Source: Candidatus Cloacimonadales bacterium (GTDB taxonomy: Bacteria; Cloacimonadota; Cloacimonadia; Cloacimonadales; JAIOQZ01). Taken from it: 64,000 nucleotides of DNA. A program made the position numbers and the translations under genes. The stretch's first letter is position 1, and each line of letters starts with the position of its first letter. Below, piece by piece: positions 1 to 64,000 of this stretch. Under the pieces are notes generated by a model that searched no databases, was not told the origin of the DNA, and was given only the letters and a program-made list of their open reading frames with translations. The stretch is from positions 1,632,001 to 1,696,000 of the forward strand of contig OY762463.1 of assembly GCA_963665815.1 (NCBI GenBank), written 5' to 3'.

Positions 1-2160
1 TTTTTCTTCCAGTCCACCTATTGGCAGAACATCTCCGGATAGTGTAATCTCTCCTGTCATAGCATAAGTATGGTTAACCTTTCTCCCACTGAGACAGGAT
101 ATCAAAGCTGTTGCAATAGTAATTCCCGCTGAAGGTCCGTCTTTAGGGATTGCTCCTTCAGGAATATGCAGGTGAATATCAAACTCTTTGTAGAAGTTCT
201 CAGGCAAATCATAATCTTCGGCATGCAGTCGAGCATAGCTATAAGCTGCCTGTGCTGATTCCTGCATAACATCGCCCAGTTTACCGGTAAGTTTGATCTT
301 CCCTTCGCCCTTCATTTTTATAACTTCTATCGTCAATGTTTCTCCACCAAAGGCTGTCCAGGCAAGTCCGGTAACGATACCCGGTTTACTTTCCTGATGA
401 ACTTCTGAATCAAGAAACATTGGAACGCCAAGATACTTTTTCAGGTTTCCGGTAGAAATTGTTTTCTTACCACTAAACGGTTTTTCAACGTAAGCTCTCA
501 CAGTTTTTCTTACAATTGTCGCAATTTTTCTTTCAAGTTCTCTCACACCTGCTTCACGAGTATATGAAGTTATGATATTCCGTATTGCAGGTTTCTGAAA
601 GCTCAGTGAATAGTTTCCGTTAATACTATGCTCTTCTATTTGCTTAGGGATAAGATGCTGTGTTGCAATATTGAATTTTTCCAGAGATGTATACCCGGGG
701 ATATGAATAACTTCCATTCTGTCGAGAAGCGGTTGAGGGATAGAAGACAATGAGTTAGCAGTTGTAATGAACAGCACATTACTTAAGTCATACCCAAAAT
801 CCAGATAATGATCTCTGAACTGGTTATTCTGTTCAGAGTCCAGCACTTCAAGAAGAGCAGAAGACGGGTCTCCACGGAAATCTACACTCATTTTATCAAT
901 CTCATCCATCATAATCAATGGATTCATTGTTCCGGCTTTTTTCATGCTCTGCATTATAATTCCCGGAAGAGCTCCTATATATGTTCTTCTATGTCCACGG
1001 ATCTCAGCCTCATCTCTTACTCCACCAAGAGAAAGTCTTATAAATTCACGTTTCAGCGATTTAGCAATTGATTTTCCGAGTGAGGTTTTACCCACTCCCG
1101 GAGGTCCTACAAAACAGAGAATCTGTCCTTTGGACTTCTTTGTCATTTTCAGTACAGCGAGATAGTCAAGAATTCTGTCCTTAACTTTCTCCAACCCGTA
1201 ATGGTCATTATCAAGAACTGCTTTTGCAGATTTCATCTCAAAATCATCATGCTCCGGTTCATTCCATGGAATATCAAAAAGCCAGCTCAAATAATTGAAA
1301 AGCACGGTATATTCCTGAGAATGGGTGGAGATTCTTGACATCTTTCTGATTTCTTCCTGAGCTTTTTTACGAGCCTCTTCATTAAGTGGAGTATTTTTCA
1401 ATTGCTCATTAAACTCAAGCAGATCGTCCGACTCTTCACTTGTAATTCCAAGCTCTTTATGTATGATTTTCAATTGCTCATTCAGATAATAATCTTTTTG
1501 CAATTTACTCAGTTTCGTTTTCACTTTTACATCTATTTTTTTCTCAAGTTTGAGAAGCTCTATTTCTTTATTAAGTATGTTATATATTTTTAATAATGCC
1601 CTGGAGAATTCTTCAATTTCAAAAACCTTCTGTTTTATCTTAATATCTACATCTGTATTAGCGAGCACAAAATAGAACAGCTCATCCAATTTCCTTATTT
1701 CCTGAAATGGAATCATAGATTCTTCGGGAATAGATTTGTTCAATTCTATATAATCAAGAAATGTCTTCTTAAATGTCCTGAATAAAGCCTCAGTTTCAGA
1801 ACTGATTGACCCGATAGAAAGTGGAAATTCAGTAACTTCAGCCTGCAGCATCCCTTTTTTTCGCTTAAATTTATCAATAAGCACCCTTGACTGCCCTTCA
1901 ATCAATGCCCTGATATTTCCATCCGGCATTCTGAAAATTTGCATAATTCTACAGATAGTTCCCATTCTGTATAAATCAGATGCTTTAGGATCGTCTTCCA
2001 GTTCAGCATTACCTTTCTGAGATATACATAAAATTTCTTTATTCGAAGTATAGGATGTTTCAAGAGCTTCCAGTGATGCAGGTCTGCCAACCAGAATTGG
2101 TGTTATAACATATGGCACCATCATGGCATTTCTTAAGGGTATAACAGGATAAGTGGACAT
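1..2160 (-). CDS. lon: ATP-dependent protease La (Lon), 3' end truncated by window edge
   Basis: Not in the ORF track; translated by hand. ATG at 2160 after an AGGAG SD; N-terminus [17 protein letters not shown]; Walker [13 protein letters not shown] (~1081-1116); catalytic [16 protein letters not shown] (~121-168). Confidence 0.97.
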
Positions 2161-2272
2161 TAATTCTCCTTCAGTAATCTCAAAATATATAAACTTATGA
2201 TAAGTTATTTTACATGTACTATCAAAACAAACAAATATTTTTTGTCAATGTCTTCATGTATTTAGAAGTATT

Positions 2273-3301
2273 TTACTTGTTTACTGACTTCTCAGAGAAA
2301 GTTAACTTAACACCTTCCCCACAGTTTCTGCACATTTTTATTGCAGATCTGTTCGTCAGAATGGTATTCCTCATTTTCTGGAATTTTTCGTTCTTAAAAA
2401 TAGATTTTACGGAATTTGTTTTTACATTGCCAACAGGATAATCAATATCTTTGTCGAAACAACAGACTGCCATTTCCCCATTCCAGTTTATCACAGGCTG
2501 ATCCCAGATTCTGCGGCAGCGATTCTTAATACCAAACTTCAACTCAAAATCATCACCTGAAATCTTGTAACGTCTGTATTTGGGGTTTTCCGGTAGAAAA
2601 TTCTTGATGTCATCTTTTTCATAAATCTGAACTGTCTTCAACGAAAGTGAATCTACTCCCAATTCCTTAGCCAGATTACGAATTGACTCTATTTCATGTT
2701 CATTATGTTTCATTACAATAAACTGCCAGAGAATTTTAGGGAATATTGACTTCTTCTTCTTCTTTGCTTCAACAAGCTTCCTGACATTCTCTTTAACCTT
2801 ATCAATTTCACCATTGATGCGGTACTGATTATATGTTTCCTGAGAAGCTCCATCAAGAGATACAATAAGTCTATCAAGTCCTGAATCCACTATTTCCTCA
2901 GCAGGTGGCAGAATGTTAGCATTCGTGGAAACCAATGTATACAGACGCTTAGAGTGTGCATATTTGATCATCTTCACCATGTCTTTATTCAGGAAAGGTT
3001 CTCCCTGATTCCACAAAATCAGCATAAAAGCATATTCGGAAACTTCATCTATCACCTTTTTATACAATTCAAAATCCATGTATCCCTTTGCCCTTTTGAG
3101 GGTTCCGTTTCCGGAAGGACACATAGGACACCGAAGATTACAAATATTGGTCGGTTCAATCATTATAACACCGGGCATTCCCCATACGTATGCCTTTCGG
3201 GTTAAAATCGAAAAACCGTAAGATGCATATTTAAGCAGAGAATTGAACAATCTTTTCCAGGTGAAAATTCTAAAAAAAACATTTATCTTTCTTTTAAGCA
3301 T
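2273..3301 (-). CDS. Radical SAM protein with C-terminal SPASM/twitch-like domain
   Basis: CNLRCPMC motif, GEP and SLDG motifs, C-terminal CRRIW...GEMAVCC...CRNC. Confidence 0.85.
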   Translation of the reverse strand: MLKRKINVFFRIFTWKRLFNSLLKYASYGFSILTRKAYVWGMPGVIMIEPTNICNLRCPMCPSGNGTLKRAKGYMDFELYKKVIDEVSEYAFMLILWNQGEPFLNKDMVKMIKYAHSKRLYTLVSTNANILPPAEEIVDSGLDRLIVSLDGASQETYNQYRINGEIDKVKENVRKLVEAKKKKKSIFPKILWQFIVMKHNEHEIESIRNLAKELGVDSLSLKTVQIYEKDDIKNFLPENPKYRRYKISGDDFELKFGIKNRCRRIWDQPVINWNGEMAVCCFDKDIDYPVGNVKTNSVKSIFKNEKFQKMRNTILTNRSAIKMCRNCGEGVKLTFSEKSVNK

Positions 3302-3309
3302 AGCTTCCT

Positions 3310-5244
3310 CTATTGAGTTTTCCTTTCTTCATTTTTTACAATCAGCATTTCCAGTAAGAACAACCCAAGAACAATCAGGACAATAATTCTCCATAATTCA
3401 TAACCATATCTGGTATGCAGAACATTGTTAAACCAGTCATTTTCCAAGACATTAAGATTCTTTATCCGTAATGAGTCGACCGGTATATATGTACTCTCTT
3501 TCTTATCAATATTTACAGCAATTTTGTCTGTTCTATCTCCATTAAGGCTATATATTCCGGATTCTTTAAGAATCAGTTCTCGTTCAGTCATTATGTTACC
3601 GTCAGGTAGAATAACTGAATTGACTCCCCGTAGCTTATCTCCTACAAGATACCTTTCAGAAGCAAAGGCTTCCTGATTCTGCATTTGAGCAGCACGGAAC
3701 AACAGTACAGGGAATACTTTATCGTAAACAAGTGTGTTATTGGTATTACTGAAGTCTATCAACCACAGAATACTGTTATTTCTTTCCAGAATAAGAGGTT
3801 TAGAATTTCCTCCTGCCAGCACAGTTGTATTACTCGATCTGGCATCAAAATATCCATATACAGAATGTTCTTCTTTATCCTCGTCCAATATCTTTGTTAT
3901 CTCATGATAATTATTGAACTCCGTAATTATTATCTCTTCGTTCACATAGTCGTTTATGTTGACAGAAAAAATATCTGCAAGATCAGATTTCCATTGTTGA
4001 TCAAGCTGTTCACTGGCAAAGAACATGAAGTTCCTGCCGGTGTTATTCATCTCTCTGAGCAATGCTGAAAGCTTGGTAGAGTATGCCGGATTATAGAGAA
4101 CAACAACATCATAAGCTGTCATTGACTTAAGATTTTCTGTATTTACATTTTTCAAGTATCTTACATTCTCTCTGCTTCCGGAATATATGTTCAGAATAGT
4201 CCTTACTGGCAATGGGACATCTTTCTCGGATCTGCATATTACTGCAATATCCTGTTTCATTTTGTTATAATATGAGAAATATGCCTTGTTATCAAACGAT
4301 AGTCGTTCATCATCAACTTCTATATAACCGTTGTACCAGCCATTTCTTTCAAATCTGACAGGTAGAGAAAGCTCTCTTGTCTGTCCTGCTTTAAGGGAAA
4401 CACTTCGTTCCTGAACTGTCTGTTCATTAACAATCAATCTGTATATCTGATCTTCAACATCCTGAGAAGAATGGTTTGTCATACTGAAAACAACTTCTTT
4501 CTGTTGATTTCTATCAACATACCTGTAACTGATGTGAGCATTACTACAGCTTATATTGCGTATACTTTCCATATCTGAGATTCTAACAAAATTTACAGGA
4601 ATGTCTGAAACCATATTCTCCGAGTAAACATAATTCTGCATATCCGTGAAAACAACAATCTCCTTGTTAGGCAGATGAATCTTATCTAAGAGATAGTAAG
4701 CCTTATCGAGAACTTCATTGAAATCCATGATATCAGAAACAGGTTGGACGGATTCCAGAGTCTTCTTATTAACTTTTCCCTGTGTCATATCTGAGATAAA
4801 TCCGTTGTATCCCGAATCAAATGTCAGGACTGCACAATAATCCTGAGATGTCAGAATACTGTTTATTTTTTGAGCATTTTCTTTTGCTCTTTCAAGATTT
4901 GTTATTTCCGACTCCAGATAATCCATAGAATATGAGTTATCAATAATCATTACAATAGCTGTCGGGGGATGTTTGTCCGAAGCCTTAAATATTCTGTGTC
5001 TGACAGCCGGTCGGGCAATAGCGAGAACACTTAGAACAATAATCAGAATCCTTATAATAAGCAGAATAATATTCTTGATTGTAACTCTTTTGGTCTGCTG
5101 TTTCGTTATCTGCTTGAGAAACATCAATGAACTGAAAACCAGCTTATCAGGTCTTCTTTTAGCAAACAGATAAATCAGAATTGGAACAACTGCCGTAGAA
5201 AGCAGTGCAAGAAATCCTGAGTTTAAGAATGACAGTTGAAACAT
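3310..5244 (-). CDS. BatA N-terminal/vWA domain membrane protein
   Basis: N-terminal LSFLN...P.LIYL...FSSL.FL BatA-type segment, vWA MIDAS DNSYSM, C-terminal LWR transmembrane helix. Confidence 0.8.
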   Translation of the reverse strand: MFQLSFLNSGFLALLSTAVVPILIYLFAKRRPDKLVFSSLMFLKQITKQQTKRVTIKNIILLIIRILIIVLSVLAIARPAVRHRIFKASDKHPPTAIVMIIDNSYSMDYLESEITNLERAKENAQKINSILTSQDYCAVLTFDSGYNGFISDMTQGKVNKKTLESVQPVSDIMDFNEVLDKAYYLLDKIHLPNKEIVVFTDMQNYVYSENMVSDIPVNFVRISDMESIRNISCSNAHISYRYVDRNQQKEVVFSMTNHSSQDVEDQIYRLIVNEQTVQERSVSLKAGQTRELSLPVRFERNGWYNGYIEVDDERLSFDNKAYFSYYNKMKQDIAVICRSEKDVPLPVRTILNIYSGSRENVRYLKNVNTENLKSMTAYDVVVLYNPAYSTKLSALLREMNNTGRNFMFFASEQLDQQWKSDLADIFSVNINDYVNEEIIITEFNNYHEITKILDEDKEEHSVYGYFDARSSNTTVLAGGNSKPLILERNNSILWLIDFSNTNNTLVYDKVFPVLLFRAAQMQNQEAFASERYLVGDKLRGVNSVILPDGNIMTERELILKESGIYSLNGDRTDKIAVNIDKKESTYIPVDSLRIKNLNVLENDWFNNVLHTRYGYELWRIIVLIVLGLFLLEMLIVKNEERKTQ

Positions 5245-5255
5245 TCAGTCTCCGT

Positions 5256-6263
5256 TTATTCACCGAAAGATATTGTAAGCAGATACTTAGCAGTATCAAT
5301 ATTCAGATCATTCACAACCATTGCAAACTCAAAATTTATCTTATCATAACTATATGTTGAACCCATTGTGACATATATGTCTTTCTGTGAAGAAAAATCT
5401 CTGCTGAAAACGCCTGTTCTCACACTTGAATTCTTTCTTGAACTTCCCAGAATTGAATAATTTCTGACTATTCCAAAATGATATGTCTGCTTCATGCTCT
5501 TCCTGACATACCCGGTAACAGTTGAGATAAAAGCACCTTCTTCATTGCCATATTGATTACCAAAGGCAAAACGCTGTTTTAGAGTCACATTCCCACTCTT
5601 CTTCCAGTACAATTGAGATACAATGTCATAAACAACAAGTCCGGATGAATAGTTCCCTGATTTATATAAAAAACCCAGATCAGTAGAAAATCCGTGAACT
5701 CTGTCATCAATAAAGTCCTCATTAATAATCACATCGCTTGTAACATCATCTTTCTTGTATATCAGACGTCCAAACATATACTTGAAATTCAGTCCGAAAG
5801 AAGCTCCTTTTCTTTTTTCAGCGTAAGTAAATCCAACTGAATTCAATGTATAGGAACTGTAATCAGTGTATGTTTTGCCAGAATCGCTGTATGTGTTTGT
5901 CTCAGATAAATCTGCAAGAGGCTGAATAGAGATAGCTCCCTGTTTGGCAACAGCATTTGCATATACAAACTGGCTTCTTTTTAGTTTATTCGAGTTTTCA
6001 ATAAGAAGTCCGGTGTTTTCATTACTGCTGTTTCTCATCTGATAGGATACTGAAGCCTTCATACTGTTTAGATATGCAAGTATCGCAGGATTATTATATT
6101 CAGGAGCAGAACAACCTCTATAAGTAACATTGCTTCCGCCAAGGCTTAATGAAATTGCAGACACCTGCTTTTCCGGTAAATGATACTCATAACGTCTTAT
6201 AGGAAATGCCGCAAGTTGAATCCCAACAAGCAATAATATAAATAATGATATAATTCTTTTCAT
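5256..6263 (-). CDS. Putative outer-membrane beta-barrel protein (PorV/FadL-like)
   Basis: Signal peptide, A.SLSLGG...YNNPA.L motif, alternating aromatic beta-strands, C-terminal aromatic strand. Confidence 0.5.
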   Translation of the reverse strand: MKRIISLFILLLVGIQLAAFPIRRYEYHLPEKQVSAISLSLGGSNVTYRGCSAPEYNNPAILAYLNSMKASVSYQMRNSSNENTGLLIENSNKLKRSQFVYANAVAKQGAISIQPLADLSETNTYSDSGKTYTDYSSYTLNSVGFTYAEKRKGASFGLNFKYMFGRLIYKKDDVTSDVIINEDFIDDRVHGFSTDLGFLYKSGNYSSGLVVYDIVSQLYWKKSGNVTLKQRFAFGNQYGNEEGAFISTVTGYVRKSMKQTYHFGIVRNYSILGSSRKNSSVRTGVFSRDFSSQKDIYVTMGSTYSYDKINFEFAMVVNDLNIDTAKYLLTISFGE

Positions 6264-6280
6264 AATTTCTCTTTTGTTAA

Positions 6281-6970
6281 TTATTTTGAGTAATCTCTGA
6301 CTCCGAATATTGCTGAGCCAATCCTGATTATGTTAGCACCTTCTTCAATTGCAATTTCGAAATCCCCGCTCATACCCATCGATAAGTATTTGAACTTAAC
6401 TCCTGGAAGTTTTTCTGCTTCATCATAAAGCTTTTTCAGCTTTCTAAAACATTCCCTGATAATATCTTCATCTGAGATAAACATCCCGATTGTCATCAGA
6501 CCACGAATTCTGATATTTGAGAAACAAGCTGCCTGCTTCAGGAATTCTATTGTTTCATTCGGTTCTATTCCTGATTTTGACGCTTCTCCTGATGTATTTA
6601 CCTGTACCAGTATATCCTGTACAATTCCCATTTCCTGAGCAACATTATTCAGCTTTTTTATTGTAGATAACTTATCGAGAGAATGAATCAGTGTTGGCTT
6701 AAGCTCCATCAGTTTTCTTATTTTGTTAGACTGTAAATGTCCTATGAAATGAAACTCATCTATTTCATCCTGAAGTTCCGGGATCTTTGTCAGAGACTCC
6801 TGAATTTTATTCTCAGCTATGCAGGTTAACCCATTTTTTATACCTTCTCTTATAGTCTCAACATCATGCGTTTTAGTTACTGCAAGCAGTAAAATTTCAT
6901 CTGCTGATCTGTTGCAGGCGTCTGCTGCATCAGCAATTTTTTTCCTTATAAAATCAATTCTTTCTTTCAT
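6281..6970 (-). CDS. yggS: YggS family pyridoxal phosphate homeostasis protein
   Basis: LLAVTK, HFIGHLQSNK, GLMTIG, LSMGMSGDFE and IRIGSAIFG motifs. Confidence 0.95.
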   Translation of the reverse strand: MKERIDFIRKKIADAADACNRSADEILLLAVTKTHDVETIREGIKNGLTCIAENKIQESLTKIPELQDEIDEFHFIGHLQSNKIRKLMELKPTLIHSLDKLSTIKKLNNVAQEMGIVQDILVQVNTSGEASKSGIEPNETIEFLKQAACFSNIRIRGLMTIGMFISDEDIIRECFRKLKKLYDEAEKLPGVKFKYLSMGMSGDFEIAIEEGANIIRIGSAIFGVRDYSK

Positions 6971-7393
6971 TTATATAACTCCACGAGATCTTTGCATAAT
7001 TGGAGTAGTTGACTCGATATTATTTATCCATAGTGAGACTGTTATGTTATAATATTCCATAAGCTCATCTATAGCTTTTAAGTTTACTTTATTATATCAA
7101 AACTGTTTGATTCTGCTATTATGCAAAGCTATCTCCACTTCAAAAAAGTAAAAAGCAGGCGTTCAGACTATGTGTCAAGCTTAATTCATTGATTAGTTAA
7201 TATACACATAAAAATCATGGAATGCAATTGTATTAACGTAATAATATTCTAGAGTGTTACATCACATTTACAGATGTATTACTAATGCCGGCATATTAAA
7301 ACTTGATGAATTGATAATGTCGGCTGTTTTATTATGACAATTTTATTAAATACTCAGTTCAGAACTCATGAAGCAAGCTTAAAACAAACATGT

Positions 7394-8809
7394 TCAATCC
7401 TTTGTAACCTGATTCTTAACATAATATTCCTCAAGTACATGCTGTCCAACTTGCTTAAGTAAAAAAATGTAAACCTTTAGAAGATTTTCAATCTGCTTTC
7501 TGAATTTTAAACATTCATAAATATTGTTTTTAAAACTTCCATCTGAGGCAAAATTGATATAACAGGAAGAACATAAATATCTTGCCCAGCAATTAGCACA
7601 TGTTTTCTCTCTGAACTCAATCCATTTATTAACAATAACTGACATTCCCTGATAATCCAGTCCATCTTCAACAGAACCTATTTTAAAATCATGATCTATC
7701 TTCTCACAAATGTAATATGATCCCTCAGATGAAACAAAAAGCTTCTGATTTCCAGGAACACATGTTTTATAGCTTATGTACTCACCATACTCACGCTTAT
7801 GAATAAAAGAAAGTGAATCCATAAAAATATGATTATCCAAAGACATATCTCCGCTTTTCAGACCTTGCACTAAGTCAAAGATTTCGGAGTTACCTTTTAC
7901 ACTATCCATGTCACTGTTAAGAAAATACTCGGTATAATACTGCTTTCTCTCATCATGTGTTGGATGCATTCTGGATATTCTCAGATTCAATTTAAGATTC
8001 TTTCGTAAATCAACAAGTTTGTTGTATTCATCTAAATTTGTAACAGTAGCCAACAATAGAATATTCTGACTATGCTTATCGATTTTACTTTTGATTAACT
8101 CAATATTTCGCTCTACTATATTGTATGTGAATGTTCCGTTAGCATGGACTCTATGTTTATCATGAATCTCTTTCAACCCATCAAAACTTATTGAAATGTT
8201 AAATGCATGCTTTACTAAATATTCAATGTTCTCTGAATCAAGTAGATATCCATTTGTTGTTATTGCATATCTAATGTTAAGATTTAAAGTGCTGCAATAC
8301 TGTACAATCTTTTCTATCAGATCCATATTAAGTAAAGGTTCTCCCCCATAAAATCCTACAAGAAGGTCTTTTCTACCGTTCTTTAAGCAAATCTCGTATA
8401 CTTTTTGAATCGCAGCAATCGCTATTTCATAGGTCATTACTTTGCTGGAATGTTTTCTCAATTTATTTTCTTCGTAAGAACCACCATAAATACAATAAGA
8501 ACATCTGAAATTGCAGTTTTCTGTAATACAAAGAGTTATCGCTTCAGGGCAAATACTCTCAGCATTTACTTCAGGTTTAAAGTACACTGCATCCTTATCA
8601 TCGATACTACTTAACAGAGTTTGAAAATCATTGTAAATTTCTCTCGCATTCCTGAATATCCCTATATATCTTTCGACATAGTCTTCCCCAGACATTGATA
8701 TCAAGCTATTCAATGTTTTATACACCACTTCATTAATTCTGACCATTTGTCCTGTTACATCAATATAAATGTAAAACTCATTCTCAAACTTGAATTTCTT
8801 AATATTCAT
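7394..8809 (-). CDS. Radical SAM/SPASM peptide maturase (cluster 1)
   Basis: TENCNFRCSYCIY, FYGGEPLL, ITTNG; SPASM cysteines CVPG..LFV..G..YICEK and CANCWARYLCSSC..C; N-terminal ~80 aa RRE-like extension. Confidence 0.9.
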   Translation of the reverse strand: MNIKKFKFENEFYIYIDVTGQMVRINEVVYKTLNSLISMSGEDYVERYIGIFRNAREIYNDFQTLLSSIDDKDAVYFKPEVNAESICPEAITLCITENCNFRCSYCIYGGSYEENKLRKHSSKVMTYEIAIAAIQKVYEICLKNGRKDLLVGFYGGEPLLNMDLIEKIVQYCSTLNLNIRYAITTNGYLLDSENIEYLVKHAFNISISFDGLKEIHDKHRVHANGTFTYNIVERNIELIKSKIDKHSQNILLLATVTNLDEYNKLVDLRKNLKLNLRISRMHPTHDERKQYYTEYFLNSDMDSVKGNSEIFDLVQGLKSGDMSLDNHIFMDSLSFIHKREYGEYISYKTCVPGNQKLFVSSEGSYYICEKIDHDFKIGSVEDGLDYQGMSVIVNKWIEFREKTCANCWARYLCSSCYINFASDGSFKNNIYECLKFRKQIENLLKVYIFLLKQVGQHVLEEYYVKNQVTKD

Positions 8810-9789
8810 TACCGGCTCAACCTGAATTTATAATAATTCTGTGAACCAGAATCTTGAATATGAACAAATTTGTCATCCACAATCATTGTATTCATAACAG
8901 TATAAATATTATCGGGAATCTTCCAGAATTGAATAAGATTAAAATTACTGTCATATTTACAGAGATACTCTCGAATCTCGAAAGCAGCTTTTATCTGCGA
9001 AGAACTTGAGTTTTTGTAATCTATTTTTGCATCAGTATTTCCCATAAACGTATGAATCACAAATATCTCATTATCAGAAGAATCGATGTTCAACACATAA
9101 GACTTCTCTGTTGGAAGATTGTCTGAAAACAAATTCTCAACTGAAATTAGCTCGTTTTTAACTTCATCATACATATAGATGTTTGATTTGTACTGAGTAA
9201 ATGCTAAATAATATTTTCCATTAGATTTCAACAATGAATTTTCTCTTTCCGTTCTTTCTATACCTATGTCATCGAATAACTTACTAAGGTCAATCCTTTG
9301 CTTTACTGAATCATTTTCTATGTTGAAGTACTTGCAGCCTGGGAGAGCATAGAATTGGGAGAAAGACACTTTGCCTTCATCCAGATATAAATCTGAAGGC
9401 AATACAGCTTTCATTGAAGAAAGAAATTCACCTTCTATGCTAAAGGTTGAGATTCTATTACTACCAATATCCGATACCAGTAAATTATCTCCAACAACAA
9501 GTATTTTCCCATTTAAAGACAATTCTCCGGGACCTTTACCTTCTTTACCAATCTTGTGAATAAATGAATAATCCTCTGAACTATATACATATACTGAGTG
9601 AGATGTATCATAGAAGAAAATCTTCCCGTCACTATATTCTACATCGAAAAATCCCATATTCATTTCACAATTTTCCTGCCATCCTAATGAATCTGCAACG
9701 GTTAAAGAACCTTCTTTCAATCGTGAGCTACATCCGAAAATTAACAGAGATAACAAAATAGATAAGACAATAATTCTTTCTTTAAACAT
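8809..9789 (-). CDS. 6-bladed beta-propeller (NHL/TolB-like) lipoprotein (cluster 1)
   Basis: Lipobox LIFGC; IGKEGKGPGEL and LLVSD..SNRISTFS..GEFL blade motifs; stop overlaps the rSAM start. Confidence 0.8.
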   Translation of the reverse strand: MFKERIIVLSILLSLLIFGCSSRLKEGSLTVADSLGWQENCEMNMGFFDVEYSDGKIFFYDTSHSVYVYSSEDYSFIHKIGKEGKGPGELSLNGKILVVGDNLLVSDIGSNRISTFSIEGEFLSSMKAVLPSDLYLDEGKVSFSQFYALPGCKYFNIENDSVKQRIDLSKLFDDIGIERTERENSLLKSNGKYYLAFTQYKSNIYMYDEVKNELISVENLFSDNLPTEKSYVLNIDSSDNEIFVIHTFMGNTDAKIDYKNSSSSQIKAAFEIREYLCKYDSNFNLIQFWKIPDNIYTVMNTMIVDDKFVHIQDSGSQNYYKFRLSR

Positions 9790-9832
9790 ATAAACTCCAA
9801 TTCATAGTGAGGGAATTATCTATTATTTATTG

Positions 9833-10003
9833 TTATTTAGAATTTGAAGATTGACCACCAAGAAGGTCGTCAATGTAAGCATTTGAAGAGTGAACACTTG
9901 ATGCATGTGCAACGTCGCATTCACAGACTGATTTTCTGCCTTTAACTTCGTTTTCATCACTTGTTGTAACAGGGCTAGAAACTACATCATAAGTACTTGT
10001 CAT
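9833..10003 (-). CDS. Putative RiPP precursor peptide, 56 aa: MTSTYDVVSSPVTTSDENEVKGRKSVCECDVAHASSVHSSNAYIDDLLGGQSSNSK
   Basis: Translated by hand (below the ORF-track cutoff). Strong SD TAAGGAG 6 nt before ATG 10003, TAA at 9835-9833, CxC motif, first gene before the propeller and rSAM. Confidence 0.8.
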   Translation of the reverse strand: MTSTYDVVSSPVTTSDENEVKGRKSVCECDVAHASSVHSSNAYIDDLLGGQSSNSK

Positions 10004-10104
10004 ACATTTCTCCTTAGATATTATAATTAGTTGTTGATAATTCCCTCATTTCCATACATAATTGCCTTTTGAGCATGTATGACAATTATCAAACACCATA
10101 AGAC

Positions 10105-10133
10105 AATAAAAAGTATTTTTTTTTACATGTCAA
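10105..10133 (-). promoter_or_regulatory. Putative sigma70 promoter of RiPP cluster 1
   Basis: TTGACA (10133-10128), 17-nt spacer, TTTATT. Confidence 0.5.
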
Positions 10134-10362
10134 TTTTATTTTCTTCAGAATATTTCTTAATGGTAAATTTAATTTTCCCCTTTCATTTTCATAGATTTTA
10201 AAAACAAGCATGATATTTTACATGAAAAATATCAGGACTGGAATTACGGTACCCTAATTAAAGAATAATTACCTCAAATGTATATTTCACACTTATAGAA
10301 GCAAATAAAACTACACTAACTCAAAAACTCGTATTACTGAAGTAGAGTAGATAAAATCCCAC

Positions 10363-10400
10363 AACAGGAGTTCAGAAATTTTTCGGACTCCTGTTTTTTT
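10363..10400. terminator. Intrinsic terminator-like hairpin, possibly bidirectional
   Basis: AACAGGAGT...ACTCCTGTT stem with a T-run on +, 10 nt beyond the stop of the minus-strand gene at 10410. Confidence 0.6.
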
Positions 10401-10409
10401 CTCGAAAAC

Positions 10410-11177
10410 TTACCCAAAATGCTTTGTAATTGCCTGAACACCTTTCTGCAGGATTTCTCTCAGTTGTAATTGTTTTTCGGAATCCACTTCTCCTGTCCAT
10501 TCATCCATAAAAGTTTTCTTAAACTCAATTGCCAGACACATTGCGTTATCGGGATAAAAATGATTAATCCAACGAGGGAAATATCCGCCGGGGAACTTCA
10601 CATTTACCCTGGCATCAATCTTATGGTCATCATAAGTCTCTTCCAGCATAGCTTGCTGGAATTCTTTCACGATAGGAAACCACTTCTCATCAAGATTGCT
10701 TGTTCCAATAATTATTTCAGGGTTCTTTTCAGGATCATCATATTCCTGCCCCGGTCCTAACCTGTGATGATTATAAGAATGTATATCCAGCACCAGAAAT
10801 TTACCGAACCTTTTCCTCATCTCATCCAGATGATACTTGATTCCTTTATAGAAATCGTCATATATCGCAAGGCTTGCCTGTACCTGTTCTTCTGAGGGTT
10901 GGACTTTTCTGACAGTCATACCCCAGGCATCCTCCGGTTTTATATAGACAGCTCTGTCTCGAGGTCTGTTTAGATCGGTTTCAAAACGACTGAACTCGGC
11001 AATAACCGTATTCTTGCATATTTCTGTAAAAAAAGCTGTAAACGGATCTTCTTCTCTGAGCTGATCAGCATCGGAAATACCCAGATTAGCTTTTGTTAAT
11101 TCGTTGAGTTTATGGCCGTTATGCACGGCAGTACATATAAAGGGTTCCTGATATGTAAATGTTGATATTGCAGACAT
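10410..11177 (-). CDS. N-formylglutamate amidohydrolase family protein
   Basis: AVHNGH, REEDPFT, SRF..DLNR, LDIHSY, FPGGY and LAIEF motifs. Confidence 0.88.
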   Translation of the reverse strand: MSAISTFTYQEPFICTAVHNGHKLNELTKANLGISDADQLREEDPFTAFFTEICKNTVIAEFSRFETDLNRPRDRAVYIKPEDAWGMTVRKVQPSEEQVQASLAIYDDFYKGIKYHLDEMRKRFGKFLVLDIHSYNHHRLGPGQEYDDPEKNPEIIIGTSNLDEKWFPIVKEFQQAMLEETYDDHKIDARVNVKFPGGYFPRWINHFYPDNAMCLAIEFKKTFMDEWTGEVDSEKQLQLREILQKGVQAITKHFG

Positions 11178-11335
11178 AGTTCATCCTTTCTTACTATTAA
11201 TGCTTTGATGGATTTTTTTTATAATATGATAAATGGCAAGATTTTTATTATTAATTCACAAAAATAAGTTTACTTGATTGTTAGACCCCACTGAACTGTT
11301 CTTCATTATGGGTTCAGATCTTCTAAAAACGGTTC

Positions 11336-11512
11336 CGCTCCTGACGGAGCAACTAACCTATTGAATTATTTGTAGACGTTACCAAAAGTTAAAATATTAT
11401 AGATATTGTACAAAGCACTATTATCTGTTTTTATCCACAAGCCTGCTCCGGAGGAGCTATATGTTTGTAGCAATCTTTAACACAAAAAGACATATTAACT
11501 CCGTAGGAGTGA
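11336..11512. repeat. REP-like palindromic cluster (CTCC-N3-5-GGAG units)
   Basis: GCTCCTGACGGAGC, GCTCCGGAGGAGC and AACTCCGTAGGAGTGA; the last 16-mer recurs exactly at 28689-28704. Confidence 0.6.
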
Positions 11513-11649
11513 CCCTTTTAATCAGCCCAATTAAACAAATATTTTTCATTATATTCAATATCAAATTTGTTTAAGAACTCTATATATTCCTGTCTAAATG
11601 TTTTCCTTTCATTTTGAGGTAGAAAAATCATTTTATTGCTTTTGTTCTA

Positions 11650-12357
11650 CTAATCAATATCCATTACTTCCACAGCAAATTGAGTATGACCATTATGGCA
11701 ATACTTGTCTATTAAGTATACTTTATCGCCCTGTTGATTTGCATATGCATAAACATAATCCGGATATTCTACCATTCCTGATTCCTGCCCTGTCTTAACC
11801 AGAAATTTACTTATAGGTTCACTTTCAATTAAATCATATGTATGATAATCATAAACATAGAAACCGGGACGAAAGTATCCTCCGAAACTTAGACTGGTAA
11901 TTAATATTTTACCGACATCCCCAGTACAGTCTAAGCTATATATACCCGGATTACTTATCATACCAACCTGTTGCATATCTGTTTCTTCTGAATCTGATAA
12001 GCTTATCACGTATCCACCAGGTAAAATAGCTTTTTCCCCGGACTCAGGAATATACATTTTGTTCAAGTCAGAGGGAAACTCACCATGATACTGCCATTCA
12101 TATAGGAATTTTGCAGGACCATTACTGATGTCATATTTATTCAGGTGTCGAGGAGAATATATTGTACTGAATGAGTAAATACTGTTTCCCGAAGGATGAA
12201 TATACAGATTTGATCTGGTTCTGAATTCAAAATCACTCAAAACAACCTGTTCACTTGCCAGGTCTATGGACATTAACAAATCATCCTCTCCATCATCTGC
12301 AGAAGCGTAAGCCCATCCATTTGAGGACATTACAAGCCTCCATGGTTTTAAGGGCAA
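11650..12357 (-). pseudogene. Probable 5'-truncated beta-propeller-like protein fragment
   Basis: 235-aa frame with a TTG start, no clear SD or signal peptide, in-frame TGA 15 codons upstream; beta-rich, propeller-like sequence. Confidence 0.4.
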
Positions 12358-12832
12358 TGTATAATCATTTAATACAAACCATTTATTAACATGTCCACTT
12401 CAGATCAGAGTCATATTTTTTTACATTTTGTTGATTATAAAAACTATGAGTCAAGTAAATTTTCATGACTTTGCTCCCTGTTCTTTTAAAGTCTTTTTTC
12501 AAAATATCCGGAAGTTGTTTTCAGCAGACATTCCAGAAAAATGTTCTACCTGATAAATTCATGAGGGAGAGTTTTGACCTCAATCAGATCGAGTGTATTG
12601 ATCATGAAATTATATATAATATTTAAACTATCCATAATCTTATACCACAAATCATAAGTCTTTTCTTAACATTTTATGGTGGTAAAACATTCTAAAATAG
12701 TCAGTCTACATCACAATTCTATTTAGTTTCTATGAATTCCTGAAAAATTATTTACAGACTATAATATAGAAAATGTACATTATTATGACATTATGGTTTG
12801 TTTGGGGAAAATATATTAAGTGGTCAGAAAAA

Positions 12833-12908
12833 TGGGGTGGCTGATGGGACTCGAACCCACAACGCCTGGAACCACAATCCAGTGCTCTACCATTGAACTA
12901 CAACCACC
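12833..12908 (-). tRNA. tRNA-His (GTG), G-1 and CCA encoded
   Basis: GGTGGTTGTAGTTCAATGGTAGAGCACTGGATTGTGGTTCCAG...GGTTCGAGTCCCATCAGCCACCCCA. Confidence 0.97.
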
Positions 12909-12917
12909 ATTGAAAAA

Positions 12918-12994
<77 letters not shown>

Positions 12995-13035
12995 GCTTAT
13001 CAAAAAAAACTGCTCGCCTTTAACGACAAGCTCTA

Positions 13036-13112
13036 TGGTAGCGGCGCAGGGACTCGAACCCCGGACACTCGGATTATGATTCCGATGCTCTAACCAACTG
13101 AGCTACGCCGCC
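13036..13112 (-). tRNA. tRNA with CAT anticodon, probably elongator Met
   Basis: GGCGGCGTAGCTCAG...TCGGAATCATAATCCGA...CGCCGCTACCA; lacks initiator signatures. Ile2 is not fully excluded. Confidence 0.9.
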
Positions 13113-13126
13113 GCGTATTTAATAAA

Positions 13127-13203
<77 letters not shown>

Positions 13204-13313
13204 ATGACTTCGCCCATATTTCTTTTGCCGATTTTTGTGTCAAGAAAAAATCGAAAATAATTTCGCTTGACGAATAACCATTCATTTGAAATACTAAATT
13301 TTTGAGGAAAAGA

Positions 13314-14810
13314 ATGTTTAGCGAAATAATTATAAATGTACATCCGTTTGAAAAACGGGTAGCCATCCTGGAAGACCATAAGTTGGTTGAGCTGTTTGTA
13401 GAAAAGAAACAGCAGGAGAATATTGTTGGTAATATCTATAAAGGTATTATCAAAGACATACTCCCTGGGATGGGTGCGGCCTTTGTAGATATAGGACTCG
13501 AAAGAACAGCATTCCTGCATTTCTCAGATATCGCTCCGGAATATCTTGATGGTTTCCATAATAAAAAACGTCAGAAAGGTAACGGTAGCGAAACGATTGC
13601 AAAATTCCTGAAAGAAGGTCAGGAAATTGTTGTCCAGATACAGAAAGGTCCTATAGGTAAAAAAGGAGCACGTCTTACGGGACAAATTTCTATTCCAGGA
13701 AAATTCCTGGTGTACTTCCCTAATAAGAAAAAGGTAGCTCTTTCCCGTAAGATTTCTTCGCACGCAGAAAGAAACAGAATAAAGGGAATAATTAATAAAG
13801 TTAAACATGATAATGTCGGTCTTATTATAAGAACTGATGCCGATGGAAACTCCGAAGAAGAATTCAAAGCTGAATATGACGGACTTCATAAAACCTGGAA
13901 GTTTATTGAAAAACAGACAAAGTATGAAGTCGCTCCCAGTTGCCTATACTCGGAAGGTAATCTTTTCAGTACTCTCATCAGAGACTTATTCAGCACTAAT
14001 ATAGATAGGCTTATTGTTGATGATAAACTTTTTAAATCTCAACTTGTTTCCAGCCTGAGAGCTGCTGCTCCTGAGCTGGTTAACAAAATGGAGCTATACT
14101 CTGAGGATTCTCCTATTTTTGATGCCTATGGAATTGAAAAAGAGATAAAGAGTATGTTTAATGCACGGTGTAATCTGCCAAGTGGTGGAAATATCGTGAT
14201 TGAACAGACCGAAGCACTATGTGCTATTGATATCAACACAGGAAGTTTTACAGGCTCCAGAAATTATCAGGAGACTGTGCGCAGAACTAATGTTGAAGCG
14301 GCGGCAGAAGCTGCCAGACAGATTCGACTCAGGAATCTGAGTGGGATAATGGTAATAGATTTCATAGATATGCTTGACGAAAATAATAAGAATGAAGTTT
14401 TGGAAACATTAAGAGCTATCCTCAAGAGGGATAGAGCTAAAAATAAAGTCTTTCCTTTCGGACCTCTCGGCCTGGTGCATATTACCAGAAAGAGAACAAG
14501 ACAAAATCTGCTGGTCTCTTATTCAGAGCACTGTCCATGCTGTAAGGGAACCGGTAGAGTAATGGCACGCGATTCTGTTGCCATGCAGATATACAGATGG
14601 CTGAGCAGATCGGAGTATTTTATCAGAAACACTCCCCTGCGAATCGTTGTCCACCCGAATGTGAAAGCATTTCTAGATAAAAACCCTACATATTTCATCG
14701 ATATTCCTAACGATATATTTATTGTTTCAGAGGAAGACTTTAAACCCGATCAGTACAAGATCTTCAATAATCGAAATAATAAAGAAATTACAGCGAAATT
14801 TTCTACTTAG
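13314..14810 (+). CDS. Rne/Rng family ribonuclease
   Basis: VGNIYKG S1 domain, AAFVDIG, KGARLT, IDINTG, LRNLSG.MVIDFIDM, CPCCKGTG. ATG at 13314 follows a GAGG SD. Confidence 0.93.
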   Translation: MFSEIIINVHPFEKRVAILEDHKLVELFVEKKQQENIVGNIYKGIIKDILPGMGAAFVDIGLERTAFLHFSDIAPEYLDGFHNKKRQKGNGSETIAKFLKEGQEIVVQIQKGPIGKKGARLTGQISIPGKFLVYFPNKKKVALSRKISSHAERNRIKGIINKVKHDNVGLIIRTDADGNSEEEFKAEYDGLHKTWKFIEKQTKYEVAPSCLYSEGNLFSTLIRDLFSTNIDRLIVDDKLFKSQLVSSLRAAAPELVNKMELYSEDSPIFDAYGIEKEIKSMFNARCNLPSGGNIVIEQTEALCAIDINTGSFTGSRNYQETVRRTNVEAAAEAARQIRLRNLSGIMVIDFIDMLDENNKNEVLETLRAILKRDRAKNKVFPFGPLGLVHITRKRTRQNLLVSYSEHCPCCKGTGRVMARDSVAMQIYRWLSRSEYFIRNTPLRIVVHPNVKAFLDKNPTYFIDIPNDIFIVSEEDFKPDQYKIFNNRNNKEITAKFST

Positions 14811-14992
14811 GCTTACCGACATGAAAATGTCTCGGATTCAGTGATCAAGCCAAATACTGTATGTTCGTTAGTTAAAAATGATATATGAAGGATAAATAGT
14901 GACAATAGAATTAGATAATTGCTTGACAATCAGTCTAAAGGAAAATTTATTGTCTACTTTATATGTGAATGTAAGCACTAAAGGAGATAGAA

Positions 14993-15307
14993 ATGTTTGC
15001 AATAGTTGGATTTAAAGGACACCAGTTCAGAGCTGAAAAAGGCAAATCCATCAAAGTTCCTTTCCTTGGCGACATGGAAGAAGGAAAATCATTTGAGATT
15101 TCAGATGTTCTGATGCTCAAAGATGATGCAGATGTGATAGTCGGACGTCCAACTGTAGCTAATGCTAAAGTTGTGGCTGAAGTTGTTGCTCATAAAAAAG
15201 ATAAAAAGATAATTGTATTTAAGAAGAAACGCAGAAAAGGTTATCGTGTGAAAAACGGTCACCGTCAGAATTTTACAGAAATCAAAATTACTGATATTGT
15301 GAAATAG
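14993..15307 (+). CDS. rplU: 50S ribosomal protein L21
   Basis: [21 protein letters not shown] motif. Confidence 0.98.
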
Positions 15308-15323
15308 GTACAAAGGAAGTATT

Positions 15324-15584
15324 ATGGCTCATAAAAAAGGTGTTGGTAGTAGTAAAAACGGTCGGGACAGTAATCCGCAATATCTTGGTGTCAAAAGATA
15401 TGATGGCGAATACGTACTTGCTGGAAATATCCTTGTAAGACAAAGAGGATCCAAAATAAAGCAAGGTAAAAACGTTGGTGTTGGAAGAGATTATACCATT
15501 TTCAGTTTAATCAACGGATACGTAAAGTTTGAAACTAAAGCAGCTGGCAGAAAATTTGCCAATGTGTATCCCGATAAAGTATAA
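15324..15584 (+). CDS. rpmA: 50S ribosomal protein L27
   Basis: [17 protein letters not shown]-terminus, ILVRQRG motif. Confidence 0.98.
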
Positions 15585-15603
15585 TTTTAAAAAAAATCAT
15601 GTG

Positions 15604-15630
15604 AAGGCAGTTCTAACTGCCTTTTTTTTT
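15604..15630 (+). terminator. Intrinsic terminator after rpmA
   Basis: AAGGCAGTT-CT-AACTGCCTT followed by a T-run. Confidence 0.85.
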
Positions 15631-15696
15631 ATGCTGAATTTTCTGGAATATTATAATAAATCAATACACAAAACATCATGGAGGTAGGTACAAATC

Positions 15697-17349
15697 ATGA
15701 CTTGTAATGAATTTGTAACTAATGTAAGTACATTGATTGAAAAACATCATAATGTGCTTGAAAATGTCTCAAGGAATACTCTCATACAAGAGAGTATTGA
15801 CAACGGCGAAACCATGGTTTCTAAGAATGGGTCATTAGTCACCTGGACGCCTAAAGAATCAACCGGCAGAAGCCCTAAGGATACATATATTGTATCTCAT
15901 GAAGAATCTAAAGGTACAATTGACTGGGATTCTCCTAATAACATCGCTCTTAGCCCTGAAACATTTGATTTGCTGTTTGAGGATGCTTTAGACACGTTAT
16001 CTAAAAAAAACAAGATATACGTGACTGATCGTGTTATCGGTGCTGATGTAAAGTATGCTCTGCCTACAAAAACCATTACTGACAAAGCTGTTAGCGCATT
16101 ATTCACTGACAATATGTTCAGACCGGTTCATGAGGATATCAACAAAAGCGTATTCCATAACAATGGTTTTACTCTTATTCTCGTTCCGGATGATAAACTC
16201 AATGCAGATAAGTATTGCGGTCGTCTCAGAGAATGCAAACCGGGTCAGACATCAAACATGGCAATAGCTATTGATTTTGACAGAAGAATCGGTATTGTAT
16301 ACGGTTCTCAGTACTGCGGCAGTGCTAAAAAACTAATGTTTACAGTAATGAACTATTACCTTCCTGATGTTGGTGTTCTGCCTTTACATTGTTCAGCAAA
16401 TGAAGGCAAGAATCAGGATTCAGCATTATTACTCGGTCTATCCGGAACAGGAAAAACTACCCTCTCAGCAGATCCAAACAGAGCTCTTCTTGGTGATGAT
16501 GAGCATGGATGGAGCGATGATGGTATCGCGAACTTCGAAAATGGATGTTATGCAAAACTTATTAATCTTAATAAGGAAAAAGAACCTGAAATTTACAATG
16601 CTGTTTTCCATGACGATGATTACCTCAATCATGGTTCAATTGTTGAAAACTGTATGATGTATCCTGACGGAACATTCGATCTCGATGATGAACGAATCAC
16701 CCCTAACTCCAGAGGATCATACCCACTGGAATTCTTATCTAACATCAAACCGGAATCTGTCGCAGGACATCCTAAGACAATACTGTTCCTCACTGCTGAT
16801 GCGAATGGGGTTATCCCTCCAATATCCAGATTGAATGCGGATCAGGCTATGCTCTGGTTCCTCATGGGATACACAAGTAAACTCGCCGGAACTGAAACAG
16901 GTATTACAGAACCGGTATCAACTTTCTCAAGATTCTTTGGCGAACCTTTCATGCCGCGTAATCCTGATGTTTATGCTAACATGCTTGGTGAAAAGATGAA
17001 AGAATTTGGTACTAAGGTTTATCTTGTGAATACAGGCTGGAGTCACGGACCATACGGTGTTGGTTCCAGAATGGATATAAACCTGACAAGAACTCTTGTA
17101 AATTGCGCTCTTGACGGTACACTTGAAAAAGCTGAATATACTAAAGATGATATCTTCCATCTTGAAGTTCCTGTAAAATTACCGGGAATAGACTCTGATG
17201 TTCTTATTCCAAGAAATACCTGGCAGGATGAAGATGCTTTTGACAAGAGAGCAGCAAAACTTGCAGAAGATTTCGCAAAACATTTCGATAAAGCATATGG
17301 CAATAAAAACCTCGGTGAAAACATCGAGAAACAATGCCCGGGTAAATAA
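15697..17349 (+). CDS. pckA: Phosphoenolpyruvate carboxykinase (ATP)
   Basis: TGRSPKD, LHCSAN, GLSGTGKTTLS, GDDEHGW and FENGCYAK motifs. Confidence 0.97.
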   Translation: MTCNEFVTNVSTLIEKHHNVLENVSRNTLIQESIDNGETMVSKNGSLVTWTPKESTGRSPKDTYIVSHEESKGTIDWDSPNNIALSPETFDLLFEDALDTLSKKNKIYVTDRVIGADVKYALPTKTITDKAVSALFTDNMFRPVHEDINKSVFHNNGFTLILVPDDKLNADKYCGRLRECKPGQTSNMAIAIDFDRRIGIVYGSQYCGSAKKLMFTVMNYYLPDVGVLPLHCSANEGKNQDSALLLGLSGTGKTTLSADPNRALLGDDEHGWSDDGIANFENGCYAKLINLNKEKEPEIYNAVFHDDDYLNHGSIVENCMMYPDGTFDLDDERITPNSRGSYPLEFLSNIKPESVAGHPKTILFLTADANGVIPPISRLNADQAMLWFLMGYTSKLAGTETGITEPVSTFSRFFGEPFMPRNPDVYANMLGEKMKEFGTKVYLVNTGWSHGPYGVGSRMDINLTRTLVNCALDGTLEKAEYTKDDIFHLEVPVKLPGIDSDVLIPRNTWQDEDAFDKRAAKLAEDFAKHFDKAYGNKNLGENIEKQCPGK

Positions 17350-17358
17350 ATAAACTTT

Positions 17359-17385
17359 GGCTGCTGATTCTTCGGCAGCCTTTTT
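17359..17385 (+). terminator. Intrinsic terminator after pckA
   Basis: GGCTGCTGA...TCGGCAGCC followed by TTTTT. Confidence 0.8.
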
Positions 17386-17393
17386 CTTCTATT

Positions 17394-18116
17394 ATGTTTG
17401 ACTACGGTATCATCGATTCACATATCCACCTGACAAATAAAAGAGTTATATCTAACTTCTCAGAGTCCATTTCCTTGGCTTTAGACAAGAATATTACAGG
17501 ATTTATCGGTTGTGCATTAACGAAATCGGATATTCAGTTGTATTCAGAACTTAAAGATACAAAGCTGCATTATACTGCAGGATTTCATCCTTACGAGAAA
17601 ACTGATGATTCTCTTACATTTGATAACATAGTAAAGTTATGCGATCAAAAGAAAATCTGCGGAATTGGAGAAATTGGTCTGGACAAAAGAAACTCTGACC
17701 TCGAATCACAAGTCAGTCTATTCAAAACACAACTTGATATTGCGAAACAATACAATCTACCTGTTGTAATTCACTGTGTAAAAAGCTATTATGAGATACT
17801 TAAGATTATCAAGCAGGACTTTCCGTCAATACGAGGATATTTCCATAGTTTTGGCGGATCTACAGATGTTATTGATAATGTATTAAAGACTAACCTGATG
17901 ATGAGTACCGGCAACAATACTCTCGCTAAGAAAAAAGTACTGCCTGAGATCATCAAGTCAGGAAGATACATTTTCGAGTCTGATGCTCCGTTTACGAACG
18001 GTTTTTACTCAACTCCGCATATTCTGAAGGTTAATGAGATAATAAATGCTGTACAGGAAGACAGAGACAAGCTAATTGAGATTCAGTACAAAAATATCTG
18101 CGAGGTATACAAATAG
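17394..18116 (+). CDS. tatD: TatD family hydrolase
   Basis: IDSHIH, GFHP, IGEIGLD, VVIHC and ESDAP motifs. Confidence 0.9.
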   Translation: MFDYGIIDSHIHLTNKRVISNFSESISLALDKNITGFIGCALTKSDIQLYSELKDTKLHYTAGFHPYEKTDDSLTFDNIVKLCDQKKICGIGEIGLDKRNSDLESQVSLFKTQLDIAKQYNLPVVIHCVKSYYEILKIIKQDFPSIRGYFHSFGGSTDVIDNVLKTNLMMSTGNNTLAKKKVLPEIIKSGRYIFESDAPFTNGFYSTPHILKVNEIINAVQEDRDKLIEIQYKNICEVYK

Positions 18117-18844
18117 TGGATCAGTTTCACAGATTAACTCTTATCTATGGTGAAGACTACGTCAGAAGGATTGCTGAAAAACGCGTGGTAATTATCGGTC
18201 TGGGCGGTGTTGGTTCTTACGCTGCCGAAATTCTGGTTAGAAGCGGATTCAGTAATATCCTGCTTGTAGACTTTGATAAGGTCAAGGTGACGAACCTTAA
18301 CAGGCAGATAATCGCTCTTCACAGCACAATTGGTAAACAGAAAACCGAAGTGATGCAGGAAAGAATGCTGGATATAAATCCGGAAGCGAACATAGAAATT
18401 ATGACGGATTTCTGCTCTGACGAAACAATGCCTGATATCCTCAAAGATGCTGATTTTGTGATTGATGCCATAGACAGCGTTGTACCTAAGACAAACCTGA
18501 TTGTTAAACTGCACACTGAGAAAATACCGTTTATCTCTGTAATGGGAGCAGGTGGAAAAACCGATCCATCCAAAATTGCACAGGCAGATCTGTTTAAAAC
18601 CCAGAACTGCGCCTTAGCGAGAAGAATCCGCAAATACCTGCGACGACGCGGTATAAAGAGTAAGGTTCCGGTGATATACTCCTCAGAAGTAACAACTCTG
18701 CATTCCCATGAAATGGAAGATCAGGAGAGGACATCCACGCGGGGACGCTCCCGTAACCTGATCAGTTCTGTTGCCTATTTACCGGCTATTATGGGCTGCT
18801 GGGCAGCGGGATATGTGCTGGAGTTTTTTAGAGAGCAAGATTAG
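18116..18844 (+). CDS. tcdA: tRNA threonylcarbamoyladenosine dehydratase (ThiF/E1-like)
   Basis: GLGGVGS, TNLNRQ, VIDAID, MGAGGK.DP and LARRIRK.LR motifs. Confidence 0.85.
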   Translation: MDQFHRLTLIYGEDYVRRIAEKRVVIIGLGGVGSYAAEILVRSGFSNILLVDFDKVKVTNLNRQIIALHSTIGKQKTEVMQERMLDINPEANIEIMTDFCSDETMPDILKDADFVIDAIDSVVPKTNLIVKLHTEKIPFISVMGAGGKTDPSKIAQADLFKTQNCALARRIRKYLRRRGIKSKVPVIYSSEVTTLHSHEMEDQERTSTRGRSRNLISSVAYLPAIMGCWAAGYVLEFFREQD

Positions 18845-19520
18845 TTTTCTCCCTCAAATACTCCTCCAACTTCTCAACACGTTCCGTTCTTCCTCTGCGT
18901 CTGTTAGCGTTAATCATAAACTCAATGGGTGGTACTTTAATTGTATAACCATTCCATTGTATAGTCTGCAGTTGGTTTAAGGCTGTTGGGCCACAATCAA
19001 CCGGATCAGGATCGTCTATTGCAGGGCTGGGATCAGATGCCAGGTCAATTCTGCCATGCAGGAACAACACTCCAAAGTCTTTCGTTACCCATCCACCGGT
19101 ATCAAGTAAAGGTTCTATAAAATATTCAGAGAACACTTCCCGGAATCTATCAATATCTTTGCTGTCGAACATAATGTCCACATCGTGCGGATTGAAATCT
19201 ATTCCTCTTATACAGGCAGAGCAGGATCCGGTCAACCACCAGTCGAGATTGTTCTCTTTGGTTATCCGGCAGAATTCCAGAAGAGCTTTTTCCCATTTAA
19301 CTTCGGTAAAGTAACCAAGCTGATCGTGCATTTCCAGTACGTGGTTTTCAAAGTTCCTTATCACGGAATCTATGTCAGGAGCATCTTCAGAATATTCCTT
19401 ATAGTATACATTGTCATCTTTATGGTAAAAACACATCTCAAGAACCGGGAAATACTTTGTTTCAACATCATACAGCTCAAAACGATACAGAGATCCTGAT
19501 TTTATAATTCTTTTTTTCAC
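18828..19520 (-). CDS. Nucleotidyltransferase-fold protein
   Basis: WWLTGS...RGI...PHDVDI, a GS...DxD NTase signature. Confidence 0.7.
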   Translation of the reverse strand: MKKRIIKSGSLYRFELYDVETKYFPVLEMCFYHKDDNVYYKEYSEDAPDIDSVIRNFENHVLEMHDQLGYFTEVKWEKALLEFCRITKENNLDWWLTGSCSACIRGIDFNPHDVDIMFDSKDIDRFREVFSEYFIEPLLDTGGWVTKDFGVLFLHGRIDLASDPSPAIDDPDPVDCGPTALNQLQTIQWNGYTIKVPPIEFMINANRRRGRTERVEKLEEYLREKTNLAL

Positions 19521-19612
19521 AATTCCTCCAATGTGCTTAGTTTCGAAATACGATGTCTGGAGTCAAAAGCTTGTATGTCTCTACTACTAATTGCACATTT
19601 TCAACTTACAAA

Positions 19613-21553
19613 TCACTTCAGCATTATACACTTTTTAAGGATTGATTCTCCTTTTGCAGGTGTAATCTTATAGAAGTACACTCCTGAACCTACGCCATTA
19701 CCATTATTATCATCTCCATTCCAAATAACTTCATGTGGTCCTTTTCTCATTGATTTATTGAGAAGATTCTTAACCTTTTGTCCCTTGATATTGTAGATAC
19801 TTACATTGATATTCTGTTCTTCGGTAATTGAGAAACTTATTGTCGTTCTGGGGTTAAATGGATTAGGATAGTTACAGACATTATTAACAAGTTCAAGCGT
19901 AACATCATCGTTATCTATAGCACCATCCAGGGCTATTGCATCCAGAATAACTATATCATTATCGTAGCCTATTTTGTGCCAGGCAATTCGGATATGCTCA
20001 CCGGTGTAAGAAGCCAAATCTACTGCAACGTGTTCCCAGTCAAGAGTACTGAGGTTGTCTTCTTCGGCATGCCAGACTTCAGTCCAGTTATCACCATCGT
20101 CAGTTGTAACTTTTACGGTGTAGTCTGTATGATCCATTAATCCTGAATTATAGCATGTCCAGAATTCCAGATACCCGTTCAGTCGTTCATCAATAATAAG
20201 AGTTGGAGAAATCAGCCATTCATCCTGATAATCACTTAAATCCACGTAAGGGCAAAATGCTGAGTATATATTGAAAGGATCGTATTCAGAGAATGAATAC
20301 CCCTGAATGTTACCAGGTTGCCAGGTGAAACTGTTATGAGTGTTATCCAACATCCACCATTTAGGCGGGAACCTTACCTGATCGAAATCCTGTCTGAAGT
20401 TAGTGTTCACTATTCTCGGAACAGCAATGATTCTTGAAATTTCTACCGTATCAATTGTTGAATAAAGTGTAATTCTGATCTCTTCCTGAGAATTCTGCTG
20501 AGGATTGGAAGCGTAGATAGCCCATTTACAACCACTTATTTCACCAGTGGAAATCATTTCAGGGCTCATAGTTTGAGTAGCAGTGGAATTAGCAAATCTC
20601 AAATTCTCAGACAATTCCATAACGGCATACATTGTATCAGCCGGCACATTATGATTATTCCTTGCAAACATCTGAACTGTTACAGACGCAGGAAGAATGT
20701 CTTCGTAGTTCTGTTCGAAATTATCCAACGTTGAAACAGAGAGATCAATACTATCATTTAAAGTAGTAATATTCCCGAGTCCAATATACTGCCCGAATGT
20801 ATTTTTATCATCTACATCATAAGTTTCAACATTCCATCTCATAAACAGTCCGGGAGAAGTGATAGGTACAACCTGATCCGTTTCCATATCCCAGACAACA
20901 TTAGAAAGAGTATCTGAGTTACCGAAAATCACCATACTTGGAGCAGTTGCCTCAAGACCGTTGGTGATTGTCTGAAATACTGTACCATCCGTAATGATAT
21001 CATCATTTTCGTACATCTGTATAACCTGAGGAATCACATGACCGGAAAGTTCAAGAGTAGAACTGATCTGTTGCCCGTTCCCCCAGAACGATCTCGTCCC
21101 GGTACCGGGACATTGCGGAGCATAAAAATGAGCAATTCCTATATCATGTATAATCTGGTCCTGATTATCAATCTCATATCTTAGAGTAACAAAATGCGAG
21201 TTAATGAAATCTTGAAACTCCAGAATCTGTTTGATTTCCACATCCCCAATCTCATATACAGTTTCTATCCGATCCGAATATTCGCTCACACTATAGGGAA
21301 TCAATGCAGTAACGTTTGTCAATGCATCGGAATTGGAGTAAAAATTATCATCGAGAGATACAATAAAATGTGTATTAAATGTATCAGGATATCCGGAAAT
21401 AACAGAGTTACCTGAGGCATCCCCTATGTTAAACATACCCGTTGTATCATCTACAACAACCGTGAAGTGCGAATTATTGATTGAATAATCTTCTGCTGCC
21501 AGACTACAGAGCAGACCTAATACAGCAACAAGGATAAATACCGGCTTATACAT
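19613..21553 (-). CDS. Secreted protein with cleaved-adhesin/choice-of-anchor-J-like domain and FlgD-Ig C-terminal sorting domain
   Basis: Signal peptide; QDEWLISP...VDLASYTGEHIRIAW; C-terminal NYPNPFNPRTTISF...IYNIKGQKV...W.G.D..G..V.SGVYFY. Confidence 0.8.
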   Translation of the reverse strand: MYKPVFILVAVLGLLCSLAAEDYSINNSHFTVVVDDTTGMFNIGDASGNSVISGYPDTFNTHFIVSLDDNFYSNSDALTNVTALIPYSVSEYSDRIETVYEIGDVEIKQILEFQDFINSHFVTLRYEIDNQDQIIHDIGIAHFYAPQCPGTGTRSFWGNGQQISSTLELSGHVIPQVIQMYENDDIITDGTVFQTITNGLEATAPSMVIFGNSDTLSNVVWDMETDQVVPITSPGLFMRWNVETYDVDDKNTFGQYIGLGNITTLNDSIDLSVSTLDNFEQNYEDILPASVTVQMFARNNHNVPADTMYAVMELSENLRFANSTATQTMSPEMISTGEISGCKWAIYASNPQQNSQEEIRITLYSTIDTVEISRIIAVPRIVNTNFRQDFDQVRFPPKWWMLDNTHNSFTWQPGNIQGYSFSEYDPFNIYSAFCPYVDLSDYQDEWLISPTLIIDERLNGYLEFWTCYNSGLMDHTDYTVKVTTDDGDNWTEVWHAEEDNLSTLDWEHVAVDLASYTGEHIRIAWHKIGYDNDIVILDAIALDGAIDNDDVTLELVNNVCNYPNPFNPRTTISFSITEEQNINVSIYNIKGQKVKNLLNKSMRKGPHEVIWNGDDNNGNGVGSGVYFYKITPAKGESILKKCIMLK

Positions 21554-21561
21554 AAAACCTC

Positions 21562-22680
21562 CTATTTTAATTGCAGGTATATTTTTTTTATGAGTGATGG
21601 GCTTATATTGCCCGGTGTATTGTTTACATGAGAACTGTGAGCAACTTCTATAGCCTGTTTCTCAATAAAAGTGTCTGTTATTTCAACATTAACATCTGTT
21701 AGAAGCTCTCTCAACCAGGAAAAGAAAACAAGCTTATTGATCCCGATAAAATGGAAAAGCTGATTAAGTTCATATTTTATATGCGGATAATATGCTTCCA
21801 TTATGTCTTTCATGACAACCCCATTTGCCAGTCCATGAGCAACACCATATTCTGTAGTAAGAGGGTAACCGATTGAATGCTGCACTGTTGTTCCGGTCTG
21901 AGCTATAGCAACTCCACCATATAGAGATGCAATCATGAGTTTTTCTCTCAGCTCATAGTTTTCCGGATTCTGAAGGCATTTTTTCAGATTATCATAAATC
22001 AACTTTACTCCCTGAAAGATTACCGGATAAGTCAGCGGATTTCTTCTTTTGGAGTAAATACCTTCCAGAAGGTGGCTTAAAGCATCAATTGCAGTGTTTC
22101 TTGTTACATTCTCACTGAGAGAAATTGTATAGGTCGGATCAAGAAAAGAGCATACCGGAAAAATAGCCGGATGAGCAATACCTTTCTTAGTGTTTGAGTC
22201 AGTATCAGTAATAATGCTGTACTGAGTTGCTTCGGAACCCGTACCGGATGTAGTTGGAATAGCAACTACAGGGAATGCTTCAGAGAAATCAGTAGAGAAG
22301 AACTCTTCTTTGGATGTTACATTATGTTTTGCAGCCAGAGCAATTGCTTTTCCTGCATCAAGCGGTGAACCTCCACCAATCGCAATAACATGATCACAAT
22401 TATTCTCTTTGAATATCCCGGCACCTTTAACAACTGAATCTACAGTCGGGTTTTCCACTATTTCATTGTATATCACATGTTCGATAGATTTCTCAGCAAG
22501 TACCAAGAGGATATCCTGTTGTGCTCCGCTTTTTACTGCTGAAGATCTGCCGGTGACTATAAGAGCTTTTTTACCAAATTCACTGAATTTATCTTTTGAT
22601 TTCTCTATACATTTCTTTCCAAGATGCACTTCTGTAGGCATGAAATATTTATTTATATCCGTTTCTTTATTAGAATACAT
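21562..22680 (-). CDS. Iron-containing alcohol dehydrogenase
   Basis: IGGGSPLDAGK, IPTTSGTGSE, DALSHLLE and HGLAN motifs; ATG 22680 follows GGAGG. Confidence 0.92.
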   Translation of the reverse strand: MYSNKETDINKYFMPTEVHLGKKCIEKSKDKFSEFGKKALIVTGRSSAVKSGAQQDILLVLAEKSIEHVIYNEIVENPTVDSVVKGAGIFKENNCDHVIAIGGGSPLDAGKAIALAAKHNVTSKEEFFSTDFSEAFPVVAIPTTSGTGSEATQYSIITDTDSNTKKGIAHPAIFPVCSFLDPTYTISLSENVTRNTAIDALSHLLEGIYSKRRNPLTYPVIFQGVKLIYDNLKKCLQNPENYELREKLMIASLYGGVAIAQTGTTVQHSIGYPLTTEYGVAHGLANGVVMKDIMEAYYPHIKYELNQLFHFIGINKLVFFSWLRELLTDVNVEITDTFIEKQAIEVAHSSHVNNTPGNISPSLIKKIYLQLK

Positions 22681-22910
22681 GGATTCCTCCGAATTTTTTC
22701 GCAATATTATTTATATAACGCTTACAAGTCAAAATTTATTTCACTTGACTGTGTAGAGCTAACTCGGAATTTTAATTAATTGGTGATAAATTCACTAATA
22801 ATAATAAGATAAAGATTTCTGCATAACTGAAGTAATAAACTATAAGTTATTGTCATTAATGGTTGGTTCTCTATTATGCATAAATCTCGATAAAGATACT
22901 TGGAGGAATA

Positions 22911-25369
<2,459 letters not shown>

Positions 25370-25403
25370 ATTATACTTTAGACCTTATATTGAGGTATGC
25401 ATT

Positions 25404-26207
25404 ATGATTAATAAGAATACTTTCTTGAAAATGAAGAAAAAAACGGATAAGATTGTTATGATGACAGCTTATGATTATCCGTCAGCCATGCAGGTTGAGG
25501 CAGCAGGAGTAGATGTTATTCTTGTTGGTGATACCGTTGGAATGGTAGTTATGGGGATGGAAGACACTCTTGAAGTGACTCTCAATGATATTATTTACCA
25601 TTGTAAAGCCGTGCGAAGAGGAGCTCCTCAAACATTTGTCATAGCAGATATGCCTTTTATGACATATCATATTAATAGTGAAGAAACAAAAAGAAACGCA
25701 TCTCGTTTAATTATTGAAGGAAAAGCTAATGCCGTGAAACTTGAAGGTGGAACTCCTGAAAGAATTGCTGCAATAAGAGATATTATCTCCTGCGAAATAC
25801 CTGTTGTTGCTCATCTGGGGCTGACTCCTCAATCTATTCATCAGATGGGTGGATATAAAGTTCAGGGAAAAGATTCCGAATCTTATGACAGATTAATTGA
25901 TCAGGCAAAAGAAGTAGAAAATGCAGGAGCTTTCATGCTTGTTCTTGAGGCAATTCCGGAAAAGTTAGGAAAAGCTATTACAGAAGAAGTCGGAATCCCA
26001 ACAATTGGTATCGGTGCAGGCAGATTCACTGACGGCCAGGTACTTGTGTATCATGATATGCTCGGTTTAAGCACTGTCCAGCCGAAGTTTGTCAAAGGTT
26101 ATGGGAAGTATGGTCAGCAGATCGTTGAGAGCATAAAAGATTATAAACAGGATGTAAAAGATAAAAAATATCCGGAAATAGATCATGTCTATTATCCGGA
26201 AACATAG
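25404..26207 (+). CDS. panB: 3-methyl-2-oxobutanoate hydroxymethyltransferase
   Basis: TAYD, ILVGD, ADMPF, AVKLEG, HLGLTPQS and IGIGAG..DGQVLV motifs. Confidence 0.97.
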   Translation: MINKNTFLKMKKKTDKIVMMTAYDYPSAMQVEAAGVDVILVGDTVGMVVMGMEDTLEVTLNDIIYHCKAVRRGAPQTFVIADMPFMTYHINSEETKRNASRLIIEGKANAVKLEGGTPERIAAIRDIISCEIPVVAHLGLTPQSIHQMGGYKVQGKDSESYDRLIDQAKEVENAGAFMLVLEAIPEKLGKAITEEVGIPTIGIGAGRFTDGQVLVYHDMLGLSTVQPKFVKGYGKYGQQIVESIKDYKQDVKDKKYPEIDHVYYPET

Positions 26208-26216
26208 AGGTAAAAT

Positions 26217-26840
26217 ATGGACGAAGTAATCGGACAAGAATTAGAGCAGAGTCCTGAGGAGAAACTTCAGGCATTATTTAGTCTCAAGGCAAAACTTGAG
26301 GATGATTTTGTAGCTATTGGACAGCTTTTGTCAGAAGTAAAAAGAAAAGGGCTGTATAAAATTAAAGGTTATAACAAATTTAAGGATTTCATCGAACAGG
26401 AATATAATATAGCCGGAACATTTGCCTCAAAGCTGATTTCCATATATGATCTTTTTGTTGATGAACTTGATATAGATGAATCTTCTCTGAAAAACATCGG
26501 TGTTGATAAACTTAACATGATAAAGCCGCTTGTTAAAAACAAAACTTATTCGGAATCAGAAGAATGGCTTAACAAAGCTAATGAGCTTTCTGCTACTGAT
26601 CTGAGAGAAGATATCAAGGAAGTTCGTAAGCAAACCCAATCCAAGTCAATGAAAGAAGTTCTCATTGACCAGTTCTACGAAACAATGGTAACATTCTTCA
26701 ATTGCTCCAGAAAAGAGCTAAATTATAAACTGGCTATTTATTTTCAGGACACTGACCTTGAACAGGTTAAGAATGAAATTAAAATAAAACAGAGAAATTA
26801 TGAAAAGGAAAGCGAAGGGGAGGGTCCCGGCATTAGTTGA
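26217..26840 (+). CDS. Hypothetical protein, DUF3102/plasmid-partition (PF49)-like DNA-binding candidate
   Basis: F.AIG.LL.EVK...LY...GY..FKDFIE.EY.....A.KLI pattern. Confidence 0.5.
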   Translation: MDEVIGQELEQSPEEKLQALFSLKAKLEDDFVAIGQLLSEVKRKGLYKIKGYNKFKDFIEQEYNIAGTFASKLISIYDLFVDELDIDESSLKNIGVDKLNMIKPLVKNKTYSESEEWLNKANELSATDLREDIKEVRKQTQSKSMKEVLIDQFYETMVTFFNCSRKELNYKLAIYFQDTDLEQVKNEIKIKQRNYEKESEGEGPGIS

Positions 26841-26881
26841 TAAGAATCAGATCTAAACAAAAAACTGATAATGAGGTAAAA

Positions 26882-28441
26882 ATGCGCAAATTAAAAATAT
26901 TATGGGTAGATGATGAAATAGACTTACTGGAACCGTTTGTAATATTCCTGCAGGATAAAGGATATCACGTGCAGAAGGTGTCTAATGGAACAGATGCTGT
27001 TGCAATGGTTCTTAACGAGAAATTCGATCTGGTGCTTCTCGATGAGATGATGCCCGGAATGGACGGACTTGCTACTCTTCAGGAGATAAAACAAATTAAT
27101 CCTAATCTGGCTGTTGTTATGGTTACCAAATCCGAAGAAGAAGGATTGATGGATAAAGCAATTGCCCGTCAGATCTCTGACTATCTGATTAAACCTATTA
27201 ATCCTAATCAGATTATTATGACAGTGAAGAAAATTTTCCAGGCTGATGAAATAAGACACAATCAGATTGGTGAAGAATACTCCAGATATATTGCTCAACT
27301 GAATCAATCTCTCTTCCAGAGTCCGGACTGGAATGACTGGAAAAACATATATAATGAAATGTGTAAATGGGATGTTGTTATCGATGAAATAAACGATCAG
27401 GCCCTTGCTCACACTCATTTTCTGGAAAAACGTAATTGTAATACCGAGTTCACAAACTACATATCATCGAACTATTCTGACTGGTTGCAGAGTGATGAGA
27501 GACCGACCTTCTCATTTGACGTACTTTCCGAAACTGTAACCCCGCTTTTTGATGAAGGTAAACCGGTTTACTTCATAATTCTGGATTGCATGAGACTGGA
27601 CCAGTATCTCGCAATCGAACCTTTCCTTCAGGAATTGTTTGATGTTGACCTTGATCTGTATTACTCTATTCTCCCAACTGCAACTCCATATTCGAGAAAC
27701 TCGCTGTTCAGCGGACTTCTTCCAATTGATATTGCAAGAATGTTCCCGCAATACTGGAATGACTCCTCCGACAATGAAAACAGTCGTAACAGAAACGAAC
27801 ATCAGCTTCTTGATGCTCATATTAACGATTTGGGATACAATATCAATCCAACTTCCAAGTATATAAAAATATTCAATATGGAAGAAGCAAATTTTGTACT
27901 TAGAAAAATCAATTCCTGGTCTAAAGAAAAGCTGGTTGTTCTGGTATATAACTTCCTGGATTTACTGGCTCACCATAGATCTAAAGACAGTATACTGAAA
28001 GAAGCAATTCCGGATGAAGAAGCACTGAGAGCATTCACAAAACACTGGTTCCTGCATTCAGCATTTTACGATGCACTGAAACAAATTGCTGAACAGGATG
28101 CAACTGTTGTTATTACGACTGATCACGGTTCAATTCGTGTAAACAGAGCTACTCAGGCTATTGGTGATAAAGATACAACAATCACTGTACGTTACAAGCA
28201 GGGAAGAAATCTGACATGTAATGACAGACATGCTATCTACCTGAAAGATCCGAAAGATTTCGGATTACCATCTAACAACATTGTAGATAACTACATATTT
28301 GCCAAAGATGATTACTACTTTGTATATCCAAATTCATTCCACCAGTATCAGAGACAGTATAACGGAACATTCCAGCATGGTGGTATATCCATGGAGGAAA
28401 TGCTCCTGCCATTGGCTGTCTGCCGATCTAAAAAGAAATAA
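26882..28441 (+). CDS. porX: PorX-type response regulator (REC + PglZ alkaline-phosphatase-like domain)
   Basis: ILWVDDEIDLL, LDEMMPGMDGL, ILPTATPYSRN, TTDHG, FQHGGISMEEM; ATG 26882 follows GAGGT. Confidence 0.88.
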   Translation: MRKLKILWVDDEIDLLEPFVIFLQDKGYHVQKVSNGTDAVAMVLNEKFDLVLLDEMMPGMDGLATLQEIKQINPNLAVVMVTKSEEEGLMDKAIARQISDYLIKPINPNQIIMTVKKIFQADEIRHNQIGEEYSRYIAQLNQSLFQSPDWNDWKNIYNEMCKWDVVIDEINDQALAHTHFLEKRNCNTEFTNYISSNYSDWLQSDERPTFSFDVLSETVTPLFDEGKPVYFIILDCMRLDQYLAIEPFLQELFDVDLDLYYSILPTATPYSRNSLFSGLLPIDIARMFPQYWNDSSDNENSRNRNEHQLLDAHINDLGYNINPTSKYIKIFNMEEANFVLRKINSWSKEKLVVLVYNFLDLLAHHRSKDSILKEAIPDEEALRAFTKHWFLHSAFYDALKQIAEQDATVVITTDHGSIRVNRATQAIGDKDTTITVRYKQGRNLTCNDRHAIYLKDPKDFGLPSNNIVDNYIFAKDDYYFVYPNSFHQYQRQYNGTFQHGGISMEEMLLPLAVCRSKKK

Positions 28442-28460
28442 CCAATATCTGACATATACA

Positions 28461-28488
28461 AGCCTCTGCACGCAGGGGCTTTTTTTTA
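28461..28488 (+). terminator. Intrinsic terminator
   Basis: AGCCTCTGC-AC-GCAGGGGCT followed by a T-run. Confidence 0.8.
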
Positions 28489-28634
28489 TTCCGGAACAGG
28501 ATATTACGTGTAGCCAAAGAACTTTAACCTGATGTAGAATAGAACGGGTGTATACCATTTAAGAATTAGAATAACACTAACGTTGCACACAATGTCTATG
28601 GCAAACTTTGCCCCTGAAATTACCCGATATTGAT

Positions 28635-28704
28635 ATCAGCCCAGTAGGTGTAAACTGTTTGCAGATCAACATGGCTAATAAAAGACTGAACTCCGTAGGA
28701 GTGA
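28635..28704. repeat. Second copy of the REP-like CTCCGTAGGAG element
   Basis: AACTCCGTAGGAGTGA is identical to 11497-11512; a degenerate unit lies about 50 nt upstream in both copies. Confidence 0.55.
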
Positions 28705-28746
28705 TCCGGTTAGGAAATTAATTTTCATGTTTTTCGTGGTTAAAGC

Positions 28747-28771
28747 AAAAAAAACACCTGTCGAACAGGTG
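28747..28771 (-). terminator. Intrinsic terminator after the PDZ gene
   Basis: CACCTGT-CGA-ACAGGTG preceded by an A-run on + (a T-run on -). Confidence 0.8.
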
Positions 28772-28801
28772 CTGATGATTGAGGAGGGAATTTGTATGTT
28801 T

Positions 28802-29659
28802 CTAATGTTTATTTTTTAATTCGTTAAATTGTTGTTGAAGCTTATAGAGTTCAGACTTTATTGCTTCAATCTCTGACTTAGTTTGTACAGTATCCTCTGT
28901 AGTGGTGTGATGCATTGTGAACTCAGGGCTGTACACGAATACACTATTACCGTTAGGATTCACATCTATACTGTATGTTTCTGTGAATTTATCATAATCC
29001 GGATGGAGAAGCATTCTCAGGAGTTTTCCTTTCCTGACTGTAAGAATTTCTATTCCATTCTTGTGGCTCTTATCCATAGCAATAGAGTAAAGATCGTTAT
29101 TGTTCTCAATCTTGTTTCCAATTGCTTCGATAATGATGTCACCGGCTTTTAATCCGTTTTTATCTGCCGGACTACCATCAATAACAGTCCTTACAAGCAA
29201 CCCGTTTTTAACTTCAAAGAATTCCATAAGTTGAGGAGTAAGTGTCTGTGTTTCTACTCCCAGTACATTATTGAAGAATACGGAAAACACATTAACAGGA
29301 GTGTCCGGAGTAACTTTCTCTGCAAGAGTCAGCTTTACTTTTCTCTTCTTCCCATTTTCAAGAATGAGAAATTCCAGCTTATCTCCCGGTTTTTTACCTT
29401 TCAAAACATTAACAATATCTTCCTGATTATGTATTTTCTTTGAATTAATCTCCAGAACCAGCATATTAACTTTCAAGCCTGCTTCTTCAGCAGGAGAATC
29501 TTCCACAATAGCTGTAAGAAGAACACCATAGTCAGAGTTCAATTTCTTCAGAACCTGTTCGTAAGGCACTTCTATGAAGATACCTATGTAAGGCTCAGGA
29601 ATTGACGCTGCCAGCGCTCCTGCTGCAAAGATTAAGATAAGAATCAGACTTCGTTTCAT
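28802..29659 (-). CDS. Exported tandem-PDZ-domain protein
   Basis: Signal peptide MKRSLILILIFAAGALAA, two PDZ repeats (IVEDSPAEEAGLK; VIDGSPADKNGLKAGD), C-terminal coiled coil, no protease domain visible. Confidence 0.8.
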   Translation of the reverse strand: MKRSLILILIFAAGALAASIPEPYIGIFIEVPYEQVLKKLNSDYGVLLTAIVEDSPAEEAGLKVNMLVLEINSKKIHNQEDIVNVLKGKKPGDKLEFLILENGKKRKVKLTLAEKVTPDTPVNVFSVFFNNVLGVETQTLTPQLMEFFEVKNGLLVRTVIDGSPADKNGLKAGDIIIEAIGNKIENNNDLYSIAMDKSHKNGIEILTVRKGKLLRMLLHPDYDKFTETYSIDVNPNGNSVFVYSPEFTMHHTTTEDTVQTKSEIEAIKSELYKLQQQFNELKNKH

Positions 29660-29670
29660 TTCTGTCTCCA

Positions 29671-30123
29671 CTAATACTGAAGTTTAACTTTAGGCTGCTG
29701 CCCTTTGTATTCACTTACGTAGAATATTGATCTGTTGTTTCTGTCTCTGACCTTCTTGATGACATAAGATTTGGATTCATCAAGATTGGAAAGATTGTTC
29801 ACAGGAACAAAATTACTCTGATCGACTATACTGTTCGGTGCACTCTGGGCAATACCTGAGTTTTCTGCAAATAACTGGTATTGTTTACCTTCAGCACGCC
29901 AGAATGCGTAGTGAGCCTTATCAGCCAAATCCGGTTTGAAAATGAATACTGCAAAAGCAAATACCATGACAACCAGAGCTGCAGTCGCAAAGGCAGGATA
30001 CCAGCCAAAGCTTTTTTTTCTGTGGAAATACTCTTTCTCAAGCTCGTATTTTAGTCTTACAGAAAACGGTCCCGGATGAACTTCCGGTGTGTTTATGTTC
30101 TCAAGATACTTTTTGATAGACAT
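29671..30123 (-). CDS. Putative membrane anti-sigma factor
   Basis: One transmembrane helix after a short N-terminal domain; overlaps the 3' end of the ECF sigma gene. Confidence 0.6.
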   Translation of the reverse strand: MSIKKYLENINTPEVHPGPFSVRLKYELEKEYFHRKKSFGWYPAFATAALVVMVFAFAVFIFKPDLADKAHYAFWRAEGKQYQLFAENSGIAQSAPNSIVDQSNFVPVNNLSNLDESKSYVIKKVRDRNNRSIFYVSEYKGQQPKVKLQY

Positions 30124-30646
30124 CTTCCAATACCTCCGCCGGGATTAATTTTTCTAATTTCTTCAGTGATCTGTGTAAATTGACTCTTAAAGTACTCTCT
30201 TTTTTTCCCAGCATTTCGGAAATTTCACTGAAGCTTTTCTTCTCGAAAAAACGTAATATTATAATATTCTGATCTTTTTCAGGCAGTTGCTTTATATACT
30301 GATGTATGAAATCGTATGAAAATCTTTCGGTCTTCTCATCAAGTACAGCCTTGTCGACATACATGTTTTCAATTTTCTTATGTCTTTTGTCTGCACGAAA
30401 ATAATTACTTATCTCACTGACTGCAATTCTGAACAGCCAGGCAGAAAACGGTATGGAGCGCCACTTGAACAGGTGTAGCTTATCCATAGCCTTAAAAAAA
30501 GTGTTTGAAACGATTTCTTCAGCATAACTCCTGTTACCAACCCGGTACATAACAAACCGGAATATATCAGGAAAGTATCTCTGATATAAAGCTTCAAAAG
30601 CCTGAATATCTTTTTTAGCCTGTAATACTAATTTTTTTTCGTCCAT
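30101..30646 (-). CDS. ECF-family RNA polymerase sigma factor
   Basis: AFEALYQRY, AEEIVS.TF, FSAWLFRIA; region 4 LP...ILRFFE.KSFSEISEMLG; ATG 30646 follows GAGGTG. Confidence 0.93.
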   Translation of the reverse strand: MDEKKLVLQAKKDIQAFEALYQRYFPDIFRFVMYRVGNRSYAEEIVSNTFFKAMDKLHLFKWRSIPFSAWLFRIAVSEISNYFRADKRHKKIENMYVDKAVLDEKTERFSYDFIHQYIKQLPEKDQNIIILRFFEKKSFSEISEMLGKKESTLRVNLHRSLKKLEKLIPAEVLEDVYQKVS

Positions 30647-30662
30647 AATCACCTCTGCAAAC

Positions 30663-30690
30663 ATAACGCCATGCTTATGTTTTAGTTTCA
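30663..30690 (-). promoter_or_regulatory. Putative ECF autoregulatory promoter
   Basis: TGAAAC-N16-CGTTAT immediately upstream of the sigma gene SD. Confidence 0.6.
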
Positions 30691-30778
30691 TGTTTTTTCA
30701 TTTTTTGCAGACTTTAAAAGTTGTCAACCCGGAAGTTATTGAAATTTAGGGAGTTCTGAGATCAATTATGATCATAAC

Positions 30779-31264
30779 CTACGCATTATTCACCTGACCA
30801 AGTTTCTTCTGTATCTTATGAGCAAAAGGAAGCTCAATAAACCTTGGTAGAGAGTTATGTTCTTTTTTGAATGTCAGAAAGATAAATTTGTGTTCCAGCA
30901 GATTCAGGTTCGCAGAAATATCATATAGCGGAGGTATAACAACAGTTACCATCTTCCCCACTCTGGCAAGCTCATCAAAAAATCGTTGAGGATCGTCCAC
31001 ATGTTCCATTGTGTGAGAGCATAAAACAGTATCGAACTGCTTATTTGCAAAGGGCAGGTTATAGATATCGTTTACCAGCACAAAATTAGGAACATCCTTA
31101 TGCTGGAAGATATCACAATTAGTTCCTCCACCGTCGGTTTTACCGCAGCAGATGTTAAGATCCCATTTTTGTTTCTTCAGGATTCGAGTTTTCTCAAGTT
31201 TGTAACTGATATAGTGGGCAATAACTACATAAGCAATAATAAAAGCGACAATAATATAAAACAT
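30779..31264 (-). CDS. Class I SAM-dependent methyltransferase-like protein with N-terminal TM helix
   Basis: LNICCG motif I variant; LPFANKQFDTVLCSHTMEHV. Confidence 0.75.
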   Translation of the reverse strand: MFYIIVAFIIAYVVIAHYISYKLEKTRILKKQKWDLNICCGKTDGGGTNCDIFQHKDVPNFVLVNDIYNLPFANKQFDTVLCSHTMEHVDDPQRFFDELARVGKMVTVVIPPLYDISANLNLLEHKFIFLTFKKEHNSLPRFIELPFAHKIQKKLGQVNNA

Positions 31265-31412
31265 AGGAACTCCTTATTGATTAACTGACTCAACAGCAAG
31301 TCAAATTATGTAATCAATAAGTCGCAGCACATTCAAACCTCATCGCAGTGCAGTATACTGACTGTTTTGTGTCAAGGGAAATAGATCAATCCAAAAAGAC
31401 ATCTACGAAAAA

Positions 31413-33143
31413 TCATCCATGATTGAGCATATTGAAGTACTCTCCCTTCACTTCCATTAATTCGCCGTGACTTCCCTCTTCAGATATTGCTCCATTACTC
31501 ATAACACATATCTTGTCACATTCTTTTATTGTAGACAACCTGTGTGCGACAATTATCACAATAATATCATCCGGTAATTTGTGCAGTGTTTCCATTATGC
31601 TTTTTTCACTGATTGGATCAATGTTTGATGTTGCTTCATCCAATAATAGAATTTTAGGATTCTTTATCAGAGCTCTTGCCAGACTTATCCTTTGTTTTTG
31701 CCCAATTGAAAGACTGTTTCCTTTTACTCCGACATGCGTATCATATTTATCCGGCAAGTTCATTATTTGAGCATGGACAGATGCCATTTTACAAACAGCT
31801 ACAACATCTTCATATCCTGCTGACATGTTCGCAAATCGTATATTATCCATAATACTGCCATCAATTAGAACTGGTTCCTGATCGACAATTCCGATATATT
31901 TTCTTAATGCTACAATTTGACTATCACTTAGCTTATCACCATTTATATAAATCTCACCTGATATTGACTTGTGTAATCCTGATAATATTTTCAATAAAGT
32001 TGTTTTTCCACATCCGGACACTCCCACAATACCTATTTTCTCTCCCTGATTAATCTCAATATTCACATTTTCCAATATAGGCTTGTCTTCTTTGTAAAAA
32101 AATTTCAATTCTCTGATTGAAAGCCTTTCAATTACAGATATGTTATAGTTGTAATCTATTACTTCACTCGGGAATGTCATTATTTCTTTAACTCGCTTCA
32201 GGGAAACCATTGCCGTTTGCAATCTTACATTTAAATCAATAAGATTCCTTGCAGGATTGAACAAATACCTGATAAAAGAATTGAATGCAATCATAGAACC
32301 AATTGTCAAACGGTCGTTAATAATCTCATATCCACCATACCCAATAATTATTAATGGAATCAGACCAATTATCATATTGGAAGAAACCTGGTAGATACTG
32401 GTTATCTTTGTAAGTTTTACAGATTCTCTATATGCTGACTTCGATGAAGAGAAAAACTGGTAAATACTGAATCGGCTTCGAAGAAACTGTTTTATCAGAC
32501 GAATAAGTGATAAACACTGCTCCAACGTAGAAACGCTTTTTGCCATTACTTCGTATGTAACCTCTGTTTGCGCTTTAATTCTCTTTCCGAAGAACACGGA
32601 TAACCATACATATGGAATTATTAGAATTACTGAGAATAATGCAAGCTTGAAATGAATTGTAAAAATCACTGATAATCCTGCAATTAAATACAGAAGATCC
32701 TTGAGTACCGCTACAAATGTTTCTGCGAAAAAAGATCTCAGACCTTCAGAATCACTATTTATCCTGGAAAGAAGATATCCTGAACTGTACTTGTTAATTG
32801 TACTCAGAGGAGCATTATTAAGCCTTTCTAAAAGTGCAACTTTAATATCCAATATGATTTTATCATTTACCCGTTTCAACATTAAAGAATGAATATAGGC
32901 TACCGCATTCTGAAATAATAGTATTGATAAAGTTATACCAACTAATACTATTAGTTCCGTTAAGTTCTTCCCGGGTAATGTAACATCAATAATTCTTCTT
33001 GTTATTAATGGTGTAGGCAAGATCAGTAGAGAAAGGATAATGATCAGACAGCAGACAAGCAGAATACTCTTCATGTATTTTTTATAGAAGTTCAGATATA
33101 AAAATCTGATAAAATTCAAGTTTTCATTCTTTGCTATTTTCAT
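31413..33143 (-). CDS. ABC exporter (TMD+NBD), no C39 peptidase domain (cluster 2)
   Basis: N-terminal TM helices, GVSGCGKTT, LSIGQKQR, LLLDEATS, VAHRLST; 576 aa. Confidence 0.92.
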   Translation of the reverse strand: MKIAKNENLNFIRFLYLNFYKKYMKSILLVCCLIIILSLLILPTPLITRRIIDVTLPGKNLTELIVLVGITLSILLFQNAVAYIHSLMLKRVNDKIILDIKVALLERLNNAPLSTINKYSSGYLLSRINSDSEGLRSFFAETFVAVLKDLLYLIAGLSVIFTIHFKLALFSVILIIPYVWLSVFFGKRIKAQTEVTYEVMAKSVSTLEQCLSLIRLIKQFLRSRFSIYQFFSSSKSAYRESVKLTKITSIYQVSSNMIIGLIPLIIIGYGGYEIINDRLTIGSMIAFNSFIRYLFNPARNLIDLNVRLQTAMVSLKRVKEIMTFPSEVIDYNYNISVIERLSIRELKFFYKEDKPILENVNIEINQGEKIGIVGVSGCGKTTLLKILSGLHKSISGEIYINGDKLSDSQIVALRKYIGIVDQEPVLIDGSIMDNIRFANMSAGYEDVVAVCKMASVHAQIMNLPDKYDTHVGVKGNSLSIGQKQRISLARALIKNPKILLLDEATSNIDPISEKSIMETLHKLPDDIIVIIVAHRLSTIKECDKICVMSNGAISEEGSHGELMEVKGEYFNMLNHG

Positions 33144-33161
33144 TGTCAGTGTATTCAGAAA

Positions 33162-34556
33162 TTACGAAGTTTCACTCTGGTTGAAGTAATTATCGATGCT
33201 TTCCTTACCTACATGGTCAAGAAGTCTGACATATAGTTGAAGCATACCTTCAATTTCACTTTTCTTTTCTGAGCATATTGAATTACTTGGAGATATATTT
33301 TCTGATCTCACGAAACTCACATAGCATAAATCGCAAAGATGAGCTCCCCAGCACTTGCTGCAGTTCTTCCCTTTGAAATAAAGCCAATCTCTTTCAATTT
33401 CATTTTTTCTGGCAGAAATTATTCCTTTATCAAGATCTCCTATGGGCATTGCGTGATCAATTTTCTCACACATATGAAAATTTCCTTCGGGAGAGACAAA
33501 CAACATTGCATTTCCCGGAGAACAGGCATGATAATTGACATCACTTCCTGAGTTTCTGAAATGTATCCTCTTTATACTTGTAATCAGATCCAGGTCTCCA
33601 CTCAAAAGCTTGCGATTTTTAAATCTATCTATAAATCCTGCTCTTCTAGCTCCGGTAATATCATCAATTCTACTTACTTCATCTTCATCAAAAGATTCAA
33701 TTTTTTCAGCATCATCGCTATCCCAAATCATAGATACATGTGAAAAAATTGGATTATCCTGTTGCAGATCAAAAAGTTCAACGAAAATTCCGGGAGTTGC
33801 CGCAGTAGCTACGAAATTAACATATTCCCTGTAATAATCAGGATACCTGTCTGAAATAGGCTTCAAGTTGTTCATTATTCTATCATAGGTCGGTTCACCA
33901 TTCAAAGCGATTCTGTATTTGTCATGAATTTCTTTTGTCCCATCTACACTTACAAATAATCTGATCTTGTTGGCTAAAAAGAAATCGATATGCTCTTCTG
34001 ACATTGCATAACCATTAGTAGTAATTGAAAATGTTATTTCGGACGGAAGCTCTTTTAAGTTTTTCACAATGTATTTCATAATGTCGAAATTTAATAGTGG
34101 TTCTCCTCCATAAAATCCGATATTCAGGTTCTCTTCCACATTGTAGTTTTCGTCAATCCATCTGATAAACTTGTCTGCTATCGTATAAGACATTTTCTTT
34201 GTTGAACTTGTTCTTGTGTAAGAATAGCTGTCCGAGTAGATACAGTACTTGCATTTTAAATTGCAGGCTTCAGTTAACCCAATAACAATTTTGAAAGGAT
34301 TTTTCTTCCTGTTTTCGTTCTTGATAGGCAAAAATGAGAATCCATTGCTTTCAGCTCTGTTTTTCATGTAATTCCGGAATTTATCGAAAACTTTCTCTAT
34401 TTCTGCATTTTCAGCATACTTATCAATATACTCATCTCTTGACATGCCCAAAAGATCATAAAATGTATTATACATGAATTCATTGATCTTAATAATGTTC
34501 GAGTTTAAAGAATCATAAAAGTAGACACCACTTACAGCTCTAAACTTTTTAAGCAC
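33162..34556 (-). CDS. Radical SAM/SPASM peptide maturase (cluster 2)
   Basis: TEACNLKCKYCIY, FYGGEPLL, ITTNG; CSPG..LFV..G.FHMCEK and CSKCWGAHLCDLC..C; RRE-like N-terminus. Confidence 0.9.
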   Translation of the reverse strand: MLKKFRAVSGVYFYDSLNSNIIKINEFMYNTFYDLLGMSRDEYIDKYAENAEIEKVFDKFRNYMKNRAESNGFSFLPIKNENRKKNPFKIVIGLTEACNLKCKYCIYSDSYSYTRTSSTKKMSYTIADKFIRWIDENYNVEENLNIGFYGGEPLLNFDIMKYIVKNLKELPSEITFSITTNGYAMSEEHIDFFLANKIRLFVSVDGTKEIHDKYRIALNGEPTYDRIMNNLKPISDRYPDYYREYVNFVATAATPGIFVELFDLQQDNPIFSHVSMIWDSDDAEKIESFDEDEVSRIDDITGARRAGFIDRFKNRKLLSGDLDLITSIKRIHFRNSGSDVNYHACSPGNAMLFVSPEGNFHMCEKIDHAMPIGDLDKGIISARKNEIERDWLYFKGKNCSKCWGAHLCDLCYVSFVRSENISPSNSICSEKKSEIEGMLQLYVRLLDHVGKESIDNYFNQSETS

Positions 34557-34573
34557 TTCATCCTCCAGTATAT

Positions 34574-35596
34574 TTATGATCCCTTCACTTCGGATTTCGT
34601 TAACTTAAATATTATTCCATTATAGTTAGATACCAGAAATACTTTTCCATTTGAGGACAGTATTTCTCCTGACAAAGTCATCATATCTCCGGGTAGCTCA
34701 CATGAAGATTTCAATTCTCCTGTGATTGAGTATTCGCAAACAAACTCTCTTATATCATAAAAATGCTTAATATCTTCTATCTTTGTCAGTGATGAATTTT
34801 TCTTCTGGGCTGGATCTACACCATATGCTCTTTCAACAACGTAAAATCTGTCGTTCATCAGCACTGCATTACTTGTTTTTGAGTATTCCGGAACAGCATC
34901 CCTGTTTACTGATGATGAGAACTGAATTTTCTCATTATTCAAATCTTTGATACACCCAACTCTATTTATTGGTACTCCTATTAGTGAATTCTCATATTTT
35001 ATAATATCTATATGTTTATTTTCTTCCTTTAAATCATTATCCGAGCAGAATTGATCCAACTTCCTCACAGTTTTAAACTCTCCATTATTATATACCGTTA
35101 ACTTATAATCAGGTGCAAAATGAGCAGTTGTAACATATATGCTGTCTTCATAATTGTATACTTTACCAATCGGGTGGAATTTCTCAGCTTTAAGAAAATC
35201 ACCTTGCTTAGAAATCCATTGTATTCTGGAATTAGCAAAATCACCTACAACTATATCACCATTTTTATCAAATGTGAATGAGTTAGGATAAAGAAATTCT
35301 CCGGGACCTCTGCCCTTACTTCCAAATTTTCTCAGAAATTTCAAACTGTTAATCTCGTAAACATAAAAAACTGCATTATCAATATCCAATACGTACAGTT
35401 CTTCACCATCAATATTGTGAATATTGTTAGCTCCAAAAGTAAAGTTTTCATCATCCTGCCATCCCAATGAATCAGCTACTACTAATACAGATTTTGAACC
35501 ACTTTCACCACTCTTGTCCTGCCTGACACAAGAAACAGAGTTCAAAATTATAAGTGTTAATACTGTGAACGTTAAACTTGCTATTCCTTTCCTCAT
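34574..35596 (-). CDS. 6-bladed beta-propeller lipoprotein (cluster 2)
   Basis: Lipobox-like NSVSC; FGSKGRGPGEFLYP; IVVGD..NSRIQW...G.FL. Confidence 0.8.
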   Translation of the reverse strand: MRKGIASLTFTVLTLIILNSVSCVRQDKSGESGSKSVLVVADSLGWQDDENFTFGANNIHNIDGEELYVLDIDNAVFYVYEINSLKFLRKFGSKGRGPGEFLYPNSFTFDKNGDIVVGDFANSRIQWISKQGDFLKAEKFHPIGKVYNYEDSIYVTTAHFAPDYKLTVYNNGEFKTVRKLDQFCSDNDLKEENKHIDIIKYENSLIGVPINRVGCIKDLNNEKIQFSSSVNRDAVPEYSKTSNAVLMNDRFYVVERAYGVDPAQKKNSSLTKIEDIKHFYDIREFVCEYSITGELKSSCELPGDMMTLSGEILSSNGKVFLVSNYNGIIFKLTKSEVKGS

Positions 35597-35669
35597 ATAT
35601 TCTCCTAAAATTAAGCTATCCGATGTTTTCCCTACTTATAAAATACAGCCCTTCAACTTAATTATCTTA

Positions 35670-35888
35670 CTATGATATACCTGAACTTGTATTGTTGCTG
35701 GATGAATTTACCAGTTTTCTGGCAGCATTCTGTTTAGCGCATCTTCTAGTTGATGCATCTCCAGCAGGATATGGTAAATTCTCACAAGTTTGACATTCCT
35801 GTGTGCTTCCACTGCCTGTGTCTTTATCAAGTGTAGAAGCTGTACTCACTATTTCCATTGAACATAAGTCAATTACATTATTATCCAT
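35670..35888 (-). CDS. Putative RiPP precursor peptide, 72 aa
   Basis: SD GAGGAG before ATG; four Cys including CQTC; Ser/Thr/Asn-rich; first gene of the propeller-rSAM-ABC operon. Confidence 0.82.
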   Translation of the reverse strand: MDNNVIDLCSMEIVSTASTLDKDTGSGSTQECQTCENLPYPAGDASTRRCAKQNAARKLVNSSSNNTSSGIS

Positions 35889-36150
35889 AATTTCTCCTCA
35901 TAATTTTATTACATCAGATAGCTTTTATTGTTTATTGTTTTGTTTAGTATTTTCTATCTTGCTAAGTAAAAAATATGTCGAAGGGGAAAACAAATGAGAT
36001 CCCTCTTACCTCTACATATATAAATCTTTTCTAAAGAACTTTTTGATATGTGTCAAGTTTTTTGTTTATACAAACTCATTTATGAATATTAAATTCATTC
36101 TAAAGAGATTAATGATTATCATATCAATTCCTGCTCACCATTATTTCCAC

Positions 36151-36637
36151 CTTCCCTCACAAAAAGCGGAAGTTGGTGAATGTTCTCCAAACCTTCACCG
36201 AGTCATAATAGCACAATCTTTCAGTTGTAAGTAGCCGATCTTATTCTTTTTTACTGTATAATAAATTTTCCCGTGAAGAAATCCTGAAGCCTTGGAAGGA
36301 TTTCAGGTGAGATTTATGGTTCCAGCTTGCTGGAAATACATTTAAAAAAGATGTCATTTCTTTTGCTTCGTTTTCTTTAGTCATATAAAGAAAATGAAGG
36401 ACTGTATCAATACTCTATCTCTTTTTGTTCTCTTCCCTCACAAAAAGCAGGAGTTGGTGAATGTTTTCCAAACCTTCACCGAGTCATTAAGTCAAAGAAA
36501 TTACAGAAAATCAATACTCTATCTCTTTTTGTTCTCTTTCCTCACAAAAAGCAGAAGTTGGTGAATGTTTTCCAAACCTTCACCGAGTCATTAAGTCAAA
36601 GAAATCACAGAAAATCAATACTCTATCTCTTTTTGTT
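36151..36637. repeat. 104-bp tandem repeat (2.2 units, 36406-36637) plus a separate 56-bp core copy (36151-36206)
   Basis: ATCAATACTCTATCTCTTTTTGTT starts at 36406, 36510 and 36614. The core CCTCACAAAAAGC...GTTGGTGAA-N13-TTCACCGAGTCAT occurs three times. Confidence 0.92.
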
Positions 36638-36700
36638 GACAGAAATTATCCCTTACAAGTTGATGTTCCTGAAAAAACATTAAAAAAGCAGGAGATTTCT

Positions 36701-38044
36701 ATGCCGTATATTTCTAATACTGAACAAGATAGAAAAGAAATGCTTCAGAAAATCGGTGTTTCCGAATTTAAGGAACTTATAGCCGATGTTCCGGAAAAAC
36801 TCCAGTTAAATAAACTGCTTGATCTGGAAGAAGCATATTCAGAAATCGAAATCACACGTAAAATGACCTGTCTTGCTAACAAGAACAAAACTACCGTTAC
36901 AACAAACTCATTCCTCGGTGCAGGAGTTTACGATCACTTTGTACCGGCTGTTGTGGATCACGTTATATCCAGACCGGAATTCCTCACAGCTTACACACCT
37001 TATCAGGCAGAAGTAAGCCAGGGAACACTCCAGTACATCTATGAGTATCAGACATTAATCTGCAACCTTACCGGAATGGAAGTAGCTAACGCCGGTATGT
37101 ATGACGGTGCTTCCGCTGCAGCCGAAGCTATTCTTATGGCAGTCAGAAAAACCAGAAAGAATAAAGCGGTTATCGCAGGAACAATCAATCCGGATTACGT
37201 TAAAGTAATTAAAGCCTATACAGAAGGTATTGGTGTTGAAATTGTTGTTGTTAACAATAAAAACGGACTTGTTGATGCTGAAGATCTGAAAGCTAAAATG
37301 GATAATGATACAGCCTGTTTCCTTCTGCAGACACCTAACTTCTGCGGTAGTCTGGAAAATCCGTTTGAAATAGAAGAAATCGTTCACAGCTTCAAAAAAG
37401 CTCTTTATATTGTCGCAGTAGATCCTATCTCTCTTGCAGTTCTTAACGCACCATCAGAATACAAAGCTGACATCGTTATCGGTGAAGGTCAGGTTCTGGG
37501 TAATAAACCTAATTTCGGTGGACCATTATGCGGATTCTTTGCAACTCATACTTCACTTGCCCGTATGATGCCGGGACGTATTGTTGGCGCAACCAAAGAC
37601 GTTGAAGGTAAAAAAGGCTATGTCCTTACACTTCAGGCTCGTGAACAGCATATAAGAAGAACCAAAGCAACCTCAAACATCTGTTCCAACCAGTCTCTCG
37701 CAGCTCTGGCAGCAACAGTCTACATGGTAACAATGGGACCGGAAGGGCTCAAAGAAGTTGCAGTTCAGTCTACCACTAAAGCACATTACCTTGCAGAAAA
37801 ACTCACAGCTATAGATGGCGTAAGTCTGGCAACAGATAACCCATTCTTTAAAGAGTTTGCCGTTAAGTTCGACAAGCCTGTAAAAGATGTTCAGAAAGCT
37901 CTGCTCGAAAAAGGTATTATTGCCGGTACAGATCTTTCAAAATGCGGATTTGAGAACACCCTTCTCATTGCTGTAACAGAAATGAAGACAAAGAAACAAC
38001 TCGATGAATTAGTTGAAGCTGTTAAGGAGGTATTCAATGCCTGA
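36701..38044 (+). CDS. gcvPA: Glycine dehydrogenase (decarboxylating) subunit 1
   Basis: FLGAGVYDH, TAYTPYQAEVSQG, AREQHIRR.KATSNICSN. Confidence 0.97.
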   Translation: MPYISNTEQDRKEMLQKIGVSEFKELIADVPEKLQLNKLLDLEEAYSEIEITRKMTCLANKNKTTVTTNSFLGAGVYDHFVPAVVDHVISRPEFLTAYTPYQAEVSQGTLQYIYEYQTLICNLTGMEVANAGMYDGASAAAEAILMAVRKTRKNKAVIAGTINPDYVKVIKAYTEGIGVEIVVVNNKNGLVDAEDLKAKMDNDTACFLLQTPNFCGSLENPFEIEEIVHSFKKALYIVAVDPISLAVLNAPSEYKADIVIGEGQVLGNKPNFGGPLCGFFATHTSLARMMPGRIVGATKDVEGKKGYVLTLQAREQHIRRTKATSNICSNQSLAALAATVYMVTMGPEGLKEVAVQSTTKAHYLAEKLTAIDGVSLATDNPFFKEFAVKFDKPVKDVQKALLEKGIIAGTDLSKCGFENTLLIAVTEMKTKKQLDELVEAVKEVFNA

Positions 38045-39488
38045 AACAATCTTTGAAAAACATGCTCCGGGAAGAAAAGGCTACACATTACCTGTTAATG
38101 ATGTAGATTTAAATATAGAAAACTGCATTCCTGCAGAATTCAGAAGAAAAGAAGCTGTAAAGTTTCCTGAATGCAGCGAATTAGATATAATGAGACACTT
38201 TGTTGAGCTGTCTCATCTGAATCATTGTATTGAGAAAGGATTTTATCCGCTTGGATCATGTACAATGAAATACAATCCAAAAATCAATGAAAATCTGGCG
38301 AGAATATCAGGATTGTGCGATATTCACCCTAACCAGCCGGAAGAAACCGTTCAGGGTGCACTCCAGTTATTGCATGAACTTCAGCAGGATCTCGCTGAAA
38401 CATCCGGTTTTGCTAATGTAACTCTCCAGCCTGTTGCAGGTGCACACGGAGAATTCACCGGACTGAAAATCATGCATGCATACCATCTGGCAAAAGGTAA
38501 TCACCATAAAAACGTTATTATCATGCCTGACTCAGCACATGGAACAAATCCTGCCAGCTGTACACTTAACGGATTCGAAGTGATCGAGCTTAAATCCAAC
38601 GATAAAGGTATGGTTGACCTTGAAGAACTGAAATCTCACATGTCAGACAACGTTGCAGGATTCATGCTTACTAATCCTAACACGCTGGGTATCTTTGAAT
38701 CACAGGTTGAACAGATTGCAGAGATTATTCACAGTGTTGACGGACTTATGTATATGGATGGAGCTAACTTCAATGCTCTGCTTGGAATCGTTAAGCCGGG
38801 TGAAATCGGATTTGACGTAATGCACTTCAATCTGCACAAAACATTTGCAACCCCTCACGGTGGCGGTGGTCCTGGGTCAGGTCCTGTCGGTGTAAGAGAA
38901 GACCTGCTTAAATTCCTTCCTGTTCCAATGGTAGGAAAAAGAGAAGACGGTACTTTCTTCCTGGATTATTCAAATGAAGAAACTTCTATCGGTAAAGTAC
39001 ACTCTTTCTTCGGAAACTTCTCACAAAACCTGAGAGCTTATGCATATATTAAAATGCAGGGAGCTAAAGGCCTGAGAAAAGTAGCAGAAAACGCTATTAT
39101 CAATGCTAACTATATCAGAAAATCTCTGGAAGATTATTATGATATTCCACATAACGAATCATGTATGCATGAATTTGTTGCCAGCGGTGAAAGACAGAAA
39201 AAGCTCTATGGAGTAAAAACTCTGGATATCGCTAAACGCCTTCTTGATAAAGGTTATCACGCTCCAACAATCTACTTCCCGCTTATTGTGCACGAAGCTA
39301 TGATGATTGAACCTACCGAAACCGAAAGCAAGAAAACACTGGATGAGTTTATTCAAGTGATGATCGATATTGCAGAAGAAGCTAAGAACGAACCTGAGAA
39401 CCTGAAGAACGCTCCGCTAACAACACCAGTAAGACGTCTTGACGAAACCGGTGCTGTTAAAAACCTGAATGTAAGATTCGAGATGTAA
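38037..39488 (+). CDS. gcvPB: Glycine dehydrogenase (decarboxylating) subunit 2
   Basis: YPLGSCTMKYNP, SAHGTNPAS, NLHKTFATPHGGGGPG; ATG 38037 follows AAGGAGG. Confidence 0.97.
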   Translation: MPETIFEKHAPGRKGYTLPVNDVDLNIENCIPAEFRRKEAVKFPECSELDIMRHFVELSHLNHCIEKGFYPLGSCTMKYNPKINENLARISGLCDIHPNQPEETVQGALQLLHELQQDLAETSGFANVTLQPVAGAHGEFTGLKIMHAYHLAKGNHHKNVIIMPDSAHGTNPASCTLNGFEVIELKSNDKGMVDLEELKSHMSDNVAGFMLTNPNTLGIFESQVEQIAEIIHSVDGLMYMDGANFNALLGIVKPGEIGFDVMHFNLHKTFATPHGGGGPGSGPVGVREDLLKFLPVPMVGKREDGTFFLDYSNEETSIGKVHSFFGNFSQNLRAYAYIKMQGAKGLRKVAENAIINANYIRKSLEDYYDIPHNESCMHEFVASGERQKKLYGVKTLDIAKRLLDKGYHAPTIYFPLIVHEAMMIEPTETESKKTLDEFIQVMIDIAEEAKNEPENLKNAPLTTPVRRLDETGAVKNLNVRFEM

Positions 39489-39510
39489 TCAATTACATAA
39501 ATAATATTTG

Positions 39511-39542
39511 AGAGACACGGCTCCGGCTGTGTCTCTTTTTTT
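39511..39542 (+). terminator. Intrinsic terminator after gcvPB
   Basis: AGAGACACGGC-TCCG-GCTGTGTCTCT followed by a T-run. Confidence 0.85.
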
Positions 39543-39588
39543 ATCAGGTGTAGTTATAACAAAGCGGGATGGGGTGTGTAGAATAGCT

Positions 39589-39615
39589 GTAGGGAACAAT
39601 AATCATTGTTCCGTA
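39589..39615 (+). repeat. GTAG-type REP-like palindrome
   Basis: GTAG+GGAACAAT-AATC-ATTGTTCC; a similar GTAG-led hairpin lies at 41267-41296. Confidence 0.5.
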
Positions 39616-39620
39616 TTATG

Positions 39621-39683
39621 AACCCTCTGTCTCGTATACTCGACATCTCCCTGCTGATGTTTTAGCAAACATCAAGGCAGAAC
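39621..39683 (+). repeat. Dispersed intergenic repeat element, copy 1
   Basis: AACCCTCTGTCTC..TCGACATCTCCCTG-hairpin-AGGCAGAAC; inverted homolog at 61810-61877. Confidence 0.7.
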
Positions 39684-39904
39684 TTTGTCTGCATCAGTCT
39701 GTGCAGTTCTGTAATACGCGTAGAGACATCCGGACAGTTGACTCAGATATTGCATAATTATAAAAATACAGCGAAAGAAAGTCAATACCGTTTTGCAAGT
39801 GGAATATGTAACAGTCACGAATAATTTTCTTGACCTATATCTTATACCAGAATCAACTTCTGATCAGGATTTCCCAGTGAATTTGATTAATAAGGAAAAT
39901 TAAG

Positions 39905-40314
39905 ATGAAAAATATATTCTTTATCATTCTTTTATCATTCTTTTACCATTGTTATTAGCAAGCTGCAGATTCCCTGTCGATTACATTCAATTAGGTAATG
40001 GTTACGTAATTGATCAAGAGAATAAATACCACTTATCTCTATTAAAATCTGTTTATAAGAACCATAGTTACCAGACAATAATACCTGGAGCATTAATTGA
40101 TTATAATTTTGATGATAACCACATTGTTTTACTGAGATTGGTTGTAGGAAGGGAAGGTCTTGATAGCGATATTTTACCTGATACTCCAAAACCTTATCAA
40201 TTATGGATTAATGATAAAAATTCACATAAAGTTTATGGACCGTTTAATCTTAATGATTATTTCAAAACAAGGCATGTTCTAAACATATCTGATAAAATCA
40301 AAGTCAGTATTTGA
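39905..40314 (+). pseudogene. DUF3997-like lipoprotein frameshifted by an 11-bp tandem duplication in the signal peptide
   Basis: The ATG 39905 frame stops at 39956. Removing one TCATTCTTTTA copy gives MKNIFFIILLPLLLASC joined to the 39949 ORF. Confidence 0.75.
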
Positions 40315-40330
40315 ACAGCATCATACTTCT

Positions 40331-41140
40331 TTAATCAATATTTCTTCTATGAAGCATCTCAAAATAAAGATTTTCCAGTTTTTCGACAGGAGGTAAATTG
40401 AGATTCCTGTATTTTTGAAGTATCAATATTGCTGAATCAATATCGTTAAGATAATTACAATAAGTATTTGCAATATTGATGTAACAGGAAGTATTTGATT
40501 CGTCCAAATCAATAAGCTTATTACAACATTGAATTGCTTTCTCAAAATCATTGAGATAAATGTACTTATCCCACATATAACTTAAAATCAGTTCGTTATC
40601 TGAATTTGCAATATCAATCTCATTTAAAATTGTTTCTGAAAATTTATTATATGTATGCCAGAACCTTAATACTAAATCATTAGAGATATTCAATTCTTTT
40701 CTTTTATGGATATAATCAAAAACATTCATCGAATCATAAACAATATCATTGTCTTTATCTATAATACAGAACTGTGATAAAGTATCAACTCTCACAGTAT
40801 GCCAATAAGCTAATGGATTGGTAACACCAACAGGTTTCCTCTGAAATGCCACTATGAAGTCGTCATTGAAAACATAGTCCTCAACAAAACTATCAACGAC
40901 AATATCTGCTGAGCCTTTGAATCTTTCTCTATATATACCTTTTCGGGGATCAGGACTAAGCATGAAGTAGTTACTGCCTAGCGAAATGTAATTATCGGGA
41001 AACCATTTAAATTCAGATTCAAACATCCTGATTAGCTTCTCAGTGTATGATAAATCTGATTTAAGAAACAAAGTAGGAACTATGGTCAATACAACACACA
41101 CAATTATTAGTAAAGTAACAATACTGATATTTCGTTTCAT
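40331..41140 (-). CDS. Membrane-anchored DUF3997-like domain plus C-terminal TPR-like repeat
   Basis: N-terminal TM helix; DYVFNDDFIV...IIDK...VY...DY...R..LNIS; DFEKAIQCCNKLIDLD TPR-like segment. Confidence 0.5.
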   Translation of the reverse strand: MKRNISIVTLLIIVCVVLTIVPTLFLKSDLSYTEKLIRMFESEFKWFPDNYISLGSNYFMLSPDPRKGIYRERFKGSADIVVDSFVEDYVFNDDFIVAFQRKPVGVTNPLAYWHTVRVDTLSQFCIIDKDNDIVYDSMNVFDYIHKRKELNISNDLVLRFWHTYNKFSETILNEIDIANSDNELILSYMWDKYIYLNDFEKAIQCCNKLIDLDESNTSCYINIANTYCNYLNDIDSAILILQKYRNLNLPPVEKLENLYFEMLHRRNID

Positions 41141-41335
41141 CTATCTGGAATCCGCAGTTTTTTTTATGAGCTACTACGCCTGAAATTTAGTCAAGAAATT
41201 TCACTTTTTCTGACATTTCAATCTGATATGAAATTAAATATCTGATCAATCCTCTACCACCATTCCGTAGATGTTTCCGATTTCTTAGTCGGAAACTGAG
41301 TGTTTATTCCTGAAATAACGAGAAAAATCAGTCAT

Positions 41336-42061
41336 CTATGATTTCATAATACTTGCTTTAGGCATATCAAACAAATCGGCCTCAAGAACAATATTACTTT
41401 TTAATGATGTTAAAGCATATGTTTGCACTTTTCCGGTTGATAAGTTTGATATCTTAGTGTCATGAGCTCTCATTATCCCGTTAATCTCTTTATAATCACC
41501 GTATTCTGTAAGAACCGTTTCACCAGTTCCCCATTCTTTTTCCTGAGTAAGCATAAATGTTTCAGCATCGAATGATTTCTCTATTCTCTTGTTTGTCAGC
41601 CTGTTTGTAATCAGCACTTTGAGGTTCTTCTTGCCATCAATAAATGTAATACCTTCAAAGTCTACTGTGAAGTCTTTGTTATCCTGATCCAGATGTTTAT
41701 ATTCATTCATTGCTTCCCGGACTTTTCTGGAATTTTCTTCAGAGTCATCAAATTCAGTGATATCCCCATTTACATATTGCCATATTTCTTCACCTGTGTC
41801 ACCCGATTCAAAATAGAGCTCGTCCTCAAAATAGTACTCTTTTCTGTTGTAACTGGGAATCTTGTTCCATTCCTTAACAACATAAGTATCTGAATCTCCG
41901 GACATTTCCGACTCGGTATATGTGTTGATTTCGTCAAGCAAAGCATCCAGACCACCCAAAGCTTCAGCATTTGCGTAAAGAACATCGTAACCACTGAGTT
42001 CTCGAACATTCTCTTTTATTTTCTGGATGGATTCTATTCCATTTATAGCACTTAATTCCAT
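41336..42061 (-). CDS. Hypothetical protein (LolA-like/lipoprotein-sorting-like C-terminus)
   Basis: 241-aa ORF after AGGAG; A.GG.DAL and FDAET.ML...EYGDYKEINGI patterns. Confidence 0.45.
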   Translation of the reverse strand: MELSAINGIESIQKIKENVRELSGYDVLYANAEALGGLDALLDEINTYTESEMSGDSDTYVVKEWNKIPSYNRKEYYFEDELYFESGDTGEEIWQYVNGDITEFDDSEENSRKVREAMNEYKHLDQDNKDFTVDFEGITFIDGKKNLKVLITNRLTNKRIEKSFDAETFMLTQEKEWGTGETVLTEYGDYKEINGIMRAHDTKISNLSTGKVQTYALTSLKSNIVLEADLFDMPKASIMKS

Positions 42062-42151
42062 AGTAACTCCTGCTGTATTATCGAATAAACGGGATAATTC
42101 TTTACAGATTAAATTAAAATTAATATATGGAATTAAATTTAAGAGGTAATT

Positions 42152-43402
42152 ATGTCAAAATATAAGTTGATTTTTGTTATACTTTTCATTTCAGCTTTTT
42201 GCTCAGCTGATATTCTTATCCCTATGGATAATACTCAAACAGATCACCTAAAAGCCTATGGAGTTGCCTTTAAAGCATTGAAGAACCATAGAACCGTCAA
42301 ATGGCTGTTGAACTATAGAGGAGGTTCATTTCTGGTTGAAGCAGGAAGCGATGAGATAAATGACTGCAAAATCAACGGAGTATTATACAATAGTATATCT
42401 CAGTCTGAAATCGGGCAGATAATGCTTGAAATAGAACAATCAAATATGGAGTCTGTGCTTCTTGAAAAAGAACCCAGAATAGCTGTTTATACTCCACCTA
42501 CAAGTCAACCCTGGGATGATGCTGTTACACTTGTACTTAAATATGCCGATATAGAATACGACACTGTCTGGGATAGAGAAGTCCTGGAAGATAAACTGAA
42601 CGATTACGACTGGATTCACCTTCATCACGAAGATTTCACAGGTCAATATGGTAAATTCTATGCAAGTTTCAGGAATTACCAATGGTATAAGGATGAAGTA
42701 GCAACAAATGAAAAAATAGCTTCAGAACTTGGTTTTGATTCTGTCTGGAAGCTTAAACATGCAGTTGCTGAAAAAATTAGATCTTATGTTGTTGGTGGTG
42801 GATTCCTCTTTGCCATGTGTGCAGCTACAGACACATATGATATTGCTCTATCAGCCAAAGATGTTGATATATGTGAATCTGTATATGATAATTCCGGAGT
42901 TGACCCCAATTATCCTGCAAAACTGGATTTTGACAGGACTTTTGCTTTTACCGACTTCTCTCTGGAAACAAGTCCTATGGTATATGAGTTCTCTTCAATA
43001 GACGGTTCTGATTACGCAAAAATCAGGGGAGCAGAAGAAGACTATTTCGTATTGTTTGATTTTTCTGCAAAGTATGATCAGATTCCGACTATGCTGACAC
43101 AAAACCATACTGAATACATAAATGGATTTCTGGGACAAACAACCTCATTCATCAAGAAGTACATTAAAAAAAGTGTTATCATCATGGGTGATGTTCCTGA
43201 ATCAGAAGAAGCAAAATATATTCATGGTAACATCGGGAAAGGGACATTCACGTTTTATGGTGGTCATGATCCGGAAGATTATCAGCATAAAGTTGGAGAT
43301 CCCCCAACAGTACTGGATCTGCATAAAAATTCACCGGGCTACAGATTAATCCTGAATAATGTTCTTTTTCCTGCAGCCCAGAAAAAGAAACTTAAAACCT
43401 GA
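42152..43402 (+). CDS. Conserved exported protein (FCB-group family often labelled asparagine synthetase B; function unverified)
   Basis: LIPMD..Q.DHLKAYG, WLLNYRGGSF, PWDDAVTL, HLHHEDFTGQYGKF, GGHDPEDYQH. Confidence 0.7.
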   Translation: MSKYKLIFVILFISAFCSADILIPMDNTQTDHLKAYGVAFKALKNHRTVKWLLNYRGGSFLVEAGSDEINDCKINGVLYNSISQSEIGQIMLEIEQSNMESVLLEKEPRIAVYTPPTSQPWDDAVTLVLKYADIEYDTVWDREVLEDKLNDYDWIHLHHEDFTGQYGKFYASFRNYQWYKDEVATNEKIASELGFDSVWKLKHAVAEKIRSYVVGGGFLFAMCAATDTYDIALSAKDVDICESVYDNSGVDPNYPAKLDFDRTFAFTDFSLETSPMVYEFSSIDGSDYAKIRGAEEDYFVLFDFSAKYDQIPTMLTQNHTEYINGFLGQTTSFIKKYIKKSVIIMGDVPESEEAKYIHGNIGKGTFTFYGGHDPEDYQHKVGDPPTVLDLHKNSPGYRLILNNVLFPAAQKKKLKT

Positions 43403-43457
43403 GACCTTTGCATAACCGCAATTTTAATTACTCCAGTTATCCAAAAGCCTCATTCGT

Positions 43458-44105
43458 TTAATCCAATTGCAACAATACGGAAGGAGATGCAGCTATCATT
43501 TCTGCTCCGCTTTTCTGCAGAACAAGAGCTGATCTATATCCCCAGCTTACTCCGATTCTGTGAATACCGACATTCATACCAGTTTTCATGTCAACATCAG
43601 AATCACCAACCATTGCACTTACTTCTTTATCAAGAGAATGTGAGTTGAAAAAATCATCCAGAAACTGTGAATCCGGCTTTGGTCTGAATCCCTTCTGATG
43701 TCCGTATACACCTTTTAGAAAAGGAGTCAGTTTCGCCTGTTTTACCAGATTAACAGTAAACGCATGCGGTTTATTGGAATAAATATAAACCTGTTTACCT
43801 CTTGTGTACAACTCTTTAACTACCATTTCCATACCCGGATAAACCTTAGATCTCACAAAAAGATTTCTCGAATACAAATCTCTGTACTTTTCCATTAATA
43901 CTGCAGCTTCAACCTTAACTCCTGTAACCTCTATAATGTTCTCAATCAGAGGCATAAGCCCTTTTCCCACTCCAAGTCTTACAGTTTCAATTGAAACAGG
44001 TTCCACCTCATAAGTCTTAAGCACTTCGTTCATACAATAAGTCAGATCAGCAAGTGTATCTACAATAGTTCCATCCAGATCAAAAAAGAAGTTATTGATT
44101 TTCAT
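43458..44105 (-). CDS. HAD family hydrolase (phosphoglycolate phosphatase-like)
   Basis: FDLDGT, SNK, KPD, MVGDSDVD and VSWGY motifs. Confidence 0.9.
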   Translation of the reverse strand: MKINNFFFDLDGTIVDTLADLTYCMNEVLKTYEVEPVSIETVRLGVGKGLMPLIENIIEVTGVKVEAAVLMEKYRDLYSRNLFVRSKVYPGMEMVVKELYTRGKQVYIYSNKPHAFTVNLVKQAKLTPFLKGVYGHQKGFRPKPDSQFLDDFFNSHSLDKEVSAMVGDSDVDMKTGMNVGIHRIGVSWGYRSALVLQKSGAEMIAASPSVLLQLD

Positions 44106-44108
44106 ACA

Positions 44109-45377
44109 TTATCCTTCGTTGAGTATTTCGGATATAGTGTAGAGAGATCCGGTTACTACAATAATATCATCGCTGGCTGCATTAGCAACTGCTGCCTCTT
44201 TTGCTTCCTGAACATTGTTTGTCACGAAGAACGGTAATCCTGCTTTCTCAACAATTTCTACCTGATCCTGAATTTCAGCAGCTCTGTTAGATTTGTTCTT
44301 ACTGATAAAGAATTTTTCACCTATTTCACACATAGCACTAATCATTTTATCAATCTTCTTGTCTCTGAGAATTGCCAGAACAAATGTTATTTTCTTGTCC
44401 GGGAAGAGTTTTTTAAGGTTATCAACAAGACGGAAAACACCTTCTTCATTATGAGCCCCATCAAGAAGGACAAGAGGTGTCTTCTGAATAATCTGCATCC
44501 TGCCTTTCCATGTAACTTCTTCCAGACCTTTTCTGATCAGGCTGATGTTTTCTTCTATATCATGATTCGCAGCGTATTCAATAAAGGCAGTAATAGCCAG
44601 TCCGGCATTCAATGCCTGATGTTCACCGAGAAGTCCAACTCTTACATCTTTCATTGTAATACCGTTATAAGAATAATCAAACAATGTGCTATGAAGATCA
44701 ACTCGAATATTACTTACTGTGTAATCTATATCAGGCTGGATAAGCTCTGCACTTCTCTGTTGACAGACTTCTTTGATAACGTCAACAGCTTCAACAGGAA
44801 GATAACCAATTATAACCTTTTGATTTTCCTTAATGATTCCCGCTTTTTCAAAAGCAATTTTTTCTATTGTATCTCCCAGACTTTTAGGATGATCAATTGA
44901 GATACTTGTGATAACTGAGACATCGGCGTTAAACGGATTTGTTCCATCGAGACGTCCACCGAGACCTACCTCGAAAATAGCAGTGTCGACTTCCTGCTCC
45001 AGAAGATAATAAAATGCCAGAGCGGTAGTAATCTCAAAGAAAGATGCTTCGTTCTTCTGAAGTACATCTTCCCATTTATTGTATATTCTGAGAATATCTT
45101 CAAACTTGATATCCTCTTTGTTTATCCTTATTCTTTCTCTATAGTCTACGAGGTGAGGAGATGTATTCAATCCTGTCTTTAACCCATGCTCCATTGCTAA
45201 TGATTCACACATTGCTGAAGTTGAACCTTTTCCATTTGTACCTGCAACATGAATACCTTTAAGCTTCTGATCAGGATTTCCCATTTCTTTCAGAATGTTC
45301 AGCATTCTATCCAGTCCAAGTTTGACATTACCTGAGTGTCTTTCGTAGATATATTCCAGAAATTCTTTATATTCCAT
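44109..45377 (-). CDS. folC: Folylpolyglutamate synthase/dihydrofolate synthase
   Basis: IHVAGTNGKGST, TSPHL, EVGLGGRLD, EKAGIIK and DGAHN motifs. Confidence 0.96.
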   Translation of the reverse strand: MEYKEFLEYIYERHSGNVKLGLDRMLNILKEMGNPDQKLKGIHVAGTNGKGSTSAMCESLAMEHGLKTGLNTSPHLVDYRERIRINKEDIKFEDILRIYNKWEDVLQKNEASFFEITTALAFYYLLEQEVDTAIFEVGLGGRLDGTNPFNADVSVITSISIDHPKSLGDTIEKIAFEKAGIIKENQKVIIGYLPVEAVDVIKEVCQQRSAELIQPDIDYTVSNIRVDLHSTLFDYSYNGITMKDVRVGLLGEHQALNAGLAITAFIEYAANHDIEENISLIRKGLEEVTWKGRMQIIQKTPLVLLDGAHNEEGVFRLVDNLKKLFPDKKITFVLAILRDKKIDKMISAMCEIGEKFFISKNKSNRAAEIQDQVEIVEKAGLPFFVTNNVQEAKEAAVANAASDDIIVVTGSLYTISEILNEG

Positions 45378-45394
45378 CTTTTCTCCTGTATATT

Positions 45395-45423
45395 AAAAAA
45401 ACCTTCAAGATAACTTGAAGGTT
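45395..45423 (-). terminator. Intrinsic terminator after the pilin-like gene
   Basis: AACCTTCAAG-ATAA-CTTGAAGGTT with an A-run on +. Confidence 0.75.
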
Positions 45424-45440
45424 GTAAGTACTAAAAATGT

Positions 45441-45851
45441 TTATTCCAAATCAGGAATTGCATGATCCTTAAAACCGTTATGTCCAGCCCTTGGTTCATG
45501 GTTTGGGCAAACAACAGTTACTTTGTATGTCTGATTACCATATTCATCAGTAACAATCCTGCCAATAGCCTGATATTTATCACCAACACCGTTTTCAGGG
45601 CACTCATAAGTTTTCTTCAAAAAACCTGTTCTTTGCAGATCAAGCAGATCACCATTGAAATCTTCATGTCTGTCTTCCATATAATCTTTAACTGCTGCCT
45701 GTATAAGCTTCATGTTTTTAATACATTGCTCAGTATTCTCTTTTTCTTTAAGATTAAAACATCTTGGCAGTACAAGTATGAACAATAATGCTGCAAGAGC
45801 AACAATAGTTATTACTGTATACATACTGAAACCTTTATTTGATAACTGCAT
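45441..45851 (-). CDS. Type IV pilin/pseudopilin-like protein
   Basis: NKG|FSM class III cleavage site, hydrophobic helix ending in LP, C..NM..I..A, CP...CP.H. Confidence 0.65.
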   Translation of the reverse strand: MQLSNKGFSMYTVITIVALAALLFILVLPRCFNLKEKENTEQCIKNMKLIQAAVKDYMEDRHEDFNGDLLDLQRTGFLKKTYECPENGVGDKYQAIGRIVTDEYGNQTYKVTVVCPNHEPRAGHNGFKDHAIPDLE

Positions 45852-45986
45852 ATGAGCTCCTATGGTTTTTCTTTTAATTCAATTTCATCCTTGATTTCCG
45901 TCAAGTTTTTTTACACATAACCTTTTTACAGCCTCAAGGGTATATGATTTTATATCAATAAAACACAGATAGTGATTACTCTAAGT

Positions 45987-46520
45987 TCACTTTTCTTTGA
46001 AAATATCATTACCTTCAGAATCTATTGCCACAATGCAAGGAAATTCCTTAAGTTTGAGTCTATATATTGCTTCAGGTCCAAGATCCGGAAATGCAATTAG
46101 ATCATTTTCGACAACACATTCGGAGAGCACAGCACTGATTCCACCAACAGCTACGAAATATACTGCTCCGAGTTCTTCGATCTCATCTATCACTTCCTGC
46201 CGTCTTTTACCTTTACCAATCATTCCGTTTACACCGTTTTCAAGAAGTATTCCGGTATACTTGTCCATTCTTGTTGACGTTGTCGGTCCTATAGAGCCAA
46301 TCACTCTTTCAGGTGGATTTGGTGTTGGTCCCGTATAGAATATTGTCTGATTCTTCAAATCGAAAGGTAATTTCTCATCATTGCGAATCATCTTTTTAAT
46401 TCTTCTGTGAGCAACATCTCTCATTGTATATACATAACCGGAAAGCAGAACATAATCTCCGACTTTCAGCATTTTAATATCTTCATCGTTAAGCGGTAAA
46501 TATATTTCAATAGGTTTCAT
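45987..46520 (-). CDS. Fe-S hydro-lyase (fumarate/tartrate) beta subunit
   Basis: RDVAH, GPTTSTRM, MIGKG, DLGPEAI, VAIDSEG. Confidence 0.92.
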   Translation of the reverse strand: MKPIEIYLPLNDEDIKMLKVGDYVLLSGYVYTMRDVAHRRIKKMIRNDEKLPFDLKNQTIFYTGPTPNPPERVIGSIGPTTSTRMDKYTGILLENGVNGMIGKGKRRQEVIDEIEELGAVYFVAVGGISAVLSECVVENDLIAFPDLGPEAIYRLKLKEFPCIVAIDSEGNDIFKEK

Positions 46521-47365
46521 TATATCTCCACACTGCTGTGTCTTGCTGCATGACATTGCAGGTTAATAGCTAAAGGCATTGAAGCAATATGACATGATTC
46601 TGCCATGATTTTAACTCCAATAGCAGTTGTATTTCCACCAAGTCCCTGTGGACCTGTTCCGGTATCATTTATTTCTTTCAGTAATCGTTCTTCAAGCTTA
46701 TTCCATTTATCATCAGGATTTTCATCATACAGATCTCTCAGCAAAGCCTTTTTTGCCAGAAGAGCACAATAATCAATTGTTCCCCCGATACCAATACCAA
46801 CAATCAATGGAGCACAGGCATTAGCAGCATTCTTCTTTACATGCTCAACAACAAATTCAACAATTTGATCTTCCTTAATATCAACCGGCATCATTTTAAC
46901 ACAGCTTACATTCTCAGAACCTGCCCCTTTATTCAGAACAGTTATTTTCAGATCTCTGCCCTCTGCAATATCTGTATAGATTATTGCAGGAGTGTTAGTT
47001 CCTGTGTTTTTTCTATCGAAAAGAGGATCTTTTACAATAGATTTCCTCAAATAAAACTCATCATAAGCTTCCTGAACTCCATCCTGAATAGCTTTATTCA
47101 ATACACCGCCTGTGATATGGACATCACTGCCCATCTCAACAAAAACAATTACAATACCGGTATCCTGACATAACGGGATACGTTTATCTACAGCTACTTT
47201 GTGATTTTTAAGAATCAGCTCAAGTATATGCTTTGCTCTGTCATTGGTCTCCTTCTCTGCAAATTCCTTTAATTTACTGCGGACATCAGCATTAACATGA
47301 AAGTTTGCCCGGAAACACATTTCCTTAACGTTTTCCTTTATTGTGATGCAATCAATTTTTCTCAT
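46520..47365 (-). CDS. Fe-S hydro-lyase (fumarate/tartrate) alpha subunit
   Basis: PLCQDTG, KGAGSEN, GIGIGG, GPQGLGG, HIASMP...CHAAR. Confidence 0.92.
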   Translation of the reverse strand: MRKIDCITIKENVKEMCFRANFHVNADVRSKLKEFAEKETNDRAKHILELILKNHKVAVDKRIPLCQDTGIVIVFVEMGSDVHITGGVLNKAIQDGVQEAYDEFYLRKSIVKDPLFDRKNTGTNTPAIIYTDIAEGRDLKITVLNKGAGSENVSCVKMMPVDIKEDQIVEFVVEHVKKNAANACAPLIVGIGIGGTIDYCALLAKKALLRDLYDENPDDKWNKLEERLLKEINDTGTGPQGLGGNTTAIGVKIMAESCHIASMPLAINLQCHAARHSSVEI

Positions 47366-50300
47366 TTCCATTCCATTTTCCGATAAACTCAAGAATTTCA
47401 ATTGCTTTTGCAACGATCGAAACTTTTGAGCTATTCTTGTCTGCCGGTAATGTATATATAATTTTCAGAGACTTCATTGTCTCAAACTTTACCGGATATG
47501 TAAATTTTGACATTAATAATCCTATATTCTTCCTTGGTGGAAGATTCTTCAAATCATACTCTATTATAAATTGTTCATTCTTCAGCTTACAGGATTTCAT
47601 GCCTGCTTTTGCTGAAAAACATCTCAGCCTGTAAAAATTTATTGTTTCCTGAGCCGGTCCCGGAATCTCTCCGAATCTGTCATGCAGTTCCTTTTCAAGA
47701 TCATTGAACTGCTCAGGTTCGCTAAGTCCAAGCAAACGTTTATACATTTTCAGACGTACAGATTCACTTTTAATGTATTCTTCTGGGAAATAGTTATCTG
47801 TCTCTATTCTTACTCTGACTGTTTCTTCATGCTTTTCTTCTTCCCAGACAGGTTTGTTGTTTTCCATGTTTTCAACTGCCTGCTCCAAAAGTTTATAGTA
47901 GTAATTAAATCCTACAGAATTTATCACTCCACTCTGCTTTGTACCAAGCATTGTTCCGGCTCCACGCAGTTCCAGATCCCGCATGGCAATCTGATAACCT
48001 GCTCCAAGATAATCATACTCCGTAAGAGTCTCAAGCCTTTTTCGTGCCTGTTCATTCATTTTACCCGGCATGACAAGATACGCATAAGCTCTTCTGTTGG
48101 AGCGTCCAACACGACCTCTGAGCTGATAAAGCTGTGCCAGTCCGAACATGTCAGCTCTGTTTATGATTATGGTATTAGCATTAGGTATATCAATCCCTGA
48201 TTCGATGATTGTTGATGCTATCAGCACATCAAACTTGTGATTTGAGAATGCTACCATTATAGATTCAAGCTGCTTCTCCGGCATCTGACCATGTGCAACT
48301 TCCATACTTGCATTCGGTACAAGCTTTCTCAGCTCTCTTTTAACACTGTCTATAGTCTGTACACGATTATGCAGAAAGAATATCTGACCTCCACGGTCTA
48401 TCTCTCTGTTAATTGCATCTTTTATCACTTCTTCATCATAAGGTACAACAATTGTACGTACCGGAAGCCTGGCTTTGGGTGATGTCTGAATCAGCGAAAT
48501 CTCCTTAAGTTTGGACAATGCCATTCCAAGTGTTCTCGGAATAGGAGTTGCAGACATATACAAAGTATCTACGTTGGATTTAATTTTTCTGATTTTTTCC
48601 TTATGTCTAACCCCGAATCTATGTTCTTCATCAATAATCAATAAACCAAGTTTATTGAACTGAATATCTTTGGAAAGCAGTCTGTGAGTTCCGATTGCAA
48701 TATCGACTTCACCTTTCATAATCCTGACAACATCTCTATCTATATTAGCTTTTGAGCGGAATCGACTGAACATCGCAATATTAACCGGATACTGAGCGAG
48801 ACGTTCCTTGAACACATAGTAATGCTGCTCTGCCAGTAAAGTTGTCGGAACCAGTACTACTACCTGCCAGCCACTGACAACAGCCTTGAACGCTGCCCTG
48901 ATAGCTACCTCAGTTTTACCAAAACCAACATCTCCACATAAAAGCCTTTCCATTGGTACGATTGATTCCATATCTGCTTTAATCTCATTTGTAGCTCTTT
49001 TCTGGTCAGGTGTATCCTCGTAAATGAAAGATTCTTCCATCTCAGTCTGCCAGACTGTATCTTTTTCAAACGCAACTCCTCTGCGTGATTTCCTTTCTGC
49101 ATAGAGTTTTACAATATCATCGGCTACAAGCTCAATCTGCTTTCTGGCACGGGATTTCATCTGATCCCATTTTTTACCGCCAAGCTTGTGAATTACCGGC
49201 TTGAATCCCTCATCGGATACATATTTGGAAACAAGATCAAGTTGATAAGTCGGTACATAGACCTTGTCACCACCGGCATAAGCTATTGACAGACATTCAA
49301 TTTCACTACCATCTATATTCTGAATGACCAAACCTTCATATATTCCTATACCATAATTGATATGAACAATATAGTCTCCCGGATTAAGAGATTCATAGTC
49401 CACCAGTGCTTCATTCTTGGAAAACTTTGCCTGATATTTTTTCTTTTTGTATCTGCTGAAAATCTCATGATCAGTGTATACTGCGAGTTTTGTATCCTGA
49501 TCAATGAAGCCCTTATGCAGAACACCAAGTGAGAATTTTATCTTATGAGCCAGATCCGGAATAAGTTCCTTCATCCTCTTTGACTGGCTTTTATTGTCTG
49601 ACTGAATAAATATCGTATAATCTTCTTCAATCTTTTCATTTAAATTAGTTTCGAATGCAGAAAGATCACCATGCATATTAGTCTGCGAAATATAAGGTGA
49701 TTCAATTTTATCCTGAATAGCTCTGAAGTTCTGAAATGAATTACATATAAAGAAAACTTTGTTATTCCTGAACAGCTTTGAAACAAGTGATTTACCTGCA
49801 AAAACTTTGTCCGGTTCCGGTATCAGAATTCTTCCTGTTTTCTTTGCCTTTTCCCACAGCTCTACGGTTTCATCTTCCATCTCTTTTATGTATGTATTCA
49901 CATATTGATATTCATCAAAAAATATAATGCTTTCATTGCGATCGAAATATTCATGGAAGTTCTCTGTTGTCTTGAAAAGCAATGGAATATCAACTTCAAT
50001 TCCTTCATAGAATCCACTATTGTGCACCTTGTTCCAGAGTTTTTCATCAGCTTCAATGTTCTGTATTGAGATCTCTCTCGATGGAAGGATAGTAATCTCT
50101 GCAACATCATTTCCGGTTGATCGCTGTGAACTGACATGGAATTCCCTGATGGATACAATTTCATCTCCAAAGAACTCAATTCTGTAAGGGGAATAGTGGT
50201 TCGGACTGAAAACATCTATCAATCCGCCTCTACGTGCAAAGTCACCAACTTTCGCAACCTGATACTCTGTATTATATCCGGCACTTACAAGATTAGATAC

Positions 50301-50762
50301 CAGGACATCCAGATCATACTCTTTTCCTGCTTCAAGTTTCAGTATTGTTTTACTCAGCATTTTCGCAGGAGTAATATACCTCAAGAATGCTCTCAAAGAA
50401 AGAGAATAGATTCCAGGATTACCGGACACAGCAGCAGCAAGAGTTTCAATCCTCTGAGCTCTGATAGAATAGTGAGGAGAACGTTCTTCATAAGGCAGAA
50501 CCTCAAAATCAGGCAGAAAATGAGCATTGTCTTTCCCACATAATAATGCCAGATCGTCATACAGTTCTTCAGCTAACCTGTCATCAGCACTGACCGCTAT
50601 TATGTTCTTTTCAGTTTTCTTAAACGCACGAGCCAGAACTATGGCTTTTGTAGATTTGTTTAACCCGTAAAACAAGGTTTTGTTGTTTGATATAAGCTGT
50701 TCGTTGAAAATATGCCAGAACGAAGACTTGTCTAAATATTGCTCCAGAGAATTATAAAACAT
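47352..50762 (-). CDS. mfd: Transcription-repair coupling factor
   Basis: CGDVGFGKTEVA, DEEHRFGV, MSATPIPRTL, QLRGRVGRS and DLELRGAG motifs. Confidence 0.98.
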   Translation of the reverse strand: MFYNSLEQYLDKSSFWHIFNEQLISNNKTLFYGLNKSTKAIVLARAFKKTEKNIIAVSADDRLAEELYDDLALLCGKDNAHFLPDFEVLPYEERSPHYSIRAQRIETLAAAVSGNPGIYSLSLRAFLRYITPAKMLSKTILKLEAGKEYDLDVLVSNLVSAGYNTEYQVAKVGDFARRGGLIDVFSPNHYSPYRIEFFGDEIVSIREFHVSSQRSTGNDVAEITILPSREISIQNIEADEKLWNKVHNSGFYEGIEVDIPLLFKTTENFHEYFDRNESIIFFDEYQYVNTYIKEMEDETVELWEKAKKTGRILIPEPDKVFAGKSLVSKLFRNNKVFFICNSFQNFRAIQDKIESPYISQTNMHGDLSAFETNLNEKIEEDYTIFIQSDNKSQSKRMKELIPDLAHKIKFSLGVLHKGFIDQDTKLAVYTDHEIFSRYKKKKYQAKFSKNEALVDYESLNPGDYIVHINYGIGIYEGLVIQNIDGSEIECLSIAYAGGDKVYVPTYQLDLVSKYVSDEGFKPVIHKLGGKKWDQMKSRARKQIELVADDIVKLYAERKSRRGVAFEKDTVWQTEMEESFIYEDTPDQKRATNEIKADMESIVPMERLLCGDVGFGKTEVAIRAAFKAVVSGWQVVVLVPTTLLAEQHYYVFKERLAQYPVNIAMFSRFRSKANIDRDVVRIMKGEVDIAIGTHRLLSKDIQFNKLGLLIIDEEHRFGVRHKEKIRKIKSNVDTLYMSATPIPRTLGMALSKLKEISLIQTSPKARLPVRTIVVPYDEEVIKDAINREIDRGGQIFFLHNRVQTIDSVKRELRKLVPNASMEVAHGQMPEKQLESIMVAFSNHKFDVLIASTIIESGIDIPNANTIIINRADMFGLAQLYQLRGRVGRSNRRAYAYLVMPGKMNEQARKRLETLTEYDYLGAGYQIAMRDLELRGAGTMLGTKQSGVINSVGFNYYYKLLEQAVENMENNKPVWEEEKHEETVRVRIETDNYFPEEYIKSESVRLKMYKRLLGLSEPEQFNDLEKELHDRFGEIPGPAQETINFYRLRCFSAKAGMKSCKLKNEQFIIEYDLKNLPPRKNIGLLMSKFTYPVKFETMKSLKIIYTLPADKNSSKVSIVAKAIEILEFIGKWNGNEKN

Positions 50763-50812
50763 TGACACCTCAGTCATTATTTCATTAAGTTAAAACAAAA
50801 AATCAGGTTTAC

Positions 50813-51472
50813 ATGAACAAAAAATTATTCTCAGGAAAAATTGACAAACTCTTTTATGAAAATGTTGCACTTATCAGTGATTTTGAGTTTGAAATCGACA
50901 CAGATTCAAAGATAGTGATCTTCGGAAAAACAGGTACCGGAAAGACTTCACTACTGCATTTGTTCAATAAACTGAACACTAACTTCGAAGGGCAAATTTC
51001 TTATAAAGGGGATTCTCTCAAAGTTGTTAATCCTATTGTGCTTCGCTCTTCAATTATGGAACTTACACAACACATGCCTGCTGAGAAAATGAAGGTCAGT
51101 GATTTTATGCATATTCCATATTCATTCTGTAAGAATAAAGACAAATCTTATGATAAAATCCAGACTAATTCTCTGATAAAGAAGTTCGAGCTTCAGGAAA
51201 ATGTCTTAGAGGCTGATTTGAGTGAGCTGTCCGGTGGTGAAAGACAGAGAATCTATCTGATTCGTTTGCTGGGGCTTAAACCGCAAATGATACTGCTGGA
51301 TGAGCCATCCTCCGCTCTGGATAAAGAAATTTCCGGTATTGTATGTGAATATATTCTGAATGAATATGAAGGAGCTGTGCTCTGTATCAGTCATGATCAT
51401 GTCTGGCAGAATGCTTTTCCCGAAAAATGGGAGCTGATCAATAAACAGGTGACAAGGACGGTAGTAAAATGA
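50813..51472 (+). CDS. ABC transporter ATP-binding protein (FetA/YbbL-like)
   Basis: GKTGTGKTS, LSGGERQR, LLDEPSSALD, ISHD. Confidence 0.8.
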   Translation: MNKKLFSGKIDKLFYENVALISDFEFEIDTDSKIVIFGKTGTGKTSLLHLFNKLNTNFEGQISYKGDSLKVVNPIVLRSSIMELTQHMPAEKMKVSDFMHIPYSFCKNKDKSYDKIQTNSLIKKFELQENVLEADLSELSGGERQRIYLIRLLGLKPQMILLDEPSSALDKEISGIVCEYILNEYEGAVLCISHDHVWQNAFPEKWELINKQVTRTVVK

Positions 51473-52242
51473 TCATTGAATTGAATCTGTTCTTCGCCGG
51501 ATTACTCCTGCTTATCCCGCTTGTCATTATTATTGTTTGTAAGCTTAATCTGATAAAGGACACAATTGTAGCCTTCTCCAGAATGATTATCCAGTTTGCC
51601 ATCATTGCTGTTATACTACAGTTTTTGTTTAATTCCGAGTCATTTCTTACAACTTCACTGTGGTTATTGGTTATGATAACAGCAGCTGTACTCACGGTTT
51701 ACGAGAAATTAAAACTACCTGCAAAAATCGTGATTCCTGTTCTCGGAGCTGCATTCCTGACAACAGTATTGTTTCTCCTGCCCTATATGGCATTTCTTGT
51801 TCTTAAGGCAGAACCATTTTATAAACCACAGTATGTAATCCCTATGTTCGGTATGATTCTGGGAAACAGCATGAGTGGTACAGCTCTGGCTTTAGAGCGT
51901 TATTACAGTGATCTGACAACAAATAAGGCAATATACCTCAACAAAATTGTACTTGGAGCAAAAGTATCTGAAGCCACAGAAAGTTTTTTCAAACCTGCAT
52001 TCAGAGCTGCACTTATTCCAAGAATTCTCAATATTGCTTCACTGGGACTGATCAGTCTACCCGGAATGATGACAGGTCAGATTATCAGTGGAACCAATCC
52101 GGTAGAAGCTATAAAATACCAGTCCATGATAATGGTATTTATCGTCACAGGAGTTACTATTTCAGTGCTTATAAGTCTGAAACTGTTTGAAAAACTAATC
52201 TTTGATTGTAACCTGATGCTGAAAGTGAATGGGAAGAAGTAA
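51469..52242 (+). CDS. ABC permease (FetB/YbbM, UPF0014)
   Basis: PQYVIP..GMILGNSM; GLISLPGMMTGQI..G..P.EA..YQ. Confidence 0.88.
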   Translation: MIIELNLFFAGLLLLIPLVIIIVCKLNLIKDTIVAFSRMIIQFAIIAVILQFLFNSESFLTTSLWLLVMITAAVLTVYEKLKLPAKIVIPVLGAAFLTTVLFLLPYMAFLVLKAEPFYKPQYVIPMFGMILGNSMSGTALALERYYSDLTTNKAIYLNKIVLGAKVSEATESFFKPAFRAALIPRILNIASLGLISLPGMMTGQIISGTNPVEAIKYQSMIMVFIVTGVTISVLISLKLFEKLIFDCNLMLKVNGKK

Positions 52243-52316
52243 CTCGGGTACATACATAGAAACAGAATAATGCATACTTTTAGCAGGCTTTTCCATATGT
52301 GAAATACACAATCTAT

Positions 52317-52344
52317 AAAAAAAGGCTGCGCATCAGGCAGCCTT
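52317..52344 (-). terminator. Intrinsic terminator after the Na/Pi transporter
   Basis: AAGGCTGC-N7-GCAGCCTT with an A-run on +. Confidence 0.8.
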
Positions 52345-52368
52345 CTATTTAGTAATATATGTAATACT

Positions 52369-54039
52369 CTAGTATATTTCTCTCAGTGCTTCGGCAATAT
52401 TAAGTGAATTGTCACCGATATGCTCAAAGTGTCTGATCATGTCGATATAGAGGAGCTCGGATTTAACGTTTGCTCCATCCTGAATTCTATGCCTTGATTC
52501 TTTTTTTAATGTATCTCGAAGATTATCGATCTGTTCTTCAAGTTTATATGCAAGGTTAAGGTCTTCCTTATGAAGGTGTTTATTCAGGTTAGTTCGGTAC
52601 AAACTGATGAATTCACTGACCAGTTTACTGATTCTCTTAACTTCGCTTCTTGAGTTAGGATGAAGCTGGATTTTATCATTATATTTCTTTTCCGTGAACA
52701 GCATAAGTCTGAAGCATGAGTCAGCAACACTTTCAAGTTCATGGACAATACGCATAAGAGCATTTACATTCTTGATATTGATTTCACCAAGGTCCTCACT
52801 GGTACATTCAACGAGGAATTTTGATATTTCTATCTGCATCTGGTCAGTAAGATCTTCCTGATCACGCAGTTTTTCGACAAAACTTCCCATATTTTTGTCA
52901 GGATTATTGAATACTTCCTGGAATGTATTAAACATTTCCTCGGTAACTTCAGCCATTTTAACAATTTCTTCTTTCGCTTTAATCAAATTAAGTTGAGGTG
53001 TATTTTGAACTCCCGTTTTGATATACTGAAGTTTATAGACATTAGCATTATCCGAAGTCTTTTCTTTAACCAATTTTCTTACAATCTTTGCAAATTGAGG
53101 AACAAAGCTCAGGAATATAATGGTATTTGTAATATTAAACAATGTATGAAACAATGACAGATTCAATGGAAGATTGCTTTGCAGAGAAGTATCCCACGGG
53201 GCAATGAGATTTACAAGTTTTGTAAATGGAACAAATATTATGGAAATCCAGACAACCCCCAGAATGTTAAAAAGCATGTGCCCTCGAGCAGCCCGTTTTG
53301 CATTTACATTAGCCCCTATTGAAGCAAGAAATGCTGTTATCGTTGTTCCAATGTTTTCTCCAAGAACAATAGCTGCAGCAGTAGGGAAATCAATCCATCC
53401 TTTAAATGCCATTGTTACAGTGATTGCCATCGCAGCAGATGAGGATTGCACAATTACAGTAAGTACTGTACCAACCATAACAAAGAATAAATAGGAGAAA
53501 AATCCGTAATTCGTCCAGTGTCTTAGGAACTCCAGAACTTCAGGATGGTGTTTAATATCCGGTACAGCGTCTTTCAGGAAGGAAAGTCCAAGAAACAGGA
53601 GTCCGAAACCAATCAGAACTTCTCCCCAATCCTTACTTTTTCTGTTTTTTGACATTATAAAGGGCAGACCAATACCTATAATAGGTACAGCAATAGCGGT
53701 TATCTTGAATTTAAATCCTATAAAGGAGACAATCCAGGTTGTGACTGTTGTACCAATATTAGCTCCCATTATAACACCAATAGCCTGTGTTAAGTTGAGA
53801 AGACTGGCATTAACAAAACTCACAATCATAACAGTTGTTGCTGAAGATGATTGCACAAGTGCGGTGATAAAAAAACCAGTAAGAACCGCTACAAAACGGT
53901 TTCTGGTCATATAATTAAGAATTTTCTGTAATCGGCTTCCGGCAACTTTTTGAATACCATCACTCATTACCTTCATTCCATAAAGGAAAATCCCTAAAGA
54001 TCCTGCTAATTGAAAAAATGCAGAAAAGAAAGACGACAT
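52369..54039 (-). CDS. Na/Pi cotransporter with C-terminal PhoU-like domains
   Basis: QSSSATT/GANIGTT and QSSSAAM/GENIGTT repeats; C-terminal LESVAD and FEHIGD PhoU-type helices. Confidence 0.93.
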   Translation of the reverse strand: MSSFFSAFFQLAGSLGIFLYGMKVMSDGIQKVAGSRLQKILNYMTRNRFVAVLTGFFITALVQSSSATTVMIVSFVNASLLNLTQAIGVIMGANIGTTVTTWIVSFIGFKFKITAIAVPIIGIGLPFIMSKNRKSKDWGEVLIGFGLLFLGLSFLKDAVPDIKHHPEVLEFLRHWTNYGFFSYLFFVMVGTVLTVIVQSSSAAMAITVTMAFKGWIDFPTAAAIVLGENIGTTITAFLASIGANVNAKRAARGHMLFNILGVVWISIIFVPFTKLVNLIAPWDTSLQSNLPLNLSLFHTLFNITNTIIFLSFVPQFAKIVRKLVKEKTSDNANVYKLQYIKTGVQNTPQLNLIKAKEEIVKMAEVTEEMFNTFQEVFNNPDKNMGSFVEKLRDQEDLTDQMQIEISKFLVECTSEDLGEINIKNVNALMRIVHELESVADSCFRLMLFTEKKYNDKIQLHPNSRSEVKRISKLVSEFISLYRTNLNKHLHKEDLNLAYKLEEQIDNLRDTLKKESRHRIQDGANVKSELLYIDMIRHFEHIGDNSLNIAEALREIY

Positions 54040-54049
54040 AAGCTTTCTC

Positions 54050-54196
54050 CGTTAGTTTAGTGTTAATGTCCTGTTAATATTTTCTTAAAGTATGTCAACA
54101 AGAAAATAGAATCTTCTAAAGATTTTCATTTTGCAGGTCTTGAATTATAACATTTTAAGAATCAAAGTGTTAGGATTGTGTTAAGATTGTGTTAAA
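54050..54196 (-). promoter_or_regulatory. Pho-box-like 11-bp-period direct repeats (TTAACA on -)
   Basis: TGTTA on + at 54168, 54179, 54190 and at 54061, 54072, upstream of a phosphate transporter. Confidence 0.6.
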
Positions 54197-54483
54197 ATGA
54201 TATAAATTAGGAGGTTTCGGCTACAGGAATTGTCGTTTTTCGGTGAAAATAGTTAACCCCGTTTATTAACTTTTTCTTGTTTTTGGCATTCATACCGGAA
54301 CCGAATATTCTTCGAAAATGAAGAGTGGTAAAAAGGGCACTATTCGAAAACGAATATACGAAAATGAAATGAAGAATATTCAATAAAGTGTTTACTCATT
54401 GAGAATAAATGATTTATAATATTTGAAGAAATTGGCACTGAAAATGTTATATAGAATGTAAAATAAAATTTGTGGAGGAAACC

Positions 54484-54813
54484 ATGAACCAAGACATCAT
54501 AATCTCAGCAAAGTTTGTCAGCAAGAAGACAGGAAGACCGGTATCAAGTTCAAAGTACTGGAGTAAAGTAATGGCAAAAGGATTTTTCAAGGATTGTTTC
54601 CTTGATATGCAGAACCTTGATGATGAAGGAAAGATTAAAGGATACTCAAATCTCGATTTAACCGGAAACGTAAAACCGGACATTTATTTTGAATTGTACT
54701 TCGAAGACAAAAAAGTATTCAAAAGCCGTGTATACAAGAAATCAGACTTTCTGAAGGGAAGACGTATCAGCAATCATCCATTCGCGTTGGATTTCGGTAC
54801 TATACAAGTTTAA
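54484..54813 (+). CDS. Hypothetical protein
   Basis: ATG after GGAGG; first gene of a co-oriented six-gene run. Confidence 0.6.
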   Translation: MNQDIIISAKFVSKKTGRPVSSSKYWSKVMAKGFFKDCFLDMQNLDDEGKIKGYSNLDLTGNVKPDIYFELYFEDKKVFKSRVYKKSDFLKGRRISNHPFALDFGTIQV

Positions 54814-54848
54814 ACAGTTCTTATCGAAATATGAATACCGGAGGAAAA

Positions 54849-57089
54849 ATGCGTGAAGTATATATCTGCCACAACCCATTTACGATTCATACTGAGTTCA
54901 AGGTTGATGGAAAAGAGATCAATAATCCGGAGCTGACTAAGCTCAGAAACTCCAGATTTCAAACTTTTGTTTCGAAACTAGTTCCACTGATTTCATTTAT
55001 AATTCAGTCCCGAGAGTTCAACCTGAAATTCCATGGTAGATCCCTGGATTTTGAAGATTTGATGTCGGAAGTTGAACAGCACAACCAGGAAGGTTATAAA
55101 ATCAATGTAACCTTCAGTAAAGGTGTTGATGAAGGTGCGAAAGAAGACCAGCTGAGAGACTTGTTCAGTGAGATTCAGGATGGACCCTTTGACGAAGTGA
55201 AGTCGGAACGAGTAGTAACAGAATTTGAACAGGCATTAAACTCTAATGTGGAAGTATCAGTAATTGCAACAATGAGCTCCGGTAAATCAACATTAATCAA
55301 TGCAATACTAGGTAATGAGCTGATGCCGTCAAAGAATATGGCTTGTACATCCAGTATTACGAGAATCAATAATTGCAGGGATACTGAAGAAATGATGGCA
55401 AGAGTTTTTGACGATGAAGGAAAACAAATAATGAACTGGAAACAGGTTACAGCTGAAGAACTGGATAGACTTAATGCCAGAGAGGATGTTTCCACAATAG
55501 AAATCAAAACTCCTGTAGAAAGTATTAACACTAAGCACATGAATCTAACGATTATTGATACTCCGGGACCAAACAACTCCCAGAACAAATCTCACAGAGA
55601 AAAAACTATTGAGTTTATAAAAAACAATAAGCGACCAATTATTCTTTATATACTTAATGCAACTCAGTTTGGTATTAACGATGATGCCATGCTGCTTGAA
55701 ACAGTAGCCGATTCAATGAAAGGTGAAGATCGTCAGGTTATAGACAGATTCATTTTTGCATTGAACAGAGTAGATGATTTTGACCCGGGTAAGGAAGACA
55801 TCGGAAGTCTGCTTGAAACTGCGAAACAATATCTTACAAGCAAAGGTATTAAAGAGCCGAATGTATATCCTGTATCAGCATTAATCGGCAAATTATCCAG
55901 AATGAAGCTCAGTGGAATTGATATCGGTATGGAAGAATTTGAACTGATGAAATTCCAGGCTGTAACCAAAAAGTACTCTCAGATGAATTTGCAGCAATAT
56001 GCACCACTTACCAAAGCATATAAAGACAAGCTTGATAAACAGCTTGAAGAAGCAGATGATGCTCAAAAACTGCTATATTATTCAGGGGTTCCGGCGATCG
56101 AAGCAGCAATTGAAGAGTATCTTGAAAAATACGCTGTCCCGGCTAAATTCCTTAATGCAGTTAAAACATTTGAATCTATACTCAATGAAAAGGAATGGGA
56201 CAGAGAACTTAAGCTGAAGATTCATGAAAATGAATCGACCAGAAAGCAGATACGTGAGAGTATGAAAGCAATTCAATCAGTTCTTGATAAAGGAGAGCAG
56301 GCTCTGGAATTCGACAGGAAAATCAGTGAGCTGCAGTTTGATAACGGATCGATAAAAGCAATAAGAAGAAAACTCCCTAAACTTATATCATCAGTTATTG
56401 CTTCCTTTATGGAAAATGATGAGTTATCTCCCGACGAAGCCAGGATATACATTGACAGTGCCGAAAAGAAAATAGCATATTTTGAGTCAGAGATAAAAGT
56501 TGAACTGGAAAACGTATTCGTTAATGGACTACTTAAGGAAGCCAAGAAGATTCTCGAAGAATACACATGTTTCATTCAGAACATTTTTGAGACAAACAAT
56601 ATGATAAATCTCGAGCTGAAAGAAGATTTGCTTAAGAACTTCACAGTTAAACTACCCAAACCGGAAGAACTGGTAAGCAAAACATCTACTCGCAAAAAAG
56701 TGGTTACATACGAATATGTAAAAAGATCAATATTTAATGTTAACCGTTGGTTGGGTGAAGCATACAGAGAAGAAAAAAGAGGACTACAAGATGTAGAAAG
56801 AATTGATATTGAGAACCTTGTAGACTCTTTTACATCAATTGTAAAACAGAATTTCTATAAGAATATTGAAGAAACCGAAAAGATTCTGAAATCAGAAATA
56901 GAGAAGCTGAAAATTGAATTCAAGCATCAGAGAGATAACTTCCATGGTATTCTGAAAAAGAAAATAAACGAGATGAATACTTTCACAAGAGATCATGAAA
57001 GCCTTGGAGAAGAAATCCTCAAATACAGAAAGCAACAACTCTGGACAAAGAACATCAAATCAGAATTAGGCAATATACTCGTTATCTGA
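54849..57089 (+). CDS. Bacterial dynamin-like GTPase
   Basis: G1 ATMSSGKSTLINA, G2 ACT, G3 DTPG, G4 NRVD, long helical C-terminus; ATG 54849 follows GGAGG. Confidence 0.85.
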   Translation: MREVYICHNPFTIHTEFKVDGKEINNPELTKLRNSRFQTFVSKLVPLISFIIQSREFNLKFHGRSLDFEDLMSEVEQHNQEGYKINVTFSKGVDEGAKEDQLRDLFSEIQDGPFDEVKSERVVTEFEQALNSNVEVSVIATMSSGKSTLINAILGNELMPSKNMACTSSITRINNCRDTEEMMARVFDDEGKQIMNWKQVTAEELDRLNAREDVSTIEIKTPVESINTKHMNLTIIDTPGPNNSQNKSHREKTIEFIKNNKRPIILYILNATQFGINDDAMLLETVADSMKGEDRQVIDRFIFALNRVDDFDPGKEDIGSLLETAKQYLTSKGIKEPNVYPVSALIGKLSRMKLSGIDIGMEEFELMKFQAVTKKYSQMNLQQYAPLTKAYKDKLDKQLEEADDAQKLLYYSGVPAIEAAIEEYLEKYAVPAKFLNAVKTFESILNEKEWDRELKLKIHENESTRKQIRESMKAIQSVLDKGEQALEFDRKISELQFDNGSIKAIRRKLPKLISSVIASFMENDELSPDEARIYIDSAEKKIAYFESEIKVELENVFVNGLLKEAKKILEEYTCFIQNIFETNNMINLELKEDLLKNFTVKLPKPEELVSKTSTRKKVVTYEYVKRSIFNVNRWLGEAYREEKRGLQDVERIDIENLVDSFTSIVKQNFYKNIEETEKILKSEIEKLKIEFKHQRDNFHGILKKKINEMNTFTRDHESLGEEILKYRKQQLWTKNIKSELGNILVI

Positions 57090-57104
57090 GTATAGGGAGA
57101 AACG

Positions 57105-57602
57105 ATGCAAACAACACTTTTTAATCGACTTGAAGAAGCGATTGCCGATAAAGATCGGATCAGTGTAAAGGTGCATCTGACTTCATTCATAGATAAATAT
57201 CCTGCAAACAGAGACAATGCTATTATTGACGCATTCCATTTTGCAGAGAATTGCTTCCCAAATTTTCTTGATGAGCACGAAGGAGAAAAATTCAAAACTG
57301 ATCGGCTGGACTGGGATGACGACTACTTTGCTCTTCTTATGGATGATCTCATTGATAATTTCTCCAAGGAACGATTCTATCATACAATTGAAGTATCCGG
57401 TCATTTATACAGCAAACAGCATCCGGGTATAGAACAGAAAACACAGGAAAACATTGAACCTCAGGAAGTCGCTGCTGAAACCCGAGTTGAGGAAAGTCAG
57501 CCGGAACCAGATAGTAATTTTATTCAGAAAATAATCATAATCAGTGTAAGCATTCTGATTGTTGCCGGTACTATAGCATACCTGATTCAGCAGTCGATGT
57601 GA
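57105..57602 (+). CDS. Small C-terminally membrane-anchored protein adjacent to the dynamin
   Basis: WDDDYF...L..NFSKER..H.IEV helical motif, acidic linker, C-terminal TM helix. Confidence 0.65.
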   Translation: MQTTLFNRLEEAIADKDRISVKVHLTSFIDKYPANRDNAIIDAFHFAENCFPNFLDEHEGEKFKTDRLDWDDDYFALLMDDLIDNFSKERFYHTIEVSGHLYSKQHPGIEQKTQENIEPQEVAAETRVEESQPEPDSNFIQKIIIISVSILIVAGTIAYLIQQSM

Positions 57603-57613
57603 CGGGAGACATT

Positions 57614-58348
57614 ATGAGCAACGAAAACGAATATGAATTAAACAACCGGACAGAACATAAAGCGGATGTAAATAATTATCATTATCATGATGAAAACCTT
57701 CCATTCAATATAACAGAGATTGAAAAGCGTATTTCCCGATCTGATAAGGACTATAAGTCGAAAGCACTGCATATAGCATTGGATTTTGTCTGGTTGAGAA
57801 AAGAATGGAGAGAAGGTAAAATTCCTGACAGTATCAGAGCGAATACAAGCTTCAGGAAATATGTACAGGAATATGCACCTTACAGTTACCACTATTGTTA
57901 CAGACTTGAGAAAACACTCTATCTGATAATCAATTATATGGAAAGAGAGTACAAAATTACTCAAGATGAAATTTTCAGATCAAAAAAATACATTGCAGAA
58001 GTTGAACATGTTTTTAACTCTATCGGAATAACAAAACTGAAACTTCTTCTGCTTGAGCATGACGAAATTGAAAGAATGAAAGTTCTGAATCAGCTTATAT
58101 CAGATCCTTATTCTTTCACAACCAACGATCTGAGAAAACGTGTAGGTCGCAAAATACCTTCTAAACCAGTAGAAAAACCGGTAAGTAACGATAAATTGTC
58201 AGGAAGACATCTGTCTATGGAAGACAGGCTGTTTTCCATGTTCGAACATCTGATCTGTGACACATTGAGTGAACAGGATCTGAAAAACATAATAAAAAAA
58301 TTCGGTCTGACACTTCTTACCGAAATAAAAACAAAAATGTATGAGTAA
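57614..58348 (+). CDS. Hypothetical protein, possible DUF3102-like DNA-binding domain
   Basis: ATG after GGGAG; IA.D...LR........SFRKYVQE...YS...YRL pattern. Confidence 0.45.
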   Translation: MSNENEYELNNRTEHKADVNNYHYHDENLPFNITEIEKRISRSDKDYKSKALHIALDFVWLRKEWREGKIPDSIRANTSFRKYVQEYAPYSYHYCYRLEKTLYLIINYMEREYKITQDEIFRSKKYIAEVEHVFNSIGITKLKLLLLEHDEIERMKVLNQLISDPYSFTTNDLRKRVGRKIPSKPVEKPVSNDKLSGRHLSMEDRLFSMFEHLICDTLSEQDLKNIIKKFGLTLLTEIKTKMYE

Positions 58349-58351
58349 ATT

Positions 58352-59248
58352 ATGGTACAATACGACACACATTACAGAAATGCCGTTTCGGTGCAGGATA
58401 TAATAATTCAGGCCTCAAGAAGCCGTCTGTCAACATTAAGGCAGGTGGTTTACACTCTTCAGAAATCACTTTTGAACAGAGACCAGAGTGCCGGTAAACT
58501 GAAAGAATTGATTGAAAAAGATCCTGCTCTCACAACGACTTTGATGAAGGAAGCTAACTCAGCTTTCTATGGTTACAAAAACAAAATTGATGATATAAAG
58601 AAAGCAATCATTCTGGTTGGTTTTGACAGAGTACGTCAAATGGCACTGCGTCAGAAAATGTTTGATTTCTTTAGTAAGTTATCCAGTTCAAACAAGCAGA
58701 TTATCTATGGACTCTGGAATCACAGTATTCTGGTGGCAACATGTGCAAAATCCATCTACCGAAAAGAATTCGGACTTCCCGGTGATGATATATATCTTGC
58801 AGGTCTACTGCATGATTTTGGACAAATTGCAGAATTTCAATTTATGCAGGCGGAGTTTATTCAGATTATTTCTCAGACAAAGCTTGTCAACATAGACATT
58901 GATAAGCTTGAAAAAAGAAAATTCGGATTTGATCACGCTTTTCTCGGTAAAAGCATTGCCAAAGCCTGGAACTTCCCGGATGTTATATCTGAAAGCATCG
59001 GTGGACATTGCAACCCAATGGCAGTAAGAGATCAATACAGAAAACTCACTATGGTTTTGTTTATTGCCGATTATATCTGCACTGAGCTTTATCCTGTTTT
59101 TTCTAAACCCGGCTATGTTCAGAAGAAAATACTTGTTTCCTGTCTTAACTCATTGAGAATTAAACAGGAAGCCCTTGAGCTTTTCGTGGAAGAGCTTAAG
59201 GCTGAATACCTGAACCTTGAAGAAAATAACTGGTTACTGAAACCATGA
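58352..59248 (+). CDS. HDOD domain protein
   Basis: DPALT..L...ANSAFYG, W.HS, AGLLHDFG, FGFDHA.LG..IA..W.FP. Confidence 0.9.
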   Translation: MVQYDTHYRNAVSVQDIIIQASRSRLSTLRQVVYTLQKSLLNRDQSAGKLKELIEKDPALTTTLMKEANSAFYGYKNKIDDIKKAIILVGFDRVRQMALRQKMFDFFSKLSSSNKQIIYGLWNHSILVATCAKSIYRKEFGLPGDDIYLAGLLHDFGQIAEFQFMQAEFIQIISQTKLVNIDIDKLEKRKFGFDHAFLGKSIAKAWNFPDVISESIGGHCNPMAVRDQYRKLTMVLFIADYICTELYPVFSKPGYVQKKILVSCLNSLRIKQEALELFVEELKAEYLNLEENNWLLKP

Positions 59249-60015
59249 TTCCTGATATTGATTATATGCCAGATTATGACACAATGAGAGACCGGCTGAT
59301 AAAGCTGGAAATTGAGCTTCGTCATTTACAGAATGACTATGCTTTGACCAAAGATGAAAATCAGAAGACAATGGTTAAATATCTGGAAATTATGGCTGAT
59401 CTTGAACGTACAAATCAGGAATTGGAGAATTCCAGAAAGGAGATGCAGGTGTTATTGGGTGAATTGAAAACTAAAAATGAAGAGCTGCAGAAAGCACAGG
59501 AAAAGCTGAAGGAGCTTGCCAGTACAGACGAATTGACAAAATTGATAAACCGCAGAGTAATGCTTGAACATATTGATGATGAACTGATTCGCTTTGAACG
59601 TAGTAATAAGAAGTTTTGTATAGCAATTGCCGATATTGATAATTTTAAGGATATTAACGATACTTACGGACATAACATAGGTGATGAAGTACTGTTTGAG
59701 ACAGCATCCTTGTTCAAGGAATCCATAAGAAAGCAGGATATTGTTGCTCGCTGGGGTGGTGAAGAATTTCTTTTTCTCCTTCCGGAAACCGATATCCATG
59801 GTGGTGTAATTATCTGTGATAAAATCAGATCACTGATTAGTAAGCTTAATCTCAAACATAAAGGTTCTAAAGTGAACTTCACAATTACATTCGGGGTCTG
59901 TGAATTTTGTGGAGACAAAACAGTCATGGATACAATTTCCTGTGCAGATAAATATCTCTATAAAGGAAAAGAGACAGGCAAAAACGTTACCATGTCATCT
60001 ATTAATTCAATATAA
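59245..60015 (+). CDS. Diguanylate cyclase (coiled coil + GGDEF)
   Basis: DELTKL.NRR, DIDNFK.INDTYGH, RKQD I-site, ARWGGEEF. Confidence 0.93.
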   Translation: MIPDIDYMPDYDTMRDRLIKLEIELRHLQNDYALTKDENQKTMVKYLEIMADLERTNQELENSRKEMQVLLGELKTKNEELQKAQEKLKELASTDELTKLINRRVMLEHIDDELIRFERSNKKFCIAIADIDNFKDINDTYGHNIGDEVLFETASLFKESIRKQDIVARWGGEEFLFLLPETDIHGGVIICDKIRSLISKLNLKHKGSKVNFTITFGVCEFCGDKTVMDTISCADKYLYKGKETGKNVTMSSINSI

Positions 60016-60035
60016 CAGTTTCAGATAATCATAGA

Positions 60036-60797
60036 TCAACTGTCTGTATAACATGATTTCTTTAAATCATAAACTATTGATTCAAGACTGTCAATAACCT
60101 GTGGAATATAATATCCTATCAGATATGGAGATGTTACATACCTTGGTACAACCCGACAGATAATGAATTTTTCTCTTTTGAAGAAAAAAAGATTATAACT
60201 TGAACAATTATGACGACCAAGAGCATATTTAACAACTTTTCTGATATTCTCAGCAAGAAAGCGAGTATTGTGCTTAGATGGTACAATGATATTAAACTCA
60301 ACAGCAGTTGCATTGGGCTGCAAAGCTACATTTACAATTGATTCTTGTTCTCTATAAACTTCTATCCCAATAAAAATCTTCTCATTAATATGCTGCATGT
60401 AATCCAGATTCTTCAGTCCAGCAATCTGCATGTGGGCATGTCCGACAGTTCCTCCAGATAACGGACCATGATTCTTGAAGAACACAACCGATTTATATTC
60501 TCCGCTTTCCTCCATCCTGTCCCAGTGCTTGAACCCAAATTCAAGTACCTTCTGCAAGTGCTCTACAGGATATTCTGTGAGGTAGCTGTTACATTTATCT
60601 GTTTCAATCAGGACTGTCTGAAAAGCATGTTCCAGAGTCTGATATTTGTTTTTGACGAGAGTAATCGAACCATCCTGATCAATAATACCAGACAATCTGC
60701 TTTTCTTACAGAAAGGGCATTCTGTTGTTGCTCCCTGCTCTTCAGCTTTAAATCTGACTTTCGGGAATATAAAACAAAGATGTGTGTCATTTTTCAT
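60036..60797 (-). CDS. DUF4931-like (GalT/HIT-related) protein
   Basis: CPFC, NKY..L...FQTVLIET, FKNHGPLSGG...HAHMQI.GL. Confidence 0.75.
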   Translation of the reverse strand: MKNDTHLCFIFPKVRFKAEEQGATTECPFCKKSRLSGIIDQDGSITLVKNKYQTLEHAFQTVLIETDKCNSYLTEYPVEHLQKVLEFGFKHWDRMEESGEYKSVVFFKNHGPLSGGTVGHAHMQIAGLKNLDYMQHINEKIFIGIEVYREQESIVNVALQPNATAVEFNIIVPSKHNTRFLAENIRKVVKYALGRHNCSSYNLFFFKREKFIICRVVPRYVTSPYLIGYYIPQVIDSLESIVYDLKKSCYTDS

Positions 60798-61158
60798 CAG
60801 TATTCTCATCACTTTTATGTAGTAACACGAAATCAAAAATCTCTTGTGCCCAGTTTCTTGACCACTCTCCGAAAGGTTTGAGTAGTTCTATCAGTTCATT
60901 ACCTCTTTTTGTCAGTTGATAACCTTCAAGTGTTCTTTCTACAATATCTGCTTCTCTAAGATCTTTAAGCCTGCTGTTGAGAATGGATGGTGATATTGAT
61001 TCACAACGAGCCTGTAGATCTCTGAATGTATAAGGACCATTCTGCAGCTGCCAGATTACTCCCATAGCCCAGGTTCGACCAACCAGATCGAACAATGCCA
61101 TGATTGGTACACCTGACTTGGATCCTCTGACCGGTTTCCCCGGAGTCGGTATAGACAT
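60787..61158 (-). CDS. HxlR family winged-helix transcriptional regulator
   Basis: P....DL.GR.W...IW.L...F.DL...ISP..L..RLK.L...Y.LT..G. Confidence 0.88.
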   Translation of the reverse strand: MSIPTPGKPVRGSKSGVPIMALFDLVGRTWAMGVIWQLQNGPYTFRDLQARCESISPSILNSRLKDLREADIVERTLEGYQLTKRGNELIELLKPFGEWSRNWAQEIFDFVLLHKSDENTDEK

Positions 61159-61257
61159 ATAATCTCCTGCTCTTGATATTACTATCTAATAATTAAAATA
61201 TTCTTGTAAATGAACAATGCCATAATCCCTGTACACTGAATCATGGCAAGTTCCTTC

Positions 61258-61455
61258 TTAACCTATTAATTCTTTGATTGATTTTCCTGCGTGTCCAATG
61301 TTTTCAAGTGGATATTCCTCAATGAAAACCGTGAATTTTTCAGCATCAATTTTTGTGGCTCCTACAGCAATTTCTGTGAACCCTTTGATAAGTTCTTTCT
61401 TAACATCTTCATTGATAGAGTCAATTTTACCGATTGATAATGTGATAACTGGCAT
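61258..61455 (-). CDS. 4-oxalocrotonate tautomerase family protein
   Basis: Pro1 after Met (MPVI), K..LI...T, V.IEE....N.G.AG; 65 aa. Confidence 0.88.
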   Translation of the reverse strand: MPVITLSIGKIDSINEDVKKELIKGFTEIAVGATKIDAEKFTVFIEEYPLENIGHAGKSIKELIG

Positions 61456-61587
61456 TTTTTCTCCTTTTAAAGCTTACTTCAGCTTTTCAGATTTTGTTTC
61501 CCTATGGCACCCTTATTCCGGATTGCGAGTGCTTTCAGGGTTATAATTACACTATGAGTACTCATTATTGCTTCGCAATAAATAGCT

Positions 61588-61623
61588 TGCTACATATTTT
61601 GTAGCACAAGGATTTCTTGTCAA
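61588..61623 (-). promoter_or_regulatory. Promoter with an overlapping palindromic operator candidate
   Basis: TTGACA 61623-61618; TGCTACA-N5-TGTAGCA at 61588-61606 spans the expected -10. Confidence 0.5.
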
Positions 61624-61809
61624 TAATTTTTTTGATACGTTGGAGCTTTGCAGGACTTGTATTGTTAAGACTAGTTTCCTGAGGATGTGAATTGTTATAG
61701 ACCGTAGATCGTGACAGGCTTTATTTTACTATTCGACATAAACAACCTGAGTCAAACATCCGGTTGCCTCTACGAGATTGGAGAACCTGTTCAAGTTTTG
61801 ACGGACATT

Positions 61810-61877
61810 GTTCTCCCTGGATGTGTTCCTTTAGAACCATCCACAGGGAGATGTCGACAGAATGGAGACAGAGAGTT
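61810..61877 (-). repeat. Dispersed intergenic repeat element, copy 2
   Basis: Minus strand AACTCTCTGTCTC..TCGACATCTCCCTG-hairpin-AGGGAGAAC, homologous to 39621-39683. Confidence 0.7.
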
Positions 61878-62100
61878 AAACAGGAACATTGCCACAGTCA
61901 ATGTACTCCGAAAATAGCTTCTTCTCAACATCAAAATCATCTATAATCGTAAAATCCTGCAATACAGCCAATTCCCCTCTATAAAGAGGAGTAATTCATT
62001 TCAAATTGAAATGAATTGGGGTGTGTATGGGACTTAACATCACACCATTTAGACGGATTTTCCAACAATTCTAAGGGTGATTGAGGGTGATCCACAATCC

Positions 62101-62697
62101 TTACATCGTAATCACATTATGTGATGTCAGAATCTCAACGATTGAATACATATTGGAGATCTCACCCACTTCAAGCTGATCTTTCATCTCAAAGAAATCC
62201 AGGCAAGTTCCGCAGCAGACAATTCTTACACCTTGTTCATCCAGTTTCTTGATATTCTCAACTGTTTCTGCACCGGATACACAAGTAAGTACTCCACCAT
62301 TCATAAACACAATATACGAAGGCTTATCATCCATAGTTGTAAGTGTATAGAAGAAAGCGTTCATCAGCTTTTTACCGAGAATCTGAGAACCGGAACCAAT
62401 AGCTTCGGAGTTAATGAATACAGCAGTATCCTGATAATTGATGTTAGTACAACCACAAGCTTCAACTTCTTCAGTCTTTGCTTCACCTTTGGAAGCACTG
62501 ATGTAGAAATCACCGTCTTTTTCTTCTGTAGCAGTAACATTCACATTGCGGTTATTGAGAAATCTTACAACATTGTTCTTAGCTACTTCATTATCAACAA
62601 TAACCTGAAATTCTGTACTTTCTTTATTCTCTACTTCTTTTTTGGTTAAAACTACAGGCTGCGGACAGGCAAGTCCTCTCCCATCAACAATTTTCAT
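62101..62697 (-). CDS. yedF: Selenium metabolism protein YedF (SirA/TusA + DsrE domains)
   Basis: VDGRGLACPQPVV, F.NGGV, CGTCLDFF and VGEISNMY motifs. Confidence 0.9.
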   Translation of the reverse strand: MKIVDGRGLACPQPVVLTKKEVENKESTEFQVIVDNEVAKNNVVRFLNNRNVNVTATEEKDGDFYISASKGEAKTEEVEACGCTNINYQDTAVFINSEAIGSGSQILGKKLMNAFFYTLTTMDDKPSYIVFMNGGVLTCVSGAETVENIKKLDEQGVRIVCCGTCLDFFEMKDQLEVGEISNMYSIVEILTSHNVITM

Positions 62698-62945
62698 TTT
62701 TCCTCCAATATATATTGATTATCTTTAAATTCAAAAATTTCGGAAACATCTGCATCATTAAGTACAGATTTAAGTTCTTTTTTTTTTATGTACAGCAGTA
62801 AAGAAAATCCACACTCCGAGCTGATCTCACGCGGTGTTGGTATCATTTTCAGTTTAAAGCCACCGGATTTAAGTATACTTTCACATTGCATTGCTTTATG
62901 CACAGTCGTAAAGGTCAGTAGAAAGGTGTTTACATCAACAGTCAT
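62694..62945 (-). CDS. DUF3343 protein
   Basis: F.T.H.AM..E..LK; IPTPREISSECG. Confidence 0.85.
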   Translation of the reverse strand: MTVDVNTFLLTFTTVHKAMQCESILKSGGFKLKMIPTPREISSECGFSLLLYIKKKELKSVLNDADVSEIFEFKDNQYILEEK

Positions 62946-64000
62946 AATGTTTCAAAACTGCAAACAGTTCATCGATTTCCTCAAATGTGTTGAAGAAACC
63001 AAGACTGACTCTGATTGTACCACCCTGGTCGAATGTACCAAGAGCTTTATGGGCAAGCGGAGCACAATGCAGACCCATGCGGGAAGCAATTTCTTTTTCA
63101 TCCAGAATTCCGATCAGCTCCGTAATACTCATATTTGCGGGAGTCAAAGAAAACACTCCTGCCTGCTTCTGTACATTCAGACAGCTATGGATTATAGTAT
63201 TCTCAAGATTATCAAGGCATTCTATAAAATGCTTTATTAAGGCTATTTTGTGTTTTCGTATAACATTAATACCTATATCAAGAATAAACTCCAGGGATGT
63301 ATTAAGCCCAACTATTCCTGTTGTATTCGGTGTGCCGGCTTCAAACATATCAGGCATGATTTCTGGATGCTTGATTGATTCGGAATTACTGCCTGTTCCA
63401 CCTGTAAGAAAAGCCTCAGGAATTGTTTCTGAGTTCAAAACCATTACTCCGGTTCCGGTTGGTCCCAGCAATCCTTTATGTCCGGAACTACAGACAACAT
63501 CAGCTTTTACATCCTGTAGATCAAGAGGATAGCTCCCCATTAACTGAGATGCATCCAGAATAGAAATGACTCCGTATTCACGGCAACGGTCTACCATTTC
63601 CTTAAATGGCATAATGTTGCCGGTAACATTTGAACACGCTGTAAATACTGCAACCTGCGGTTTTTGCTTGAGGAGGTTCTCAAAATCAGTCAGTTCCGGA
63701 AAATAATCCTCATCATAAGCAGTATAACTGACTTTAATATTCCTGGTTCTCCTCAGATATTCCAATGGCCTCAGCACGGAATTATGCTCAAAGTGTGTCG
63801 TTACAACATGGTCGTTCTCCTTAACCAACCCATGAATAGCCATGTTCAGTGCATGGGTGGCATTATTGGTGAATATCACTCGATCGCTCTTATCTGCGTT
63901 CAACAGTTTTCTGATATTCTCTCTTGCCTGAAACACTGTTCTGGAAATTTCGATAGCATTGCTATAAGAGGCTCTACCCACGTTTGAACAACTTGTCTTG
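62935..64000 (-). CDS. Cysteine desulfurase/selenocysteine lyase family PLP enzyme, 5' end beyond window
   Basis: FTNNATHALN, EHNSV.RP, DASQ, SGHKGLLGP.GTG, R.GLHCAPLAH; the frame stays open to the window edge. Confidence 0.9.
   Translation of the reverse strand, partial: KTSCSNVGRASYSNAIEISRTVFQARENIRKLLNADKSDRVIFTNNATHALNMAIHGLVKENDHVVTTHFEHNSVLRPLEYLRRTRNIKVSYTAYDEDYFPELTDFENLLKQKPQVAVFTACSNVTGNIMPFKEMVDRCREYGVISILDASQLMGSYPLDLQDVKADVVCSSGHKGLLGPTGTGVMVLNSETIPEAFLTGGTGSNSESIKHPEIMPDMFEAGTPNTTGIVGLNTSLEFILDIGINVIRKHKIALIKHFIECLDNLENTIIHSCLNVQKQAGVFSLTPANMSITELIGILDEKEIASRMGLHCAPLAHKALGTFDQGGTIRVSLGFFNTFEEIDELFAVLKHYDC

Follow-up and report, generated by a model that had tools for sequence, protein, structure and literature searches.

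The genes considered here lie on the minus strand of the window, by which we mean the whole 64-kb stretch of DNA that was analysed, in two clusters that have the gene order small ORF, propeller gene, maturase gene in common (Table 1). In cluster 2 these genes and that of an ABC exporter are followed, in the same minus-strand operon, by a short methyltransferase-like ORF; next come genes for an ECF sigma factor and for a PDZ protein. The methyltransferase-like ORF (30779-31264, minus strand, 161 residues) may be truncated or mis-started; it matches the SAM-methyltransferase profiles only in their distal part, with residues 62-104 at profile positions 44-88 of 95. Scored against the CcpM-type family TIGR04068 of NCBIfam, the maturases of clusters 2 and 1 reach 223.8 and 226.7 bits, respectively, against a cut-off of 500, and by these profile scores both are relatives of the CcpM-type Cys-rich-peptide family rather than members of it. 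A third radical SAM/SPASM gene of the window (2273-3301, minus strand) comes nearest to a tungsten-cofactor oxidoreductase maturase, with 122.4 bits against a cut-off of 380; its neighbours are BatA/VWA genes, and no small ORF stands out as its partner.

Table 1. Genes and helix arms of the two clusters, in positions of the window
Feature	Position	Strand	Basis or remark
Cluster 2, helix 5' arm, AAGCUAUCUGAUGU on the mRNA strand	35911..35924	-	sequence, repeat search, pair probability
Cluster 2, putative RiPP precursor, 72-codon ORF (P0001)	35670..35888	-	SD GAGGAG 35899-35894
Cluster 2, helix 3' arm, ACAUCGGAUAGCUU	35613..35626	-	sequence, repeat search, pair probability
Cluster 2, DUF5128/NHL-type six-bladed beta-propeller, lipoprotein-like N-terminus	34574..35596	-	SD AGGAG 35606-35602
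Cluster 2, radical SAM/SPASM peptide maturase, CcpM-like	33162..34556	-	profile match
Cluster 2, ABC exporter, fused permease and ATPase	31413..33143	-	profile match
Cluster 1, helix 5' arm, UGAGGGAAUUAUC	10036..10048	-	sequence, repeat search, pair probability
Cluster 1, putative precursor, 56-codon ORF, C-x-C motif	9833..10003	-	SD AAGGAG 10015-10010
Cluster 1, helix 3' arm, GAUAAUUCCCUCA	9808..9820	-	sequence, repeat search, pair probability
Cluster 1, propeller paralogue	8809..9789	-	25% identical to cluster-2 propeller
Cluster 1, radical SAM/SPASM maturase	7394..8809	-	31% identical to cluster-2 maturase

The small ORFs that head the two clusters both encode hydrophilic products rich in Ser, Thr, Asn and Asp, and both have a strong SD at a spacing of 5-6 nt and remain open for 56-72 codons in a genome of 37% GC. 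The product of the cluster-2 ORF contains four Cys; it has no match in Pfam or NCBIfam and, within the limits of the search, no homologue but itself among 5.8 billion proteins. From position, size, Cys content and SD we infer that the two small ORFs encode RiPP precursors. An earlier note on this DNA had spoken of paralogous clusters, and for the precursors this description holds in position only, since no similarity is detectable between the two ORFs and the second of them is without a homologue.

Each of the small ORFs is bracketed by a pair of complementary arms. On the plus strand of cluster 2, AAGCTATCCGATGT is found at 35613-35626 and ACATCAGATAGCTT at 35911-35924, and on the minus strand AAGCTATCTGATGT (35924-35911) is complementary to ACATCGGATAGCTT (35626-35613) over 14 contiguous pairs, the sole non-Watson-Crick pair being U(35916)-G(35621), the plus-strand equivalent of which is A-C. 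An inverted-repeat search likewise returns these arms, as 14 nt of 93% complementarity with 284 nt between them. The 5' arm ends 11 nt upstream of the SD and 22 nt upstream of the AUG of the precursor ORF, while the 3' arm starts 43 nt past the stop codon of that ORF and leaves gaps of 6 nt to AGGAG (35606-35602) and of 16 nt to the ATG of the propeller gene at 35596. The stem of 14 pairs with one U-G that the earlier note had described at this place is thus present in the sequence, and the 6-nt gap to AGGAG agrees with its remark that the 3' arm lies just 5' of the SD of the next gene.

The note had furthermore claimed a companion stem in cluster 1, and here TGAGGGAATTATC (10048-10036) and GATAATTCCCTCA (9820-9808) indeed form 13 perfect pairs on the minus strand around the small ORF. 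The 5' arm ends 32 nt upstream of the AUG of this ORF, and the 3' arm, which begins 12 nt past the stop codon, leaves a gap of 18 nt to the AUG of the propeller gene. The two elements differ in the spacing between their arms, which is 215 nt in cluster 1 and 284 nt in cluster 2, and in the gap from the 3' arm to the next SD, which is 9 nt in cluster 1 and 6 nt in cluster 2, and the most tightly conserved spacing is that from the 3' arm to the next AUG, 16 against 18 nt. We can therefore agree with the note that the stems occupy the same position in both clusters, with the 3' arm 5' of the SD and at nearly the same distance from the next ATG, and a comparison of the arms confirms that their sequences are unrelated. 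All four SDs (35899-35894, 35606-35602, 10015-10010 and 9798-9795) lie outside the arms and are unpaired in the helix. The instances of the bracketing stem are two in number, and both come from one genome. The 5' arm of cluster 1 also has a near-copy, TGAGGTAATTATT, with 2 mismatches (10264-10276, minus strand), at a distance of about 215 nt in the upstream direction, which could pair with the same region of the cluster-1 3' arm (22 nt, 77% complementary) and may be an alternative pairing partner or a product of chance.

The simplest explanation of such stems is coincidence, that is, that two pairs of AT-rich intergenic pieces happen to hold complementary runs of 13-14 nt. Taken over the whole window, stems of at least 13 pairs with at most one G-U and a loop of 100-400 nt are not elevated in number, the minus strand having 4 against 3.0 +/- 1.9 expected from 40 dinucleotide shuffles, and the plus strand a single one that is the cluster-1 pair again. 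Non-cognate pairings of native intergenic pieces likewise reach at least 13 pairs in 49 of 10368 cases and at least 14 in 19, two of these 19 being the true pair, and it should also be mentioned that the stem statistic was picked in the earlier note after the data had been seen. Coincidence is further favored by the duplex energies that RNAduplex assigns when interrupted duplexes are allowed, in so far as cluster 2 is ordinary by this measure, with 436 of 2000 shuffles as good; cluster 1 is unusual, with 3 of 2000. The placement of the stems is however in poor agreement with coincidence. Of the four minus-strand stems, two are those that enclose the small ORFs, and when the real flanks, consisting of 150 nt of leader and the spacer up to the next gene, are shuffled, a stem of at least 14 arises in 2 of 2000 cases for cluster 2 and one of at least 13 in 8 of 2000 for cluster 1. 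Together with the native pairings this gives a probability per locus of about 0.001-0.005, and the second locus serves as a replication of the first. Furthermore, when 55 genes are scored for pairing between their two flanks, the small ORFs take ranks 1 and 2 (with 14 and 13) and the other 53 genes score at most 11, an outcome for which random ranking gives a probability of 1 in 1485. The shuffled-sequence control by which the earlier note had proposed to judge its own claim consequently speaks for the stems as far as local placement is concerned, whereas the window-wide count stays at expectation. We conclude that the placement of both stems is jointly far from chance and that the pair of stems is very probably a pair of real features, coincidence being quite improbable.

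Partition-function folds were calculated for five transcript lengths per cluster, of 291-1101 nt overall and of 361-1101 nt for cluster 2, and the mean pair probability is 0.97-0.98 for the cluster-2 helix and 0.78-0.98 for that of cluster 1. Both helices are present in the MFE and centroid structures, with helix free energies of -19.5 kcal/mol in cluster 2 and -18.7 kcal/mol in cluster 1, and both are thus thermodynamically dominant in the predicted folds. The sense strand of the whole cluster-2 region is more structured than its shuffles (z -3.83, 0 of 100), as against a z of -1.51 for the antisense strand, and the interior alone is weakly structured, with a z of -1.79; the whole cluster-1 region is weak on both strands, with z values of -1.36 and -0.81. 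The MFE structure of cluster 1 also contained an outer extension of the helix that covers the propeller SD, and this extension was rejected, 1230 of 3000 shuffled flanks being as good. The cluster-2 helix has no outer extension in the fold.

A further question is whether the complementarity is a property of the RNA or of the DNA. The earlier note saw an argument for RNA in a wobble appropriate to the coding strand in both clusters, and this argument does not stand, since the 13-bp core of cluster 1 is without a wobble on the mRNA strand and its wobble-type extension, of 15 pairs with one G-T, exists on the opposite (plus) strand only. With one wobble for each strand the orientation carries no strand information, and we have therefore discarded it as evidence. 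The remaining observations, though not decisive, favor an RNA helix over a DNA repeat recognised by a protein, because the two pairs of arms have nothing in common in sequence and the window yielded neither a recombinase nor a target-site duplication nor extra copies. DNA sites that are recognised by one protein or invertase normally have a common sequence or consensus, and unrelated arms at equivalent positions fit better with a constraint on complementarity than with one on sequence. None of the 57 window ORFs scanned encodes a recombinase or transposase, no direct repeat of the kind left by target-site duplication is found beside the arms in either cluster, and further copies of the arms within the window are limited to near-matches with 2 mismatches that occur at chance frequency.

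One DNA-level reading is that of an inverton, in which a recombinase would flip a cassette of 215-284 bp with the small ORF and so switch the precursor on or off, the operon promoter staying fixed. Invertons are known, also inside or around genes, as described in two reports (PMC10028968, PMC11892184). Inverted repeats of 13-14 bp around a few hundred bp match the geometry that inverton finders look for, an imperfect repeat (13/14) is acceptable at the DNA level, and on the plus strand the repeat of cluster 1 extends a little further. We nevertheless consider an inverton unlikely, for apart from the lack of an invertase gene among the window ORFs scanned the two repeat pairs have no common sequence, the segment that they enclose is an ORF with its own SD and not a promoter, and promoter-like matches around cluster 2 are not enriched, with 2 found against 5.5 expected. 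Highly improbable, finally, is the reading as a MITE-like cassette with terminal inverted repeats or as a structured non-coding RNA in which the ORF is fortuitous. The length and the terminal repeats are MITE-like, large structured RNAs typically have a closing stem, and the two ORFs are mutually unrelated, the second being without a homologue; a MITE is however at odds with the lack of a target-site duplication at the arms and of other arm copies in the window beyond the chance-level near-matches, and a non-coding RNA with the strong SDs and the long open frames of both ORFs, with the weak structure of the interior taken alone, and with Rfam, the best match of which in 35000-36800 has 22.5 bits against a threshold of 48 and belongs to an unrelated family.

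An RNA helix of this kind presupposes that both arms are transcribed. A TTGACA hexamer is found upstream of each 5' arm, at 36056-36051 and 10133-10128, and hints, if weakly, at 5' arms that are part of the transcript; an alignment of the two leaders revealed no common promoter or other match beyond this hexamer. Terminator-like sites number 0 in 35300-36750 and 9500-10450, and as there is no local intrinsic terminator after either small ORF, the usual attenuator device is absent.

Other repeats were noted in the window as well. A 104-nt tandem repeat (36406-36637, plus strand, 2.2 copies, 97% matches) is found in the 812 intergenic nt that separate precursor ORF 2 from gcvP, and its 35-nt core, which holds a GGTGAA-N13-TTCACC hairpin, recurs with 1 mismatch in a third, dispersed position 250 nt away, at 36172-36206; Rfam returned only spurious sub-threshold matches for the tandem repeat region. 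In addition, inverted matches of 14-15 nt connect unrelated intergenic regions on both strands (39639-39788 with 61759-61908, and 6971-7120 with 15608-15682), which suggests a short dispersed repeat or a common regulatory motif.

Relatives of the clusters are few. A protein search with the propeller gave 10 matches, 2 of which are full-length relatives, and the best non-self match of the maturase, which has P0013-P0019 as its nearest relatives, is about 30% identical. When an alignment of the two window propellers with the related propellers P0003 (47% identical) and P0004 was used as a profile query against genome contigs, 80 propeller loci were found, but most of the protein was matched only by three of them (L001-L003), which come from one Cloacimonadales MAG, and a tblastn search of all 80 for the rSAM maturase or the precursor gave no match. 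In one of the three (L001, 4979-8896) four DUF5128-type propeller lipoprotein paralogues stand in tandem with no radical SAM gene within 6 kb, which shows that this family of propellers also occurs outside RiPP clusters. The generality of the element was assessed on 8 of the 236 plasmid records that hold a distant match to the maturase; one (L088) was dropped because it has no annotated precursor. In the 7 distant Firmicutes rSAM loci that remain, the best stems around the 12 annotated precursors are of 6-12 nt and none is of at least 13, and the element is therefore not general to rSAM RiPP operons. The best shuffle fraction among these precursors, 6 of 300, belongs to the 12-bp stem of a lachnocin-family precursor on a Paraclostridium sordellii plasmid (L084). 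This bracket (2683-2694 and 2939-2950) has one terminal T-G, and the distances are 28 nt from the end of its 5' arm to the ATG and 45 nt from its 3' arm to the start of the maturase; with 6 of 300 shuffles it is not significant among 12 tests, and no relatives of this precursor were found in the plasmid set.

If the stems form in the operon mRNA, a long-range helix of 13-14 bp would join an arm in the 5' leader, just upstream of the RBS of the small ORF, to a second arm in the spacer just upstream of the RBS of the next gene, and would thereby close the precursor cistron, with its RBS, ORF and short trailer, into one RNA domain. The cistron would in this way be marked off as a separate post-transcriptional unit, the helix serving either as a processing site for a double-strand-specific enzyme of the RNase III type or as a clamp that protects the ends, and the outcome would be a stable and abundant precursor message beside a scarcer enzyme message. 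That the position is equivalent in both clusters, though their proteins are only 25-31% identical, is in support of an mRNA helix, and we find it quite possible, if somewhat short of probable, that a closing helix of this type isolates the precursor cistron for processing or stability. More tentatively, a closing helix that is free in sequence and fixed in position might define a self-contained and long-lived precursor mRNA module that is either excised or clamped, much as an rRNA is held in its processing stem, and that possibly also recycles ribosomes onto the small ORF; this bolder proposal includes the notion that two clusters of ancient divergence have each kept the helix on their own. 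The flanks are predicted to pair, but the substrates of RNase III classically measure about two helical turns, or some 20 bp or more, and the duplexes of 13-14 bp fall short of this size. No rnc gene was seen within the 64 kb of the window, the genome being of about 4 Mb.

As a secondary possibility, the helix may influence how ribosomes reach the downstream gene, the SD of which follows it at 6-9 nt. In its full form this explanation holds that a stable structure directly 5' of the downstream SD tunes translation of the propeller and the maturase, or that a closed loop brings the region of the stop codon close to the RBS of the small ORF itself and so supports re-initiation on the precursor. 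It draws on the closeness of the 3' arm to the next SD (6 and 9 nt) and AUG (16 and 18 nt), and on the 5' arm, which ends 22 and 32 nt upstream of the precursor AUG, so that initiation and helix could compete; at such distances the arm falls inside the 30S footprint or at its border. Ribosome binding at the precursor ORF can moreover control downstream RNA events in the microcin C operon (PMC4231749). A role in translation is nevertheless rather unlikely, given that neither SD is paired in the helix and that the extension predicted to cover the cluster-1 SD does not exceed chance.

[quoted passage not shown] The present element resembles this attenuator in its place, after the precursor gene and ahead of the first gene for maturation, and in its presumed aim, a high ratio of precursor to enzyme, but there is here no local GC-rich hairpin with a U-tract, and the spacer instead pairs with the 5' leader across the ORF. 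An enclosed small ORF is on the other hand known from the mRNAs of type I toxins such as hok (fbi) and Helicobacter aapA/IsoA, in which pairing between the 5' and 3' regions surrounds the ORF (PMC6733600). The likeness consists in a small ORF enclosed by upstream and downstream pairing, which in the toxin mRNAs yields a stable conformation that processing can alter. In those mRNAs, however, an anti-SD sequesters the SD, the pairing involves true transcript ends, the product is a hydrophobic toxin and an antisense RNA is present, whereas here the SDs are outside the helix, the arms are internal to a polycistronic transcript and the ORF products are hydrophilic. In rRNA operons, RNase III stems of more than 20 bp flank the 16S and 23S rRNA and thus surround non-coding RNA, which can be excised once they have paired; the element is like them in having complementary flanks around a functional unit within a longer transcript and unlike them in being shorter, 13-14 bp, and in surrounding a coding ORF. 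Invertons, lastly, are similar in that a stretch of a few hundred bp with which an operon begins is delimited by short inverted repeats, but the present repeats have no invertase nearby in the window and no common consensus, and they enclose an ORF rather than a promoter.

Searches of the literature outside subscription journals and supplementary files yielded no account of a helix bracketing a RiPP precursor gene. The suggestion of the earlier note that the element is undescribed is consistent with this, with neither an Rfam match in 35000-36800 nor a description in RiPP operons having been found. If real, the element would be a new variant of long-range mRNA helices addressing a known problem. 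RiPP operons have to produce their substrate peptide in large excess over the enzymes, for which local attenuators, internal promoters and gene dosage are the known devices. Should the repeats instead constitute a DNA switch, they would point to phase-variable production of the peptide. If the RNA reading is true, a long-range bracketing helix would represent a new post-transcriptional route to the stoichiometry of substrate and enzyme, it would provide genome miners with a simple signature by which unannotated precursor genes without homologues could be spotted, and it would matter for heterologous expression, in which the leader and the spacer are usually discarded.
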